64,000 nt of DNA from NCBI RefSeq assembly GCF_003334815.1, contig NZ_QOWO01000006.1; one strand, given 5' to 3'. The notes under the pieces are model-generated. The model worked only from the letters and a program-made list of their open reading frames with translations, did not search any database and was not told the DNA's origin. Shown here one piece after another: positions 1 to 64,000 of the stretch; the first letter of the stretch is position 1, and every line of letters starts with the position of its first letter. Made by a program: the position numbers and the translations under genes. The DNA is from Escherichia coli (lineage in GTDB: Bacteria > Pseudomonadota > Gammaproteobacteria > Enterobacterales > Enterobacteriaceae).

Positions 1-236
1 CCGACAGCACCCGTTCGCAGGGCAACATGGCCGTAACTTATAAGCCGCTGTCTGACAGCGACTGGCAGGAACTGGGCGCGAGCGATCCAGGCCTGGCATC
101 CGGTGACTATAAACTGCAGGTTGGCGATTTAGATAACCGCAGCAGCCTACAGTTCATCGATCCGAAAGGTCATACTCTGACTCAGAGTCAGAACGACGCG
201 CTGGTAGCTGTCTTCCAGGCTGCGTTTAGCAAGTAA
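1..236 (+). CDS. bamC: Outer-membrane lipoprotein BamC (NlpB), C-terminal part; 5' end lies outside the window
   Basis: Open frame runs from the window edge to a TAA at 234-236; ORF track 27..236 is the in-frame tail; position immediately upstream of purC matches the dapA-bamC-purC arrangement. Confidence 0.75.
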
Positions 237-243
237 AAATACA

Positions 244-270
244 GGGCTGGAATCATCCGGCCCTTTTTTC
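244..270 (+). terminator. Rho-independent terminator downstream of bamC
   Basis: Stem GGGCTGG / CCGGCCC (one G-U wobble), loop AATCATC, followed by TTTTTT at 265-270. Confidence 0.6.
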
Positions 271-279
271 TGATATGAT

Positions 280-295
280 ACGCAAACGTGTGCGT
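280..295. promoter_or_regulatory. PurR operator-like palindrome in the purC upstream/leader region
   Basis: ACGCAAACGTGTGCGT is a near-perfect 16-bp palindrome resembling the PurR box; purC is a PurR regulon member. Confidence 0.55.
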
Positions 296-340
296 CTGCA
301 GGAAAACGCGATTTTAGCGGTAATTCGCACGAAATTTGTT

Positions 341-395
<55 letters not shown>

Positions 396-448
396 CACCA
401 GACAGCAAAAGATTTTAAAACGTTAATTCACACCCAGGAGTGATAAAG

Positions 449-1162
449 ATGCAAAAGCAAGCTGAGTTGTATCGTGGTAAAGCGAAAACCGTATACAGCA
501 CGGAAAACCCGGACCTGTTGGTGCTCGAATTCCGCAATGATACGTCAGCAGGGGATGGCGCGCGCATTGAGCAGTTTGATCGCAAAGGTATGGTGAACAA
601 CAAGTTCAACTACTTCATTATGAGCAAACTGGCTGAAGCGGGTATCCCGACTCAAATGGAGCGTCTGCTCTCCGATACCGAATGTCTGGTGAAAAAGCTG
701 GATATGGTGCCGGTTGAGTGTGTCGTGCGTAACCGTGCTGCTGGCTCTCTGGTGAAACGTCTTGGAATCGAAGAAGGTATTGAGCTGAACCCGCCGCTGT
801 TCGATCTGTTCCTGAAAAACGACGCCATGCACGATCCGATGGTCAACGAATCTTACTGCGAAACCTTTGGCTGGGTGAGCAAAGAGAACCTGGCGCGTAT
901 GAAAGAGCTGACCTACAAAGCGAACGACGTGCTGAAAAAACTGTTCGATGATGCTGGTCTGATTCTGGTCGACTTCAAGCTGGAATTTGGTCTGTACAAA
1001 GGCGAAGTGGTACTGGGTGATGAGTTCTCCCCGGACGGTAGCCGCCTGTGGGACAAAGAAACGCTGGAGAAAATGGACAAAGACCGTTTCCGCCAGAGCC
1101 TCGGTGGCCTGATCGAAGCCTATGAAGCCGTCGCCCGCCGCCTGGGTGTACAGCTGGACTGA
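449..1162 (+). CDS. purC: Phosphoribosylaminoimidazole-succinocarboxamide synthase (SAICAR synthetase)
   Basis: ORF track 440..1162; start trimmed to ATG 449 ([16 protein letters not shown]...) behind AGGAG; 237 aa as expected for PurC. Confidence 0.95.
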
Positions 1163-1178
1163 TTTTTCTGTTCATCAT

Positions 1179-1203
1179 CTTGCCGTGCAGCTGGCACGGC
1201 AAG
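1179..1203 (+). other. Stem-loop downstream of purC (10-bp perfect stem, 5-nt loop)
   Basis: CTTGCCGTGC-AGCTG-GCACGGCAAG; no U-tract follows, so a weak terminator or RNA stability element. Confidence 0.4.
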
Positions 1204-1329
1204 ACAACCGCTCTCGGAATATATGCATTGAACGCTCATTCCTCCGCCATTTCATCCCGCTTTCCTGTGGTAATCTTCCTCTGAACCACCTACGATCATT
1301 TCTATAATGAATATATTGTTGAGGTATCT

Positions 1330-2193
1330 ATGCGTTGGCAAGGGCGACGTGAAAGTGACAATGTTGAAGACAGGCGCAACAGCTCTGGTGGTCCATCTAT
1401 GGGCGGTCCCGGTTTTCGCCTGCCAAGCGGTAAAGGCGGGCTGATTTTACTGATAGTCGTGCTGGTTGCAGGCTACTATGGTGTTGATTTAACCGGGTTG
1501 ATGACCGGGCAGCCGGTTTCCCAACAACAATCAACGCGGTCAATTAGCCCAAATGAAGACGAAGCCGCAAAATTCACCTCGGTGATTCTGGCAACCACGG
1601 AAGACACCTGGGGACAACAGTTCGAGAAGATGGGTAAGACCTATCAGCAACCGAAGCTGGTCATGTACCGTGGAATGACGCGTACCGGCTGCGGGGCGGG
1701 CCAGTCCATAATGGGGCCGTTCTATTGCCCGGCGGATGGCACGGTTTATATCGATCTCTCCTTCTATGATGACATGAAAGACAAACTTGGCGCGGATGGC
1801 GATTTTGCCCAGGGGTACGTTATCGCCCATGAAGTCGGTCATCATGTGCAGAAACTGTTAGGCATCGAGCCGAAAGTTCGTCAACTGCAACAAAACGCGA
1901 CGCAGGCGGAAGTAAACCGCTTATCTGTGCGTATGGAACTCCAGGCCGACTGTTTTGCCGGTGTCTGGGGGCATAGTATGCAGCAGCAAGGCGTTCTGGA
2001 AACCGGCGATCTGGAAGAGGCGCTGAACGCGGCGCAGGCCATCGGCGATGACCGTTTACAACAGCAAAGTCAGGGGCGAGTAGTACCAGACAGTTTCACT
2101 CATGGCACTTCTCAGCAACGCTACAGCTGGTTTAAACGTGGTTTCGACAGCGGCGATCCGGCACAATGCAATACTTTTGGTAAAAGCATTTAA
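1330..2193 (+). CDS. ypfJ: Putative neutral zinc metallopeptidase YpfJ (N-terminal membrane anchor, HExxH motif)
   Basis: 287-aa ORF; hydrophobic segment [17 protein letters not shown]; HEVGHH zinc-binding motif. Confidence 0.9.
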
Positions 2194-2207
2194 CTTCCGG
2201 GGCAGGG

Positions 2208-4223
2208 ATGGCTGAACTGACTGCGCTTCACACATTAACAGCGCAAATGAAACGTGAAGGGATCCGCCGCTTGCTGGTGTTGAGCGGGGAAGAGGGTTGG
2301 TGTTTTGAGCATACTCTTAAGTTGCGTGATGCCTTACCTGGCGACTGGCTGTGGATTTCGCCGCGGCCAGATGCTGAAAACCACTGTTCTCCCTCGGCAC
2401 TACAAACTTTACTTGGGCGCGAGTTCCGGCATGCGGTATTCGACGCCCGCCACGGCTTTGATGCCGCTGCCTTTGCCGCACTTAGCGGAACGTTGAAAGC
2501 GGGAAGCTGGCTGGTTTTGTTACTCCCTGTATGGGAAGAGTGGGAAAACCAACCTGATGCCGACTCGCTGCGCTGGAGTGATTGCCCTGACCCTATTGCG
2601 ACGCCGCATTTTGTCCAGCATCTCAAACGCGTACTTACGGCGGATAACGAGGCTATCCTCTGGCGGCAAAACCAGCCATTCTCGTTGGCGCATTTTACTC
2701 CCCGTACTGACTGGTACCCCGCGACTGGCGCACCACAACCAGAACAACAGCAACTCTTAAAGCAGCTAATGACCATGCCGCCGGGCGTGGCAGCGGTAAC
2801 GGCTGCGCGTGGGCGCGGTAAGTCGGCGTTGGCAGGGCAACTCATTTCTCGTATTGCGGGCAGAGCGATTGTCACCGCGCCCGCAAAAGCGTCAACGGAT
2901 GTACTGGCACAATTTGCGGGCGAGAAGTTTCGCTTTATTGCGCCGGATGCCTTGTTAGCCAGCGATGAGCAAGCCGACTGGCTGGTGGTCGATGAAGCCG
3001 CAGCCATACCTGCGCCATTGTTGCATCAACTGGTATCGCGTTTTCCTCGAACGTTGTTAACCACTACGGTGCAGGGCTACGAAGGCACCGGACGTGGTTT
3101 TTTGCTGAAATTTTGCGCTCGCTTTCCGCATTTACACCGTTTTGAACTGCAACAGCCGATCCGCTGGGCGCAGGGATGCCCGCTGGAAAAAATGGTCAGC
3201 GAGGCACTGGTTTTTGACGATGAAAACTTCACCCATACACCACAAGGCAATATTGTCATTTCCGCATTTGAACAGACGTTATGGCAAAGCGATCCAGAAA
3301 CGCCGTTAAAGGTTTATCAGCTCTTGTCTGGTGCGCACTATCGGACTTCGCCGCTGGATTTACGCCGGATGATGGATGCACCAGGGCAACATTTTTTACA
3401 GGCGGCTGGCGAAAACGAGATTGCCGGGGCGCTGTGGCTGGTGGATGAGGGTGGATTATCTCAACAACTCAGTCAGGCGGTATGGGCAGGTTTTCGTCGC
3501 CCGCGGGGTAATCTGGTGGCCCAGTCGCTGGCGGCGCACGGCAACAATCCACTGGCGGCGACATTGCGTGGACGGCGGGTCAGCCGGATAGCAGTTCATC
3601 CGGCTCGTCAGCGGGAAGGCACAGGGCGGCAACTTATTGCTGGTGCTTTGCAATATACGCAAGACCTCGACTATCTTTCGGTGAGTTTTGGTTACACCGG
3701 GGAGTTATGGCGTTTCTGGCAACGCTGCGGTTTTGTGCTGGTGCGGATGGGTAATCATCGGGAAGCCAGCAGCGGTTGCTATACGGCGATGGCGCTGTTA
3801 CCGATGAGTGATGCGGGTAAACAGCTGGCTGAACGTGAGCATTACCGTTTACGTCGCGATGCGCAAGCTCTCGCGCAGTGGAATGGCGAAACGCTTCCTG
3901 TTGATCCACTAAACGATGCCGTCCTTTCTGACGACGACTGGCTTGAACTGGCCGGTTTTGCTTTCGCTCATCGTCCGCTATTAACGTCGTTAGGTTGCTT
4001 ATTGCGTCTGTTACAAACCAGTGAACTGGCATTACCGGCGCTGCGTGGGCGTTTACAGAAAAACGCCAGTGATGCGCAGTTATGTACCACACTTAAACTT
4101 TCAGGCCGCAAGATGTTACTGGTCCGTCAGCGGGAAGAGGCCGCGCAGGCGCTGTTCGCACTTAATGATGTTCGCACTGAGCGTCTGCGCGATCGCATAA
4201 CGCAATGGCAATTATTTCACTGA
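2208..4223 (+). CDS. tmcA: tRNA(Met) cytidine acetyltransferase (ac4C34 formation), helicase-like plus GNAT domains
   Basis: 671-aa ORF; Walker A-like GRGKSA; length and position match TmcA (YpfI). Confidence 0.9.
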   Translation: MAELTALHTLTAQMKREGIRRLLVLSGEEGWCFEHTLKLRDALPGDWLWISPRPDAENHCSPSALQTLLGREFRHAVFDARHGFDAAAFAALSGTLKAGSWLVLLLPVWEEWENQPDADSLRWSDCPDPIATPHFVQHLKRVLTADNEAILWRQNQPFSLAHFTPRTDWYPATGAPQPEQQQLLKQLMTMPPGVAAVTAARGRGKSALAGQLISRIAGRAIVTAPAKASTDVLAQFAGEKFRFIAPDALLASDEQADWLVVDEAAAIPAPLLHQLVSRFPRTLLTTTVQGYEGTGRGFLLKFCARFPHLHRFELQQPIRWAQGCPLEKMVSEALVFDDENFTHTPQGNIVISAFEQTLWQSDPETPLKVYQLLSGAHYRTSPLDLRRMMDAPGQHFLQAAGENEIAGALWLVDEGGLSQQLSQAVWAGFRRPRGNLVAQSLAAHGNNPLAATLRGRRVSRIAVHPARQREGTGRQLIAGALQYTQDLDYLSVSFGYTGELWRFWQRCGFVLVRMGNHREASSGCYTAMALLPMSDAGKQLAEREHYRLRRDAQALAQWNGETLPVDPLNDAVLSDDDWLELAGFAFAHRPLLTSLGCLLRLLQTSELALPALRGRLQKNASDAQLCTTLKLSGRKMLLVRQREEAAQALFALNDVRTERLRDRITQWQLFH

Positions 4224-4296
4224 CTCCTTCAATTTTATCTCATGGTCATTGTGAGTCAGCGGCGTAAAATTAATGACATCAGTTAAGGAGTTCGCC

Positions 4297-4995
4297 ATGA
4301 AACATGACCATTTTGTTGTTCAAAGCCCGGATAAACCTGCGCAACAGTTGTTACTGCTTTTCCACGGTGTCGGGGATAACCCGGTGGCAATGGGGGAAAT
4401 AGGCAACTGGTTTGCACCGCTGTTTCCTGATGCGCTGGTGGTGAGTGTCGGTGGCGCGGAGCCGAGCGGTAATCCGGCGGGGCGTCAGTGGTTTTCGGTG
4501 CAGGGTATTACGGAAGATAATCGCCAGGCGCGTGTGGATGCGATCATGCCGACGTTTATTGAAACGGTGCGCTACTGGCAGAAACAGAGCGGAGTAGGGG
4601 CTAACGCCACGGCGCTCATCGGTTTCTCTCAAGGCGCGATTATGGTGCTGGAGAGCATTAAAGCCGAACCGGGCCTTGCTTCACGCGTCATTGCTTTTAA
4701 CGGACGCTATGCGAGCCTGCCGGAAACTGCGTCTACAGCCACGACAATTCACCTGATTCATGGCGGTGAAGATCCGGTTATCGATCTGGCGCATGCGGTT
4801 GCGGCGCAGGAAGCGTTAATCAGTGCCGGTGGTGACGTGACGCTGGATATCGTGGAGGATTTAGGCCATGCGATCGACAATCGCAGTATGCAATTTGCCC
4901 TGGATCACTTGCGTTATACCATTCCGAAACATTATTTCGACGAAGCGCTAAGTGGCGGTAAGCCTGGCGATGATGATGTGATTGAAATGATGTAA
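4297..4995 (+). CDS. ypfH: Esterase YpfH (alpha/beta hydrolase, GFSQG nucleophile elbow)
   Basis: ORF track 4273..4995; start trimmed to ATG 4297 (MKHDHFVVQ...) behind AGGAG; 232 aa; GxSxG motif IGFSQGAIM. Confidence 0.85.
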   Translation: MKHDHFVVQSPDKPAQQLLLLFHGVGDNPVAMGEIGNWFAPLFPDALVVSVGGAEPSGNPAGRQWFSVQGITEDNRQARVDAIMPTFIETVRYWQKQSGVGANATALIGFSQGAIMVLESIKAEPGLASRVIAFNGRYASLPETASTATTIHLIHGGEDPVIDLAHAVAAQEALISAGGDVTLDIVEDLGHAIDNRSMQFALDHLRYTIPKHYFDEALSGGKPGDDDVIEMM

Positions 4996-5008
4996 AAGAC
5001 AGATTACC

Positions 5009-5090
5009 TGGCCTGATAAGACGCGTGAGCGTCGCATCAGGCATCGTTCACCATTGCCGGATGCGGCGTTAACGCCTTATCCGGCCTACG
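5009..5090. repeat. BIME: two REP elements in inverted orientation between the convergent genes ypfH and ypfN
   Basis: GCCTGATAAGACGCGTGAGCGTCGCATCAGGC and GCCGGATGCGGCGTTAACGCCTTATCCGGCCTAC. Confidence 0.85.
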
Positions 5091-5104
5091 GTTGAGCACT
5101 CAGC

Positions 5105-5305
5105 TTACTTCTTCGGTTGATCCTTTTTCGGCCAGTCGTCGTCATCGTCCCACTTATCGTTGAAATCACGATGCGGGGGAAGCTCCGGCTTGTTGGCGAG
5201 AAATTTCTTATGGTCGACGCGCTTGAGATCTTTAATCACGTTCAGCAGGACGCCTACCAAAAAGACAATCACCAGAATCCACCAATATTTAGCCAGCCAG
5301 TCCAT
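5105..5305 (-). CDS. ypfN: Small membrane protein YpfN (UPF0370)
   Basis: ORF track 5105..5329; start trimmed to [21 protein letters not shown]... (66 aa); single TM helix, acidic C-tail. Confidence 0.8.
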
Positions 5306-5332
5306 GCTTATTTCCTCTTGCAGAACCACTCA

Positions 5333-6460
5333 TCAGGCGACGAGCTGTTCCATGATACGTTGATACATACGGGCAAGTAGCTGCAGGTCGGCAGCGTTCA
5401 CACATTCATTAATTTTATGAATAGTGGCATTGACCGGCCCGAGTTCCACCACCTGCGCCCCCATGCGGGCAATAAAGCGCCCGTCGGACGTTCCGCCTGT
5501 GGTCAGTAGCTGCGGTTTAATTTCATTATAGTGCTCAACCGCGTTAACGACCGCATCCACCAGTTTACCGCGCGCGGTCAAAAATGGCTGCCCGGAAAGC
5601 CACCAATCCACCGTATAGCGCAGTTGATGTTTTTCAAGCAGGGCAAGCACCTGCGCTTTGATCATCTCATCAGTCAGTTCGGTGCTGAAGCGGAAGTTAA
5701 ACTGCACAAACAGTTCACCCGGAATAACGTTGTTACTGCCCGTTCCCGCCTGAATATTGGCAATCTGCATACTGGTCGCCGGGAAGAATTCATTGCCCTG
5801 ATCCCACTCAATAGCCACTAATTCATTAAGGAAAGGTGCTGCGCGATGTACCGGATTGTCAGCCAGATGTGGGTAGGCAACATGCCCCTGAACGCCATGA
5901 ATGGTAAGGTTGCAGGTTAATGATCCGCGACGACCATTTTTCACCACATCACCTACCACTTCGATACTCGACGGTTCGCCAACCAGGCAGTAATCGAGAC
6001 GCTCATTACGTGCCATTAACGCTTCGACGACTTTTACCGTACCGTTGTGGGCACTGGCTTCTTCATCAGAGGTGATCAGAAATGCCAGTCGCCCCGTATG
6101 GTTGGGATGTTGTGCGACAAAACGTTCTGCCGCCACCACCATCGCCGCCAGCGAGCCTTTCATATCTGCCGCACCGCGCCCGAATAACATGCCGTCACGA
6201 ATGGTGGGTTCAAACGGGGGATTGATCCAACGATCGGCGTCGCCAGGCGGCACCACGTCGGTATGCCCGGCAAAGGCTAACGTTTCACCCTGCCCACGCC
6301 ATGCCCAAAAATTCTGCGTATCGGCAAAGTCCATGCGTTCAACGGTAAAACCGATCGCCTGCAAACGTTCAATCAACAAAGCCTGGCATCCTGCATCATC
6401 AGGACTCAGGGAAGGGCGGCGAATAAGCTGTTGTGTCAGCTCAATAACCGGGCACGACAT
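5333..6460 (-). CDS. dapE: Succinyl-diaminopimelate desuccinylase
   Basis: 375-aa ORF, M20 peptidase family; sits between ypfN and yffB. Confidence 0.95.
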
Positions 6461-6463
6461 AGA

Positions 6464-6838
<375 letters not shown>

Positions 6839-7200
6839 TTATGAGAATAAATACTCATTTAAGGGTGAAAACATTTTGCCTGCAAATGATTATCAGGAAA
6901 TATAACATTATCGAAGTATTCAAATTAACAACTATTAAATAATATTAAACATTTTTAACGTAAACATTAAGAATATTCATCTTGTTATCTGTCTGTATTT
7001 TAACCAGAATTAAATCAGTATTAGATGCCGTATGAATATCTCGAAATGTTGCTGTGTATCACATACAAATCATCACCGCAGGACCATAGTATTTACATAA
7101 GATTTGTCCCCCGGAGGTAGTCATCGCAGCAATCGAGTAAATTAGCTTCACCACGGTATATTGTTTCCGTAGAATACCCATAATTATAAGAGAGGTTGTT

Positions 7201-7260
7201 ATGATTGAACGTGAACTGGGGAACTGGAAAGACTTTATCGAAGTTATGCTTCGTAAGTAA
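7201..7260 (+). CDS. ypfM: Small protein YpfM (19 aa)
   Basis: ATG at 7201 preceded by GAGAGG; encodes MIERELGNWKDFIEVMLRK, matching the small protein I recall as YpfM; too short for the ORF track. Confidence 0.6.
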   Translation: MIERELGNWKDFIEVMLRK

Positions 7261-7320
7261 TTCCTGAGACAAAGTACAAACAGCAAGAACCCGCTGAGCA
7301 GGTTCTTAATCGGAAAGTTG

Positions 7321-7353
7321 AAAAAGGCGACACATTGGCATGTCGCCTTTTTT
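7321..7353. terminator. Bidirectional rho-independent terminator between ypfM (+) and acrD (-)
   Basis: AAAAA-GGCGACA-loop-TGTCGCC-TTTTTT; A-tract on one side and T-tract on the other. Confidence 0.75.
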
Positions 7354-7358
7354 ATTGC

Positions 7359-10300
7359 TTATTCCGGGCGCGGCTTCAGCGGGAAGCGGCGGCGCACCAG
7401 CACAAAGAACAGCGGCACGAAGTAAATAGCCAGAATAGTGGCCGAAATCATCCCGCCCATTACGCCAGTACCCACCGCATGCTGACCACCGGAACCGGCA
7501 CCCGTGCTGGTTGCCATTGGCAATACGCCGAAGATAAATGCCAGCGAGGTCATCAGAATCGGGCGTAAACGCTGACGGCAGGCGTGGAGCGTCGCTTCAA
7601 ACAGGTCGTGGCCTTTTTGGTTCATCTCGTTAGCAAACTCGACGATCAGGATGGCGTTTTTCGCCGATAAACCAATGACCGTTAACAGGCCCACCTGGAA
7701 GTAAACGTCGTTTTCCAGCCCGCGCATCCAGGTTGCCAGCAGCGCGCCGATTACCCCCAGCGGCACGACCAGCATTACCGAGAACGGCACCGACCAGCTT
7801 TCATACAACGCAGCCAGACACAGGAATACCACCAGCAAGGAAATGGCGTACAGCGCCGGAGCCTGCGCGCCGGAAAGCCGCTCCTGATACGACATCGCCG
7901 TCCACTCCAGACCAAAGCCGTTTGGCAGCTGCTTCACTAACGATTCCATAATATCCATCGCCGTACCGGTACTGACCCCCGGTGCGGCTTCCCCAACAAT
8001 CTCAACCGCAGAATAACCGTTATAGCGTTCCAGACGCGGCGAGCCTGTTTCCCAGCGTGAGGTCGCGAAAGCAGAGAAGGGCACCATGCCGCCATCTTTA
8101 TTTCGGACATACCAGAGATTGATGTCATCTGGCAGCATGCGATACGGCGCAGCTGCCTGCACATAGACTTTCTTCACGCGACCGCGATCCATAAAGTCAT
8201 TCACATAGCTCGAACCCCAGGCGGTTTGCAGTGTGTCGTTAATATCGTCGATAGCAACGCCCAGCGCCTGAGCTTTACGCTGGTCGATATCAATCTGCAA
8301 CTGCGGACTGTCGTCGAGGCCGTTATGGCGCACACGGGTTAGCTCCGGGTTTTCCGCCGCCAGCGCCAGCAACTGATTACGTGCTGCCATCAGCGCATCG
8401 TGACCCGCTCCAGCGTGGTCCTGCAACTCCATATCAAAACCTGCAGAACTACCAAGACCGCTAATTGCTGGCGGGCTGCTGGCGATAACGCGAGCTTCTT
8501 TAATTTGGTTAAACGCCTTCGTTGCACGCTCGATAATGGCAAACGAGGTGCCGGTCTTACTGTCGCGTTCGCTCCAGTCTTTCAGGCGGATAAACATTCG
8601 CGCCACGTTTTGCCCGTTACCCCCAGGGCCAGAACCAACGGTGGCAAACACCGACATGATGTTGTCTTTTTCATGGGTGAAGTAGTATTTCTCGATTTGC
8701 TCAACGACTTTCAGGGTCTGTTGTTGCGTTGAACCGCTGGGCAACTGTACCGAGGTAGTAAACATGCCACGGTCTTCCAGCGGTAAGAACGACGTCGGCA
8801 AACGCAGGAACAGGAACACCATGCCGCCAAGCAGCAGGACATAAATCACAATCCAGCGCAGGCTACGGTGGAGAATTTTCGCCACCCCTTTTTCGTAGCG
8901 TTCGGCGTTGCGGTTAAACATCTGGTTAAACCAGGCAAAAAAGCCTTTTTGCCCATGATGCTCACCTTTTTTCAGTGGCTTAAGTAGTGTGGCACACAGA
9001 GCCGGAGTGAGGATCATCGCTACCAGTACTGACAGCACCATCGCCGCAACAATGGTAATAGAGAACTGGCGATAGATGGCACCGGTGGTGCCGCCGAAGA
9101 AGGCCATTGGTACAAATACCGCCGAAAGAACCATCGCAATCCCGACCAGTGCCCCCTGGATCTGCCCCATCGATTTACGTGTGGCTTCGCGAGGAGTGAG
9201 TCCTTCCTCACTCATAATACGTTCGACGTTTTCCACCACCACGATGGCGTCATCCACCAGCAGACCGATCGCCAGCACCATCGCGAACATGGTTAAGGTG
9301 TTGACGCTGTAACCGAAGGCGTAAAGTACGGAGAAGGTTCCCATCAACACCACCGGCACGGCGATAGTGGGTATCAGCGTGGCGCGGAAGTTTTGCAGGA
9401 ACAGATACATAACGAGGAAAACCAGAGCGATAGCTTCCAGCAGCGTTTTCACCACGTCTTCAATGGAGGCTTTAACAAACGAGGTGGTTTCATACGCCAC
9501 CTTGTATTCCAGTCCATGCGGGAAATACTGCGCCAGCTCGTCGAGACGATTGAGCACCAGCTCCGCTGTCGCCATTTCGTTAGCGCCGGAGGCCAGTTTT
9601 ACCCCCAGCCCGGAGGCTGGCTTACCATTGAAGCGGCTAAGATAATCGTATTTCTCCGCCCCCATTTCGACGGTGGCGACATCGCCCAGCCTTACCTCTG
9701 AGCCGTCCTGATTGACCCGCAAGGTGATATCGCGGAACTGTTCTGGTGTTTGCAGCAGTGACTGGGCGTTAATGGTGGCGTTGAGCGCCTGCTTATCGAC
9801 GGAAGGTGTACCACCAAGTTGCCCAACCGCAATCTGCGCGTTCTGTGACTCAATGGCATCAGTGACATCTTTAGCCGTCATCTGGAAACTGTTGAGTTTC
9901 GCCGGGTCCAGCCAGATACGCATGGAATATTGCGAACCATAGGCATCGATATCCCCGACGCCATTCACGCGGCTTAACGGGTCCTGAATATTACTGGCAA
10001 CATAATCAGCAATATCCTGTTTATCCATCGAACCATCGGTAGAGACGAAGGCAATGGTCAGAATGTTGGTATCGCCGGTTTTACGCACCGTCACGCCCTG
10101 ATTTTGCACCGCCTGCGGTAACTTTCGCATGGCTGATTGCAGCTGGTTTTGTACTTGCTGCACGGCTTCGTCCGGATCGGTGCCTGCTTTAAAACTTAAA
10201 GTGACAGATGCCTGACCGGTGCCACTGCTCTGAGATGACATATACATGAGATTATCGAGGCCGGTCATATTTTGCTCGATAACCTGGGTCACGGTGTTTT

Positions 10301-10472
10301 CCAGCGTCTGGGCCGATGCGCCGGGATAGTTAGCGGTCACTCGCACATTCGGTGGCGCGAGATCGGGGTATTGTTCAACGGGCAATGAAAAAATCGCCAG
10401 GGTACCTGTCAGACACAACAGGATTGCCAGCACCCAGGCAAAAATGGGGCGATCAATAAAGAAATTCGCCAT
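7359..10472 (-). CDS. acrD: RND-family aminoglycoside/multidrug efflux pump
   Basis: 1037-aa ORF with 12-TM RND architecture ([19 protein letters not shown]...). Confidence 0.95.
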
Positions 10473-10542
10473 TAAAAGAGGACCTCGTGTTTCTGCGTAT
10501 CGTTGTAGGCTTGACTTGCTTCACTGTAGCGGCAAGGTACGA

Positions 10543-10560
10543 GCCAATCGTGGAGAAAAA
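10543..10560 (-). promoter_or_regulatory. BaeR box-like site upstream of acrD
   Basis: Minus-strand sequence TTTTTCTCCACGATTGGC, about 70 bp upstream of the acrD start, resembles the BaeR consensus as I recall it (TTTTTCTCCATDATTGGC). Confidence 0.55.
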
Positions 10561-10635
10561 AAGGAGTTAATGTAAATTATCATGCCCTTTTATACTGAAC
10601 CTTAAGTGCAAGTATTCTTTGGTCAGTAGGAGGCA

Positions 10636-12336
10636 TTACATTAACTGACTTTCCTCACCCTCCGCAGAGCGAAAGCTAATACTCACTAACGTGCCGCCGC
10701 CGGAAGGTTGTGAAAAAGTCAGCGTCCCACCTAGCCGTTCCGCGCGTTCGCGCATGATATTCAGACCATAATGACCTTCGGGTTCTTTCGGTTCACCGAT
10801 ACCAATCCCGTTATCACGGATATAAACCGTGTGATTGCCGTCCGGCGCGGTGACGCAACTGACGGCGATTTCGCTGGCGTTGGCGTGCTTCATCGCATTC
10901 AGCACCGCTTCGCGAATAATTTGCAACAAATGCACCTGCATTTGCGCATCCAGTGCCAGGGTTGGCAGACGGCAGTCGAGGGTCAGTTTGGCGCTGGTTT
11001 GATTTTGTAACGTATCCAGCATTTCCCTCAATGCGGAGGGGAGATCCGCCTGCTGCAGCGTCAGGCGGAAAGTAGTCAACAGCTCGCGTAACTGCCGATA
11101 AGCATCATTCAACGCCTGGGAAAAATCGGCCATGATACTTTGTGCGGTGGCGTTATCTTCCGGTATCGAACGCTTCAGTAACGTCAACTGGATACGTAAG
11201 TAAGAAAGTACCTGAGCCAGCGAGTCGTGCAATTCGCGGGCGATGGTCGCACGTTCTTCCATCAACAATAATTGCTGAAAATGCTTCTGCGCCTGATTAA
11301 AGTACAAACCGCGTCCCAGCATCGACGAAACGCTGTTAAGCAGCGGTTCTGATGATGAAACGTGACTATTTTGCCAGTGCAGTTCGCCGTAAACCGTCTC
11401 TTGCATTGTCACCGGTAAAATCTGCATCGGCAATTCCGGGTTTGGTTGCCCTTCGCTAATCCGCCAGTTTTCACCGACATTTAACTCCAGATATTCAGCC
11501 GCTTCATTGTCGCGAACAATCTGCAAAATATGGCGGAAACAATGCACATCAATCTGGCTAGTGTTCAGCGCCTGCGAACACTGATACAACACCTCCAGAC
11601 GACGCTTGGCCTCGTGGAGATCGCGGGTCTTTTCTTCTACTGACGCTTCCAGCGAACGGTACAATTTATGCAGCTCGCTCGACATCTGGTTAAAGGTTTT
11701 TGCAAGCAGACCAAGCTCATTCGGCAGGTTGGTATCCAGCGGCGGCGAGTCGAACTGCCCGTGTTCAATACGCTGACTGGCGGTAACCAGCTGATTCAGC
11801 GGGGCAACCACCTGATGGCGTATGCGGCGCAAAGTAAAAAAGACCAGCGTGAAAATACCGATGCCGCCAGCCAGGGAAATCGCCACCACCAGCAGCATTT
11901 TGCGTTCAGCGTAGTGCTGTAAAGCCAGTACGAACAGGTCTATCTGATTAACATAATTATTAATATTGGCCTGATACCACGGCAAATCGCCCTTGCTGAG
12001 CCGATTATTCATCTCCAGCCAGTTGGCATTCAGATGCGCATAGCGAGTTTTTACTGCTTCTGGCACATACCAGACGTTGAGGTTGGTTAATACCGGTGAA
12101 TGCAGTGCCTGCTGAAATAACTGGCGATGTGCATTGAGTTGTGGACTGCCACTTTGCAAGTCGTAGCCCAGGCGGTAACTCTGCATACGCAGCGATCCGG
12201 CAATATTGATAGCCTCAGCGTCGCGCAAACTGCTCGCCAGAGTTAGCAGAGCGATACCCGTGGAAAGAATCGACAGCAGCACAATGTAAAAAAAGGCCCG
12301 GGCCAGACTGGCCGAGACGGGTCGTTTAACAATCAC
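10636..12336 (-). CDS. narQ: Nitrate/nitrite sensor histidine kinase
   Basis: ORF track 10636..12360 (574 aa); the 566-aa form I recall for NarQ would start at the GTG at 12336 (MIVKRPVSASLARAFF...); the upstream ATG at 12360 is an alternative. Confidence 0.85.
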   Translation of the reverse strand: MIVKRPVSASLARAFFYIVLLSILSTGIALLTLASSLRDAEAINIAGSLRMQSYRLGYDLQSGSPQLNAHRQLFQQALHSPVLTNLNVWYVPEAVKTRYAHLNANWLEMNNRLSKGDLPWYQANINNYVNQIDLFVLALQHYAERKMLLVVAISLAGGIGIFTLVFFTLRRIRHQVVAPLNQLVTASQRIEHGQFDSPPLDTNLPNELGLLAKTFNQMSSELHKLYRSLEASVEEKTRDLHEAKRRLEVLYQCSQALNTSQIDVHCFRHILQIVRDNEAAEYLELNVGENWRISEGQPNPELPMQILPVTMQETVYGELHWQNSHVSSSEPLLNSVSSMLGRGLYFNQAQKHFQQLLLMEERATIARELHDSLAQVLSYLRIQLTLLKRSIPEDNATAQSIMADFSQALNDAYRQLRELLTTFRLTLQQADLPSALREMLDTLQNQTSAKLTLDCRLPTLALDAQMQVHLLQIIREAVLNAMKHANASEIAVSCVTAPDGNHTVYIRDNGIGIGEPKEPEGHYGLNIMRERAERLGGTLTFSQPSGGGTLVSISFRSAEGEESQLM

Positions 12337-12540
12337 ACGCGTCTTCTCCACAAAAATCATTAATGTTCCAGTTCGCTGAAACGCAATTTAGTCAGTGATG
12401 GGATTATTTGATCTGCCACAGTTTATAGCGAAATAGTTACTTATTCTGGGCACATGAACATTGCCGATTCCCCTGTAAGTCGGGTAATAACAACACTCAT
12501 ATAAAGAATAAGGTTTTTACAACCAAAAAAGAAGGTCGTT

Positions 12541-14520
12541 ATGAATCGTTTTATTATGGCCAACAGTCAGCAATGTCTGGGTTGTCATGCTTGTGAAATC
12601 GCCTGTGTCATGGCTCACAATGATGAGCAACATGTCCTGAGCCAACACCATTTTCATCCCCGAATTACGGTTATCAAACATCAACAGCAACGTAGTGCAG
12701 TGACCTGTCACCATTGTGAAGATGCGCCCTGCGCCCGTAGCTGCCCTAATGGCGCAATCAGCCACGTTGATGACAGCATTCAGGTCAATCAGCAAAAGTG
12801 TATTGGCTGTAAATCCTGCGTGGTGGCCTGTCCTTTTGGTACGATGCAAATCGTCCTGACACCCGTCGCGGCAGGAAAAGTAAAAGCCACGGCGCATAAA
12901 TGCGACCTTTGTGCGGGGCGCGAAAACGGTCCTGCCTGTGTTGAGAATTGCCCGGCGGACGCGCTGCAACTGGTCACTGACGTCGCACTCTCCGGCATGG
13001 CGAAATCCCGCCGCTTGCGCACCGCGCGTCAGGAACATCAACCGTGGCATGCCAGTACCGCGGCGCAAGAAATGCCGGTAATGAGTAAAGTCGAACAAAT
13101 GCAGGCAACGCCCGCGCGTGGCGAGCCGGATAAACTGGCGATTGAAGCGCGCAAAACCGGTTTTGATGAAATTTATCTGCCATTTCGCGCCGACCAGGCA
13201 CAACGGGAAGCCTCGCGCTGCCTTAAGTGCGGCGAGCACAGCGTTTGTGAATGGACCTGCCCGCTGCATAACCATATACCGCAGTGGATTGAACTGGTGA
13301 AAGCCGGAAACATCGACGCCGCCGTCGAGCTTTCTCACCAGACCAACACCCTGCCGGAAATTACCGGACGCGTTTGTCCGCAAGACCGTTTGTGTGAAGG
13401 TGCCTGTACTATTCGCGATGAGCACGGCGCGGTAACTATCGGCAACATTGAACGCTACATTTCAGATCAGGCGTTGGCGAAAGGTTGGCGTCCTGACTTA
13501 AGCCATGTCACCAAAGTGGACAAGCGGGTGGCGATTATCGGTGCAGGTCCGGCAGGGCTGGCCTGTGCGGATGTTCTGACCCGCAATGGCGTGGGGGTGA
13601 CGGTGTACGATCGCCATCCAGAAATCGGTGGCTTGCTCACTTTCGGCATTCCTTCTTTCAAACTGGATAAATCCCTGCTGGCACGCCGTCGGGAAATCTT
13701 CAGCGCGATGGGGATTCACTTCGAACTCAATTGTGAAGTGGGTAAAGATGTCTCTTTGGATTCGCTTTTGGAACAATACGACGCGGTCTTCGTTGGCGTA
13801 GGCACTTACCGTTCCATGAAAGCGGGTTTACCCAATGAAGATGCGCCGGGCGTTTATGACGCGCTGCCGTTCCTCATTGCCAACACTAAACAGGTGATGG
13901 GGCTCGAAGAGCTACCGGAAGAGCCGTTTATCAATACCGCCGGACTTAACGTCGTGGTACTGGGCGGCGGCGACACCGCGATGGACTGTGTGCGTACCGC
14001 ACTGCGCCACGGCGCGAGTAACGTCACCTGCGCTTATCGTCGTGATGAAGCTAACATGCCAGGCTCGAAGAAAGAAGTGAAGAACGCCCGCGAAGAGGGG
14101 GCCAACTTCGAATTTAACGTCCAGCCGGTGGCGCTTGAGCTGAATGAACAAGGTCACGTCTGCGGGATTCGTTTCCTGCGCACGCGTCTTGGAGAGCCGG
14201 ATGCCCAGGGGCGTCGGCGTCCAGTGCCGGTGGAAGGCAGTGAATTTGTCATGCCAGCCGACGCGGTGATTATGGCGTTTGGCTTCAATCCGCACGGGAT
14301 GCCGTGGCTGGAGTCGCACGGTGTAACGGTAGACAAATGGGGCCGCATCATCGCGGATGTGGAAAGCCAGTACCGTTACCAGACCACCAATCCGAAAATC
14401 TTCGCTGGTGGTGACGCCGTGCGTGGTGCGGATCTGGTGGTTACCGCAATGGCAGAAGGACGTCATGCGGCACAGGGGATTATTGACTGGCTGGGGGTAA
14501 AATCAGTCAAATCTCACTGA
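12541..14520 (+). CDS. aegA: Anaerobically expressed Fe-S / FAD-NAD(P) oxidoreductase (4Fe-4S ferredoxin domains plus GltD-like domain)
   Basis: 659-aa ORF; cysteine clusters CxxCxxCxxxCP near the N-terminus; GAGPAG dinucleotide-binding motif; divergent from narQ. Confidence 0.9.
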   Translation: MNRFIMANSQQCLGCHACEIACVMAHNDEQHVLSQHHFHPRITVIKHQQQRSAVTCHHCEDAPCARSCPNGAISHVDDSIQVNQQKCIGCKSCVVACPFGTMQIVLTPVAAGKVKATAHKCDLCAGRENGPACVENCPADALQLVTDVALSGMAKSRRLRTARQEHQPWHASTAAQEMPVMSKVEQMQATPARGEPDKLAIEARKTGFDEIYLPFRADQAQREASRCLKCGEHSVCEWTCPLHNHIPQWIELVKAGNIDAAVELSHQTNTLPEITGRVCPQDRLCEGACTIRDEHGAVTIGNIERYISDQALAKGWRPDLSHVTKVDKRVAIIGAGPAGLACADVLTRNGVGVTVYDRHPEIGGLLTFGIPSFKLDKSLLARRREIFSAMGIHFELNCEVGKDVSLDSLLEQYDAVFVGVGTYRSMKAGLPNEDAPGVYDALPFLIANTKQVMGLEELPEEPFINTAGLNVVVLGGGDTAMDCVRTALRHGASNVTCAYRRDEANMPGSKKEVKNAREEGANFEFNVQPVALELNEQGHVCGIRFLRTRLGEPDAQGRRRPVPVEGSEFVMPADAVIMAFGFNPHGMPWLESHGVTVDKWGRIIADVESQYRYQTTNPKIFAGGDAVRGADLVVTAMAEGRHAAQGIIDWLGVKSVKSH

Positions 14521-14587
14521 TAGCCTGCGCAGACAAACCCGACTTCACAGCGTAAGATAATTGTTCATTTCGCGCTGTGGAGTCGGT

Positions 14588-15163
14588 ATGACGCAACAAA
14601 TCACCCTCATTAAAGACAAAATTCTCTCCGATAACTATTTCACCCTGCACAACATTACTTACGATCTCACGCGCAAAGACGGCGAAGTTATCCGCCATAA
14701 ACGTGAAGTGTACGATCGCGGCAATGGTGCGACGATCCTCCTGTACAACACGAAGAAAAAGACCGTGGTTCTGATTCGTCAGTTCCGTGTCGCTACCTGG
14801 GTTAATGGCAATGAAAGCGGGCAGCTGATTGAAAGCTGCGCCGGGCTGCTGGATAACGACGAACCGGAAGTGTGTATTCGCAAAGAAGCGATTGAAGAGA
14901 CGGGCTATGAAGTGGGTGAAGTGCGCAAATTATTTGAACTGTATATGTCGCCAGGCGGTGTGACTGAGCTAATCCACTTTTTTATCGCCGAATACAGTGA
15001 CAATCAGCGCGCTAACGCCGGTGGCGGTGTCGAAGATGAAGATATTGAAGTGCTCGAGCTGCCGTTCAGCCAGGCGCTGGAGATGATCAAAACCGGCGAG
15101 ATACGTGACGGTAAGACGGTGTTATTGCTTAACTATTTGCAAACGTCACATTTAATGGACTGA
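14588..15163 (+). CDS. nudK: GDP-mannose pyrophosphatase (Nudix hydrolase)
   Basis: ORF track 14561..15163; start trimmed to [11 protein letters not shown]... (191 aa); Nudix box [22 protein letters not shown]. Confidence 0.9.
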
Positions 15164-15195
15164 AAAATAACAATAATATTTCGTTGTTTATTATT

Positions 15196-15223
15196 GGCTC
15201 AATCCGACAAATCCGATTGAGCC
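15196..15223. other. Perfect 9-bp inverted repeat with 10-nt spacer between nudK and ypfG
   Basis: GGCTCAATC-CGACAAATCC-GATTGAGCC; no adjacent U-tract. Confidence 0.4.
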
Positions 15224-15288
15224 GCGCTACCTGCGCAACGAAGATACGACTTGTGCTGTTTGTTTGAACTTCTGGGGTCGTACCGTCC

Positions 15289-16332
15289 ATGCGCTATCGC
15301 ATTTTCCTTCTCTTTTTTTTCGCTTTGTTGCCGACGTCTTTGGTGTGGGCGGCACCAGCGCAACGGGCGTTTTCCGACTGGCAGGTCACCTGTAATAACC
15401 AAAATTTCTGCGTGGCGCGTAATACGGGCGATCATAATGGACTGGTGATGACCCTGAGCCGCAGCGCCGGGGCGCATACCGATGCCGTTTTACGTATTGA
15501 GCGCGGCGGATTGAAGTCGCCGGAGGCGTCAGAAGGGGAGATAGCGCCACGGCTGCTGTTAGATGGCGAGCCGTTGGCGTTAAGTGGTGACAAGTGGCGG
15601 ATTTCACCATGGTTATTAGTAACCGATGATACGGCAACCATCACCGCGTTTTTGCAGATGATTCAGGAAGGGAAGGCAATCACCTTACGCGATGGCGATC
15701 AGACCATTTCTCTGAGTGGCTTAAAAGCAGCGTTGTTGTTTATTGATGCTCAGCAAAAGCGCGTTGGCAGTGAAACCGCGTGGATCAAGAAAGGGGACGA
15801 ACCGCCGCTCAGCGTACCGCCCGCGCCTGCGCTGAAAGAGGTCGCGGTGGTTAACCCAACGCCGACGCCACTCTCACTCGAAGAACGCAACGATTTGCTG
15901 GATTATGGAAACTGGCGGATGAATGGTCTGCGCTGCTCGCTTGATCCATTGCGTCGTGAGGTGAATGTCACTGCGCTGACTGATGATAAAGCGCTGATGA
16001 TGATTAGCTGTGAGGCAGGGGCCTATAACACCATTGATTTGGCATGGATTGTGTCGCGTAAAAAGCCACTAGCTTCGCGCCCGGTTCGGTTGCGTTTGCC
16101 GTTCAACAACGGTCAGGAGACGAATGAACTGGAACTGATGAACGCAACATTTGATGAGAAATCGCGTGAACTGGTGACCTTAGCGAAAGGGCGCGGATTA
16201 AGCGATTGTGGCATTCAGGCGCGCTGGCGCTTTGACGGTCAGCGTTTTCGCCTGGTGCGTTACGCCGCAGAACCCACCTGCGATAACTGGCATGGGCCAG
16301 ACGCCTGGCCCACGTTGTGGATCACCCGTTAA
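15289..16332 (+). CDS. ypfG: Secreted protein of unknown function YpfG (DUF1176)
   Basis: 347-aa ORF with N-terminal signal peptide MRYRIFLLFFFALLPTSLVWA. Confidence 0.85.
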   Translation: MRYRIFLLFFFALLPTSLVWAAPAQRAFSDWQVTCNNQNFCVARNTGDHNGLVMTLSRSAGAHTDAVLRIERGGLKSPEASEGEIAPRLLLDGEPLALSGDKWRISPWLLVTDDTATITAFLQMIQEGKAITLRDGDQTISLSGLKAALLFIDAQQKRVGSETAWIKKGDEPPLSVPPAPALKEVAVVNPTPTPLSLEERNDLLDYGNWRMNGLRCSLDPLRREVNVTALTDDKALMMISCEAGAYNTIDLAWIVSRKKPLASRPVRLRLPFNNGQETNELELMNATFDEKSRELVTLAKGRGLSDCGIQARWRFDGQRFRLVRYAAEPTCDNWHGPDAWPTLWITR

Positions 16333-16347
16333 ACAAAATGGCGGGAC

Positions 16348-16423
16348 ATGTAGGCCGGATAAGACGCTGTAGGCCGGATAAGACGCGTCAGCGTCGCATC
16401 CGGCAATCAGCATCCGGCAATCA
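16348..16423. repeat. REP-like cluster between the convergent genes ypfG and tktB, with internal tandem duplications
   Basis: GTAGGCCGGATAAGACGC occurs twice in tandem, followed by two CATCCGGCAATCA copies. Confidence 0.8.
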
Positions 16424-16426
16424 CCA

Positions 16427-18430
16427 TCAGGCACCTTTCACTCCCAGCACCTTATGCGCTTTTGCCACAATATTCTCGGCGGTAAAGCCAAAGAACGGGA
16501 ACAGCTTATCCGCCGGAGCAGATTCCCCGTAACCCGTCATCCCGACAATTGCCCCTTTCAGACCAACATACTTGTACCAGTAATCGGCAATACCTGCTTC
16601 CACCGCCACGCGAGCCGCAACGTTAGAAGGCAACACCGACTCCCGATATTCCTCATCCTGGGCGTCGAAAATATCGGTCGAGGGCAGGGAAACTACGCGT
16701 ACATTGCGACCTTCTCCTGCTAATTTCTCTGCCGCTTGCAGGGTAATTTCCATCTCTGAACCGGTGGCAATCAGAATAATATCTGGCTTACCGCCGCTGT
16801 CTTTCAGCACATAACCGCCACGAGCAATCTCTTTAACCTGATCCGGCGTACGTTCCACCTGGGCCAGATTCTGCCTTGAGAGGATCAGTGCCGTCGGTCC
16901 GTTGTGGCGCTCAACCGCCAGCTTCCAGCCCACCGCCGCTTCCACCTGATCGCACGGTCGCCAGGTGCTGAAATTTGGCGTTAAGCGCAGGCTGGCCAGT
17001 TGCTCAACAGCCTGGTGCGTCGGACCATCTTCGCCCAGGCCAATTGAGTCGTGGGTATAAACCATAATCTGCCGCGCTTTCATCAGTGCCGCCATCCGCG
17101 CGGCGTTACGGGCGTATTCAACAAACATCAGGAACGTCGCGGTATACGGCACAAAGCCGCCGTGGTGCGCGATGCCGTTGGCGATAGCGGTCATGCCAAA
17201 TTCACGCACCCCGTAGTGAATGTAGTTGCCCGCTGGATCTTCCTTCAGCGAAACAGAACCTTTCCAGATGGTCAGGTTGCTGGGAGCCAGATCCGCCGAA
17301 CCGCCGAGCAACTCAGGCAGCATCGGCCCGTAAGCGTTAAGCGTATTTTGCGAAGCCTTACGGGTAGCGATTTTCGCCGGATTTGCCTGTAACTCATTGA
17401 TATATTTCTGAGTCGTTTTCTCCCAGTCCTTCGGTAAACCACCGCTCATCCGTCGGGTAAACTCTTCTGCCAGTTGCGGATGAGCCTTTTTATAGGCGGC
17501 AAACTTCTCATTCCAGCTCTGCTGCGCTTTTTCGCCTTTTTCACGGGCATCCCAGGCGTGATAAATCTCTTTAGGGATCTCAAATGGCGGATGGTGCCAG
17601 CCCAGTTTTTGCCGTGCCAGCGCCACTTCTTCTTCCCCCAGTGGTGCGCCGTGCGCCTCTTCCTTACCTGCTTTATTCGGCGAACCAAAGCCAATCACCG
17701 TACGGCAGATAATCAGCGACGGCTTATCTTTCACGCTTTGCGCTTCAAGGATCGCTTCCTTCACCGCCTGCGGATCGTGACCGTCGATTTCATGGATCAC
17801 ATGCCAGTGATAGGCTTCAAAACGTTTTGCCGTATCGTCGGTAAACCAGCCTTCTGTTTCACCGTCGATGGAAATACCGTTGTGATCGTAAAAACCAATC
17901 AGCTTGCCCAGTCCCAGCGTGCCTGCCAGCGAACAGACTTCGTGGGAAATACCTTCCATCAGGCAGCCGTCGCCCATAAACACATAGGTGAAGTGATCGA
18001 CGATCTCATGGTCTGGCTGGTTAAACTGCGCCGCCAGTGTACGCTCTGCTATCGCCAGCCCGACGGCGTTCGCCAAACCTTGTCCAAGCGGGCCGGTGGT
18101 GGTTTCAACGCCTGGCGTATAGCCAATCTCCGGGTGGCCTGGGGTTTTCGAATGCAACTGACGGAAGTTCTTCAGTTCTTCCAGCGGCAGGTCGTAACCG
18201 GTCAGATGTAGCAAACTGTAGAGCAGCATCGACGCGTGACCGTTGGAAAGAATAAAGCGGTCGCGATCATACCAGGTTGGGTCGGTAGGGTTATGTTTAA
18301 GAAAATCGTTCCACAGCACTTCGGCAATATCAGCCATGCCCATCGGCGCGCCGGGATGACCAGAGTTGGCTTTTTGTACCGCATCCATACTGAGTGCGCG
18401 AATCGCATTGGCAAGGTCTTTTCGGGACAT
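16427..18430 (-). CDS. tktB: Transketolase 2
   Basis: ORF track 16427..18493; start trimmed to [27 protein letters not shown]... (667 aa). Confidence 0.95.
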
Positions 18431-18449
18431 ATAACACTCCGTGGCTGGT

Positions 18450-19400
18450 TTATAGTTTGGCGGCAAGAAGATCTTCCAGTTTGCGTTGATCAACGGCGAA
18501 CAGACGAATGCCTTCAGACAGTTTTTCTACCGCCATCGCATCCTGATTGTGCTCCCAACGGAACTCCGCTTCGCTCATGGGAGCTGGGCGTGGGAACGTC
18601 TGAGAAGGTGGGATTAATTTACGTACCACTGGCGAAACTTTTTCCTGCAGCTCCTTCAGTAAATTCGGTGCGATAGTCAGTCGATCGCAGCCGGTTAAGG
18701 CGAGGATTTGTTCGGTGCGACGGAAGCTCGCGCCCATCACAATGGTTTCATAGTGGTGTTGCTTATAGTAGTCGTAGATATTGCGCACCGATTTAACGCC
18801 CGGATCTTCTTCCACCACATACGGGTCCATCGGCTTGCGTGCCTGATACCAGTCATAAATACGCCCGACAAACGGCGAAATCAGAAAAACGCCTGCTTCC
18901 GCACAGGCCCGTGCCTGTGCAAAAGAAAACAGCAGCGTCAGGTTGCAGTTAATACCTTCTTTTTCCAGCTCTTCTGCCGCGCGAATTCCTTCCCAGGTCG
19001 AAGCCAGCTTGATCAGAATGCGTGATTTCTCAACGCCTTGTTGCTGATACAAGTCCACCAGATGGCGCGCCTTCTCAATACTCTTTTCTTTATCAAAAGA
19101 GAGGCGTGCATCAACTTCTGTTGACACGCGACCGGGTACGATTTTGAGGATTTCAGCACCGAAATTGACCGCCAGTTTGTCACACGCTGCGACCACCTGT
19201 TGTTCCTGGGTCTTGCCATTTTTTTTACCCCAGGCGATAGCATCGTCTATTAAATGCTCATATTGTGATAATCCGGCAGCTTTGAGTAACAGCGAAGGAT
19301 TGGTGGTGGCATCCTGGGGATGATAATGGCGAATGGACTCAATATCGCCGCTGTCTGCCACGACAGTGGTGAACTGTTTGATGCCGTCTAACTCGTTCAT
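18450..19400 (-). CDS. talA: Transaldolase A
   Basis: 316-aa ORF; 19-bp gap to tktB, consistent with a talA-tktB operon. Confidence 0.95.
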
Positions 19401-19688
19401 AGGAAATACTCCTTGAAAAGTAAAGTGTTAGATGAGTGCGTTAATTCACACTTCTGAGAAATTTCGCTAAACGCATCAAAAAAGCATAGCAGACAGGCAT
19501 GGTATTGCTGGATTAAGCAGGTAACATCAGTGTTATAGGATTATTACCAAAACATTATATTAATGGTGAGAGTTTGGACTTGCTCAAAGTCTGTAGACTC
19601 CGGCAGGGTAATAATGTGCGCCACGTTGTGGGCAGGGGCTGTTGCCCACACACTTTATTTGTGAACGTTACGTGAAAGGAACAACCAA

Positions 19689-21968
19689 ATGGATGACCAG
19701 TTAAAACAAAGTGCACTTGATTTCCATGAATTTCCAGTTCCAGGGAAAATCCAGGTTTCTCCAACCAAGCCTCTGGCAACACAGCGCGATCTGGCGCTGG
19801 CCTACTCACCAGGCGTTGCCGCACCTTGTCTTGAAATCGAAAAAGACCCGTTAAAAGCCTACAAATATACCGCCCGCGGTAACCTGGTGGCGGTGATCTC
19901 TAACGGTACGGCGGTGCTGGGGTTAGGCAACATTGGCGCGCTGGCAGGCAAACCGGTGATGGAAGGCAAGGGCGTTCTGTTTAAGAAATTCGCCGGGATT
20001 GATGTATTTGACATTGAAGTTGACGAACTCGACCCGGACAAATTTATTGAAGTTGTCGCCGCGCTCGAACCAACCTTCGGCGGCATCAACCTCGAAGACA
20101 TTAAAGCGCCAGAATGTTTCTATATTGAACAGAAACTGCGCGAGCGGATGAATATTCCGGTATTCCACGACGATCAGCACGGCACGGCAATTATCAGCAC
20201 TGCCGCCATCCTCAACGGCTTGCGCGTGGTGGAGAAAAACATCTCCGACGTGCGGATGGTGGTTTCCGGCGCGGGTGCCGCAGCAATCGCCTGTATGAAC
20301 CTGCTGGTAGCGCTGGGTCTGCAAAAACATAACATCGTGGTTTGCGATTCAAAAGGCGTTATCTATCAGGGCCGTGAGCCAAACATGGCGGAAACCAAAG
20401 CCGCATATGCGGTGGTGGATGACGGCAAACGTACCCTCGATGATGTGATTGAAGGCGCGGATATTTTCCTGGGCTGTTCCGGCCCGAAAGTGCTGACCCA
20501 GGAAATGGTGAAGAAAATGGCTCGTGCGCCAATGATCCTGGCGCTGGCGAACCCGGAACCGGAAATTCTGCCGCCGCTGGCGAAAGAAGTGCGTCCGGAT
20601 GCCATCATTTGCACCGGTCGTTCTGACTATCCGAACCAGGTGAACAACGTCCTGTGCTTCCCGTTCATCTTCCGTGGCGCGCTGGACGTTGGCGCAACCG
20701 CCATCAACGAAGAGATGAAACTGGCGGCGGTACGTGCGATTGCAGAACTCGCCCATGCGGAACAGAGCGAAGTGGTGGCTTCAGCGTATGGCGATCAGGA
20801 TCTGAGCTTTGGTCCGGAATACATCATTCCAAAACCGTTTGATCCGCGCTTGATCGTTAAGATCGCTCCTGCGGTCGCTAAAGCCGCGATGGAGTCGGGC
20901 GTGGCGACTCGTCCGATTGCTGATTTCGACGTCTACATCGACAAGCTGACTGAGTTCGTTTACAAAACCAACCTGTTTATGAAGCCGATTTTCTCCCAGG
21001 CTCGCAAAGCGCCGAAGCGCGTTGTTCTGCCGGAAGGGGAAGAGGCGCGCGTTCTGCATGCCACTCAGGAACTGGTAACGCTGGGACTGGCGAAACCGAT
21101 CCTTATCGGTCGTCCGAACGTGATCGAAATGCGCATTCAGAAACTGGGCTTGCAGATCAAAGCGGGCGTTGATTTTGAGATCGTCAATAACGAATCCGAT
21201 CCGCGCTTTAAAGAGTACTGGACCGAATACTTCCAGATCATGAAGCGTCGCGGCGTCACTCAGGAACAGGCGCAGCGGGCGCTGATCAGTAACCCGACAG
21301 TGATCGGCGCGATCATGGTTCAGCGTGGGGAAGCCGATGCAATGATTTGCGGTACGGTGGGTGATTATCATGAACATTTTAGCGTGGTGAAAAATGTCTT
21401 TGGTTATCGCGATGGCGTTCACACCGCAGGTGCCATGAACGCGCTGCTGCTGCCGAGTGGTAACACCTTTATTGCCGATACATATGTTAATGATGAACCG
21501 GATGCAGAAGAGCTGGCGGAGATCACCTTGATGGCGGCAGAAACTGTCCGTCGTTTTGGTATTGAGCCGCGCGTTGCTTTGTTGTCGCACTCCAACTTTG
21601 GTTCTTCTGACTGCCCGTCGTCGAGCAAAATGCGTCAGGCGCTGGAACTGGTCAGGGAACGTGCACCAGAACTGATGATTGATGGTGAAATGCACGGCGA
21701 TGCAGCGCTGGTGGAAGCGATTCGCAACGACCGTATGCCGGACAGCTCTTTGAAAGGTTCCGCCAATATTCTGGTGATGCCGAACATGGAAGCTGCCCGC
21801 ATTAGTTACAACTTACTGCGTGTTTCCAGCTCGGAAGGTGTGACTGTCGGCCCGGTGCTGATGGGTGTGGCGAAACCGGTTCACGTGTTAACGCCGATCG
21901 CATCGGTGCGTCGTATCGTCAACATGGTGGCGCTGGCCGTGGTAGAAGCGCAAACCCAACCGCTGTAA
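19689..21968 (+). CDS. maeB: NADP-dependent malic enzyme (with C-terminal phosphotransacetylase-like domain)
   Basis: 759-aa [26 protein letters not shown]... Confidence 0.95.
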
Positions 21969-21986
21969 TTTTTTTTAACTCTCACG

Positions 21987-22010
21987 CTTACCCTGAATAT
22001 TCAGGGTAAG
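21987..22010. other. Perfect 24-bp palindrome immediately downstream of maeB
   Basis: CTTACCCTGAATATTCAGGGTAAG is its own reverse complement; preceded by a T8 run. Confidence 0.5.
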
Positions 22011-22260
22011 CAGTTTAGCTGCAATATATTAGTAAAGCTTATTACTGAGTTTGCGAATAATAAAAAAAAGCAGTCTATATAATATCTCGATATTATTTTA
22101 TTTATATTCATGCGTTGCATATGAAAGTTTATGCACCACAGCGAATATCTCTCCATTCTTAGTGATCTACCTCACCTTTTAAACGCGCTTGCCGAATTTT
22201 GTTATTTACTCTGACGAAAAATTGTCACGATACACGAAAGTTTTTCACAGGCGGCGACTC

Positions 22261-22596
22261 ATGGATAAAGAACGCATCATTCAGGAATTTGTGCCCGGCA
22301 AACAGGTCACACTGGCGCATCTCATCGCGCATCCCGGTGAGGAACTGGCGAAGAAAATCGGCGTTCCGGATGCGGGCGCAATTGGCATTATGACGCTAAC
22401 TCCCGGCGAAACGGCGATGATCGCCGGTGATTTAGCGCTGAAAGCCGCTGATGTGCATATCGGTTTTCTCGACCGATTCAGCGGTGCATTGGTGATTTAT
22501 GGCTCGGTGGGCGCAGTAGAAGAAGCGTTATCACAAACCGTCAGCGGTTTAGGTCGCTTATTAAATTATACGCTTTGTGAAATGACCAAAAGTTAA
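22261..22596 (+). CDS. eutS: Ethanolamine-utilisation microcompartment shell protein EutS
   Basis: ORF track 22189..22596; start trimmed to [18 protein letters not shown]... (111 aa); BMC domain. Confidence 0.9.
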
Positions 22597-22608
22597 TACG
22601 AGGCATTC

Positions 22609-23088
22609 ATGAAACGAATTGCGTTTGTGGGTAGCGTCGGGGCAGGAAAAACAACGTTATTTAATGCGTTGCAGGGGAATTATACCCTCGCCAGAAAAAC
22701 ACAGGCCGTGGAATTTAATGATAAGGGCGATATTGATACGCCGGGTGAATATTTTAACCATCCCCGCTGGTATCACGCCTTAATTACCACGCTACAGGAT
22801 GTAGACATGCTGATCTTTGTCCATGGCGCAAATGACCCGGAAAGTCGGTTGCCTGCCGGGTTGCTGGATATTGGCGTCAGCAAACGGCAAATCGCCGTCA
22901 TCAGTAAAACGGACATGCCAGATGCTGACGTCGCCGCAACGCGAAAGTTATTGCTTGAGACGGGCTTCGAAGAGCCGATTTTCGAGCTAAACAGCCACGA
23001 CCCGCAAAGCGTGCAGCAACTGGTGGATTATCTGGCATCTCTCACCAAACAGGAGGAAGCAGGTGAAAAAACTCATCACAGCGAATGA
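22609..23088 (+). CDS. eutP: EutP/PduV-family GTPase-like protein
   Basis: 159-aa ORF with P-loop GSVGAGKTTL. Confidence 0.9.
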   Translation: MKRIAFVGSVGAGKTTLFNALQGNYTLARKTQAVEFNDKGDIDTPGEYFNHPRWYHALITTLQDVDMLIFVHGANDPESRLPAGLLDIGVSKRQIAVISKTDMPDADVAATRKLLLETGFEEPIFELNSHDPQSVQQLVDYLASLTKQEEAGEKTHHSE

Positions 23089-23764
23089 TATTCGTGAAGC
23101 ACACGCGCGCGGCGAACAGGCAATGTCCGTGGTTCTGCGCGCCAGCATTATTACCCCGGAAGCCCGTGAAGTGGCGGATCTACTGGGTTTTACCATCACC
23201 GAATGTGATGAATCGATCCCGGTAACGGCGTCCGTGCCCGCCAGCGTGCCAGCCGACAAAACCGAAAGCCAGCGCATCCGCGAAACCATCATTGCCCAGC
23301 TGCCGGAAGGCCAGTTTACCGAAAGCCTGGTCGCACAGCTGATGGAAAAAGTGATGAAGGAAAAACAGTCGCTGGAGCAGGGCGCAATGCAGCCGAGCTT
23401 CAAATCGGTGACCGGCAAAGGCGGCATCAAAGTGATTGATGGCAGTAGCGTCAAGTTTGGTCGTTTCGACGGCGCAGAGCCGCATTGCGTGGGCTTGACT
23501 GATCTTGTGACCGGAGACGACGGCAGCAGCATGGCCGCCGGTTTTATGCAGTGGGAGAACGCATTCTTCCCGTGGACCCTGAACTACGACGAAATCGACA
23601 TGGTGCTGGAAGGGGAGCTGCATGTTCGCCACGAAGGCCAAACCATGATCGCCAAAGCAGGCGACGTGATGTTTATCCCGAAAGGCTCCAGCATCGAATT
23701 TGGTACGACATCCAGCGTGAAATTCCTGTATGTCGCCTGGCCGGCTAACTGGCAATCCCTATGA
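23063..23764 (+). CDS. eutQ: EutQ cupin-domain protein (acetate kinase activity reported)
   Basis: 233-aa ORF; 26-nt overlap with eutP. Confidence 0.9.
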   Translation: MKKLITANDIREAHARGEQAMSVVLRASIITPEAREVADLLGFTITECDESIPVTASVPASVPADKTESQRIRETIIAQLPEGQFTESLVAQLMEKVMKEKQSLEQGAMQPSFKSVTGKGGIKVIDGSSVKFGRFDGAEPHCVGLTDLVTGDDGSSMAAGFMQWENAFFPWTLNYDEIDMVLEGELHVRHEGQTMIAKAGDVMFIPKGSSIEFGTTSSVKFLYVAWPANWQSL

Positions 23765-24564
23765 AAGATTTCATCACCGAAGCATGGCTAAGAGCGAACC
23801 ATACGCTCAGCGAAGGCGCAGAGATCCATCTCCCTGCGGACAGTCGCCTGACGCCCTCTGCCCGGGAGTTGCTGGAAAGCCGCCATCTGCGCATCAAGTT
23901 TATTGACGAGCAGGGCCGCCTGTTTGTTGACGATGAACAGCAGCAGCCGCAGCCCGTTCATGGGCTGACCAGTAGCGATGAACATCCGCAGGCGTGCTGC
24001 GAACTGTGTCGCCAGCCGGTGGCAAAAAAGCCGGATACGCTGACTCACCTGTCGGCGGAAAAAATGGTCGCCAAAAGCGATCCGCGTCTGGGTTTTCGCG
24101 CGGTTCTCGACAGCACCATTGCGCTGGCAGTGTGGCTGCAAATTGAACTGGCGGAACCGTGGCAGCCGTGGCTGGCGGATATCCGTTCGCGTCTTGGCAA
24201 CATTATGCGCGCCGATGCGCTGGGGGAACCGCTGGGCTGCCAGGCGATTGTCGGGCTTTCTGACGAAGATCTGCATCGGCTTTCTCATCAGCCGCTGCGC
24301 TATCTCGACCACGATCATCTGGTGCCGGAAGCCAGCCACGGGCGCGATGCTGCGTTGCTCAATCTGCTACGCACCAAAGTGCGGGAAACCGAAACCGTAG
24401 CGGCGCAGGTCTTTATCACCCGCAGCTTTGAAGTATTACGCCCGGACATTTTGCAGGCGCTGAACCGCCTTTCGAGCACGGTCTACGTGATGATGATCCT
24501 GAGCGTAACGAAGCAGCCGCTAACGGTGAAGCAGATCCAACAACGACTGGGGGAAACGCAATGA
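23761..24564 (+). CDS. eutT: Ethanolamine-utilisation corrinoid adenosyltransferase
   Basis: 267-aa ORF; ATGA start/stop overlap with eutQ. Confidence 0.9.
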
Positions 24565-25577
24565 TTATTGAACGTTGTCGTGAACTGGCGTTGCGAGCGC
24601 CCGCCAGAGTGGTTTTTCCGGATGCGTTAGACCAACGTGTGCTGAAAGCCGCGCAATATTTACATCAACAAGGTCTGGCAACGCCCATTCTGGTCGCCAA
24701 TCCGTTTGAACTTCGTCAGTTTGCGCTCAGTCACGGCGTGGCGATGGACGGGCTACAGGTGATTGATCCGCATGGCAACCTCGCAATGCGGGAAGAATTT
24801 GCTCATCGCTGGCTGGCCCGCGCGGGCGAAAAAACGCCGCCGGATGCGCTGGAAAAACTTACCGACCCTCTGATGTTCGCCGCAGCAATGGTCAGCGCCG
24901 GTAAAGCGGATGTCTGTATCGCGGGCAACCTCTCTTCCACGGCAAATGTGCTGCGTGCCGGATTACGCATTATCGGCTTGCAGCCAGGCTGTAAAACGCT
25001 CTCTTCCATTTTCCTGATGTTGCCACAGTACAGCGGCCCGGCGTTGGGCTTTGCCGATTGCAGCGTGGTGCCACAGCCGACGGCGGCGCAGCTGGCGGAT
25101 ATCGCGCTTGCCAGTGCCGAAACCTGGCGCGCCATCACCGGAGAAGAGCCGCGCGTGGCGATGCTGTCGTTTTCCAGCAATGGTAGCGCCCGTCACCCCT
25201 GTGTTGCTAACGTCCAGCAGGCGACAGAAATCGTCCGTGAGCGCGCACCAAAGCTGGTGGTGGATGGCGAGTTACAGTTTGACGCCGCCTTCGTGCCGGA
25301 AGTGGCGGCGCAAAAAGCGCCTGCCAGCCCGCTACAGGGCAAGGCCAATGTGATGGTTTTTCCGTCGCTGGAAGCCGGAAATATTGGTTACAAAATCGCA
25401 CAACGACTCGGCGGATATCGTGCCGTCGGGCCACTGATACAAGGACTTGCCGCGCCGATGCACGATCTCTCTCGTGGTTGTAGCGTGCAGGAAATTATCG
25501 AGCTGGCGCTGGTGGCAGCTGTGCCGCGTCAGACAGAAGTGAACCGCGAAAGCAGTTTACAAACACTGGTTGAATGA
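24561..25577 (+). CDS. eutD: Phosphotransacetylase of the eut operon
   Basis: 338-aa ORF; ATGA overlap with eutT. Confidence 0.9.
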
Positions 25578-25615
25578 ACGGTCCCGTTCTGGACCCTGAT
25601 AAAGAGGAAAGCACA

Positions 25616-25909
25616 ATGGAAGCATTAGGAATGATCGAAACCCGGGGCCTGGTTGCACTGATTGAGGCTTCTGACGCGATGGTGAAAGCTGCGCGCGTCA
25701 AGCTGGTTGGTGTTAAGCAGATTGGCGGCGGCCTGTGTACTGCCATGGTTCGTGGTGATGTTGCAGCCTGTAAAGCCGCGACCGATGCAGGTGCCGCAGC
25801 GGCACAGCGTATCGGCGAGCTGGTATCTGTACACGTTATCCCGCGTCCGCACGGCGACCTGGAAGAAGTCTTCCCGATCGGCCTGAAAGGCGATAGCAGC
25901 AACCTGTAA
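25616..25909 (+). CDS. eutM: BMC-H shell protein EutM
   Basis: ORF track 25574..25909; start trimmed to [22 protein letters not shown]... (97 aa) behind AAAGAGGAAA. Confidence 0.9.
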
Positions 25910-25918
25910 TCACCCTGT

Positions 25919-25960
25919 GTGACGTCGATTCGGGCGTCACGCTCTCTCCTTTTTCATTTT
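25919..25960 (+). other. Stem-loop followed by a U-rich tract between eutM and eutN
   Basis: GTGACG-(10 nt)-CGTCAC, then CTCTCTCCTTTTTCATTTT. Confidence 0.4.
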
Positions 25961-26015
25961 ACCTTCTGCGGAGGGTAGGGGGAGCTTTTACCTGAAATAC
26001 GCCACGGAGGCGGGT

Positions 26016-26303
26016 ATGAAACTGGCAGTCGTCACTGGACAAATTGTTTGTACCGTACGCCATCACGGACTGGCGCATGACAAATTGCTGATGGTGGAAA
26101 TGATTGATCCACAAGGTAATCCTGACGGGCAATGCGCCGTCGCCATCGACAATATTGGCGCGGGAACCGGGGAGTGGGTGTTACTGGTGAGTGGCAGTTC
26201 CGCCCGCCAGGCGCATAAAAGCGAAACGTCACCGGTCGATCTGTGCGTGATTGGCATTGTCGATGAGGTGGTGTCTGGCGGTCAGGTAATTTTCCACAAA
26301 TAA
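26016..26303 (+). CDS. eutN: BMC vertex (pentamer) protein EutN
   Basis: 95-aa ORF MKLAVVTGQIVCTVRH... Confidence 0.9.
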   Translation: MKLAVVTGQIVCTVRHHGLAHDKLLMVEMIDPQGNPDGQCAVAIDNIGAGTGEWVLLVSGSSARQAHKSETSPVDLCVIGIVDEVVSGGQVIFHK

Positions 26304-26314
26304 GGCAGAACATC

Positions 26315-27718
26315 ATGAATCAACAGGATATTGAACAGGTGGTGAAAGCGGTACTGCTGAAAATGCAAAGCAGTGACACGCCGTCCGCCGCCGTTCATGA
26401 GATGGGCGTTTTCGCGTCCCTGGATGACGCCGTTGCGGCAGCCAAAGTCGCCCAGCAAGGGTTAAAAAGCGTGGCAATGCGCCAGTTAGCCATTGCTGCC
26501 ATTCGTGAAGCAGGCGAAAAACACGCCAGAGATTTAGCGGAACTTGCCGTCAGTGAAACCGGCATGGGGCGCGTTGAAGATAAATTTGCAAAAAACGTCG
26601 CTCAGGCGCGCGGCACACCAGGCGTTGAGTGCCTCTCTCCGCAAGTGCTGACTGGCGACAACGGCCTGACCCTAATTGAAAACGCACCCTGGGGCGTGGT
26701 GGCTTCGGTGACGCCTTCCACTAACCCGGCGGCAACCGTAATTAACAACGCCATCAGCCTGATTGCCGCGGGCAACAGCGTCATTTTTGCCCCGCATCCG
26801 GCGGCGAAAAAAGTCTCCCAGCGGGCGATTACGCTGCTCAACCAGGCGATTGTTGCCGCAGGTGGGCCGGAAAACTTACTGGTTACTGTGGCAAATCCGG
26901 ATATCGAAACCGCGCAACGCTTGTTCAAGTTTCCGGGTATCGGCCTGCTGGTGGTAACCGGCGGCGAAGCGGTAGTAGAAGCGGCGCGTAAACACACCAA
27001 TAAACGTCTGATTGCCGCAGGCGCTGGCAACCCGCCGGTAGTGGTGGATGAAACCGCCGACCTCGCCCGTGCCGCTCAGTCCATCGTCAAAGGCGCTTCT
27101 TTCGATAACAACATCATTTGTGCCGACGAAAAGGTACTGATTGTTGTTGATAGCGTAGCCGATGAACTGATGCGTCTGATGGAAGGCCAGCACGCGGTGA
27201 AACTGACCGCAGAACAGGCGCAGCAGCTGCAACCGGTGTTGCTGAAAAATATCGACGAGCGCGGAAAAGGCACCGTCAGCCGTGACTGGGTTGGTCGCGA
27301 CGCAGGCAAAATCGCGGCGGCAATCGGCCTTAAAGTTCCGCAAGAAACGCGCCTGCTGTTTGTGGAAACCACCGCAGAACATCCGTTTGCCGTGACTGAA
27401 CTGATGATGCCGGTGTTGCCCGTCGTGCGCGTCGCCAACGTGGCGGATGCCATTGCGCTAGCGGTGAAACTGGAAGGCGGTTGCCACCACACGGCGGCAA
27501 TGCACTCGCGCAACATCGAAAACATGAACCAGATGGCGAATGCTATTGATACCAGCATTTTCGTTAAGAACGGACCGTGCATTGCCGGGCTGGGGCTGGG
27601 CGGGGAAGGCTGGACCACCATGACCATCACCACGCCAACCGGTGAAGGGGTAACCAGCGCGCGTACGTTTGTCCGTCTGCGTCGCTGTGTATTAGTCGAT
27701 GCGTTTCGCATTGTTTAA
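26315..27718 (+). CDS. eutE: CoA-acylating acetaldehyde dehydrogenase
   Basis: 467-aa ORF, aldehyde dehydrogenase family. Confidence 0.92.
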   Translation: MNQQDIEQVVKAVLLKMQSSDTPSAAVHEMGVFASLDDAVAAAKVAQQGLKSVAMRQLAIAAIREAGEKHARDLAELAVSETGMGRVEDKFAKNVAQARGTPGVECLSPQVLTGDNGLTLIENAPWGVVASVTPSTNPAATVINNAISLIAAGNSVIFAPHPAAKKVSQRAITLLNQAIVAAGGPENLLVTVANPDIETAQRLFKFPGIGLLVVTGGEAVVEAARKHTNKRLIAAGAGNPPVVVDETADLARAAQSIVKGASFDNNIICADEKVLIVVDSVADELMRLMEGQHAVKLTAEQAQQLQPVLLKNIDERGKGTVSRDWVGRDAGKIAAAIGLKVPQETRLLFVETTAEHPFAVTELMMPVLPVVRVANVADAIALAVKLEGGCHHTAAMHSRNIENMNQMANAIDTSIFVKNGPCIAGLGLGGEGWTTMTITTPTGEGVTSARTFVRLRRCVLVDAFRIV

Positions 27719-27728
27719 GGAGTAACAG

Positions 27729-28565
27729 ATGGCGCACGACGAACAATGGCTCACCCCACGTCTGCAAACGGCGGCAACGCTGTGTAACCAGACGCCCGCC
27801 GCGACGGAATCTCCGCTGTGGCTGGGGGTGGATCTGGGCACCTGCGATGTGGTGTCGATGGTTGTCGACCGCGACGGTCAGCCAGTGGCGGTATGCCTCG
27901 ACTGGGCCGATGTGGTTCGCGACGGCATCGTCTGGGATTTCTTCGGCGCTGTCACCATTGTTCGTCGCCATCTCGACACGCTCGAGCAGCAATTCGGTCG
28001 TCGTTTTAGCCATGCGGCGACTTCATTTCCTCCAGGTACGGACCCGCGTATTTCCATCAACGTGCTGGAATCTGCCGGACTGGAAGTGAGCCATGTGCTG
28101 GATGAGCCAACCGCAGTTGCGGATCTGCTGCAACTGGACAACGCCGGTGTAGTGGATATCGGCGGCGGCACTACCGGCATTGCCATCGTGAAAAAGGGCA
28201 AGGTGACGTACTCGGCGGATGAAGCCACCGGCGGACATCACATCTCTCTGACTCTCGCCGGAAATCGCCGTATTTCGCTGGAAGAGGCGGAGCAGTACAA
28301 GCGCGGTCACGGTGAAGAGATTTGGCCTGCGGTGAAACCGGTGTACGAAAAAATGGCGGACATTGTCGCCCGGCATATTGAAGGGCAGGGCATTACTGAT
28401 TTATGGCTGGCGGGCGGCTCTTGTATGCAACCGGGCGTGGCGGAACTGTTTCGCAAACAATTCCCGGCGTTACAGGTGCATTTACCGCAGCACAGTTTGT
28501 TTATGACCCCGCTGGCGATCGCCAGTAGTGGGCGAGAGAAAGCGGAGGGGCTATATGCAAAATGA
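27729..28565 (+). CDS. eutJ: EutJ chaperone-like protein (actin/Hsp70 fold)
   Basis: 278-aa ORF. Confidence 0.9.
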   Translation: MAHDEQWLTPRLQTAATLCNQTPAATESPLWLGVDLGTCDVVSMVVDRDGQPVAVCLDWADVVRDGIVWDFFGAVTIVRRHLDTLEQQFGRRFSHAATSFPPGTDPRISINVLESAGLEVSHVLDEPTAVADLLQLDNAGVVDIGGGTTGIAIVKKGKVTYSADEATGGHHISLTLAGNRRISLEEAEQYKRGHGEEIWPAVKPVYEKMADIVARHIEGQGITDLWLAGGSCMQPGVAELFRKQFPALQVHLPQHSLFMTPLAIASSGREKAEGLYAK

Positions 28566-29742
28566 ATTGCAGACCGCGCTCTTTCAGGCGTTCGATACCC
28601 TGAATCTGCAACGGGTAAAAACATTTAGCGTTCCACCGGTGACGCTTTGCGGTCCGGGCTCGGTGAGCAGTTGCGGACAGCAAGCGCAAACGCGTGGGCT
28701 GAAACATCTGTTCGTGATGGCAGACAGCTTTTTGCATCAGGCAGGGATGACCGCCGGGCTGACGCGTAGCCTGACCGTTAAAGGTATCGCCATGACGCTC
28801 TGGCCATGTCCGGTGGGCGAACCGTGCATTACCGACGTGTGTGCAGCCGTGGCGCAGTTGCGTGAGTCAGGCTGTGATGGGGTGATCGCGTTTGGCGGCG
28901 GCTCGGTGCTGGATGCGGCGAAAGCCGTGACGTTGCTGGTGACGAACCCGGATAGCACGCTGGCAGAGATGTCAGAAACCAGCGTTCTGCAACCGCGCTT
29001 GCCGCTGATTGCCATTCCAACTACCGCAGGAACCGGCTCTGAAACCACCAATGTAACGGTGATTATCGACGCGGTGAGCGGGCGCAAGCAGGTGTTAGCC
29101 CATGCCTCGCTGATGCCGGATGTGGCGATCCTCGACGCCGCATTGACCGAAGGTGTGCCGTCGCATGTCACGGCGATGACCGGCATTGATGCGTTAACCC
29201 ATGCCATTGAAGCATACAGCGCCCTGAACGCTACACCGTTTACCGACAGTCTGGCGATTGGTGCCATTGCGATGATTGGCAAATCGCTGCCGAAAGCGGT
29301 GGGCTACGGTCACGACCTTGCCGCGCGCGAGAGCATGTTGCTGGCTTCATGTATGGCGGGAATGGCGTTTTCCAGTGCGGGTCTTGGGTTGTGCCACGCG
29401 ATGGCGCATCAGCCGGGCGCGGCGCTGCATATTCCGCACGGTCTCGCGAACGCCATGTTGCTGCCAACGGTGATGGAATTTAACCGGATGGTTTGTCGTG
29501 AACGCTTTAGTCAGATTGGTCGGGCACTGCGAACTAAAAAATCCGACGATCGTGACGCTATTAACGCGGTAAGTGAGCTGATTGCGGAAGTTGGGATTGG
29601 TAAACGACTGGGCGATGTTGGTGCGACATCTGCGCATTACGGCGCATGGGCGCAGGCCGCGCTGGAAGATATTTGTCTGCGCAGTAACCCGCGTACCGCC
29701 AGCCTGGAGCAGATTGTCGGCCTGTACGCAGCGGCGCAATAA
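28555..29742 (+). CDS. eutG: Iron-containing alcohol dehydrogenase EutG
   Basis: ORF track 28528..29742; start trimmed to MQNELQTALFQAFD... (395 aa); overlaps the eutJ stop by 11 nt. Confidence 0.9.
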   Translation: MQNELQTALFQAFDTLNLQRVKTFSVPPVTLCGPGSVSSCGQQAQTRGLKHLFVMADSFLHQAGMTAGLTRSLTVKGIAMTLWPCPVGEPCITDVCAAVAQLRESGCDGVIAFGGGSVLDAAKAVTLLVTNPDSTLAEMSETSVLQPRLPLIAIPTTAGTGSETTNVTVIIDAVSGRKQVLAHASLMPDVAILDAALTEGVPSHVTAMTGIDALTHAIEAYSALNATPFTDSLAIGAIAMIGKSLPKAVGYGHDLAARESMLLASCMAGMAFSSAGLGLCHAMAHQPGAALHIPHGLANAMLLPTVMEFNRMVCRERFSQIGRALRTKKSDDRDAINAVSELIAEVGIGKRLGDVGATSAHYGAWAQAALEDICLRSNPRTASLEQIVGLYAAAQ

Positions 29743-29744
29743 AT

Positions 29745-29930
<186 letters not shown>

Positions 29931-29958
29931 AAATAACAACTAACAGGGAGTAAAGGCG

Positions 29959-31185
29959 ATGGGAATTAACGAAATCATCATGTACATCATGATGTTCTTT
30001 ATGCTGATAGCTGCCGTAGACAGGATCCTGTCGCAGTTCGGCGGTTCTGCTCGTTTCCTCGGTAAGTTCGGTAAAAGTATCGAAGGATCAGGCGGTCAGT
30101 TCGAAGAAGGCTTTATGGCAATGGGCGCACTGGGCCTGGCGATGGTCGGTATGACCGCGCTGGCACCGGTACTGGCTCACGTTCTCGGGCCGGTAATTAT
30201 TCCGGTTTACGAAATGCTCGGCGCTAACCCATCGATGTTCGCCGGAACACTGCTGGCGTGCGATATGGGCGGCTTCTTCCTCGCCAAAGAGCTGGCGGGC
30301 GGCGACGTAGCCGCGTGGCTATACTCTGGGTTAATTCTCGGGTCGATGATGGGGCCAACGATTGTGTTTTCCATTCCGGTGGCGCTCGGCATTATCGAAC
30401 CTTCTGACCGTCGTTATCTGGCGCTCGGCGTGCTGGCGGGCATTGTGACCATTCCGATTGGTTGTATCGCTGGTGGTCTGGTTGCTATGTACTCCGGTGT
30501 GCAGATCAACGGCCAGCCGGTGGAATTCACTTTCGCCCTGATCCTGATGAACATGATCCCGGTGATCATTGTTGCGATTCTGGTGGCGCTGGGGCTGAAA
30601 TTCATCCCGGAAAAAATGATCAACGGCTTCCAGATCTTCGCCAAATTCCTCGTTGCATTGATCACCCTCGGTCTTGCCGCTGCGGTAGTGAAATTCCTGC
30701 TTGGCTGGGAACTGATCCCCGGTCTGGATCCTATCTTTATGGCCCCTGGCGATAAACCCGGTGAGGTGATGCGCGCCATTGAAGTTATCGGTTCTATCTC
30801 CTGCGTTCTGTTAGGGGCGTATCCGATGGTGCTGCTGCTGACTCGCTGGTTTGAAAAACCGCTGATGAGCGTCGGTAAAGTACTGAATATGAACAACATC
30901 GCGGCAGCCGGCATGGTGGCAACGCTTGCCAACAACATCCCGATGTTCGGCATGATGAAGCAGATGGATACCCGCGGCAAAGTCATCAACTGCGCCTTCG
31001 CCGTTTCCGCTGCTTTCGCCCTGGGCGACCACTTAGGCTTCGCCGCTGCCAACATGAACGCCATGATCTTCCCGATGATTGTCGGCAAGTTGATCGGCGG
31101 CGTAACGGCGATTGGCGTGGCGATGATGCTGGTGCCAAAAGAAGACGCGACCGCGACTAAAACCGAAGCGGAGGCACAATCGTGA
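29959..31185 (+). CDS. eutH: Ethanolamine permease EutH
   Basis: 408-aa polytopic membrane ORF. Confidence 0.92.
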   Translation: MGINEIIMYIMMFFMLIAAVDRILSQFGGSARFLGKFGKSIEGSGGQFEEGFMAMGALGLAMVGMTALAPVLAHVLGPVIIPVYEMLGANPSMFAGTLLACDMGGFFLAKELAGGDVAAWLYSGLILGSMMGPTIVFSIPVALGIIEPSDRRYLALGVLAGIVTIPIGCIAGGLVAMYSGVQINGQPVEFTFALILMNMIPVIIVAILVALGLKFIPEKMINGFQIFAKFLVALITLGLAAAVVKFLLGWELIPGLDPIFMAPGDKPGEVMRAIEVIGSISCVLLGAYPMVLLLTRWFEKPLMSVGKVLNMNNIAAAGMVATLANNIPMFGMMKQMDTRGKVINCAFAVSAAFALGDHLGFAAANMNAMIFPMIVGKLIGGVTAIGVAMMLVPKEDATATKTEAEAQS

Positions 31186-32585
31186 ACACTCGCCAGCTAT
31201 TGAGCGTCGGTATCGATATCGGCACCACCACCACCCAGGTGATTTTCTCCCGGCTGGAGCTGGTTAACCGTGCGGCGGTGTCGCAGGTGCCGCGCTACGA
31301 ATTCATTAAACGCGAAATTAGCTGGCAAAGTCCGGTGTTCTTTACCCCTGTCGATAAACAGGGCGGTTTAAAAGAAGCGGAACTGAAAACCTTAATACTC
31401 GAGCAATATCATGCTGCGGGTATTGAGCCGGAAAGCGTTGATTCTGGTGCCATCATCATCACCGGTGAAAGCGCGAAAACCCGCAATGCTCGCCCGGCGG
31501 TGATGGCGCTCTCTCAGTCGCTGGGCGATTTTGTCGTTGCCAGCGCCGGGCCGCACCTCGAATCCGTGATCGCCGGTCACGGAGCCGGGGCACAAACCCT
31601 TTCTGAACAACGGCTGTGTCGGGTACTGAATATCGACATCGGCGGTGGCACCGCGAACTACGCCCTGTTCGATGCCGGAAAAATCAGCGGCACTGCCTGC
31701 CTCAACGTCGGTGGTCGCCTGCTGGAAACCGACAGCCACGGGCGCGTGGTTTACGCTCATAAACCGGGGCAGATGATTGTGGATGAGTGCTTCGGTGCAG
31801 GCACCGACGCCCGTTCGCTGACCGGCGCGCAGCTGGTGCAGGTGACCCGGCGGATGGCAGAACTGATTGTCGAAGTGATTGACGGAACGCTCTCACCGCT
31901 CGCGCAGGCATTGATGCAAACCGGTTTGCTGCCCGCAGGTGTTACGCCCGAAATCATTACGCTTTCTGGCGGCGTGGGCGAATGTTATCGCCACCAGCCC
32001 GCCGACCCGTTCTGTTTTGCCGATATTGGCCCGCTGCTGGCAACTGCGCTGCATGACCATCCGCGCCTGCGTGAGATGAACGTACAGTTTCCGGCGCAAA
32101 CCGTGCGCGCCACGGTGATTGGCGCGGGCGCGCATACCCTTTCGCTCTCTGGCAGCACAATCTGGCTTGAGGGCGTACAACTGCCGCTGCGCAATTTGCC
32201 GGTGGCGATCCCGATTGATGAAACGGATCTGGTGGGGGCCTGGCAACAGGCGCTGATTCAGCTGGATCTTGATCCCAAAACTGACGCGTACGTGCTGGCG
32301 CTTCCCGCCTCGCTGCCTGTGCGTTACGCCGCGGTACTGACGGTCATCAACGCGTTGGTCGATTTCGTCGCGCGTTTTCCGAATCCGCATCCCCTGCTGG
32401 TGGTGGCCGGGCAGGACTTTGGTAAAGCTCTGGGCATGTTGTTGCGCCCACAGCTACAACAACTCCCGTTGGCAGTCATTGACGAAGTGATTGTCCGCGC
32501 GGGGGACTATATCGACATTGGTACGCCTCTTTTTGGCGGATCGGTTGTGCCGGTGACGGTGAAATCACTCGCATTTCCTTCCTGA
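31182..32585 (+). CDS. eutA: Ethanolamine ammonia-lyase reactivating factor
   Basis: 467-aa ORF; ATGA overlap with eutH. Confidence 0.92.
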   Translation: MNTRQLLSVGIDIGTTTTQVIFSRLELVNRAAVSQVPRYEFIKREISWQSPVFFTPVDKQGGLKEAELKTLILEQYHAAGIEPESVDSGAIIITGESAKTRNARPAVMALSQSLGDFVVASAGPHLESVIAGHGAGAQTLSEQRLCRVLNIDIGGGTANYALFDAGKISGTACLNVGGRLLETDSHGRVVYAHKPGQMIVDECFGAGTDARSLTGAQLVQVTRRMAELIVEVIDGTLSPLAQALMQTGLLPAGVTPEIITLSGGVGECYRHQPADPFCFADIGPLLATALHDHPRLREMNVQFPAQTVRATVIGAGAHTLSLSGSTIWLEGVQLPLRNLPVAIPIDETDLVGAWQQALIQLDLDPKTDAYVLALPASLPVRYAAVLTVINALVDFVARFPNPHPLLVVAGQDFGKALGMLLRPQLQQLPLAVIDEVIVRAGDYIDIGTPLFGGSVVPVTVKSLAFPS

Positions 32586-32596
32586 GGGAACGACTT

Positions 32597-33958
32597 ATGA
32601 AACTAAAGACCACATTGTTCGGCAATGTATATCAGTTTAAGGATGTAAAAGAGGTGCTGGCTAAAGCCAACGAACTGCGTTCGGGGGATGTGCTGGCGGG
32701 CGTCGCAGCGGCAAGCTCACAGGAGCGCGTGGCGGCAAAGCAGGTGTTGTCGGAAATGACCGTAGCGGACATCCGCAATAATCCGGTGATTGCCTATGAA
32801 GATGACTGCGTGACGCGGCTGATTCAGGACGATGTTAACGAAACGGCCTACAACCAGATTAAAAACTGGAGCATCAGCGAACTGCGTGAGTATGTGCTGA
32901 GCGATGAAACCAGCGTGGACGACATTGCCTTTACCCGCAAAGGGCTGACCTCGGAAGTGGTCGCGGCGGTAGCGAAGATTTGCTCCAACGCGGACCTGAT
33001 CTACGGCGCGAAGAAAATGCCGGTAATCAAAAAGGCCAATACCACCATCGGTATTCCGGGCACCTTTAGCGCCCGTTTGCAGCCAAATGACACCCGTGAC
33101 GACGTGCAAAGTATCGCCGCGCAAATCTACGAAGGGCTTTCCTTCGGGGTGGGCGATGCGGTGATCGGCGTTAACCCGGTGACTGACGACGTGGAAAACT
33201 TAAGCCGCGTGTTGGATACCATCTATGGCGTGATCGACAAATTCAACATCCCAACTCAGGGCTGTGTACTGGCGCACGTCACCACCCAGATCGAAGCGAT
33301 CCGTCGTGGCGCACCGGGCGGGCTGATTTTCCAGAGTATCTGTGGCAGCGAAAAAGGGCTGAAAGAGTTTGGCGTGGAGCTGGCGATGCTCGACGAAGCG
33401 CGCGCAGTGGGCGCGGAGTTCAACCGTATCGCCGGGGAAAACTGCCTCTACTTCGAAACCGGACAAGGCTCTGCGCTATCCGCTGGCGCTAACTTCGGCG
33501 CAGACCAGGTAACGATGGAAGCACGTAACTACGGGCTGGCGCGTCATTACGATCCGTTTATCGTCAACACCGTGGTCGGCTTTATTGGGCCGGAGTATCT
33601 CTACAACGACCGCCAGATTATCCGTGCTGGCTTAGAAGATCACTTTATGGGCAAGCTGAGCGGCATCTCTATGGGCTGTGACTGCTGTTATACCAACCAC
33701 GCTGACGCTGACCAGAACCTCAACGAAAACCTGATGATCCTGCTCGCCACCGCAGGCTGCAACTACATCATGGGGATGCCGCTGGGTGATGACATCATGC
33801 TCAACTACCAGACCACCGCATTCCACGATACCGCCACTGTGCGTCAGTTACTCAACCTGCGCCCGTCACCGGAGTTTGAACGCTGGCTGGAAAGCATGGG
33901 CATTATGGCAAACGGTCGCCTGACCAAACGGGCGGGCGATCCGTCACTGTTCTTCTGA
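32597..33958 (+). CDS. eutB: Ethanolamine ammonia-lyase large subunit
   Basis: 453-aa ORF; starts 11 bp after the eutA stop. Confidence 0.95.
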   Translation: MKLKTTLFGNVYQFKDVKEVLAKANELRSGDVLAGVAAASSQERVAAKQVLSEMTVADIRNNPVIAYEDDCVTRLIQDDVNETAYNQIKNWSISELREYVLSDETSVDDIAFTRKGLTSEVVAAVAKICSNADLIYGAKKMPVIKKANTTIGIPGTFSARLQPNDTRDDVQSIAAQIYEGLSFGVGDAVIGVNPVTDDVENLSRVLDTIYGVIDKFNIPTQGCVLAHVTTQIEAIRRGAPGGLIFQSICGSEKGLKEFGVELAMLDEARAVGAEFNRIAGENCLYFETGQGSALSAGANFGADQVTMEARNYGLARHYDPFIVNTVVGFIGPEYLYNDRQIIRAGLEDHFMGKLSGISMGCDCCYTNHADADQNLNENLMILLATAGCNYIMGMPLGDDIMLNYQTTAFHDTATVRQLLNLRPSPEFERWLESMGIMANGRLTKRAGDPSLFF

Positions 33959-33978
33959 TGACGCGGAGATAACATATC

Positions 33979-34866
33979 ATGGATCAAAAACAGATTGAAG
34001 AAATTGTACGCAGCGTGATGGCGTCAATGGGACAAGCGGCCCCCGCGCCGTCAGAAGCAAAGTGCGCCACCACCAACTGTGCGGCACCGGTGACCTCGGA
34101 AAGCTGTGCGCTGGATTTAGGTTCCGCTGAAGCAAAAGCGTGGATTGGTGTTGAAAATCCGCATCGCGCAGACGTATTAACAGAACTGCGCCGCAGCACC
34201 GTGGCCCGCGTTTGTACCGGTCGTGCCGGTCCGCGTCCACGTACGCAGGCGCTGCTGCGTTTCCTGGCCGATCACTCTCGTTCGAAAGATACCGTACTGA
34301 AAGAAGTGCCGGAAGAGTGGGTGAAAGCGCAGGGCTTGCTGGAAGTACGCTCTGAAATTAGCGACAAAAATCTCTACCTGACTCGCCCGGATATGGGCCG
34401 CCGCCTGTGTGCAGAAGCTGTTGAAGCGCTGAAAGCGCAGTGTGTTGCCAATCCGGACGTACAGGTCGTTATTTCTGATGGCCTGTCAACTGATGCGATC
34501 ACCGTGAACTACGAAGAGATCCTGCCACCGCTGATGGCGGGCCTGAAACAGGCCGGGCTGAAAGTCGGTACACCATTCTTTGTTCGTTATGGTCGCGTGA
34601 AGATTGAAGATCAGATCGGTGAGATCCTCGGCGCGAAAGTAGTGATCCTGCTGGTGGGCGAACGTCCGGGGTTGGGTCAGTCAGAAAGCCTCTCCTGCTA
34701 CGCCGTTTACTCGCCGCGTATGGCGACCACCGTTGAGGCCGATCGCACCTGTATCTCTAACATTCACCAGGGCGGCACGCCGCCGGTTGAAGCCGCAGCC
34801 GTCATTGTGGATTTGGCGAAACGTATGCTGGAGCAGAAAGCATCCGGCATCAACATGACCCGATAA
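33979..34866 (+). CDS. eutC: Ethanolamine ammonia-lyase small subunit
   Basis: 295-aa ORF. Confidence 0.95.
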
Positions 34867-34875
34867 GGAGGCATC

Positions 34876-35535
34876 ATGCCAGCTTTAGATTTGATTCGAC
34901 CGTCTGTCACCGCTATGCGGGTGATTGCCTCCGTTAACGCCGATTTTGCGCGTGAACTGAAATTGCCGCCGCATATTCGTAGCCTCGGTCTGATTTCTGC
35001 CGACTCCGATGACGTCACCTACATTGCCGCTGATGAAGCGACCAAGCAGGCGATGGTGGAAGTGGTGTATGGCCGCTCGCTATATGCGGGCGCTGCACAC
35101 GGCCCGTCACCGACTGCCGGTGAAGTGCTGATTATGCTTGGTGGGCCAAACCCGGCGGAAGTGCGTGCAGGTCTGGATGCGATGATTGCGCATATTGAAA
35201 ATGGCGCAGCTTTCCAGTGGGCTAATGACGCGCAAGATACGGCATTCCTGGCACATGTAGTTTCGCGTACCGGTTCTTATCTCTCATCAACCGCCGGGAT
35301 CACGCTTGGCGATCCGATGGCGTATCTGGTGGCACCGCCGCTGGAAGCGACCTATGGCATTGATGCAGCCCTGAAGTCTGCCGACGTACAGCTGGCGACC
35401 TATGTCCCGCCACCGTCTGAAACCAACTACTCGGCAGCATTTTTAACCGGTAGCCAGGCAGCGTGTAAAGCAGCCTGTAACGCCTTTACCGATGCAGTGC
35501 TGGAAATCGCGCGTAATCCAATCCAGCGTGCGTAA
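34876..35535 (+). CDS. eutL: BMC-T (tandem-domain) shell protein EutL
   Basis: 219-aa ORF. Confidence 0.92.
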
Positions 35536-35547
35536 CGGAGGTTGCCG

Positions 35548-36048
35548 ATGATCAATGCACTGGGATTGCTGGAAGTGGACGGCATGGTCGCCGCGATAGA
35601 TGCAGCGGATGCCATGCTCAAAGCAGCTAACGTTCGTCTGCTCAGTCACGAAGTGCTTGACCCTGGTCGCTTAACGCTGGTGGTGGAAGGCGATCTGGCG
35701 GCGTGTCGTGCGGCGCTGGACGCAGGTTGTGCTGCCGCGATGCGTACCGGGCGTGTCATCAGCCGCAAGGAGATCGGTCGGCCAGACGATGACACCCAGT
35801 GGCTGGTTACTGGCTTTAACCGCCAGCCGAAGCAACCCGTAAGGGAACCCGACGCGCCAGTTATCGTCGCGGAATCTGCTGACGAGTTGTTGGCGCTGTT
35901 AACATCAGTACGTCAGGGAATGACGGCAGGAGAAGTGGCTGCCCACTTTGGCTGGCCGCTGGAAAAAGCCAGAAATGCGCTCGAACAGCTCTTTTCTGCC
36001 GGGACGTTACGTAAACGCAGTAGTCGTTATCGTCTCAAGCCCCATTAA
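35548..36048 (+). CDS. eutK: BMC shell protein EutK (BMC domain plus C-terminal helix-turn-helix)
   Basis: ORF track 35542..36048 opens at a TTG; trimmed to ATG 35548 (MINALGLLEVDGMVAAIDA..., 166 aa). Confidence 0.88.
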   Translation: MINALGLLEVDGMVAAIDAADAMLKAANVRLLSHEVLDPGRLTLVVEGDLAACRAALDAGCAAAMRTGRVISRKEIGRPDDDTQWLVTGFNRQPKQPVREPDAPVIVAESADELLALLTSVRQGMTAGEVAAHFGWPLEKARNALEQLFSAGTLRKRSSRYRLKPH

Positions 36049-36060
36049 CCTGTCGGAGGT

Positions 36061-36084
36061 GCCGGGTGTCCTACAACACCCGGC
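36061..36084 (+). other. Stable stem-loop just upstream of the eutR ribosome-binding site
   Basis: GCCGGGTGT-CCTACA-ACACCCGGC (9-bp perfect stem); no U-tract. Confidence 0.4.
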
Positions 36085-36093
36085 ATTAACATC

Positions 36094-37146
36094 ATGAAAA
36101 AGACCCGTACAGCCAATTTGCACCATCTTTATCATGAACCCTTACCCGAAAACCTGAAGCTCACGCCGAAGGTCGAAGTGGATAATGTTCATCAACGACA
36201 GACAACGGATGTCTATGAACATGCTTTAACGATTACCGCCTGGCAGCAGATTTACGATCAGCTGCATCCGGGCAAGTTTCATGGTGAATTTACGGAAATT
36301 CTACTCGATGATATTCAGGTTTTTCGTGAATACACCGGTCTGGCGCTGCGTCAGTCGTGCCTGGTCTGGCCGAACTCGTTCTGGTTTGGCATTCCGGCGA
36401 CGCGCGGTGAGCAGGGATTTATCGGTTCGCAATGTCTGGGAAGCGCGGAAATCGCCACCCGCCCTGGTGGCACTGAATTTGAACTGAGCACGCCGGATGA
36501 TTACACGATCCTGGGCGTGGTGCTTTCTGAAGATGTCATCACCCGGCAGGCTAACTTTTTGCATAACCCGGATCGGGTATTACATATGTTGCGTAACCAG
36601 TCGGCGCTGGAAGTGAAAGAGCAGCATAAAGCCGCGCTGTGGGGCTTTGTCCAACAGGCGCTGGCGACGTTTTGCGAGAATCCGGAAAATCTCCATCAGC
36701 CTGCAGTGCGAAAAGTGCTGGGGGATAATTTGCTAATGGCGATGGGGGCCATGCTGGAAGAAGCGCAACCAATGGTGACGGCGGAAAGCATCAGTCATCA
36801 GAGTTACCGTCGATTGCTTTCCCGCGCCCGTGAATATGTGCTGGAAAACATGTCCGAACCGGTGACGGTGCTGGATTTGTGTAATCAACTGCATGTCAGC
36901 CGCCGCACGCTACAAAACGCGTTTCACGCTATTTTAGGCATTGGCCCGAACGCGTGGCTGAAACGCATTCGCCTGAACGCCGTACGCCGCGAACTGATAA
37001 GTCCGTGGTCGCAAAGTATGACGGTAAAAGACGCCGCCATGCAGTGGGGATTCTGGCATCTGGGGCAATTTGCCACGGATTACCAGCAGCTGTTTTCCGA
37101 GAAGCCGTCACTGACGCTGCATCAGCGGATGCGGGAGTGGGGGTGA
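36094..37146 (+). CDS. eutR: AraC-family transcriptional activator of the eut operon
   Basis: 350-aa ORF; last gene of the operon. Confidence 0.92.
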
Positions 37147-37151
37147 GGGAG

Positions 37152-38054
<903 letters not shown>

Positions 38055-38924
38055 TTATCGCTTTTTCGAATGTGCTTTCTGGTTGTCGAACCAGTGGAAA
38101 TAACTGATCACGCCTTCAGCAATCGCTGTGGCGATTTTCTGACGAAACGCCGCCGTGCCTAACAGCCGTTCTTCTTCCGGGTTGGTGATAAACGAGGTTT
38201 CCACCAGCACCGAAGGAACCGACGGTGATTTCAACACCACAAATGCCGCTTGTTCGGTGTTGCGGCTGTGCAGTTTATGCACCGGCTTAATCTTCTTCAG
38301 AATATGCGAGCCGAGCGTCAGACTATTTTTAATGGTATCTGTTTGCACCAGATCAAACAGCACTTGTTGCAATAGGTGATCCTTGTCAGTCGTCTTTTTA
38401 CCGGCAACTTCATCGGCGCGGTTTTCGCGTTCAGACAGGTATTTCGCCATTGCGCTACTTGCCCCACGGTTAGAGAGGGCAAATACCGAAGCACCGGCAG
38501 CTTTCGGGTTGGTAAAGCCATCGGCATGAATTGACATAAACAGATCTGCGCCATGTTTATGGGCGATTTCAACGCGATCGTAAAGTGGGATAAACGTATC
38601 GCCAGAACGCGTTAAACGCGCATCAATCCCATGATTACGCAAAATGGAACGGACGTTTTTAGCAATCGCCAGCACCACATGTTTTTCTTTCGAACCGTTG
38701 CGTCCGATCGCTCCGGTATCAATTCCGCCGTGACCTGGATCGAGAACAACGACACGTTTGCCGCCAGATTTTTTGGCTTTCGGCTTGCTGTGTCCGTTGC
38801 TGGTTTTTAAAAGTTCGTCTTTGGCGATGGCTTGCGACATTCCTGACAACGTCAGGGCAGCCAAACCGGCTTTCAGCACCTGGCGGCGCGAAGTGAGTGT
38901 TTTTAGTGGTTTAAAAGTGCTCAT
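38055..38924 (-). CDS. amiA: N-acetylmuramoyl-L-alanine amidase A (Tat-exported)
   Basis: 289-aa ORF; twin-arginine signal SRRQVLKAGLAALTLSG. Confidence 0.93.
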   Translation of the reverse strand: MSTFKPLKTLTSRRQVLKAGLAALTLSGMSQAIAKDELLKTSNGHSKPKAKKSGGKRVVVLDPGHGGIDTGAIGRNGSKEKHVVLAIAKNVRSILRNHGIDARLTRSGDTFIPLYDRVEIAHKHGADLFMSIHADGFTNPKAAGASVFALSNRGASSAMAKYLSERENRADEVAGKKTTDKDHLLQQVLFDLVQTDTIKNSLTLGSHILKKIKPVHKLHSRNTEQAAFVVLKSPSVPSVLVETSFITNPEEERLLGTAAFRQKIATAIAEGVISYFHWFDNQKAHSKKR

Positions 38925-39137
38925 ACGGCCTGAGTTGTAATAATAAAGTTCCAGATGTTATATCGTATCGCGTAATCCGTTACGACGGTTTGCTGTTGAG
39001 AATTGTTTTACTTTTCATTTCAATAGTTGACAACTCCCCATTATGCCACTTTTTCAACCGATTTTCGTCAGATATTGGCTAATTCGACCGTTCACGCCAT
39101 AATCAGCCTTTTAACCCGCAAAAAGGTAACGAATACC

Positions 39138-39563
39138 ATGGAGATACGCGTATTTCGCCAGGAAGATTTCGAAGAGGTCATCACCCTTTGGGAGCGTTGC
39201 GACTTGCTGCGTCCGTGGAACGATCCGGAAATGGACATCGAGCGTAAGATGAACCATGACGTCAGTTTGTTTTTGGTCGCTGAGGTAAACGGTGACGTGG
39301 TCGGAACGGTGATGGGCGGTTATGACGGGCATCGCGGGTCTGCTTATTATCTTGGCGTGCATCCAGAGTTTCGTGGGCGTGGGATTGCCAATGCGTTGCT
39401 TAATCGGCTGGAGAAAAAGCTGATTGCTCGTGGCTGCCCGAAAATTCAGATCAATGTGCCGGAAGATAACGACATGGTGCTCGGAATGTATGAACGCCTG
39501 GGATATGAACACGCCGACGTGCTGAGTCTGGGTAAGCGTTTGATTGAAGATGAAGAGTACTGA
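39138..39563 (+). CDS. ypeA: GNAT-family acetyltransferase YpeA
   Basis: ORF track 39027..39563; start trimmed to [14 protein letters not shown]... (141 aa). Confidence 0.88.
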
Positions 39564-39999
39564 GTTTCATCCTGTCCATTATGATGCGCACGGTCGCCTG
39601 CGTTTACCCTTGCTCTTCTGGCTTGTGCTATTGCTTCAGGCGCGAACCTGGGTGCTGTTTGTCATTGCCGGTGCGTCGCGCGAGCAGGGTACTGCGCTGC
39701 TAAATCTGTTTTATCCCGATCACGATAATTTCTGGCTGGGGCTGATTCCTGGCATTCCGGCGGTGCTGGCGTTTTTGTTGAGCGGTCGGCGGGCTACGTT
39801 TCCTCGCACCTGGCGTGTACTCTATTTTCTGTTGCTGTTGGCGCAGGTGGTTTTACTTTGCTGGCAACCGTGGCTGTGGCTGAACGGTGAATCCGTTAGC
39901 GGTATCGGTCTGGCGCTGGTAGTGGCGGATATTGTGGCGTTAATCTGGCTGCTGACCAATCGACGTTTACGCGCTTGTTTTAATGAAGTAAAAGAATAA
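39550..39999 (+). CDS. yfeZ: Inner-membrane protein YfeZ
   Basis: ORF track 39544..39999; start trimmed to [12 protein letters not shown]... (149 aa); overlaps the ypeA 3' end; multiple TM segments. Confidence 0.85.
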
Positions 40000-40059
40000 C
40001 GGCACTTTTTGGTGAATTTGCACTCCAAGCAACGTTATTGAATAACCAAAGGAAGTGAC

Positions 40060-40635
40060 ATGAAATCGCTGCGTTTAATGTTATGCGCTATGCCATTGAT
40101 GCTGACCGGCTGTTCCACGATGTCGTCAGTTAACTGGTCTGCCGCTAACCCGTGGAACTGGTTTGGGTCGTCCACCAAAGTGAGCGAGCAGGGCGTGGGT
40201 GAATTAACGGCGTCCACACCACTGCAAGAACAAGCTATTGCCGATGCGCTTGATGGCGATTATCGCCTGCGCAGCGGAATGAAAACCGCGAACGGCAACG
40301 TGGTGCGCTTTTTTGAAGTGATGAAGGGCGACAACGTGGCGATGGTGATTAACGGCGATCAAGGCACGATCAGTCGCATTGACGTGCTGGATAGCGATAT
40401 TCCTGCTGACACCGGTGTTAAAATCGGTACACCGTTTAGCGACCTTTACAGCAAAGCATTTGGCAATTGCCAAAAAGCTGATGGTGATGATAATCGTGCC
40501 GTCGAATGTAAAGCCGAAGGCAGTCAACATATTAGCTACCAGTTCAGCGGGGAATGGCGTGGTCCTGAAGGGTTAATGCCTTCGGACGATACCCTGAAAA
40601 ACTGGAAAGTCAGTAAAATTATCTGGCGGCGTTAA
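40060..40635 (+). CDS. yfeY: Lipoprotein YfeY
   Basis: 191-aa ORF with lipobox MLTGCS. Confidence 0.88.
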   Translation: MKSLRLMLCAMPLMLTGCSTMSSVNWSAANPWNWFGSSTKVSEQGVGELTASTPLQEQAIADALDGDYRLRSGMKTANGNVVRFFEVMKGDNVAMVINGDQGTISRIDVLDSDIPADTGVKIGTPFSDLYSKAFGNCQKADGDDNRAVECKAEGSQHISYQFSGEWRGPEGLMPSDDTLKNWKVSKIIWRR

Positions 40636-40646
40636 TTTGCGTCTGA

Positions 40647-41630
<984 letters not shown>

Positions 41631-41652
41631 GCGTTTCTGATTCATTGATTAA

Positions 41653-41684
41653 AGGCCAGGCAGTAACATTACTGACTGGCCTCA
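41653..41684. other. Hairpin copy 1 (left flank of the yfeX-yfeW BIME)
   Basis: GGCCAGGCAGTAACATTACTGACTGGCC; a near-identical copy lies at 41838..41868. Confidence 0.7.
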
Positions 41685-41712
41685 GATTGTTGACCAAGTG
41701 CGCGTTGTACAC

Positions 41713-41810
41713 GCCGGATGCGGCGTGAACGCCTTATCCGGCCTACGAAATCGTGCTAATTCAATATATTGTGGGCTCCACGTAGGCCTGATAAGCGTAG
41801 CGCATCAGGC
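41713..41810. repeat. BIME (two inverted REPs) between the convergent genes yfeX and yfeW
   Basis: GCCGGATGCGGCGTGAACGCCTTATCCGGCCTAC ... GTAGGCCTGATAAGCGTAGCGCATCAGGC. Confidence 0.88.
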
Positions 41811-41837
41811 AGTTTTGCGTTTGTCAGCACTCTCAGA

Positions 41838-41872
41838 CCAGCCAGTAACATTACTGACTGGCCTTTTTATTA
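41838..41872 (+). terminator. Hairpin copy 2 with T-tract, overlapping the yfeW stop codon
   Basis: CCAGCCAGTAACATTACTGACTGGCC followed by TTTTTATTA. Confidence 0.6.
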
Positions 41873-43174
41873 CTTCTGCTTTAACGCCGCATACACCTGA
41901 TCAACTACCCAACCATAAGTTGCAATCGGCAACTGACCGCTTTCGAACATATTGGGATTCTTTTGCGGATCGGCAACCGGCGAATGTGGCTTGTTGCTTA
42001 ACATCACAATCGTCATATGATTCACCGGATCGATAACGGTCACCGTTCCGGTCCAGCCAGTGTGACCGTAGGTTTGCGGGCTTGCCAGCGTGCCAAACGT
42101 CGGCGTCATGGTGGCATTACCATTCACGCGCCAGCCGAGGCCAAAAGTGGCATCTTCCTTAGAGCTGGTGGTGAACATCTTCACCGTTTCCGCATTGAAC
42201 AGCTGCACATCACCATAGCCCCCGCCGTTCAGCATCGTTTGCATTAACACCGCAATATCGCCGGTATTGGAAAACAAACCTGCGTGCCCGGAAACGCCGC
42301 CCATCGAATAAAAGGCTTTTTCATCGTGCACCTGACCCCAGAGAGTGGAGGTGCGGATATTCGGGAAATGGATCACGCCATCGCGGGTATTGCCGTTCAA
42401 TTCCGTGGCGGCAATTTGTTGCGGTTTAAAGCCTTTCAGCAGCGGGTTAAATACCGTATGTGTCAGGCCGAGCGGGCGATAAATCGACTCTTCAACATAG
42501 CGGTCAAGCGGCTGACCGGTAACCGACTCGACGATAAATCCAAGCAGCATATAATCGACATCGCTGTAGATATGTTTGCTGCCGGGCTGATATTCCAGCG
42601 GCGTGCGCTTGATCATCTCCAGCGTCTGGCCTTTATCCTGGGAATATAACGCGCCCGCGACCGCTTTATTCGGGTATTGCGGATCTGCCGGGAAACCGCC
42701 GCTGTGATGCAGCAGGTCAGAAATCCGCAGGGTGTTTTTGCCTTTAATGGTGTCATTTGGACTATCGGCAAACCCCGGAATATATTTCGCAATCCGATCG
42801 TCAGGATGCAGTTTGCCTTCGCTCATCAGCTTTTGCAGGGCGAAGTTCGTGGCGTACATTTTGGTGTTTGAGGCCAGGTCATACAGCGTCCCGGTGGTGG
42901 CTTTGACAGGCTGTTCCATCAACACGCTGCCATCGTACTTTTTCGCCGCTCCCCAGGCTTTGCGATACACAATCTGATTATCTTTAATGATCAGCAGGTT
43001 TACGCTGGGATAACCGACATCAACTTGCTGGCTAATCCAGCGATCCATCTGGTTAAGCCGTTCGACGTTAAACCCTGCTTTCTCTGGCGAGCTTTCTGTC
43101 AGAACAGGGTATTTTGCGGCGCTGACGCTACAACTAACAGCCAGCAGAGAAAGATAGAGCATTGTCCGTTTCAT
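41870..43174 (-). CDS. yfeW: Penicillin-binding protein 4B (class C beta-lactamase fold)
   Basis: ORF track 41870..43261; start trimmed to MKRTMLYLSLLAVSCSVSA... (434 aa); SNTK active-site motif. Confidence 0.9.
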   Translation of the reverse strand: MKRTMLYLSLLAVSCSVSAAKYPVLTESSPEKAGFNVERLNQMDRWISQQVDVGYPSVNLLIIKDNQIVYRKAWGAAKKYDGSVLMEQPVKATTGTLYDLASNTKMYATNFALQKLMSEGKLHPDDRIAKYIPGFADSPNDTIKGKNTLRISDLLHHSGGFPADPQYPNKAVAGALYSQDKGQTLEMIKRTPLEYQPGSKHIYSDVDYMLLGFIVESVTGQPLDRYVEESIYRPLGLTHTVFNPLLKGFKPQQIAATELNGNTRDGVIHFPNIRTSTLWGQVHDEKAFYSMGGVSGHAGLFSNTGDIAVLMQTMLNGGGYGDVQLFNAETVKMFTTSSKEDATFGLGWRVNGNATMTPTFGTLASPQTYGHTGWTGTVTVIDPVNHMTIVMLSNKPHSPVADPQKNPNMFESGQLPIATYGWVVDQVYAALKQK

Positions 43175-43178
43175 GATA

Positions 43179-44603
<1,425 letters not shown>

Positions 44604-44606
44604 GGG

Positions 44607-45503
44607 TTATTCCTTGTCTAAAACCTGACGAATAAAGCCGCCGTGTTGATCCAGGCGTTTTTTAGCTTCTGCGGCATCGAGATTTTTCAGCACCATCACA
44701 ATGGCCGTTTTACAGTTGCGCTCGCAAGCAATTAACGCCGCTTCCGCTTGCTCTGCGCTACATCCGGTGGCGTTTTTAACAATATTGACCTGTCGCACAT
44801 GCAGTTTTTCGTTGGTGGCGACCACATCGACCATCAGGTTGCCGAACACTTTGCCGGATTTAATCATCAGCCCGGTGGAAAGCATATTGAGCACCAGTTT
44901 CTGCGCTGTACCTGCTTTCATCCGCGAAGAACCGGTAACAACTTCGGCACCTACAATCGGTGTAATGGCAAACTCAGCGGTGGTTGAAACGGCGCTCCCC
45001 GGATTACAGGAAATTCCCACTGTGCGGCAGCCGAGCTGGCGTGCGTATTCCAGTCCGGCAATCACATACGGCGTGCGACCGCTGGCAGCAATGCCAACCA
45101 CCACATCCTGTGCCGTTAAATTAATATTTTTCAGATCATTAACACCGCCTTCCCGGCTATCTTCCGCGCCTTCCACCGCGTGCTGAATGGCATATTCGCC
45201 GCCAGCAATCAAACCAACCACCAGACCCGGTTTCACGCCGTAGGTGGGCGGACATTCGCTGGCATCCAGAATCCCCAGACGACCGGATGTTCCCGCACCG
45301 AGGTAAATCAGACGCCCGCCGCCGCTTACCTGGGCGTGGATAACATCGATCGCCGCGGCGATATCCGGCAGTACGCGCTCAACGGCAAGCGGTACGGTTT
45401 TATCTTCATCGTTGATAATCCGGCACATTTCCAGCGTCGATACGCGGTCAATTTCAGCCGAGGCGGTGTTCGAGCCTTCAGTAATCATCTTTTCAAATTG
45501 CAT
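44607..45503 (-). CDS. murQ: N-acetylmuramic acid 6-phosphate etherase
   Basis: 298-aa ORF, SIS domain; 3-bp gap to murP. Confidence 0.93.
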
Positions 45504-45606
45504 CGGTGGTGACCTTACTATTTACGATCAAATAATTGCAGATGTATGGAATCATATATCCCGAATTGACAGGCTTAAAGGAATCATTGAGTCTACACTC
45601 GCAGAG

Positions 45607-45622
45607 TGTGAAGAGCGTCATA
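45607..45622. promoter_or_regulatory. CRP-like site in the murQ-murR divergent promoter region
   Basis: TGTGA-AGAGCG-TCATA, one mismatch from TGTGA-N6-TCACA. Confidence 0.45.
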
Positions 45623-45666
45623 AGAACTTAAGCGGAATTTATGCTGCCAGCCCAGGAGAGTGGAAG

Positions 45667-46524
45667 ATGTTGTACCTGACGAAAATAAGCAATGCGGGGA
45701 GTGAATTCACCGAAAACGAGCAAAAAATCGCTGACTTTCTGCAGGCCAACGTGAGTGAGCTGCAATCCGTTTCTTCACGGCAGATGGCGAAACAGCTCGG
45801 CATTAGCCAGTCGAGCATAGTGAAATTTGCCCAAAAACTCGGCGCGCAAGGATTTACTGAATTGCGTATGGCGTTAATAGGCGAATACAGTGCCAGCCGG
45901 GAGAAAACGAATGCCACGGCACTGCACCTGCACAGTTCGATTACCAGTGATGATTCGCTGGAAGTGATCGCGCGCAAACTGAATCGCGAAAAAGAGCTGG
46001 CGCTGGAGCAAACCTGCGCGTTGCTCGATTACGCGCGGCTGCAAAAAATCATTGAGGTCATCAGTAAAGCACCGTTTATCCAGATAACGGGCCTGGGCGG
46101 ATCGGCGCTGGTGGGGCGCGATCTGTCGTTCAAACTGATGAAAATTGGCTATCGCGTGGCCTGCGAAGCCGACACGCACGTACAAGCCACCGTTTCCCAG
46201 GCGTTGAAAAAAGGCGATGTACAAATCGCTATCTCTTACAGCGGCAGTAAAAAAGAGATTGTCTTGTGCGCAGAAGCGGCACGAAAGCAGGGGGCAACGG
46301 TGATTGCCATTACTTCTCTGACTGACTCTCCGCTGCGGCGGCTGGCGCATTTCACCCTCGATACCGTTTCCGGAGAAACCGAATGGCGTAGCTCGTCGAT
46401 GTCTACCCGCACGGCGCAAAATTCTGTTACCGATTTACTGTTTGTTGGCCTTGTGCAACTCAATGATGTGGAGTCATTGAAAATGATTCAGCGCAGCAGT
46501 GAGCTAACACAACGCCTGAAATGA
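45667..46524 (+). CDS. murR: RpiR/SIS-family repressor of the murQP operon
   Basis: ORF track 45412..46524; start trimmed to [14 protein letters not shown]... (285 aa). Confidence 0.9.
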
Positions 46525-46652
46525 TGCATAAAGCAGCGACTGGATTGAGATTTTCCTGAATTAGTGAGCTGATCCGCAGCAATATTTTGTTTATCCTGTA
46601 TTTTCAGAGGGAATGGAGTGTAACGCTCTGTATTAACAAGGAGAGCATTAAA

Positions 46653-47444
46653 ATGGGTAAACTCACGGGCAAGACAGCACTGATTACGGGCGCATTGCAG
46701 GGAATTGGCGAAGGAATTGCCAGAACTTTTGCACGTCATGGCGCGAACCTAATCTTGCTGGATATCTCCCCTGAGATCGAAAAGCTGGCGGACGAACTGT
46801 GTGGTCGTGGTCATCGCTGTACGGCGGTTGTCGCCGATGTGCGTGACCCGGCGTCGGTAGCCGCAGCTATCAAACGCGCGAAGGAAAAAGAAGGGCGCAT
46901 TGATATCCTGGTGAATAACGCAGGCGTTTGTCGTCTGGGCAGTTTCCTCGATATGAGCGATGACGATCGCGATTTCCATATTGACATCAATATTAAAGGC
47001 GTATGGAACGTCACGAAGGCGGTGCTGCCGGAGATGATTGCCCGCAAAGATGGTCGCATTGTGATGATGTCTTCAGTCACTGGTGATATGGTGGCCGATC
47101 CTGGCGAAACGGCGTACGCCTTAACGAAAGCGGCGATTGTTGGCCTGACAAAATCGCTGGCGGTGGAGTACGCGCAGTCTGGTATTCGCGTTAACGCCAT
47201 TTGCCCGGGATACGTGCGCACACCAATGGCGGAAAGCATTGCCCGCCAGTCGAACCCGGAAGATCCAGAGTCGGTGCTGACTGAAATGGCGAAAGCAATC
47301 CCGATGCGTCGCCTCGCCGATCCGCTGGAAGTCGGCGAACTGGCGGCCTTCCTCGCATCGGATGAATCCAGCTATTTAACCGGTACACAGAATGTGATTG
47401 ATGGCGGCAGCACACTGCCGGAGACGGTTAGCGTCGGTATCTGA
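46653..47444 (+). CDS. ucpA: Short-chain dehydrogenase/reductase UcpA
   Basis: ORF track 46587..47444; start trimmed to MGKLTGKTALITGALQGIG... (263 aa); TGxxxGxG Rossmann motif. Confidence 0.9.
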   Translation: MGKLTGKTALITGALQGIGEGIARTFARHGANLILLDISPEIEKLADELCGRGHRCTAVVADVRDPASVAAAIKRAKEKEGRIDILVNNAGVCRLGSFLDMSDDDRDFHIDINIKGVWNVTKAVLPEMIARKDGRIVMMSSVTGDMVADPGETAYALTKAAIVGLTKSLAVEYAQSGIRVNAICPGYVRTPMAESIARQSNPEDPESVLTEMAKAIPMRRLADPLEVGELAAFLASDESSYLTGTQNVIDGGSTLPETVSVGI

Positions 47445-47747
47445 TTCACCTCTGTTTCCTCCCTGCATTTGTGGGGAGGATTTCGTCTTGAACTAAGTTC
47501 ACCAGGCTATTTTATTTGTCATTTTGGCCCCGGGCAGTGCTCGAAATCCTCACGTACTATGTGTACGCTCCGGTTTCTCCGCGCTGTTCGTGTCCAAACT
47601 GACTGCAACAATTACGCCTGTTGAACCAAGTTCTTATTCCCTTTTCAACTTCCAAATCACCAAACGGTATATAAAACCGTTACTCCTTTCACGTCCGTTA
47701 TAAATATGATGGCTATTAGAAAGTCATTAAATTTATAAGGGTGCGCA

Positions 47748-48764
47748 ATGGCCGTTAACTTACTGAAAAAGAACTCACTCGCGCTGGTCGCTTCTCTGCT
47801 GCTGGCGGGCCATGTACAGGCAACGGAACTGCTGAACAGTTCTTATGACGTCTCCCGCGAGCTGTTTGCCGCCCTGAATCCGCCGTTTGAGCAACAATGG
47901 GCAAAAGATAACGGCGGCGACAAACTGACGATAAAACAATCTCATGCCGGGTCATCAAAACAGGCGCTGGCGATTTTACAGGGCTTAAAAGCCGACGTTG
48001 TCACTTATAACCAGGTGACCGACGTACAAATCCTGCACGATAAAGGCAAGCTGATCCCGGCCGACTGGCAGTCGCGCCTGCCGAATAATAGCTCGCCGTT
48101 CTACTCCACCATGGGCTTCCTGGTGCGTAAGGGTAACCCGAAGAATATCCACGATTGGAACGACCTGGTGCGCTCCGACGTGAAGCTGATTTTCCCGAAC
48201 CCGAAAACGTCGGGTAACGCGCGTTATACCTATCTGGCGGCATGGGGCGCAGCGGATAAAGCTGACGGTGGTGACAAAGGCAAAACCGAACAGTTTATGA
48301 CCCAGTTCCTGAAAAACGTTGAAGTGTTCGATACTGGCGGTCGTGGCGCGACCACCACTTTTGCCGAGCGCGGCCTGGGCGATGTGCTGATTAGCTTCGA
48401 ATCGGAAGTGAACAACATCCGTAAACAGTATGAAGCGCAGGGCTTTGAAGTGGTGATTCCGAAAACCAACATTCTGGCGGAATTCCCGGTGGCGTGGGTT
48501 GATAAAAACGTGCAGGCCAACGGTACGGAAAAAGCCGCCAAAGCCTATCTGAACTGGCTCTATAGCCCGCAGGCGCAAACCATCATCACCGACTATTACT
48601 ACCGCGTGAATAACCCGGAGGTGATGGACAAACTGAAAGACAAATTCCCGCAGACCGAGCTGTTCCGCGTGGAAGACAAATTTGGCTCCTGGCCGGAAGT
48701 GATGAAAACCCACTTCACCAGCGGCGGCGAGTTAGACAAGCTGTTAGCGGCGGGGCGTAACTGA
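47748..48764 (+). CDS. cysP: Thiosulfate/sulfate periplasmic binding protein
   Basis: 338-aa ORF with signal peptide. Confidence 0.95.
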
Positions 48765-49597
48765 TGTTTGCTGTCTCCTCCAGACGCGTGCTGCCGGGCT
48801 TTACCTTAAGCCTCGGCACCAGTCTGCTGTTTGTGTGCCTGATTTTGCTGCTGCCGCTCTCCGCGCTGGTGATGCAACTGGCCCAGATGAGCTGGGCGCA
48901 GTACTGGGAGGTGATCACCAACCCGCAGGTGGTCGCGGCCTACAAAGTAACGCTGCTGTCGGCGTTTGTGGCATCGATTTTTAACGGCGTTTTCGGTCTG
49001 CTGATGGCGTGGATCCTAACCCGCTATCGCTTCCCAGGCCGCACGCTGCTTGATGCGCTGATGGATTTACCCTTTGCGCTGCCAACGGCTGTCGCCGGTT
49101 TAACGCTGGCCTCGCTCTTTTCCGTAAACGGTTTTTACGGTGAATGGCTGGCGAAGTTTGATATCAAAGTCACCTATACATGGCTGGGGATTGCGGTGGC
49201 TATGGCCTTTACCAGCATTCCGTTTGTGGTGCGTACCGTGCAGCCGGTGCTGGAAGAGTTAGGCCCGGAATATGAAGAAGCGGCGGAAACGCTTGGTGCA
49301 ACGCGCTGGCAGAGTTTCTGCAAAGTGGTGCTGCCGGAGCTTTCTCCGGCGCTGGTGGCGGGCGTGGCGCTGTCGTTTACCCGTAGTCTTGGTGAATTTG
49401 GCGCGGTGATTTTTATCGCCGGAAATATCGCGTGGAAGACGGAAGTGACGTCGCTGATGATTTTTGTGCGCTTACAGGAGTTTGATTACCCGGCAGCGAG
49501 CGCGATTGCTTCGGTGATCCTCGCGGCATCTCTGCTGCTGCTGTTCTCAATTAACACTCTGCAAAGTCGCTTTGGTCGGCGTGTGGTAGGTCATTAA
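48764..49597 (+). CDS. cysU: Sulfate/thiosulfate ABC transporter permease
   Basis: 277-aa ORF; 1-nt overlap with cysP. Confidence 0.95.
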   Translation: MFAVSSRRVLPGFTLSLGTSLLFVCLILLLPLSALVMQLAQMSWAQYWEVITNPQVVAAYKVTLLSAFVASIFNGVFGLLMAWILTRYRFPGRTLLDALMDLPFALPTAVAGLTLASLFSVNGFYGEWLAKFDIKVTYTWLGIAVAMAFTSIPFVVRTVQPVLEELGPEYEEAAETLGATRWQSFCKVVLPELSPALVAGVALSFTRSLGEFGAVIFIAGNIAWKTEVTSLMIFVRLQEFDYPAASAIASVILAASLLLLFSINTLQSRFGRRVVGH

Positions 49598-50472
49598 TGG
49601 CGGAAGTTACCCAATTGAAGCGTTATGACGCGCGCCCGATTAACTGGGGCAAATGGTTTCTGATTGGCATCGGGATGCTGGTTTCGGCGTTCATCCTGCT
49701 GGTGCCGATGATTTACATCTTCGTGCAGGCATTCAGCAAGGGGCTGATGCCGGTTTTACAGAATCTGGCCGATCCGGACATGCTGCACGCCATCTGGCTG
49801 ACGGTGATGATCGCGCTGATTGCCGTACCGGTAAACCTGGTGTTCGGCATTCTGCTGGCCTGGCTGGTGACGCGCTTTAACTTCCCTGGACGCCAGTTAC
49901 TGCTGACGCTACTGGACATTCCGTTTGCCGTATCGCCGGTGGTTGCCGGTCTGGTGTATTTGCTGTTCTACGGCTCTAACGGCCCGCTCGGCGGTTGGCT
50001 CGACGAGCATAACCTGCAAATTATGTTCTCCTGGCCGGGAATGGTGCTGGTCACCATCTTCGTGACGTGTCCGTTTGTGGTGCGCGAACTGGTGCCGGTG
50101 ATGTTAAGCCAAGGCAGCCAGGAAGACGAAGCGGCGATTTTGCTTGGCGCGTCCGGCTGGCAGATGTTCCGTCGCGTCACATTACCGAACATCCGCTGGG
50201 CGCTGCTTTATGGCGTGGTGTTGACCAACGCCCGCGCAATTGGCGAGTTTGGCGCGGTGTCGGTGGTTTCCGGCTCGATTCGCGGCGAAACCCTGTCGCT
50301 GCCGTTACAGATTGAATTGCTGGAGCAGGACTACAACACCGTCGGCTCCTTTACCGCTGCGGCGCTGTTAACGCTGATGGCGATTATCACCCTGTTTTTA
50401 AAAAGTATGTTGCAGTGGCGCCTGGAGAATCAGGAAAAACGCGCACAGCAGGAGGAACATCATGAGCATTGA
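49597..50472 (+). CDS. cysW: Sulfate/thiosulfate ABC transporter permease
   Basis: 291-aa ORF; 1-nt overlap with cysU. Confidence 0.95.
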
Positions 50473-51559
50473 GATTGCCAATATTAAGAAGTCGTTTGGT
50501 CGCACCCAGGTGCTGAACGATATCTCACTGGATATTCCTTCAGGTCAGATGGTCGCGTTGCTGGGGCCGTCCGGTTCCGGGAAAACCACGCTGCTGCGCA
50601 TTATCGCCGGGCTGGAGCATCAAACCAGCGGGCATATTCGCTTCCACGGCACCGACGTGAGCCGCCTGCACGCACGTGATCGTAAAGTCGGTTTCGTGTT
50701 CCAGCATTACGCGCTGTTCCGCCATATGACGGTGTTCGACAATATCGCTTTTGGCCTGACGGTGCTGCCGCGTCGCGAGCGCCCGAATGCCGCAGCCATC
50801 AAAGCGAAAGTGACAAAATTGCTGGAAATGGTCCAGCTTGCCCATCTGGCGGATCGTTATCCGGCGCAGCTTTCCGGCGGCCAGAAACAGCGCGTGGCGC
50901 TGGCGCGCGCGCTGGCTGTGGAACCGCAAATTCTGCTGCTTGATGAACCGTTTGGCGCGCTGGATGCGCAGGTGCGTAAAGAGCTGCGTCGCTGGCTGCG
51001 TCAACTCCATGAAGAACTAAAATTCACCAGCGTTTTTGTGACCCACGATCAGGAAGAAGCGACCGAAGTAGCTGATCGTGTAGTTGTGATGAGCCAGGGC
51101 AATATTGAACAGGCTGACGCGCCGGATCAGGTATGGCGCGAACCGGCGACCCGTTTTGTGCTCGAATTTATGGGCGAAGTGAACCGCCTGCAGGGAACCA
51201 TTCGCGGCGGGCAGTTCCATGTTGGCGCGCATCGCTGGCCGCTGGGCTACACACCTGCGTATCAGGGGCCGGTGGATCTCTTCCTGCGCCCTTGGGAAGT
51301 GGATATCAGCCGCCGTACCAGCCTCGATTCGCCGCTGCCGGTACAGGTACTGGAAGCCAGCCCGAAAGGTCACTACACCCAATTAGTGGTGCAGCCGCTG
51401 GGGTGGTACAACGAACCGCTGACGGTCGTGATGCATGGCGACGATGCCCCGCAGCGTGGCGAGCGTTTATTCGTTGGTCTGCAACATGCGCGGCTGTATA
51501 ACGGCGACGAGCGTATCGAAACCCGCGATGAGGAACTTGCTCTCGCACAAAGCGCCTGA
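50462..51559 (+). CDS. cysA: Sulfate/thiosulfate ABC transporter ATP-binding protein
   Basis: 365-aa ORF; Walker [10 protein letters not shown] and LSGGQ signature; 11-nt overlap with cysW. Confidence 0.95.
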
Positions 51560-51580
51560 TAGGTTGAGTGAATGTTAAAC

Positions 51581-51613
51581 GCCCGGAGGCGCTTCCCGCG
51601 ATCCGGGCTTTTT
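51581..51613 (+). terminator. Terminator-like hairpin with T-tract between cysA and cysM
   Basis: GCCCGGA...TCCGGGC followed by TTTTT. Confidence 0.5.
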
Positions 51614-51633
51614 AATGGCAAGGTTTGTAACCT

Positions 51634-51669
51634 GTAGACCTGATAAGACGCGCAAGCGTCGCATCAGGC
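51634..51669. repeat. Single REP element between cysA and cysM
   Basis: GTAGACCTGATAAGACGCGCAAGCGTCGCATCAGGC. Confidence 0.8.
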
Positions 51670-51692
51670 AACACCACGTATGGATAGAGATC

Positions 51693-52604
51693 GTGAGTAC
51701 ATTAGAACAAACAATAGGCAATACGCCTCTGGTGAAGTTGCAGCGAATGGGGCCGGATAACGGCAGTGAAGTGTGGTTAAAACTGGAAGGCAATAACCCG
51801 GCAGGTTCGGTGAAAGATCGTGCGGCACTTTCGATGATCGTCGAGGCGGAAAAGCGCGGGGAAATTAAACCGGGTGATGTCTTAATCGAAGCCACCAGTG
51901 GTAACACCGGCATTGCGCTGGCAATGATTGCCGCGCTGAAAGGCTATCGCATGAAATTGCTGATGCCCGACAACATGAGCCAGGAACGCCGTGCGGCGAT
52001 GCGTGCTTATGGTGCGGAACTGATTCTTGTCACCAAAGAGCAGGGCATGGAAGGTGCGCGCGATCTGGCGCTGGAGATGGCGAATCGTGGCGAAGGAAAG
52101 CTGCTCGATCAGTTCAATAATCCCGATAACCCTTATGCGCATTACACCACCACTGGGCCGGAAATCTGGCAGCAAACCGGCGGGCGCATCACTCATTTTG
52201 TCTCCAGCATGGGGACGACCGGCACTATCACCGGCGTCTCACGCTTTATGCGCGAACAATCCAAACCGGTGACCATTGTCGGCCTGCAACCGGAAGAGGG
52301 CAGCAGCATTCCCGGCATTCGCCGCTGGCCTACGGAATATCTGCCGGGGATTTTCAACGCTTCTATGGTGGATGAGGTGCTGGATATTCATCAGCGCGAT
52401 GCGGAAAACACCATGCGCGAACTGGCGGTGCGGGAAGGAATATTCTGTGGCGTCAGCTCCGGCGGCGCGGTTGCCGGAGCACTGCGGGTGGCAAAAGCTA
52501 ACCCTGACGCGGTGGTGGTGGCGATCATCTGCGATCGTGGCGATCGCTACCTTTCTACCGGGGTGTTTGGGGAAGAGCATTTTAGCCAGGGGGCGGGGAT
52601 TTAA
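51693..52604 (+). CDS. cysM: Cysteine synthase B (O-acetylserine sulfhydrylase B)
   Basis: ORF track 51615..52604 begins inside the REP; trimmed to the GTG at 51693 giving (M)STLEQTIGNTPLVKL..., 303 aa. Confidence 0.9.
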   Translation: MSTLEQTIGNTPLVKLQRMGPDNGSEVWLKLEGNNPAGSVKDRAALSMIVEAEKRGEIKPGDVLIEATSGNTGIALAMIAALKGYRMKLLMPDNMSQERRAAMRAYGAELILVTKEQGMEGARDLALEMANRGEGKLLDQFNNPDNPYAHYTTTGPEIWQQTGGRITHFVSSMGTTGTITGVSRFMREQSKPVTIVGLQPEEGSSIPGIRRWPTEYLPGIFNASMVDEVLDIHQRDAENTMRELAVREGIFCGVSSGGAVAGALRVAKANPDAVVVAIICDRGDRYLSTGVFGEEHFSQGAGI

Positions 52605-52643
52605 GGATTAATAGCATCGGAGACTGATGACAAACGCAAAACT

Positions 52644-52741
<98 letters not shown>

Positions 52742-52792
52742 ATAAACAAAGCGCACTTTTTTAACAGTTGTTGCTGCCGACAAATGCAGTAT

Positions 52793-53527
52793 TTAATTTT
52801 CGTGAGGAAACGCCGTAAGGTCATCAATCATTTTTTGAAGTATTGGTGAGTCCTGACCGTCACCCCATTGAAGAATTTTTGCGGTAAGCTGATGACGCGC
52901 TAGTGCATTGAGTCCCATCTTTTTAAGTTTATGGGAGATTTTACCCATGACTTTAATCTGACCGAATGCAGTTGCGTAGGTAATCATATTGCTCTGGATA
53001 GTGCTCATTTCATCGACTAGTAATTGCGCACGAACATCCTCTTCAAGAATACTGTCCATAGCGATGTATTTCATACCCCACATAGTTTCAATTAACATTT
53101 GAGGGAAATCAGCACAGTCCAGATCCGGCTCTTTACGGAGGCTATTTTCAAGAACGTTTAGAGCATCAGCACCTTCATCGCTGCCAAAAGGAGATTCTTC
53201 ATCCCAGCAACACATATAAAGTGGATCAGTAAAATGGCACTGGAAGTTTGGGTGTGACGTTTTAACATGTAACCCAATTTCTTCATCATCAAAATAGTAG
53301 CGATCCATGAAGTTAAACTTTGGATCTTCTTGATAGCCTTTCTTCATTTTTGCGGCAATCAATTTACTGGCTTCTTTCAGACACTGTTCTTCATTATCGA
53401 ACTCTTTTGTCTGGAATTTACCAATACTACCTACCTTGCCATAGTTGACAGCTAAACTATCCCCTTCGTAATCTATCCACCAAAATTTATTCGATTTTTC
53501 ATCGTGATAAATAAAGCGTTTTTTCAT
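52793..53527 (-). CDS. yfeS: WGR-domain protein of unknown function YfeS
   Basis: 244-aa ORF; N-terminal ~75 aa resemble a WGR domain (NKFWWIDYEG...VNYGKVGSIGKFQTKEF...KMKKGY). Confidence 0.85.
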   Translation of the reverse strand: MKKRFIYHDEKSNKFWWIDYEGDSLAVNYGKVGSIGKFQTKEFDNEEQCLKEASKLIAAKMKKGYQEDPKFNFMDRYYFDDEEIGLHVKTSHPNFQCHFTDPLYMCCWDEESPFGSDEGADALNVLENSLRKEPDLDCADFPQMLIETMWGMKYIAMDSILEEDVRAQLLVDEMSTIQSNMITYATAFGQIKVMGKISHKLKKMGLNALARHQLTAKILQWGDGQDSPILQKMIDDLTAFPHEN

Positions 53528-53559
53528 GTTACCTCCTGTAAATGCCTTCCCAAAGCGGA

Positions 53560-53934
53560 TTAATTTCCTTCCGCAGGCACCGTTTTATCCGTCTGCGCAA
53601 TTAACGCATGTAAAAAAGGCTGTGCGTTCTCATCGCTCTTACCGGGGATCTTCACAATATACGGCTTCCCAGTAATCGATGACGACGAAGCAACCTTATC
53701 AATAAACTGCTCGGCAGTGTCAATGCGGTTACGGGTATTGCCGAGCTTCAGACGCAGATGAGAAACCGCTTCATAGCAGGTATGTTCATCACCGTTGCGC
53801 ACAAATATCAAATCCTTTTTCTGTGCTAATCCCTCCAGCATGGCGTTGATGCGGGCTTCTTCATGGGCAGTTAACTTCGCGTAAACGGGGAGTGTCATTA
53901 GTAGTGTAATGACCAGACAAATGATTTTCTTCAT
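53560..53934 (-). CDS. yfeK: Exported protein of unknown function YfeK
   Basis: 124-aa ORF with signal peptide [19 protein letters not shown]; 32 bp upstream of yfeS. Confidence 0.85.
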
Positions 53935-53959
53935 TGAATTACCTTATCCTTGTTTTGTG

Positions 53960-54002
<43 letters not shown>

Positions 54003-54038
54003 TTACGATGAGGATCATCGGCAAGGAGAAAAAATTAA

Positions 54039-54890
54039 ATGAGTAGTTTGTTGTTGTTTAACGATAAGAGTAGGGCACTGCAGGCGGATATCGTCGCCGT
54101 GCAGTCGCAGGTGGTTTACGGCAGCGTGGGCAACAGCATTGCCGTGCCTGCTATCAAACAGAACGGCCTGAATGTCTTTGCCGTGCCGACGGTATTGCTG
54201 AGCAATACGCCGCATTATGACACTTTCTACGGTGGTGCGATTCCGGACGAATGGTTTAGCGGCTATTTGCGTGCGCTTCAGGAGCGTGATGCGCTGCGCC
54301 AACTTCGTGCTGTAACCACGGGCTATATGGGAACGGCATCGCAAATCAAAATCCTTGCCGAGTGGCTGACTGCGCTACGCAAAGACCATCCTGACCTATT
54401 GATCATGGTCGATCCGGTGATTGGCGATATTGATAGCGGAATTTATGTCAAACCTGACCTTCCCGAAGCGTATCGACAATATTTACTGCCGCTGGCGCAG
54501 GGAATTACCCCCAATATCTTTGAGTTGGAAATCCTGACCGGTAAAAATTGCCGCGATCTCGACAGTGCCATTGCTGCCGCAAAAAGTCTGCTTTCAGACA
54601 CATTAAAATGGGTGGTGGTTACCAGCGCCTCCGGTAATGAAGAAAATCAGGAGATGCAGGTTGTGGTGGTCACTGCCGACAGCGTGAATGTCATTTCCCA
54701 TTCACGGGTAAAAACCGACCTGAAAGGGACTGGCGACCTGTTTTGTGCTCAGCTCATCAGTGGCTTGCTGAAAGGGAAGGCGTTAACCGATGCAGTGCAC
54801 CGAGCGGGGTTGCGCGTACTGGAAGTGATGCGCTACACCCAGCAGCATGAGAGCGATGAATTGATTTTGCCGCCGCTGGCGGAAGCATAA
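54039..54890 (+). CDS. pdxK: Pyridoxal/pyridoxine/pyridoxamine kinase
   Basis: 283-aa ORF, ribokinase-like fold. Confidence 0.93.
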
Positions 54891-54918
54891 AAAAATGGCG
54901 CCGATGGGCGCCATTTTT
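54889..54918. terminator. Bidirectional rho-independent terminator shared by pdxK (+) and crr (-)
   Basis: AAAAAAA-TGGCGCC-GATG-GGCGCCA-TTTTT. Confidence 0.85.
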
Positions 54919-54932
54919 CACTGCGGCAAGAA

Positions 54933-55442
54933 TTACTTCTTGATGCGGATAACCGGGGTTTCACCCACGGTTACGCTACCGGACAGTTTGATCAGTTCTT
55001 TGATTTCGTCCATGTTGGAGATAACAACCGGAGTCAGGGTAGACTTGGCTTTCTCTTCCAGCAGCGGCAGATCAAATTCAATGACAGTATCGCCAACTTT
55101 CACGCGCTGACCTTCTTCAGCAATACGCTTGAAGCCTTCGCCTTTCAGTTCAACGGTGTCGATACCGAAGTGGACGAACAGTTCAACGCCGCTATCAGAT
55201 TCGATAGAGAATGCGTGGTTGGTTTCAAAGATTTTACCAATGGTGCCGTCTACTGGCGCGACCATTTTGTTACCCGTTGGTTTGATAGCAATACCATCAC
55301 CAACGATTTTTTCCGCAAAAACGACATCCGGCACGTCTTCGATATTGACGATCTCGCCAGAGAGCGGAGCAATGATCTCAATAGTTCCGGTATCCTTCTT
55401 GTCGTCGGAAACCAGAGATTTCAGTTTATCGAACAAACCCAT
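54933..55442 (-). CDS. crr: PTS glucose-specific EIIA component
   Basis: 169-aa [39 protein letters not shown]... Confidence 0.97.
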
Positions 55443-55482
55443 GATCTTCTCCTAAGCAGTAAATTGGGCCGCATCTCGTGGA

Positions 55483-57210
55483 TTAGCAGATTGTTTTTTC
55501 TTCAATGAACTTGTTAACCAGCGTCATTAACTCGTCCGTTGTCGGTTGAGCAAGAGCCTGCTCTGCTAACACCTTCGCATCTTCGAAGTTCGTGTTACGG
55601 ATAATCTTCTTAATGCGCGGGATAGAAATGGCGCTCATAGAGAATTCGTCCAGACCCATCCCCAGCAACAGAAGTGTAGCACGTTCATCGCCAGCAAGCT
55701 CACCACACATGCCAGTCCATTTGCCTTCAGCATGAGAAGCATCAATAACTTGCTTGATCAAGTTCAGCACGGACGGTGACATTGGCTGGTAAAGGTGTGA
55801 AATCATATCATTACCACGGTCAACTGCCAGAGTGTACTGCGTTAAATCATTGGTGCCGATACTAAAGAAATCAACTTCTTTGGCTAAATGACGTGCAATT
55901 GTTGCGGCAGCCGGTGTTTCCACCATTACGCCGATTTCAATTGACTCGTCAAACGCTTTACCTTCGTCGCGCAGTTCCTGTTTGTAGATTTCGATCTCTT
56001 TGCGCAGTGCACGCACTTCTTCAACAGAGATGATCATCGGGAACATAATGCGCAATTTACCGAAAGCCGAGGCACGCAGGATAGCGCGGAGCTGATCGCG
56101 CAGGATCTCTCTACGATCCATCGCGATACGGATAGCGCGCCAGCCGAGGAACGGGTTCTCTTCTTTCGGGAAGTTCATGTATGGCAGCTCTTTGTCGCCG
56201 CCGATGTCCATGGTACGAACGATAACCGCTTGCGAGCCACACGCTTCAGCCACTGCTTTGTAAGCAGCAAACTGTTCTTCTTCAGTGGGCAGTGCGTCGC
56301 GGTCCATGAACAGGAACTCAGTACGATACAGACCAACGCCTTCAGCGCCGTTACGCTCTGCACCTTCAACGTCACGAACCGTACCAATGTTAGCGCATAC
56401 TTCTACCTGGTGACCGTCCAGCGTAATAGCTGGCAGATCTTTCAGTTTAGCAAGCTCTGCTTTTTCAGAAGCCACTTGCTCCTGAACAGCGCGCATTTTA
56501 TCAATAACTTCGTTGGTTGGATTGACGTAAACCTGATTATTTACGGCATCCAGAATCAGATAGTCGTCATTTTTCACCTGAGAGGTGACGCTACCGGTAC
56601 CCACGATAGCAGGTAGTTCCAGAGAACGCGCCATGATAGAGGTGTGGGAAGTACGGCCACCCGCGTCGGTGATGAAACCCAGCACCTTCTTCAGGTTCAG
56701 CTGTGCGGTTTCGGACGGCGTCAGGTCAGCGGCAACCAGAATGACTTCATCCTGAATGGCGCTCAGGTCGATAATCTTCAGGCCCAGGATGTTGCGCAGC
56801 AGGCGCTTACCGATATCACGTACGTCAGCCGCACGTTCTTTCAGGTATTCATCATCCAGCTCTTCCAGGGCAGAAGCCTGACCTTCGATAACTTCATGAG
56901 CAGCTGCGTCAGCTGTCATGTGCTTATCTTTAATCAGGGCTATGATTTCCTGCTCCAGCTCCTCATCTTCGAGCAGCATAATATGCCCTTCAAAGATGGC
57001 TTCTTTTTCTTCACCGAACGTTTCACCAGCTTTCGTTTTGATCGTTTCCAGCTGGGCTGATGCCTTGGCACGACCGCTCAGAAAACGTTCAACTTCCTGA
57101 TCAACCTGGTCGGCAGAAATTTTTTTCCGGTCAATGACAATTTCGTCTTCTTTCAGAAGCAGAGCTTTACCGAAAGCGATACCCGGGGATGCTAAAATGC
57201 CTGAAATCAT
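55483..57210 (-). CDS. ptsI: PTS enzyme I (phosphoenolpyruvate-protein phosphotransferase)
   Basis: 575-aa ORF. Confidence 0.97.
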
Positions 57211-57254
57211 AACCCTACCTTACTTGTGACTGATTTTTAAAAGAACCCGGGAAA

Positions 57255-57512
57255 TTACTCGAGTTCCGCCATCAGTTTAACCAGATGTTCAACCGCTTTC
57301 TGCTCGTCTTCGCCTTCTGCGGAGATAGTCACAACGGTACCTTGAGTCAGGCCCAGAGTCTGCAGTTTAAACAGGCTTTTCGCGCTGGCGCTTTTGCCGT
57401 TGGAAGTCACAGTAATTTCAGAAGTGAAGCCCTTAGCTTCTTTTACAAACTGGGCAGCAGGGCGGGTGTGCAGACCGTTCGGAGCGGTAATGGTAACTTC
57501 TTGCTGGAACAT
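57255..57512 (-). CDS. ptsH: PTS phosphocarrier protein HPr
   Basis: 85-aa [30 protein letters not shown]... Confidence 0.97.
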
Positions 57513-57844
57513 TGTATTTCCCCAACTTATAGGTTTAGTGTTGTGGAACTAAAGTCTAGCCTGGCGGTTCGACTTTAGCCTGTATTGTTAGCGCCAGTTT
57601 TTAACAGACGCGACGCACGAAGAGCGCAATACAGTCCATTGCTGGCGGGTGTTGACCGCTGACGTTTCGTACGTCATTAAACATTATGCCGCTAAAGGAA
57701 GAATTGAACCAAATCATAAAATCGATTCAGCTTTGGCTTTTCCTGTAACGATTAATTTCGCGCATCAAAATAATTAGTCTGGTTAAATACCAGTTCCGAC
57801 AGGCTGAATCAATGCCAGGAGGGGCGAAAGTTTGAAGCAGGCCA

Positions 57845-57873
57845 CAAAAAAGCACCTAAAAAGGTGCTTTTTT
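57845..57873. terminator. Rho-independent terminator downstream of cysK
   Basis: AAAAAA-AGCACC-TAAAAA-GGTGCT-TTTTT, 20 bp beyond the cysK stop. Confidence 0.8.
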
Positions 57874-57895
57874 ACGCATTTTTAACAAGCTGGCA

Positions 57896-58867
57896 TTACT
57901 GTTGCAATTCTTTCTCAGTGAAGAGATCGGCAAACAATGCGGTGCTTAAATAACGCTCACCCGATGATGGTAGAATAACCACAATATTCTTGTTGGTAAA
58001 GCTTTCATCTTCTTGTAGTTTCAACGCCGCGGCAACAGCTGCTCCAGAAGAGATACCTGCAAGAATACCTTCTTCTTCCATCAGACGACGCGCGGTAGAA
58101 ATCGCTTCTTCATTGGTGATGCCAATGACTTTATCGACCAGCTTGAGATCGAGGTTAGCCGGGATAAAACCAGCGCCAATACCCTGAATTTTATGCGGGC
58201 CAGGTTTAATCTCTTCACCTGCCAGCGCCTGGGCGATAACTGGAGAATCGGTTGGCTCAACGGCGACAGAGATAAGATCGGTCTTGCCTTTGGTGCCTTT
58301 AATGTAGCGGCTGACGCCAGTCAGCGTACCGCCAGTCCCAACGCCAGCAATAAATACATCAACCTGACCGTCGGTATCTTCCCATATCTCCGGACCGGTG
58401 GTCTTTTCGTGAATTTCAGGGTTTGCCGGATTGCTGAATTGTTGCAGCAGCAGGTATTTCTCTGGATTGCTGGCGACAATTTCTTCTGCTTTTTGGATTG
58501 CGCCTTTCATGCCTTTAGCACCTTCCGTCAGCACCAGGTTTGCACCTAACGCTTTCAGCAGCTTGCGGCGTTCAATACTCATGGTTTCTGGCATGGTCAG
58601 GGTGAGTTTGTAACCGCGAGCGGCAGCTACATAGGCCAGTGCAATCCCGGTATTACCGCTGGTCGGTTCAACCAGTTCAACGCCTGGTTTCAGCACGCCG
58701 CGCTTTTCGGCATCCCAAATCATGTTGGCACCGATACGGCACTTAACGCTGAAGCTGGGGTTACGAGATTCCACCTTCGCCAGAATGCGTCCGTTACCGA
58801 TGCGATTCAGGCGAACCAGCGGCGTGTGACCGATAGTCAGCGAGTTATCTTCAAAAATCTTACTCAT
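57896..58867 (-). CDS. cysK: Cysteine synthase A (O-acetylserine sulfhydrylase A)
   Basis: 323-aa ORF. Confidence 0.97.
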
Positions 58868-59051
58868 GGCCTGTCCTTAACTGTATGAAATTGGGATACA
58901 ACAGGTAGCATACCCGCTCAGAGAATATGCGGAAGTAAGGATTTAGCATATCTATATACAGAAGGGAAATAATGACATGCAAGATGGAATAAGGGGCGGC
59001 ATAAGCCACCCCTGTTTCACACAAACGGTTTACAAAATAACCGGTAGATTG

Positions 59052-59813
59052 TTACCGCCACATCGCGTGTTTATCGCGATAGCAATCGACCCACATCGCC
59101 GTCGCGCCACAAACGGCAACGGGCATGATGAACAGATTAAGCAGCGGGATCATCGTAAACAGGCTGGTTAAAGCACCAAACTGCATATTGGTGATTTTGC
59201 GTGTGCGCAGGGCGGTGCGCATCTCTTTAAACGGCACTTTGTGGTTATCGAAGGGGTAATCGCAATACTGGATGGCTAACATCCAGGCGCTAAACAGGAA
59301 CCACAGTACCGGCGCGACGGTTTGCCCAATACCAGGGATGAAGTAAAGAATTAGTAATACAATTGCGCGCGGCAGATACCAGGCAAATTTTTGCCATTCG
59401 CGTTTCATGATTCGCGGCACATCTTTCATGATACCGAAAATCCCGGTATCTGGCGGTGTAGCGCCAGTCAATCGTGCTTCCAGTTGTTCAGCCAATAAAC
59501 CGTTAAACGGAGCGGCAATCCAGTTAGCAATCGTGGAGAAGAAATAGCCAAACACTAACAGCACAGAGATGACAGCCAGAGGCCACAACAGATAACTCAG
59601 CCATTGTAGCCAGTCCGGAACGTAACTCATGAGAGTCGGGATCCAGACATCGAGCTGTGTAAAGAGCCACCAGAATGCGCCCCCCATCAACAAAATATTG
59701 ACCAGCAGCGGTAAAATAACGAAACGCCGAATCCCAGGTTGCGAGACGAGCTTCCAGCCTTGCGCAAAATAGTAAAAACCGCTGCGTGGGGCAGATGTGA
59801 ATGATGAAACCAT
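59052..59813 (-). CDS. cysZ: Sulfate transporter CysZ
   Basis: 253-aa membrane ORF. Confidence 0.93.
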
Positions 59814-60042
59814 AATCAGGATGAGCTCCTTTTGACCAATCCCAGGAAAATTCTGCGTATTTTACCGGGTAATTGCGCAATGGACAGTTAGGATATGTTC
59901 GAAAAAACAGCAAAAAGCACGATTTCATCTATCTTTGTGCTGTGAAAGTTAATAGTGCACTTGCACTTGAGGTAATCGGCAAATACTCTTAGTGAGTAAA
60001 TGTTTGCCGTGGTGGCAAGGTGTTAGAACAACAGAGAATATA

Positions 60043-61029
60043 ATGATGCAGGATTTGCGTCTGATATTAATCATTGTTGGCGCGATCGCCATAATCGCTT
60101 TACTGGTACATGGTTTCTGGACCAGCCGTAAAGAACGATCTTCTATGTTCCGCGATCGGCCATTAAAACGAATGAAGTCAAAACGTGACGACGATTCTTA
60201 TGACGAGGATGTCGAAGATGATGAGGGCGTTGGTGAGGTTCGTGTTCACCGCGTGAATCATGCCCCGGCTAACGCTCAGGAGCATGAGGCTGCTCGTCCG
60301 TCGCCGCAACACCAGTACCAACCGCCTTATGCGTCTGCGCAGCCGCGTCAACCGGTCCAGCAGCCGCCTGAAGCGCAGGTACCGCCGCAACATGCTCCGC
60401 ATCCAGCGCAGCCGGTGCAGCAGCCTGCCTATCAGCCGCAGCCTGAACAGCCGTTGCAGCAGCCAGTTTCGCCACAGGTCGCGCCAGCGCCGCAGCCTGT
60501 GCATTCAGCACCGCAACCGGCACAACAGGCTTTCCAGCCTGCAGAACCCGTAGCGGCACCACAGCCTGAGCCTGTAGCGGAACCTGCTCCAGTTATGGAT
60601 AAACCGAAGCGCAAAGAAGCGGTGATTATCATGAACGTCGCGGCGCATCACGGTAGCGAGCTAAACGGTGAACTGCTTCTTAACAGCATTCAACAAGCGG
60701 GCTTCATTTTTGGCGATATGAATATTTACCATCGTCATCTTAGCCCGGATGGCAGCGGCCCGGCGTTATTCAGCCTGGCGAATATGGTGAAACCGGGAAC
60801 CTTTGATCCTGAAATGAAGGATTTCACTACTCCGGGTGTCACTATCTTTATGCAGGTACCGTCTTACGGTGACGAGCTGCAGAACTTCAAGCTGATGCTG
60901 CAATCTGCGCAGCATATTGCCGATGAAGTGGGCGGTGTCGTGCTTGACGATCAGCGCCGTATGATGACTCCGCAGAAATTGCGCGAGTACCAGGACATCA
61001 TCCGCGAAGTCAAAGACGCCAACGCCTGA
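60043..61029 (+). CDS. zipA: Cell division protein ZipA (N-terminal TM anchor, P/Q-rich linker, FtsZ-binding domain)
   Basis: ORF track 59992..61029; start trimmed to [24 protein letters not shown]... (328 aa). Confidence 0.93.
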
Positions 61030-61060
61030 TACACTTAAGGCAAATTAACTCCTCTTCGAA

Positions 61061-61082
61061 CCCCCGCTTGTCGGGGGTTTTT
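61061..61082 (+). terminator. Rho-independent terminator-like hairpin between zipA and ligA
   Basis: CCCCCG-CTTGT-CGGGGG-TTTTT. Confidence 0.7.
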
Positions 61083-61090
61083 AGCATTGA

Positions 61091-63115
<2,025 letters not shown>

Positions 63116-63116
63116 G

Positions 63117-63335
63117 ATGGAAAAAGAGCAGCTGATTGAAATAGCCAATACGATAATGCCGTTTGGCAAATACAAAGGGCGTCGCTTAATCGACCTGCCG
63201 GAGGAGTATCTGCTGTGGTTTGCCCGCAAAGATGAGTTCCCGGCAGGGAAGCTCGGTGAGCTAATGCAAATCACGCTGCTGATTAAAACCGAGGGGCTGA
63301 CGCAACTGGTCCAGCCCCTGAAGCGTCCGCTTTAA
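63117..63335 (+). CDS. ypeB: Small protein YpeB (DUF3820)
   Basis: ORF track 63024..63335; start trimmed to ATG 63117 (MEKEQLIEIANTIMPFGKYKGRRL..., 72 aa), 1 nt after the ligA stop. Confidence 0.8.
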   Translation: MEKEQLIEIANTIMPFGKYKGRRLIDLPEEYLLWFARKDEFPAGKLGELMQITLLIKTEGLTQLVQPLKRPL

Positions 63336-64000
63336 GCTTTATCGGCGCTGCTTTCCTGCTGCGCCTGTAACTGTTCGGTCTGGCGTTTGTATCGACGCGC
63401 CAGCACCGCACAGACCATCAATTGGATCTGATGGAAAATCATCAGGGGCAGCACCATCATACCGATCACCGATGTGGGGAACAGAATGTTTGCCATCGGG
63501 ATGCCATTTGCCAGACTCTTTTTCGAACCACAAAAGACGATAGTAATTTCATCTGCCTTATTGAAGCTCAGTCGGCGTGCCATAAAGACGTTAACTACAA
63601 TCACGATAGCCAGAAGAACGCAGCTGACCACCACGATAAACAGCAATGATCCCCAGCCAACTTTATGCCAGATACCATTAACGACGGCTTCGCTGAACGC
63701 TGTATAAACCACCAACAGAATGGACGTCTGGTCAGTTTTCGCAATCCATTTTTTATTGCGCGACACCCAGTCACCAATCCACGGCCGGGAAAGATGCCCC
63801 AACACAAACGGCAGCAGCAGTTGCAGCATAATTTTACCGACCTGCTCAAGGCTGCCCCCTGCACCGTGAACATTCATCACCAGACCAACCAGCAATGGTG
63901 AAAGGAAAATCCCCAGCAGGCTGGATGCCGACGCAGAACAAACCGCTGCCGCGACGTTACCGCCCGCCATTGACGTGAAGGCGATTGCAGACTGCACGGT
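63332..64000 (-). CDS. yfeH: Bile acid:sodium symporter-family transporter YfeH, C-terminal part; 5' end lies beyond the window
   Basis: ORF track 63332..63997 is open to the window edge; polytopic membrane protein; its stop codon overlaps the ypeB stop. Confidence 0.8.
   Translation of the reverse strand, partial: TVQSAIAFTSMAGGNVAAAVCSASASSLLGIFLSPLLVGLVMNVHGAGGSLEQVGKIMLQLLLPFVLGHLSRPWIGDWVSRNKKWIAKTDQTSILLVVYTAFSEAVVNGIWHKVGWGSLLFIVVVSCVLLAIVIVVNVFMARRLSFNKADEITIVFCGSKKSLANGIPMANILFPTSVIGMMVLPLMIFHQIQLMVCAVLARRYKRQTEQLQAQQESSADKA

Follow-up and report, generated by a model that had tools for sequence, protein, structure and literature searches.

Our analysis points to yfeS, the gene immediately downstream of yfeK in Escherichia coli, as an accessory gene that is unpaired with its neighbor, and we hold this conclusion with high confidence. 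The gene would be a single-gene cassette that was acquired horizontally and is not the functional partner of yfeK, seated together with REP elements in the convergent cysM/yfeK junction of about one-quarter of E. coli strains and some Pseudocitrobacter. As for the product, we tentatively take it, at somewhat less than even chances, to be an orphan protein of the immunity type that acts in conflicts between bacteria; the best explanation as a whole, an acquired accessory cassette that encodes an orphan immunity-type protein, has in our judgment an even chance of being right. YfeS is one of a small number of K-12 proteins that have yet to be assigned a function, and the immunity neighborhoods of its relatives suggest one that can be tested.

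In the window, by which we mean the whole stretch of 64,000 nucleotides that was analyzed, both genes lie on the minus strand and are separated by a spacer of 32 bp. According to the list of ORFs, the yfeS coding sequence (positions 52793–53527) starts with ATG and encodes 244 amino acids; a Shine–Dalgarno sequence, AGGAGG, can be read 4 nt 5′ of the start codon (53532–53537, minus strand). The core enterobacterial gene yfeK (53560–53934), also with an ATG start, encodes an exported DUF5329 protein of 124 amino acids. The first-pass annotation had described the two ORFs with the same lengths and spacing, and we found both at exactly the coordinates it gave. The pair is flanked by cysA and cysM on one side and by pdxK, crr, and ptsI on the other, and the gene order is that of E. 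coli K-12. The cysM–yfeS interval contains REP-type palindromic elements (52640–52750; inverted repeats I1 and I3) that match Rfam ES036 at 40.9 bits, above the gathering threshold, and naRNA4 below it. The REP part of the query occurred in every E. coli genome, at numbers of places ranging from at least 12 to at least 56 (median at least 40).

The first-pass annotation had regarded the two genes as a conserved chromosomal module and not as a new insertion. Neither description holds: yfeS was found in 1,387 of the 5,426 complete E. coli genomes (25.6%), while yfeK and pdxK were matched in all 5,426, so that about 74% of the genomes have yfeK without yfeS. Carrying genomes have one or two copies, nearly always chromosomal, and some lineages have copies disrupted by IS1 or truncated. 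In three yfeS-less genomes that we inspected, one of them O157:H7, the stop codons of cysM and yfeK are 2 bp apart. What these genomes lack in comparison with K-12-type genomes is an extra segment of ∼960 bp (52606–53571) that takes in the REP elements, the whole of yfeS, and the final codons of yfeK; by BLAST against the three genomes, the break lies at 52610/53569. The base composition of yfeS (GC 0.392, GC3 0.367) also differs from that of yfeK, cysM, and pdxK (GC 0.46–0.56, GC3 0.51–0.62). A repeat search found an 8-bp direct repeat, GGATTAAT, flanking the segment (family D18, spacing 952), with its left copy at 52605–52612 and its right copy, overlapping the yfeK stop codon, at 53557–53564 (both plus strand). 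Simple recombination between the two copies does not yield the observed empty site, and the pair may be a chance match. A copy on plasmid NZ_CP098226.1 that is 70% identical was set aside, as it belongs to a duplicate of the chromosomal ptsI-crr-pdxK-yfeK-yfeS-cysM region that is riddled with frameshifts and is probably an assembly artifact, not a plasmid paralogue.

Comparison of K-12 with a near-identical yfeS-less strain showed ∼100% identity on both sides and a difference confined to the tract from cysM into yfeK, with cysM being 93 to 97% identical in several 150-bp bins. What separates the presence and absence alleles is thus a recombined tract with one end in cysM and the other in yfeK, and homologous recombination through these flanks seems to be the way in which the gene passes from one lineage to another. 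The same appears to hold between genera. The locus of a Pseudocitrobacter metagenome-assembled genome (MAG) has the E. coli layout cysM-REP-yfeS-yfeK, and the synonymous divergence from K-12 is 0.12 for yfeS, 1.11 for yfeK, and 0.54 for cysM, with the identity decaying gradually from yfeS into yfeK. This indicates a recent exchange of yfeS between genera, and of its presence and absence alleles by the flank-mediated route.

Beyond Escherichia, Shigella, and Pseudocitrobacter, YfeS homologues share at most 65% identity with the E. coli protein, the best named ones coming from Paenibacillus, Lysinibacillus, Clostridium and Clostridia, Dysgonomonas, Bacteroides and Bacteroidota, and Neisseria. 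When one genome was scanned for each prokaryotic species, 174 relatives came up, and their distribution is very patchy: they come from Bacillota, Bacteroidota, Neisseria, Fusobacterium, Spirochaetia, and one archaeal MAG (Methanomassiliicoccaceae), further genera including Porphyromonas, Exiguobacterium, and Flavobacterium, and the sole Enterobacteriaceae among them are the Pseudocitrobacter MAG and an Escherichia sp. Co-occurrence of the two genes outside E. coli, on which the first-pass annotation had made its module depend, is essentially absent. By tblastn, a YfeK gene was found at 1 of 80 other-species loci with a YfeS relative, that of the Pseudocitrobacter MAG, and a YfeK profile (E ≤ 1) that matched six of six positive controls, each at 1e-66 or better, found no YfeK-like gene near YfeS homologues in any of 95 nonenterobacterial loci. 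Conversely, the slot downstream of yfeK is filled by an unrelated SnoaL-like gene (SnoaL_3/DUF4440) in Klebsiella and by a 116-aa ORF in Salmonella, and in Enterobacter the yfeK locus is rearranged.

Upstream of yfeK, we identified a sigma-E-type promoter, GAAACTT-N16-TCAAA (53968–53995, minus strand), using what we take to be the sigma-E consensus. It is the single match in the 64-kb window, and the pattern was matched in 3 of 100 shuffles. Between yfeK and yfeS, neither a sigma-70-like promoter nor a terminator scored above chance, and the REP elements lie 3′ of yfeS. With yfeS 32 bp downstream of yfeK and no detectable promoter or terminator between them, K-12 yfeS is probably transcribed by read-through from the sigma-E promoter of yfeK. 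This agrees with the literature, where yfeK is included in the sigma-E promoter set (PMC3326320), yfeKS is described as an operon under sigma-E control (PMC2685091 and PMC11502571), and yfeK and yfeS are reported to be co-induced with rpoE, their transcription rising alongside SOS and sigma-E genes in restriction-induced death (PMC2685091). Since yfeS rides on the yfeK transcript and varies between strains, its place in the sigma-E regulon probably reflects nothing more than where it happened to land. Overproduction of YfeK causes growth arrest and that of YfeS has no effect (PMC2685091). The only published yfeS phenotype is unrelated to competition: the minimum inhibitory concentration of boric acid drops from 100 mM in the wild type to 45 to 50 mM in a yfeS deletion, and complementation is partial, to 65 mM (PMC11502571). 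A 2025 annotation study could assign only a regulator to YfeS (PMC12356324), and the earlier statement that neither gene has an established function is one that we share.

The adjacency of the genes on the same strand, their description in the literature as a single operon that is controlled by sigma-E and co-induced with rpoE (PMC2685091, PMC11502571), and the identical arrangement in the Pseudocitrobacter MAG could be taken to mean that yfeK and yfeS make up a conserved module of two genes, and that the exported product of one cooperates with the cytoplasmic product of the other, for example in envelope-stress signaling. We consider this highly improbable given the many E. coli genomes that keep yfeK alone, the lack of a YfeK-like neighbor at the 95 other homologue loci, the unrelated genes occupying the yfeS slot in Klebsiella and Salmonella, the foreign base composition of yfeS and its dS far below that of the flanks, and the different outcomes of overexpressing the two proteins (PMC2685091). 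A toxin–antitoxin arrangement, with YfeK as the toxin and YfeS as its antidote, was rejected for the first of these reasons.

The N terminus of YfeS (residues 9–71; 53315–53503, minus strand) matches the Pfam WGR family PF05406 with an E-value of 1.2e-17, and the match is shared by all 54 YfeS homologues. The N-terminal ∼70 residues have the WGR fold seen in solved structures, which bears out the first-pass proposal of a WGR domain at this end. The eponymous W-G-R motif is here Y29-G30-K31; in the alignment, the family has YGKxG where PARP3 has WGRVG, with G30 invariant and K31 nearly so. The fold, detectable from sequence, is the same as that of the WGR domains of PARP1 and PARP3 and of the Bacteroides fragilis WGR-LRR protein 2RA8. 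Unlike the PARPs, YfeS lacks the PARP regulatory and catalytic domains: it had no Pfam match beyond WGR and its C-terminal part no PARP-like structural match. The domain that accompanies its WGR is also a new helical one and not a leucine-rich repeat or PARP domain. YfeS genuinely belongs to the WGR-domain proteins, without being a PARP. It shares its N-terminal WGR with MolR-type proteins (WGR plus DUF4132, "molybdate metabolism regulator"), and a "WGR and DUF4132 domain-containing protein" is among the E. coli matches, but it has no DUF4132. In NCBIfam, the sole match to YfeS was limited to the WGR part, lay far below the cut-off, and was to a Leptospira family. Judging from a dN/dS of 0.16 to 0.20 in comparison with two diverged alleles, YfeS is a functional protein under purifying selection.

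The remainder of the protein (residues ∼72–240; 52808–53314, minus strand) is a previously undescribed all-helical domain for which we coin the name YfeS-C. Modeled alone, it reached a pLDDT of 94.9; the fold begins with an extended segment at the N terminus, after which come five longer helices. The first-pass annotation had seen no recognizable motifs in this region; consistent with that, profile and structure searches gave no match in Pfam, PDB sequences, or PDB folds. A likeness of the PFGSDEGxD motif to DUF4259 was considered and dropped as no scan supported it. Foldseek against AFDB50 returned uncharacterized proteins only, some of them WGR fusions and others stand-alone proteins of 165 to 190 aa that are often labeled "MolR family" or "molybdate metabolism regulator" in UniProt and AFDB50. 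On the stand-alone proteins of 170 to 190 aa, the MolR name looks like annotation transfer and not functional evidence. A profile of YfeS-C matched 763 clusters at E ≤ 1e-3 (1.84 billion representatives, clustered at 50% identity), making it a widespread domain mislabeled in databases. It occurs alone or fused to WGR, DUF4253, or DUF4240, these being found in 11, 4, and 1, respectively, of the 20 multidomain relatives scanned. Some of the WGR-carrying relatives appear, from their sequence, to have two WGR copies. Across the 54 homologues, down to 31% identity, ten residues are invariant: T90, H92, Y104, P113, G115, D117, G119, D121, K192, and G195.

The genomic neighborhoods of the homologues are what suggests a function. 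One homologue, P0026 (54% identical), is encoded by a cassette that recurs in four different arrays (L006–L009), all made up of small genes that point in the same direction. These arrays contain integron-like repeats, 11 to 14 in three loci and 5 in the fourth; the repeat is imperfect (AACAA[AG]C ... CATTAG), flanks the YfeS-like gene on both sides in all four loci, and, in the array that was measured (L006), is present in nearly every intergenic region. Other cassettes in these arrays encode Imm10, Imm19, Barstar, Macro, DUF4304, and SUKH/SMI1_KNR4 proteins, and in three of the four loci (L006–L008), a tyrosine recombinase, a 379-aa protein with Phage_integrase and SAM_4 domains, lies upstream. 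Similar company is found elsewhere: the Paenibacillus homologue is directly followed by Imm10 and then by DUF2199, DUF2750, GrpB, and NUDIX genes; a homologue on a JGI metagenome contig is in an array with WapI and Cys_rich_CPCC; the Bacteroides homologue heads a strain-variable array with Imm43 and GrpB; another homologue array has Macro and GrpB; and the Neisseria homologue is in an array of small DUF genes interrupting gatCAB. Solitary homologues in housekeeping contexts were seen in Pseudomonas, Dysgonomonas, Porphyromonas, and Exiguobacterium. In total, Imm10, Imm19, Imm43, Barstar, WapI, or SUKH lies within 7 kb in 6 of 10 distinct contexts, a raw count without a background rate. A Pfam survey of 150 nonredundant neighboring ORFs was heterogeneous, mostly of unrelated families, with SMI1_KNR4, ankyrin, DUF4253, and DUF4272 found two to three times each among the matches listed; these too are raw counts without a background rate and statistically weak.

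Arrays of this kind resemble rAID-1, the recombinase-associated orphan immunity clusters of Bacteroidales described by Ross et al. (bioRxiv 10.1101/471110). There, an rAID-1 locus is defined by an XerD-like recombinase on the 5′ side that shares at least 44% identity with BF9343_RS08045 and by at least two co-directional downstream genes with a GC of at most 41% and repetitive intergenic sequences. For gene GC and repeats, the four P0026 loci agree with this definition, having 5 to 14 repeats per array and, in L006, gene GC of 0.25 to 0.39. The resemblance to rAID-1 extends to the co-directional gene order, the recombinase in three of four loci, and the Imm10, Imm19, Barstar, and SUKH cassettes, and it concerns the P0026 arrays and not E. 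coli. E. coli yfeS is a lone gene amid housekeeping genes with no recombinase at its locus, and array repeats were found neither near it nor at any other locus beyond the Bacteroidales arrays. Moreover, WGR is not mentioned in the text describing rAID-1 (bioRxiv 10.1101/471110), and the YfeS family has no known toxin.

We infer the immunity function and its mechanism from these homologue neighborhoods together with the composition and mobility of the gene. YfeS would shield the cytoplasm from a toxin delivered by a competitor; toxin binding would most likely fall to its helical YfeS-C domain, with the WGR serving as an accessory module for nucleic acid, a nucleotide, or the toxin. One likeness to the immunity proteins of polymorphic toxins is the fusion of YfeS-C to DUF4253, which we take to be described in Pfam as associated with SMI1_KNR4. 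As is typical of that class (SUKH/SMI1-KNR4, Imm; Zhang et al. 2012, PMC3482391), YfeS is small, cytoplasmic, patchily distributed, horizontally transferred, and found in multi-immunity arrays. It differs in that WGR is absent from the text of PMC3482391 and that no toxin gene adjoins a YfeS homologue in ∼95 loci, the large upstream ORFs at homologue loci encoding S-layer-like (L038), TPR, or housekeeping proteins. With no cognate toxin found beside a homologue in these loci, YfeS falls short of the class in one defining feature, and given the mixed cargo of integron-like arrays, the association of YfeS with them is weak evidence. Also counting against an immunity role are the many solitary homologues, the predominance of unrelated families among the neighbors surveyed, the boric-acid phenotype with its lack of any tie to competition, and the bare E. 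coli locus. The conservation is also unusually high: ten residues invariant down to 31% identity exceed what is usual for fast-evolving immunity proteins and could mark a ligand site or an enzyme. If the immunity reading is true, a WGR-containing family joins the repertoire of interbacterial defense, and laboratory E. coli holds an orphan immunity gene related to the array cassettes of gut Bacteroidales.

Other roles have to be weighed against the one that we favor. YfeS may act in the cell's own stress response by binding nucleic acid or a nucleotide: its WGR would sense DNA damage or a nucleotide signal, as in PARPs, and the protein would aid the cell under envelope or genotoxic stress. The genuine WGR fold, the rise of transcription with SOS and sigma-E genes in restriction-induced death (PMC2685091), and the boric-acid sensitivity of the deletion (PMC11502571) all fit such a role, as do the strongly conserved polar residues if they form a ligand site. 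We nevertheless regard it as unlikely: read-through from the yfeK promoter accounts for the co-induction, the boric-acid phenotype was complemented only partially, no PARP or other catalytic domain was detected, and housekeeping stress factors do not usually show so patchy an accessory distribution or such cassette-like mobility.

YfeS may instead serve another conflict system, whether anti-phage defense, anti-defense, or plasmid competition, as would suit an accessory gene of low GC that behaves like a mobile cassette within integron-like arrays. PHROG families match YfeS in its WGR part only, and YfeS-C-like ORFs are found on short Listeria phage records, but these are unannotated fragments that match the C domain only, at 31 to 33% identity; PADLOC gave no match for either protein (E ≤ 1), the annotated neighbors are immunity families and not known defense genes, and a single gene with no obvious effector domain is an awkward candidate, so that we see little prospect for this role. 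Slightly poorer still, in our estimate, are the chances that YfeS is not a simple binder but an enzyme that reverses or destroys a modification or signal made by a toxin. H92, D117, D121, K192, and Y104 are invariant over large evolutionary distances and enzymes of the Macro, NUDIX, and GrpB types recur in the homologue arrays, but neither in sequence nor in structure was YfeS found to resemble a known enzyme. Furthermore, the conserved motifs lie at helix ends in the model, with TSHP preceding the helix 93–98, GSDEG at the start of 117–132, and a glycine following 162–194, and they may thus be structural capping motifs. A bolder form of the immunity reading is one to which we assign only a small probability: the whole cysM–pdxK corner would be a sigma-E-wired islet of orphan immunity in Enterobacteriaceae, in which periplasmic YfeK is itself immunity-type and the slot 3′ of yfeK takes exchangeable cytoplasmic cassettes (YfeS in E. 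coli, the SnoaL-like protein in Klebsiella, and the 116-aa ORF in Salmonella). Defense would then be switched on by the envelope damage that a contact-dependent attack inflicts, and WGR with YfeS-C would make up a new immunity family, possibly recognizing toxins that act on nucleic acids.

YfeK itself is a DUF5329 protein (E = 5.6e-31) and passes the NCBIfam YfeK model with 276.7 bits, the cut-off being 171. The sequence suggests a signal peptide at residues 1 to 19 with cleavage after VYA (53878–53934, minus strand), and PMC10278209 gives the same 19 residues as a signal peptide, at a predicted probability of 0.99, in agreement with the first-pass description of a 124-aa signal-peptide protein. 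Homologues were found in Klebsiella, Salmonella, Enterobacter, Pseudocitrobacter, Superficieibacter, and others, and the spread across enterobacterial genera looks vertical. The C terminus of the protein varies with its neighbor: in E. coli and Pseudocitrobacter alike, it reads PAEGN where yfeS is present and PAQ where yfeS is absent. Klebsiella YfeK ends in VAESQ or VENQ, which the yfeS-linked 124-aa form ending in PAEGN resembles, and PAQ, the ending at the empty site, may have arisen secondarily through a deletion. In L107 and L108, a paralogue of YfeK has as its neighbors proteins with a PLD domain and of the Tli4_C-like type, together with an M23 peptidase that binds peptidoglycan, and it is this setting that would fit an immunity-type role for YfeK.

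Across Enterobacteriaceae, the content of the slot directly 3' of yfeK, held by yfeS in the window, differs between genera. In a Klebsiella locus (L094, 3398-3793), the position is taken by a SnoaL_3/DUF4440 gene of the SgcJ/EcaC family, and in Salmonella (L095, 3376-3726) by a 116-aa ORF with no family match; the Enterobacter locus is rearranged, and a convergent DsbA-like gene (L105, 2867-3517) follows yfeK. Within E. coli and its relatives, yfeS undergoes decay in certain lineages. Among the matches in E. coli genomes (H1/H26 and H55), strain LR-03 has an IS1 element within the gene and strain ET650 a truncated version. Two protein entries, P0042 from Shigella flexneri and the partial record P0008 from E. 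coli O9, are shortened to 155 aa. The yfeK gene of E. coli O157:H7 FRIK944 (L001, 3995-4362) carries the annotation of a frameshifted pseudogene. One record, NZ_CP098226.1, would place yfeS on a 50-kb "plasmid", where the chromosomal ptsI-crr-pdxK-yfeK-yfeS-cysM-cysA region occupies positions 1-11067 (L102). We rejected this as a plasmid-borne yfeS, as the copy is full of frameshifts and the contig is probably mis-assembled or of low quality.

Outside the family, homologues of YfeS were found in other settings. The Dysgonomonas gene (L005, 5001-5732) has an MFS transporter gene on one side and trpC-trpF-trpA on the other, all in one orientation, and so seems to be part of a tryptophan operon. 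In two Neisseria loci (L096 and L097, 6131-14762), gatC, gatA, and gatB are split apart by arrays of small accessory genes that hold a YfeS homologue together with DUF6714, DUF4303, DUF2262, and DUF535; the intervals between gat genes are an unusual site for variable cargo.

YfeK, too, has a relative outside the cysM-pdxK locus. The paralogue P0179, 73% identical and scoring above the NCBIfam YfeK cut-off, is encoded at 2501-2866 in two extracted loci, L107 and L108. On one side, its gene is flanked by those for a Tli4_C-like protein and a PLD-domain protein (823-829 aa); on the other side, in L108, there is a peptidoglycan-binding M23 peptidase. These surroundings are reminiscent of a T6SS effector/immunity neighborhood and, by that analogy, DUF5329 itself may be a periplasmic immunity-type family.

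Between cysM and yfeS, the window carries REP-type palindromes (52640-52750) with a match to Rfam ES036 over the gathering score and one to naRNA4 under it. Every E. coli genome matched the REP portion of the query, at 12 to 56 sites per genome (median 40) among the matches listed. The longest ORF of cysM (51615-52604) starts at 51615 and gives 329 aa; the RefSeq annotation of other E. coli strains has CysM at 303 aa, equivalent to a GTG start at 51693, and the extension upstream of 51693 is probably untranslated. In the Pseudocitrobacter MAG (L014), pdxK is only 68.5% identical to that of K-12 (5974-6797 against 54052-54878 of the window), whereas identity reaches 90-92% in crr-ptsI and the cys genes on either side; the pdxK allele may thus have been replaced or be diverging fast.

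Follow-up and report, generated by a model that had tools for sequence, protein, structure and literature searches.

A conserved hairpin inside ypeB as a candidate transcript-end signal for the convergent gene yfeH, and published Rho-dependent ends at two tight gene junctions of Escherichia coli

On balance, we favour the reading that the two tightest convergent gene junctions in the DNA studied here, ypeB/yfeH and eutR/hemF, are ordinary tail-to-tail gene ends, and that the end signal of yfeH is embedded in the coding sequence of its partner ypeB, with Rho as a backstop further downstream. The stretch of Escherichia coli DNA that was analysed, hereafter the window, is 64,000 nucleotides long and is the reverse complement of MG1655 at approximately 2.527-2.591 Mb, so that a window position equals 2591276 minus the position in NC_000913.3. 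At 100% identity the region matches E. coli K-12-type chromosomes, and it is carried by 5426 out of 5426 complete E. coli genomes. The window has eight convergent junctions, and apart from the two treated here they have gaps of 22-239 bp. The features at the ypeB/yfeH junction are the following.

61100..63115, plus strand: ligA coding sequence, on the strand of ypeB and upstream of it at a distance of 1 nt, with the stop codon TGA at 63113-63115
63117..63335, plus strand: ypeB coding sequence, 72 amino acids (DUF3820/PF12843), ATG at 63117 and TAA at 63333-63335; conserved in 80 loci
63332..64000, minus strand: 3' part of the yfeH coding sequence (bile acid:Na+ symporter family), which continues beyond the window end
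63332..63335: TTAA, the 4-bp overlap of the ypeB and yfeH coding sequences, with both stop codons (YTAR class)

An initial annotation of this DNA had reported that the stop codons of ypeB and yfeH overlap, and this is right: the coding sequences overlap by 4 bp and the two stop codons have 2 nt in common, 63333-63334. The stop codon TAA of yfeH is the reverse complement of TTA at 63332-63334, both in the list of open reading frames and by direct reading, and the RefSeq annotation of identical E. coli records contains the same 4-bp overlap. Only the letters given for the shared sequence, TTTAA, were wrong by one base too many, and the correct sequence is TTAA.

The arrangement, though uncommon, is one of a class that is recognised. 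Lillo & Krakauer (2007, PMC2174442) counted 58 convergent overlaps in E. coli, and attributed a jump in the number of overlaps of length 4 to tetramers, namely CTAA, TTAA, CTAG and TTAG; among convergent overlaps, the 4-bp YTAR type is the published modal class. With coding sequences on opposite strands, an overlap of exactly 4 bp and a tetramer, TTAA, that holds both stop codons, ypeB/yfeH is a member of it. The same authors predicted a rho-independent terminator inside the coding sequence of the partner for 23 of the 116 genes that take part in the convergent overlaps of E. coli, and a terminator placed in the sequence of a convergent partner is a known solution.

For a comparison among relatives, species-representative genomes with YpeB were collected in one scan, which gave 80 loci, and the tblastn matches of YpeB, YfeH and LigA were extended to their stop codons. 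In 73 of the 80 loci ligA-ypeB is convergent with yfeH. The overlap is exactly 4 bp in 57 of these, three have a gap of 2 bp and the other 13 have gaps of 6-165 bp. The genera with the 4-bp overlap include Escherichia, Salmonella, Citrobacter, Enterobacter, Klebsiella, Raoultella, Kluyvera and Kosakonia, and also Lelliottia, Leclercia, Pluralibacter, Yokenella, Trabulsiella, Franconibacter and Cedecea, among others. The overlap is old and common to the Enterobacteriaceae. It is also self-preserving, because a change at either of the shared middle bases destroys at least one stop codon, and the only changes that should be tolerated are pyrimidine to pyrimidine at position 1 and purine to purine at position 4; all four allowed forms are seen at the 57 overlapping junctions (TTAA 36, TTAG 11, CTAA 6 and CTAG 4). 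We considered the persistence of the 4-bp overlap as evidence of function and rejected it, since the shared middle bases are a mutational trap in which most substitutions extend one or both of the proteins. In-frame indels that lie upstream of the tetramer explain why YpeB varies in length, with 70, 71 or 72 amino acids.

It had also been claimed that the overlap leaves no room for a terminator, and this is misleading, because a conserved hairpin with a U tract, to which we ascribe a putative terminator role, lies on the yfeH strand inside the coding sequence of ypeB. Its parts are as follows.

63292..63319, minus strand: hairpin, read in the yfeH sense as 5'-AGGGGCUG (63319..63312), a loop of 12 nt, and CAGCCCCU-3' (63299..63292)
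63285..63288, minus strand: UUUU tract, 3 nt (C-N-G) past the hairpin, the reverse complement of AAAA in ypeB codons 57-58

The hairpin starts 12 nt past the TAA of yfeH and occupies ypeB codons 59-68. Read along the yfeH strand, the sequence past the stop codon is thus AGGGGCUG...CAGCCCCU followed by CGGUUUUAAU, and the whole element, 63319..63285, is antisense to ypeB codons 56-68 and sits in RNA that is untranslated, downstream of the yfeH stop codon. The stem has 8 bp, six of them G-C pairs, and a minimum free energy (MFE) of -16.3 kcal/mol in E. coli. As a folding energy this is unremarkable, with z = -1.9 for 45 nt and z = -0.26 in a context of 86 nt. A consensus scan for promoters and terminators called no terminator at the ypeB/yfeH junction, and it missed the hairpin on the yfeH strand because the loop is 12 nt. 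At gathering score, Rfam 15 had no family at either junction and only naRNA4 and ES036 elsewhere in the window. The possibility that the hairpin is a repeat element was rejected, as its sequence is unique in the window.

The case for the hairpin comes from its relatives. We took as ingroup the 61 sequences with the 4-bp overlap or the 2-bp gap, the window included, and the hairpin is kept in all 61, with an MFE over 48 nt of -11 to -23 kcal/mol. Neither the 13 loci whose gaps are at least 6 bp nor most of the seven loci without an adjacent yfeH preserve it (MFE -3 to -15 over both groups), and one outgroup locus (L056) has a version of it at -16.9; the contrast between ingroup and outgroup corresponds to essentially one clade, and the association of overlap and hairpin is for that reason close to a single evolutionary event. 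RNAalifold recovers the helix, with 97% of its cells paired. Little or no variation is seen in the six pairs that ypeB codons 60-61 form with 66-67, and as most pairs of the stem never vary they show constraint and not covariation. Where the stem does change, compensatory forms are found, GGGGTTG/CAACCCC in one locus (L036) and AAGGG/CCCTT in two others (L037 and L048), and in three more (L072, L075 and L078) the stem is re-built in ways that involve amino-acid changes. The pair at the base of the stem, between position 3 of codon 59 and position 1 of codon 68, is G-C in 46 sequences, G-U in 12 and A-U in two. It is therefore intact in 60 of 61 sequences on the minus strand and in only 49 of 61 on the plus strand, where the G-U pair becomes A.C, and this asymmetry is a strand-specific signature in favour of RNA of the yfeH sense.

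Synonymous sites are constrained as well. The gene ypeB has 49 conserved degenerate codons, and the lowest codon entropy falls on exactly the five that make up the stem and the U tract: Gly60 is GGG in 61/61, Pro67 is CCC in 61/61, Leu61 is CTG in 60/61, Lys57 is AAA in 59/60, which makes it the most constrained lysine codon of the gene, and Gln66 is CAG in 55/56. Neither GGG nor CCC is preferred at the other glycine and proline positions of ypeB, and those vary freely, with entropies of 0.7-1.7 bits. The U tract itself, UUUU, is found in 56 of the 61 ingroup sequences, but it is only 4 long, lies 3 nt off the stem and is uncalled by the consensus scan. What keeps the hairpin in place are rare codons that never vary (GGG and CCC), together with substitutions that are compensatory or lead to G-U pairs.

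Where a spacer separates ypeB from yfeH, relatives carry a canonical terminator in the intergenic region and lack the hairpin of the ingroup. In the Pantoea-like loci, with gaps of 30-31 bp, a perfect bidirectional terminator, CAAAACGGCCCGC-loop-GCGGGCCGUUUU, takes up the entire spacer, and in the loci of the Rahnella group, with gaps of 51-68 bp, the spacer contains AAAAAGGCGCUGA...UCAGCGCCUUU. Erwinia, with a gap of 6-7 bp, has a hairpin CGGGGCC...GGCCCCG that extends over the final codons of ypeB and its stop codon and is followed on the yfeH strand by UUUC or UUUU, a half-embedded, intermediate state. Hafnia paralvei and Photorhabdus have no adjacent yfeH, and canonical terminators past ypeB. 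The relatives can be arranged as a natural series, from an intergenic bidirectional terminator (Pantoea-like and Rahnella-group loci) over a partly embedded one (Erwinia) to the fully embedded hairpin of the Enterobacteriaceae.

Published data place ends of transcripts further on, inside the opposing genes. Adams et al. (2021, PMC7815308, supplementary file 2) determined regions of Rho termination by DirectRNA-seq with and without bicyclomycin (BCM), and two of them map to the junctions studied here; their resolution is coarse, as they are windows of 800 nt.

62125..62925, minus strand: Rho region of the yfeH-strand transcript, antisense to ligA, with its peak at 62525, which is MG1655 2528751(+) (PMC7815308)
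36236..37036, minus strand: Rho region of the hemF-strand transcript, antisense to eutR, with its peak at 36636, which is MG1655 2554640(+) (PMC7815308)

By coordinate mapping, the first peak is about 0.8 kb past the yfeH stop codon and the second about 0.5 kb past that of hemF. The reads upstream and downstream of 2528751(+) are 55/6 without bicyclomycin and 113/83 with it (p 1e-6), and those of 2554640(+) are 78/18 and 102/106 (p 9e-8; both PMC7815308). Downstream of both stop codons the untranslated RNA is C-rich and G-poor, as Rho requires; for yfeH, windows that start 157-274 nt beyond the stop codon have C/G ratios of 1.75-2.25, against a background across the whole window whose median is 1.0 and whose 95th percentile is 1.73. 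The initial annotation had predicted that transcripts at both junctions end inside the opposing gene, and the Rho regions bear this out. It had also named, as the result that would speak against it, 3' ends that lie upstream of the partner gene; the published Rho ends lie inside the partner, which is the reverse of that result, and an overlap of yfeH and ypeB transcripts has been listed. ExcludonFinder (PMC12288877, Table 1) has yfeH-ypeB among the 165 convergent excludons that are present in at least 50% of 58 MG1655 RNA-seq sets, and eutR-hemF is absent from that list. In 146 of these 165 convergent excludons, terminators predicted by TransTermHP lie inside the neighbour's transcription unit (PMC12288877).

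Since the Rho region is 0.8 kb downstream, at least part of the transcription of the yfeH strand passes the hairpin. The Term-seq tables of Adams 2021 have no entry for ypeB, yfeH or hemF and no coordinates near the junctions (including MG1655 ~2527991(+)), the TERMITe 2025 tables have no entry for yfeH or ypeB, and a literature search on yfeH found nothing on a yfeH terminator. The missing Term-seq end is weak evidence against a terminator, as it comes from a curated list and could reflect low expression or coverage of yfeH, though it lends the terminator no support either.

From its anatomy, its conservation and the selection on its synonymous sites we infer that the hairpin terminates the transcription of yfeH. 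As there is no spacer available, the termination signal of yfeH would have been written into the partner gene. In RNA transcribed from yfeH the element belongs to the untranslated 3' UTR, where the hairpin can fold, and in the ligA-ypeB mRNA the same bases are translated (codons 59-68), so that ribosomes would keep them melted. The hairpin would then end the yfeH RNA, or pause and protect it, about 45-50 nt into ypeB, which would give a 3' UTR of the same length. The signal is non-canonical, with a spacer of 3 nt and only four U, and would probably be leaky; such a weak terminator fits both the absent Term-seq peak and the Rho backstop inside ligA. The yfeH RNA that reads through is untranslated and C-rich and, by the published data, is halted by Rho several hundred nucleotides on, antisense to ligA. 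Whether ypeB codons 56-68 are truly dual-coding, specifying residues of YpeB and at the same time a selected transcript-end signal for yfeH on the opposite strand, is a question on which we judge both answers about equally probable.

The consensus scan found no plus-strand terminator for ligA-ypeB up to the window end. Just past ypeB (63320-63420) the plus strand folds strongly (z = -4.0), and it contains one weak candidate hairpin.

63344..63365, plus strand: weak hairpin GGCGC (63344-63348)...GCGCC (63361-63365), just past the ypeB stop codon and antisense to the yfeH tail

This helix is moderately conserved, with 83-85% of its cells paired, and has no conserved U tract, and judged by its sequence it is not convincing as a terminator of ligA-ypeB. 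The main helix of the strong fold, CTGGCG (63380-63385) with CGCCAG (63398-63403), was rejected in the same role, as it is specific to E. coli and less well conserved than the smaller one, with 80% of its cells paired and one of its pairs formed in only 27 of 58. With no recognisable intrinsic terminator, the ligA-ypeB transcript presumably has to run antisense into yfeH, which is the likely basis of the yfeH-ypeB excludon call.

Other explanations of the hairpin have to be weighed against a terminator. It could be a protective stem-loop at the 3' end, where Rho ends the yfeH transcripts diffusely in ligA, 3'-to-5' exonucleases trim them back and the stem-loop sets and stabilises the mature end. 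Trimming of Rho-terminated RNA to a stem-loop is a model reportedly put forward by Dar and Sorek. In Dar & Sorek (2018, PMC6061677), intrinsic termination, which is precise, is set against the Rho-dependent kind, which is diffuse. The Rho-dependent region downstream of the hairpin agrees with such trimming, and so does the U tract, which is short and detached from the stem and would make a poor intrinsic terminator. However, exonuclease blocking needs no U tract, and the conservation of UUUU (AAA at codon 57 in 59/60) counts mildly against it; nor is there a mapped 3' end at the hairpin in the tables of Adams 2021 or TERMITe 2025, and we regard this explanation as rather unlikely. It is less probable still, and in our opinion quite improbable, that there is no functional termination signal at all, so that the convergent polymerases collide and the outcome is interference and cleavage by RNase III, as in an excludon, with the hairpin conserved for, say, the structure or translation of the ypeB mRNA. 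The listing of yfeH-ypeB as a convergent excludon (PMC12288877), the failure of the scan to find a canonical terminator at the junction and the Rho termination deep inside the partner gene are all in line with this, but the asymmetry between G-U and A.C favours RNA of the yfeH sense over the ypeB mRNA, the U tract is under selection, and the taxa with a spacer lack the hairpin and have a canonical intergenic terminator in its place.

The least probable explanation, to which we give very little credence, is an overlapping bidirectional terminator of the kind described by Ju et al. (2019) and Wang et al. (2022), where a stem-loop pauses both polymerases and head-on and trailing collisions release them. 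That model requires a stem-loop in the region common to both convergent transcripts (10.1101/2022.10.23.513370), and the ypeB hairpin is located in such a region, but on the plus strand it lies inside a translated open reading frame and stops 13 nt short of the stop codon of ypeB, so that a 3' end there would leave a non-stop ypeB mRNA; moreover, there is no U tract on the plus side, and 12 of the 61 sequences have an A.C mismatch on that strand. Judged from the sequence, a shared stem-loop flanked by both 3' ends, which defines the collision type, is not what is found here. The most rational explanation is in our view still a yfeH terminator of modest strength inside ypeB, with Rho behind it.

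The second junction is a different case. Here the initial annotation gave 5 bp between the stop codons, and this agrees with our reading of the sequence and with the arrangement in RefSeq.

36094..37146, plus strand: eutR coding sequence, 350 amino acids, stop codon TGA at 37144-37146
37147..37151: GGGAG, the 5-bp spacer between eutR and hemF
37152..38051, minus strand: hemF coding sequence, 299 amino acids, downstream of amiA; its stop codon TAA is the reverse complement of 37152-37154
37127..37151, minus strand: C-rich, G-poor tract CUCCCUCACCCCCACUCCCGCAUCC, directly past the hemF stop codon, a candidate Rho loading site

The eutR/hemF junction shows no sign of an embedded conserved signal. 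The first 78-nt window past the hemF stop codon has a C/G ratio of 1.67, and the consensus scan gave only a weak, terminator-like hairpin of 5 bp at 36635..36621, close to where the Rho peak in eutR was published. Transcripts of hemF run onto the C-rich tail and, by the published data, Rho halts them some 0.5 kb into eutR, which accounts for the termination of hemF. The junction sequence is present in 5395 of 5426 E. coli genomes at a coverage of at least 80%. We located the EutR homologues of other genera on their contigs and compared the flanks; the eutR stop codon is at the homologous position in all the compared loci (...RQW[V/A/G]*), and the sequence downstream of it differs.

Klebsiella pneumoniae (L092): hemF, after a spacer of 43 bp that contains a REP-like palindrome
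Citrobacter freundii (L090): hemF, after a spacer of 122 bp that contains REP/BIME-like units
L087, with 88% EutR identity: hemF, after a spacer of 189 bp that contains four copies of a palindromic unit of about 42 bp
Salmonella (L086): a gene other than hemF, after a spacer of 199 bp
Yokenella (L091) and L088: eutR adjoined by other genes

The Klebsiella spacer begins with bases that match the GGGAG of E. coli, and the gap in E. coli is 5 bp because it holds only GGGAG and no palindromic repeats. We therefore rejected the 5-bp gap as a conserved design: since the spacers of relatives differ, with REP-like repeats in some of them (Klebsiella, C. freundii and L087), the tight spacing is a lineage-specific empty site, and the spacer is an "empty" one specific to Escherichia.

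If the dual-coding interpretation of ypeB is correct, the choice between synonymous codons (GGG60, CCC67 and AAA57) would have been fixed for about as long as the Enterobacteriaceae have existed, so as to terminate a convergent neighbour, and the embedded signal would limit antisense transcription into the essential gene ligA. Recoding or codon-optimising ypeB could then unintentionally release such transcription. A lesson is that absent intergenic space does not imply an absent terminator. The overlap, the class of stop codons and the overlap of yfeH and ypeB transcripts are already annotated or published, and the conserved yfeH hairpin embedded in coding sequence is apparently the undescribed part, as we could not find a description of it. 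The added value is modest, a clean and testable case of synonymous-site selection for the signal of a gene on the opposite strand.

Compared with known systems, the ypeB/yfeH junction is of the same kind as the 4-bp convergent overlaps of Lillo & Krakauer (2007, PMC2174442), with opposite-strand stop codons in one tetramer, and what it adds to that class is the depth of conservation (57 species and all four tetramers) and the evidence of selection on an embedded signal. Like intrinsic terminators, the yfeH-strand element has a GC-rich stem and then a U run in untranslated RNA shortly past a stop codon, and canonical intrinsic terminators hold the equivalent position in the Pantoea-like, Rahnella-group and Erwinia loci; unlike them, it has a loop of 12 nt, a 3-nt spacer and four U, lies wholly inside the coding sequence of the opposite strand, and has no yfeH 3' end in the tables of Adams 2021 and TERMITe 2025. 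Among the convergent excludons (PMC12288877), yfeH-ypeB is itself part of the MG1655 excludome, where the pair was not singled out and its transcript ends were not placed, and it differs from other excludons in that the overlap goes beyond the 3' UTR and reaches coding sequence. REP/BIME repeats fill the eutR-hemF spacers of Klebsiella, C. freundii and L087, whereas E. coli is without any. The bicyclomycin-sensitive readthrough antisense to ligA and eutR, finally, is like the Rho-dependent termination of other untranslated and antisense RNA, and we noted no difference from it.

In three Erwinia loci (L071, L076 and L083) a terminator hairpin of the form CGGGGCC-NNNN-GGCCCCG is found around locus positions 2705..2740. 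The ypeB of these loci is longer (75 aa), its final codons and its stop overlap with the hairpin, and the gap from ypeB to yfeH is 6-7 bp. Judged by sequence, this arrangement looks like a step between an intergenic terminator and one that is fully embedded. In Siccibacter turicensis (L056) the convergent partner of ypeB is not yfeH, but a different ORF of 114 aa, and around 2714..2722 there is a gap of 0 between the TGA of ypeB and the TCA that is the stop of this ORF. The hairpin conserved inside the codons of ypeB is retained there in a slightly imperfect form, and so is the TTTT tract.

At its other end, ypeB follows closely on ligA:

63113..63119, + strand: ligA stop TGA (63113-15) and ypeB start ATG (63117), 1 nt between them

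This stop-to-start distance suggests that the two genes may be translationally coupled. The aligned first codon of ypeB is translated as Val in 36 of the 81 orthologues, which indicates a GTG start.

The other convergent pair, eutR and hemF, has a much longer spacer in a relative with 88% EutR identity (L087), where positions 2554-2742 consist of four copies of a palindromic unit of about 42 bp, CCCCTCACCCCGGCCCTCTCCCGTGGGGAGAGGGAGATGTGT. The E. coli junction, GGGGGTGAGGGAGTTACACCC, is similar to the edge of the last of these units, and a comparison of the sequences is compatible with an array that was lost from, or is absent in, Escherichia at this junction. Within eutR there is a further element:

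36621..36635, - strand: weak terminator-like hairpin, GCGGCTTTATGCTGC then TCTTTCACTT, antisense to eutR

It lies at the same place as a published Rho-score peak antisense to eutR (window 36636), which could be a coincidence, as the resolution of the Rho data is 800 nt. Rho termination regions have also been reported internal to ligA (MG1655 2529816, - strand) and, a strong one with a Rho score of 23, antisense to eutB (MG1655 2558053, + strand) (Adams et al. 2021, PMC7815308); by coordinate conversion they fall at window ~61460 (+) and ~33223 (-), respectively.

Elsewhere in the window, the following Rfam matches exceed the gathering score, the last of them just barely:

5010..5086, both strands: naRNA4 (RF02564)
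29797..29878, + strand: naRNA4 (RF02564)
52665..52707, - strand: ES036 (RF02751) sRNA, 40.9 against a gathering score of 37.6 bits

The eut operon is split between eutA and eutB by a block of genes running from intZ, a tyrosine recombinase/integrase at one end, through yffL-yffS (window ~25900..32420). This block is the CPZ-55 prophage of K-12, and it makes another close convergent junction, in which yffS faces a hypothetical ORF of 41 aa and eutA across a gap of 22 bp.
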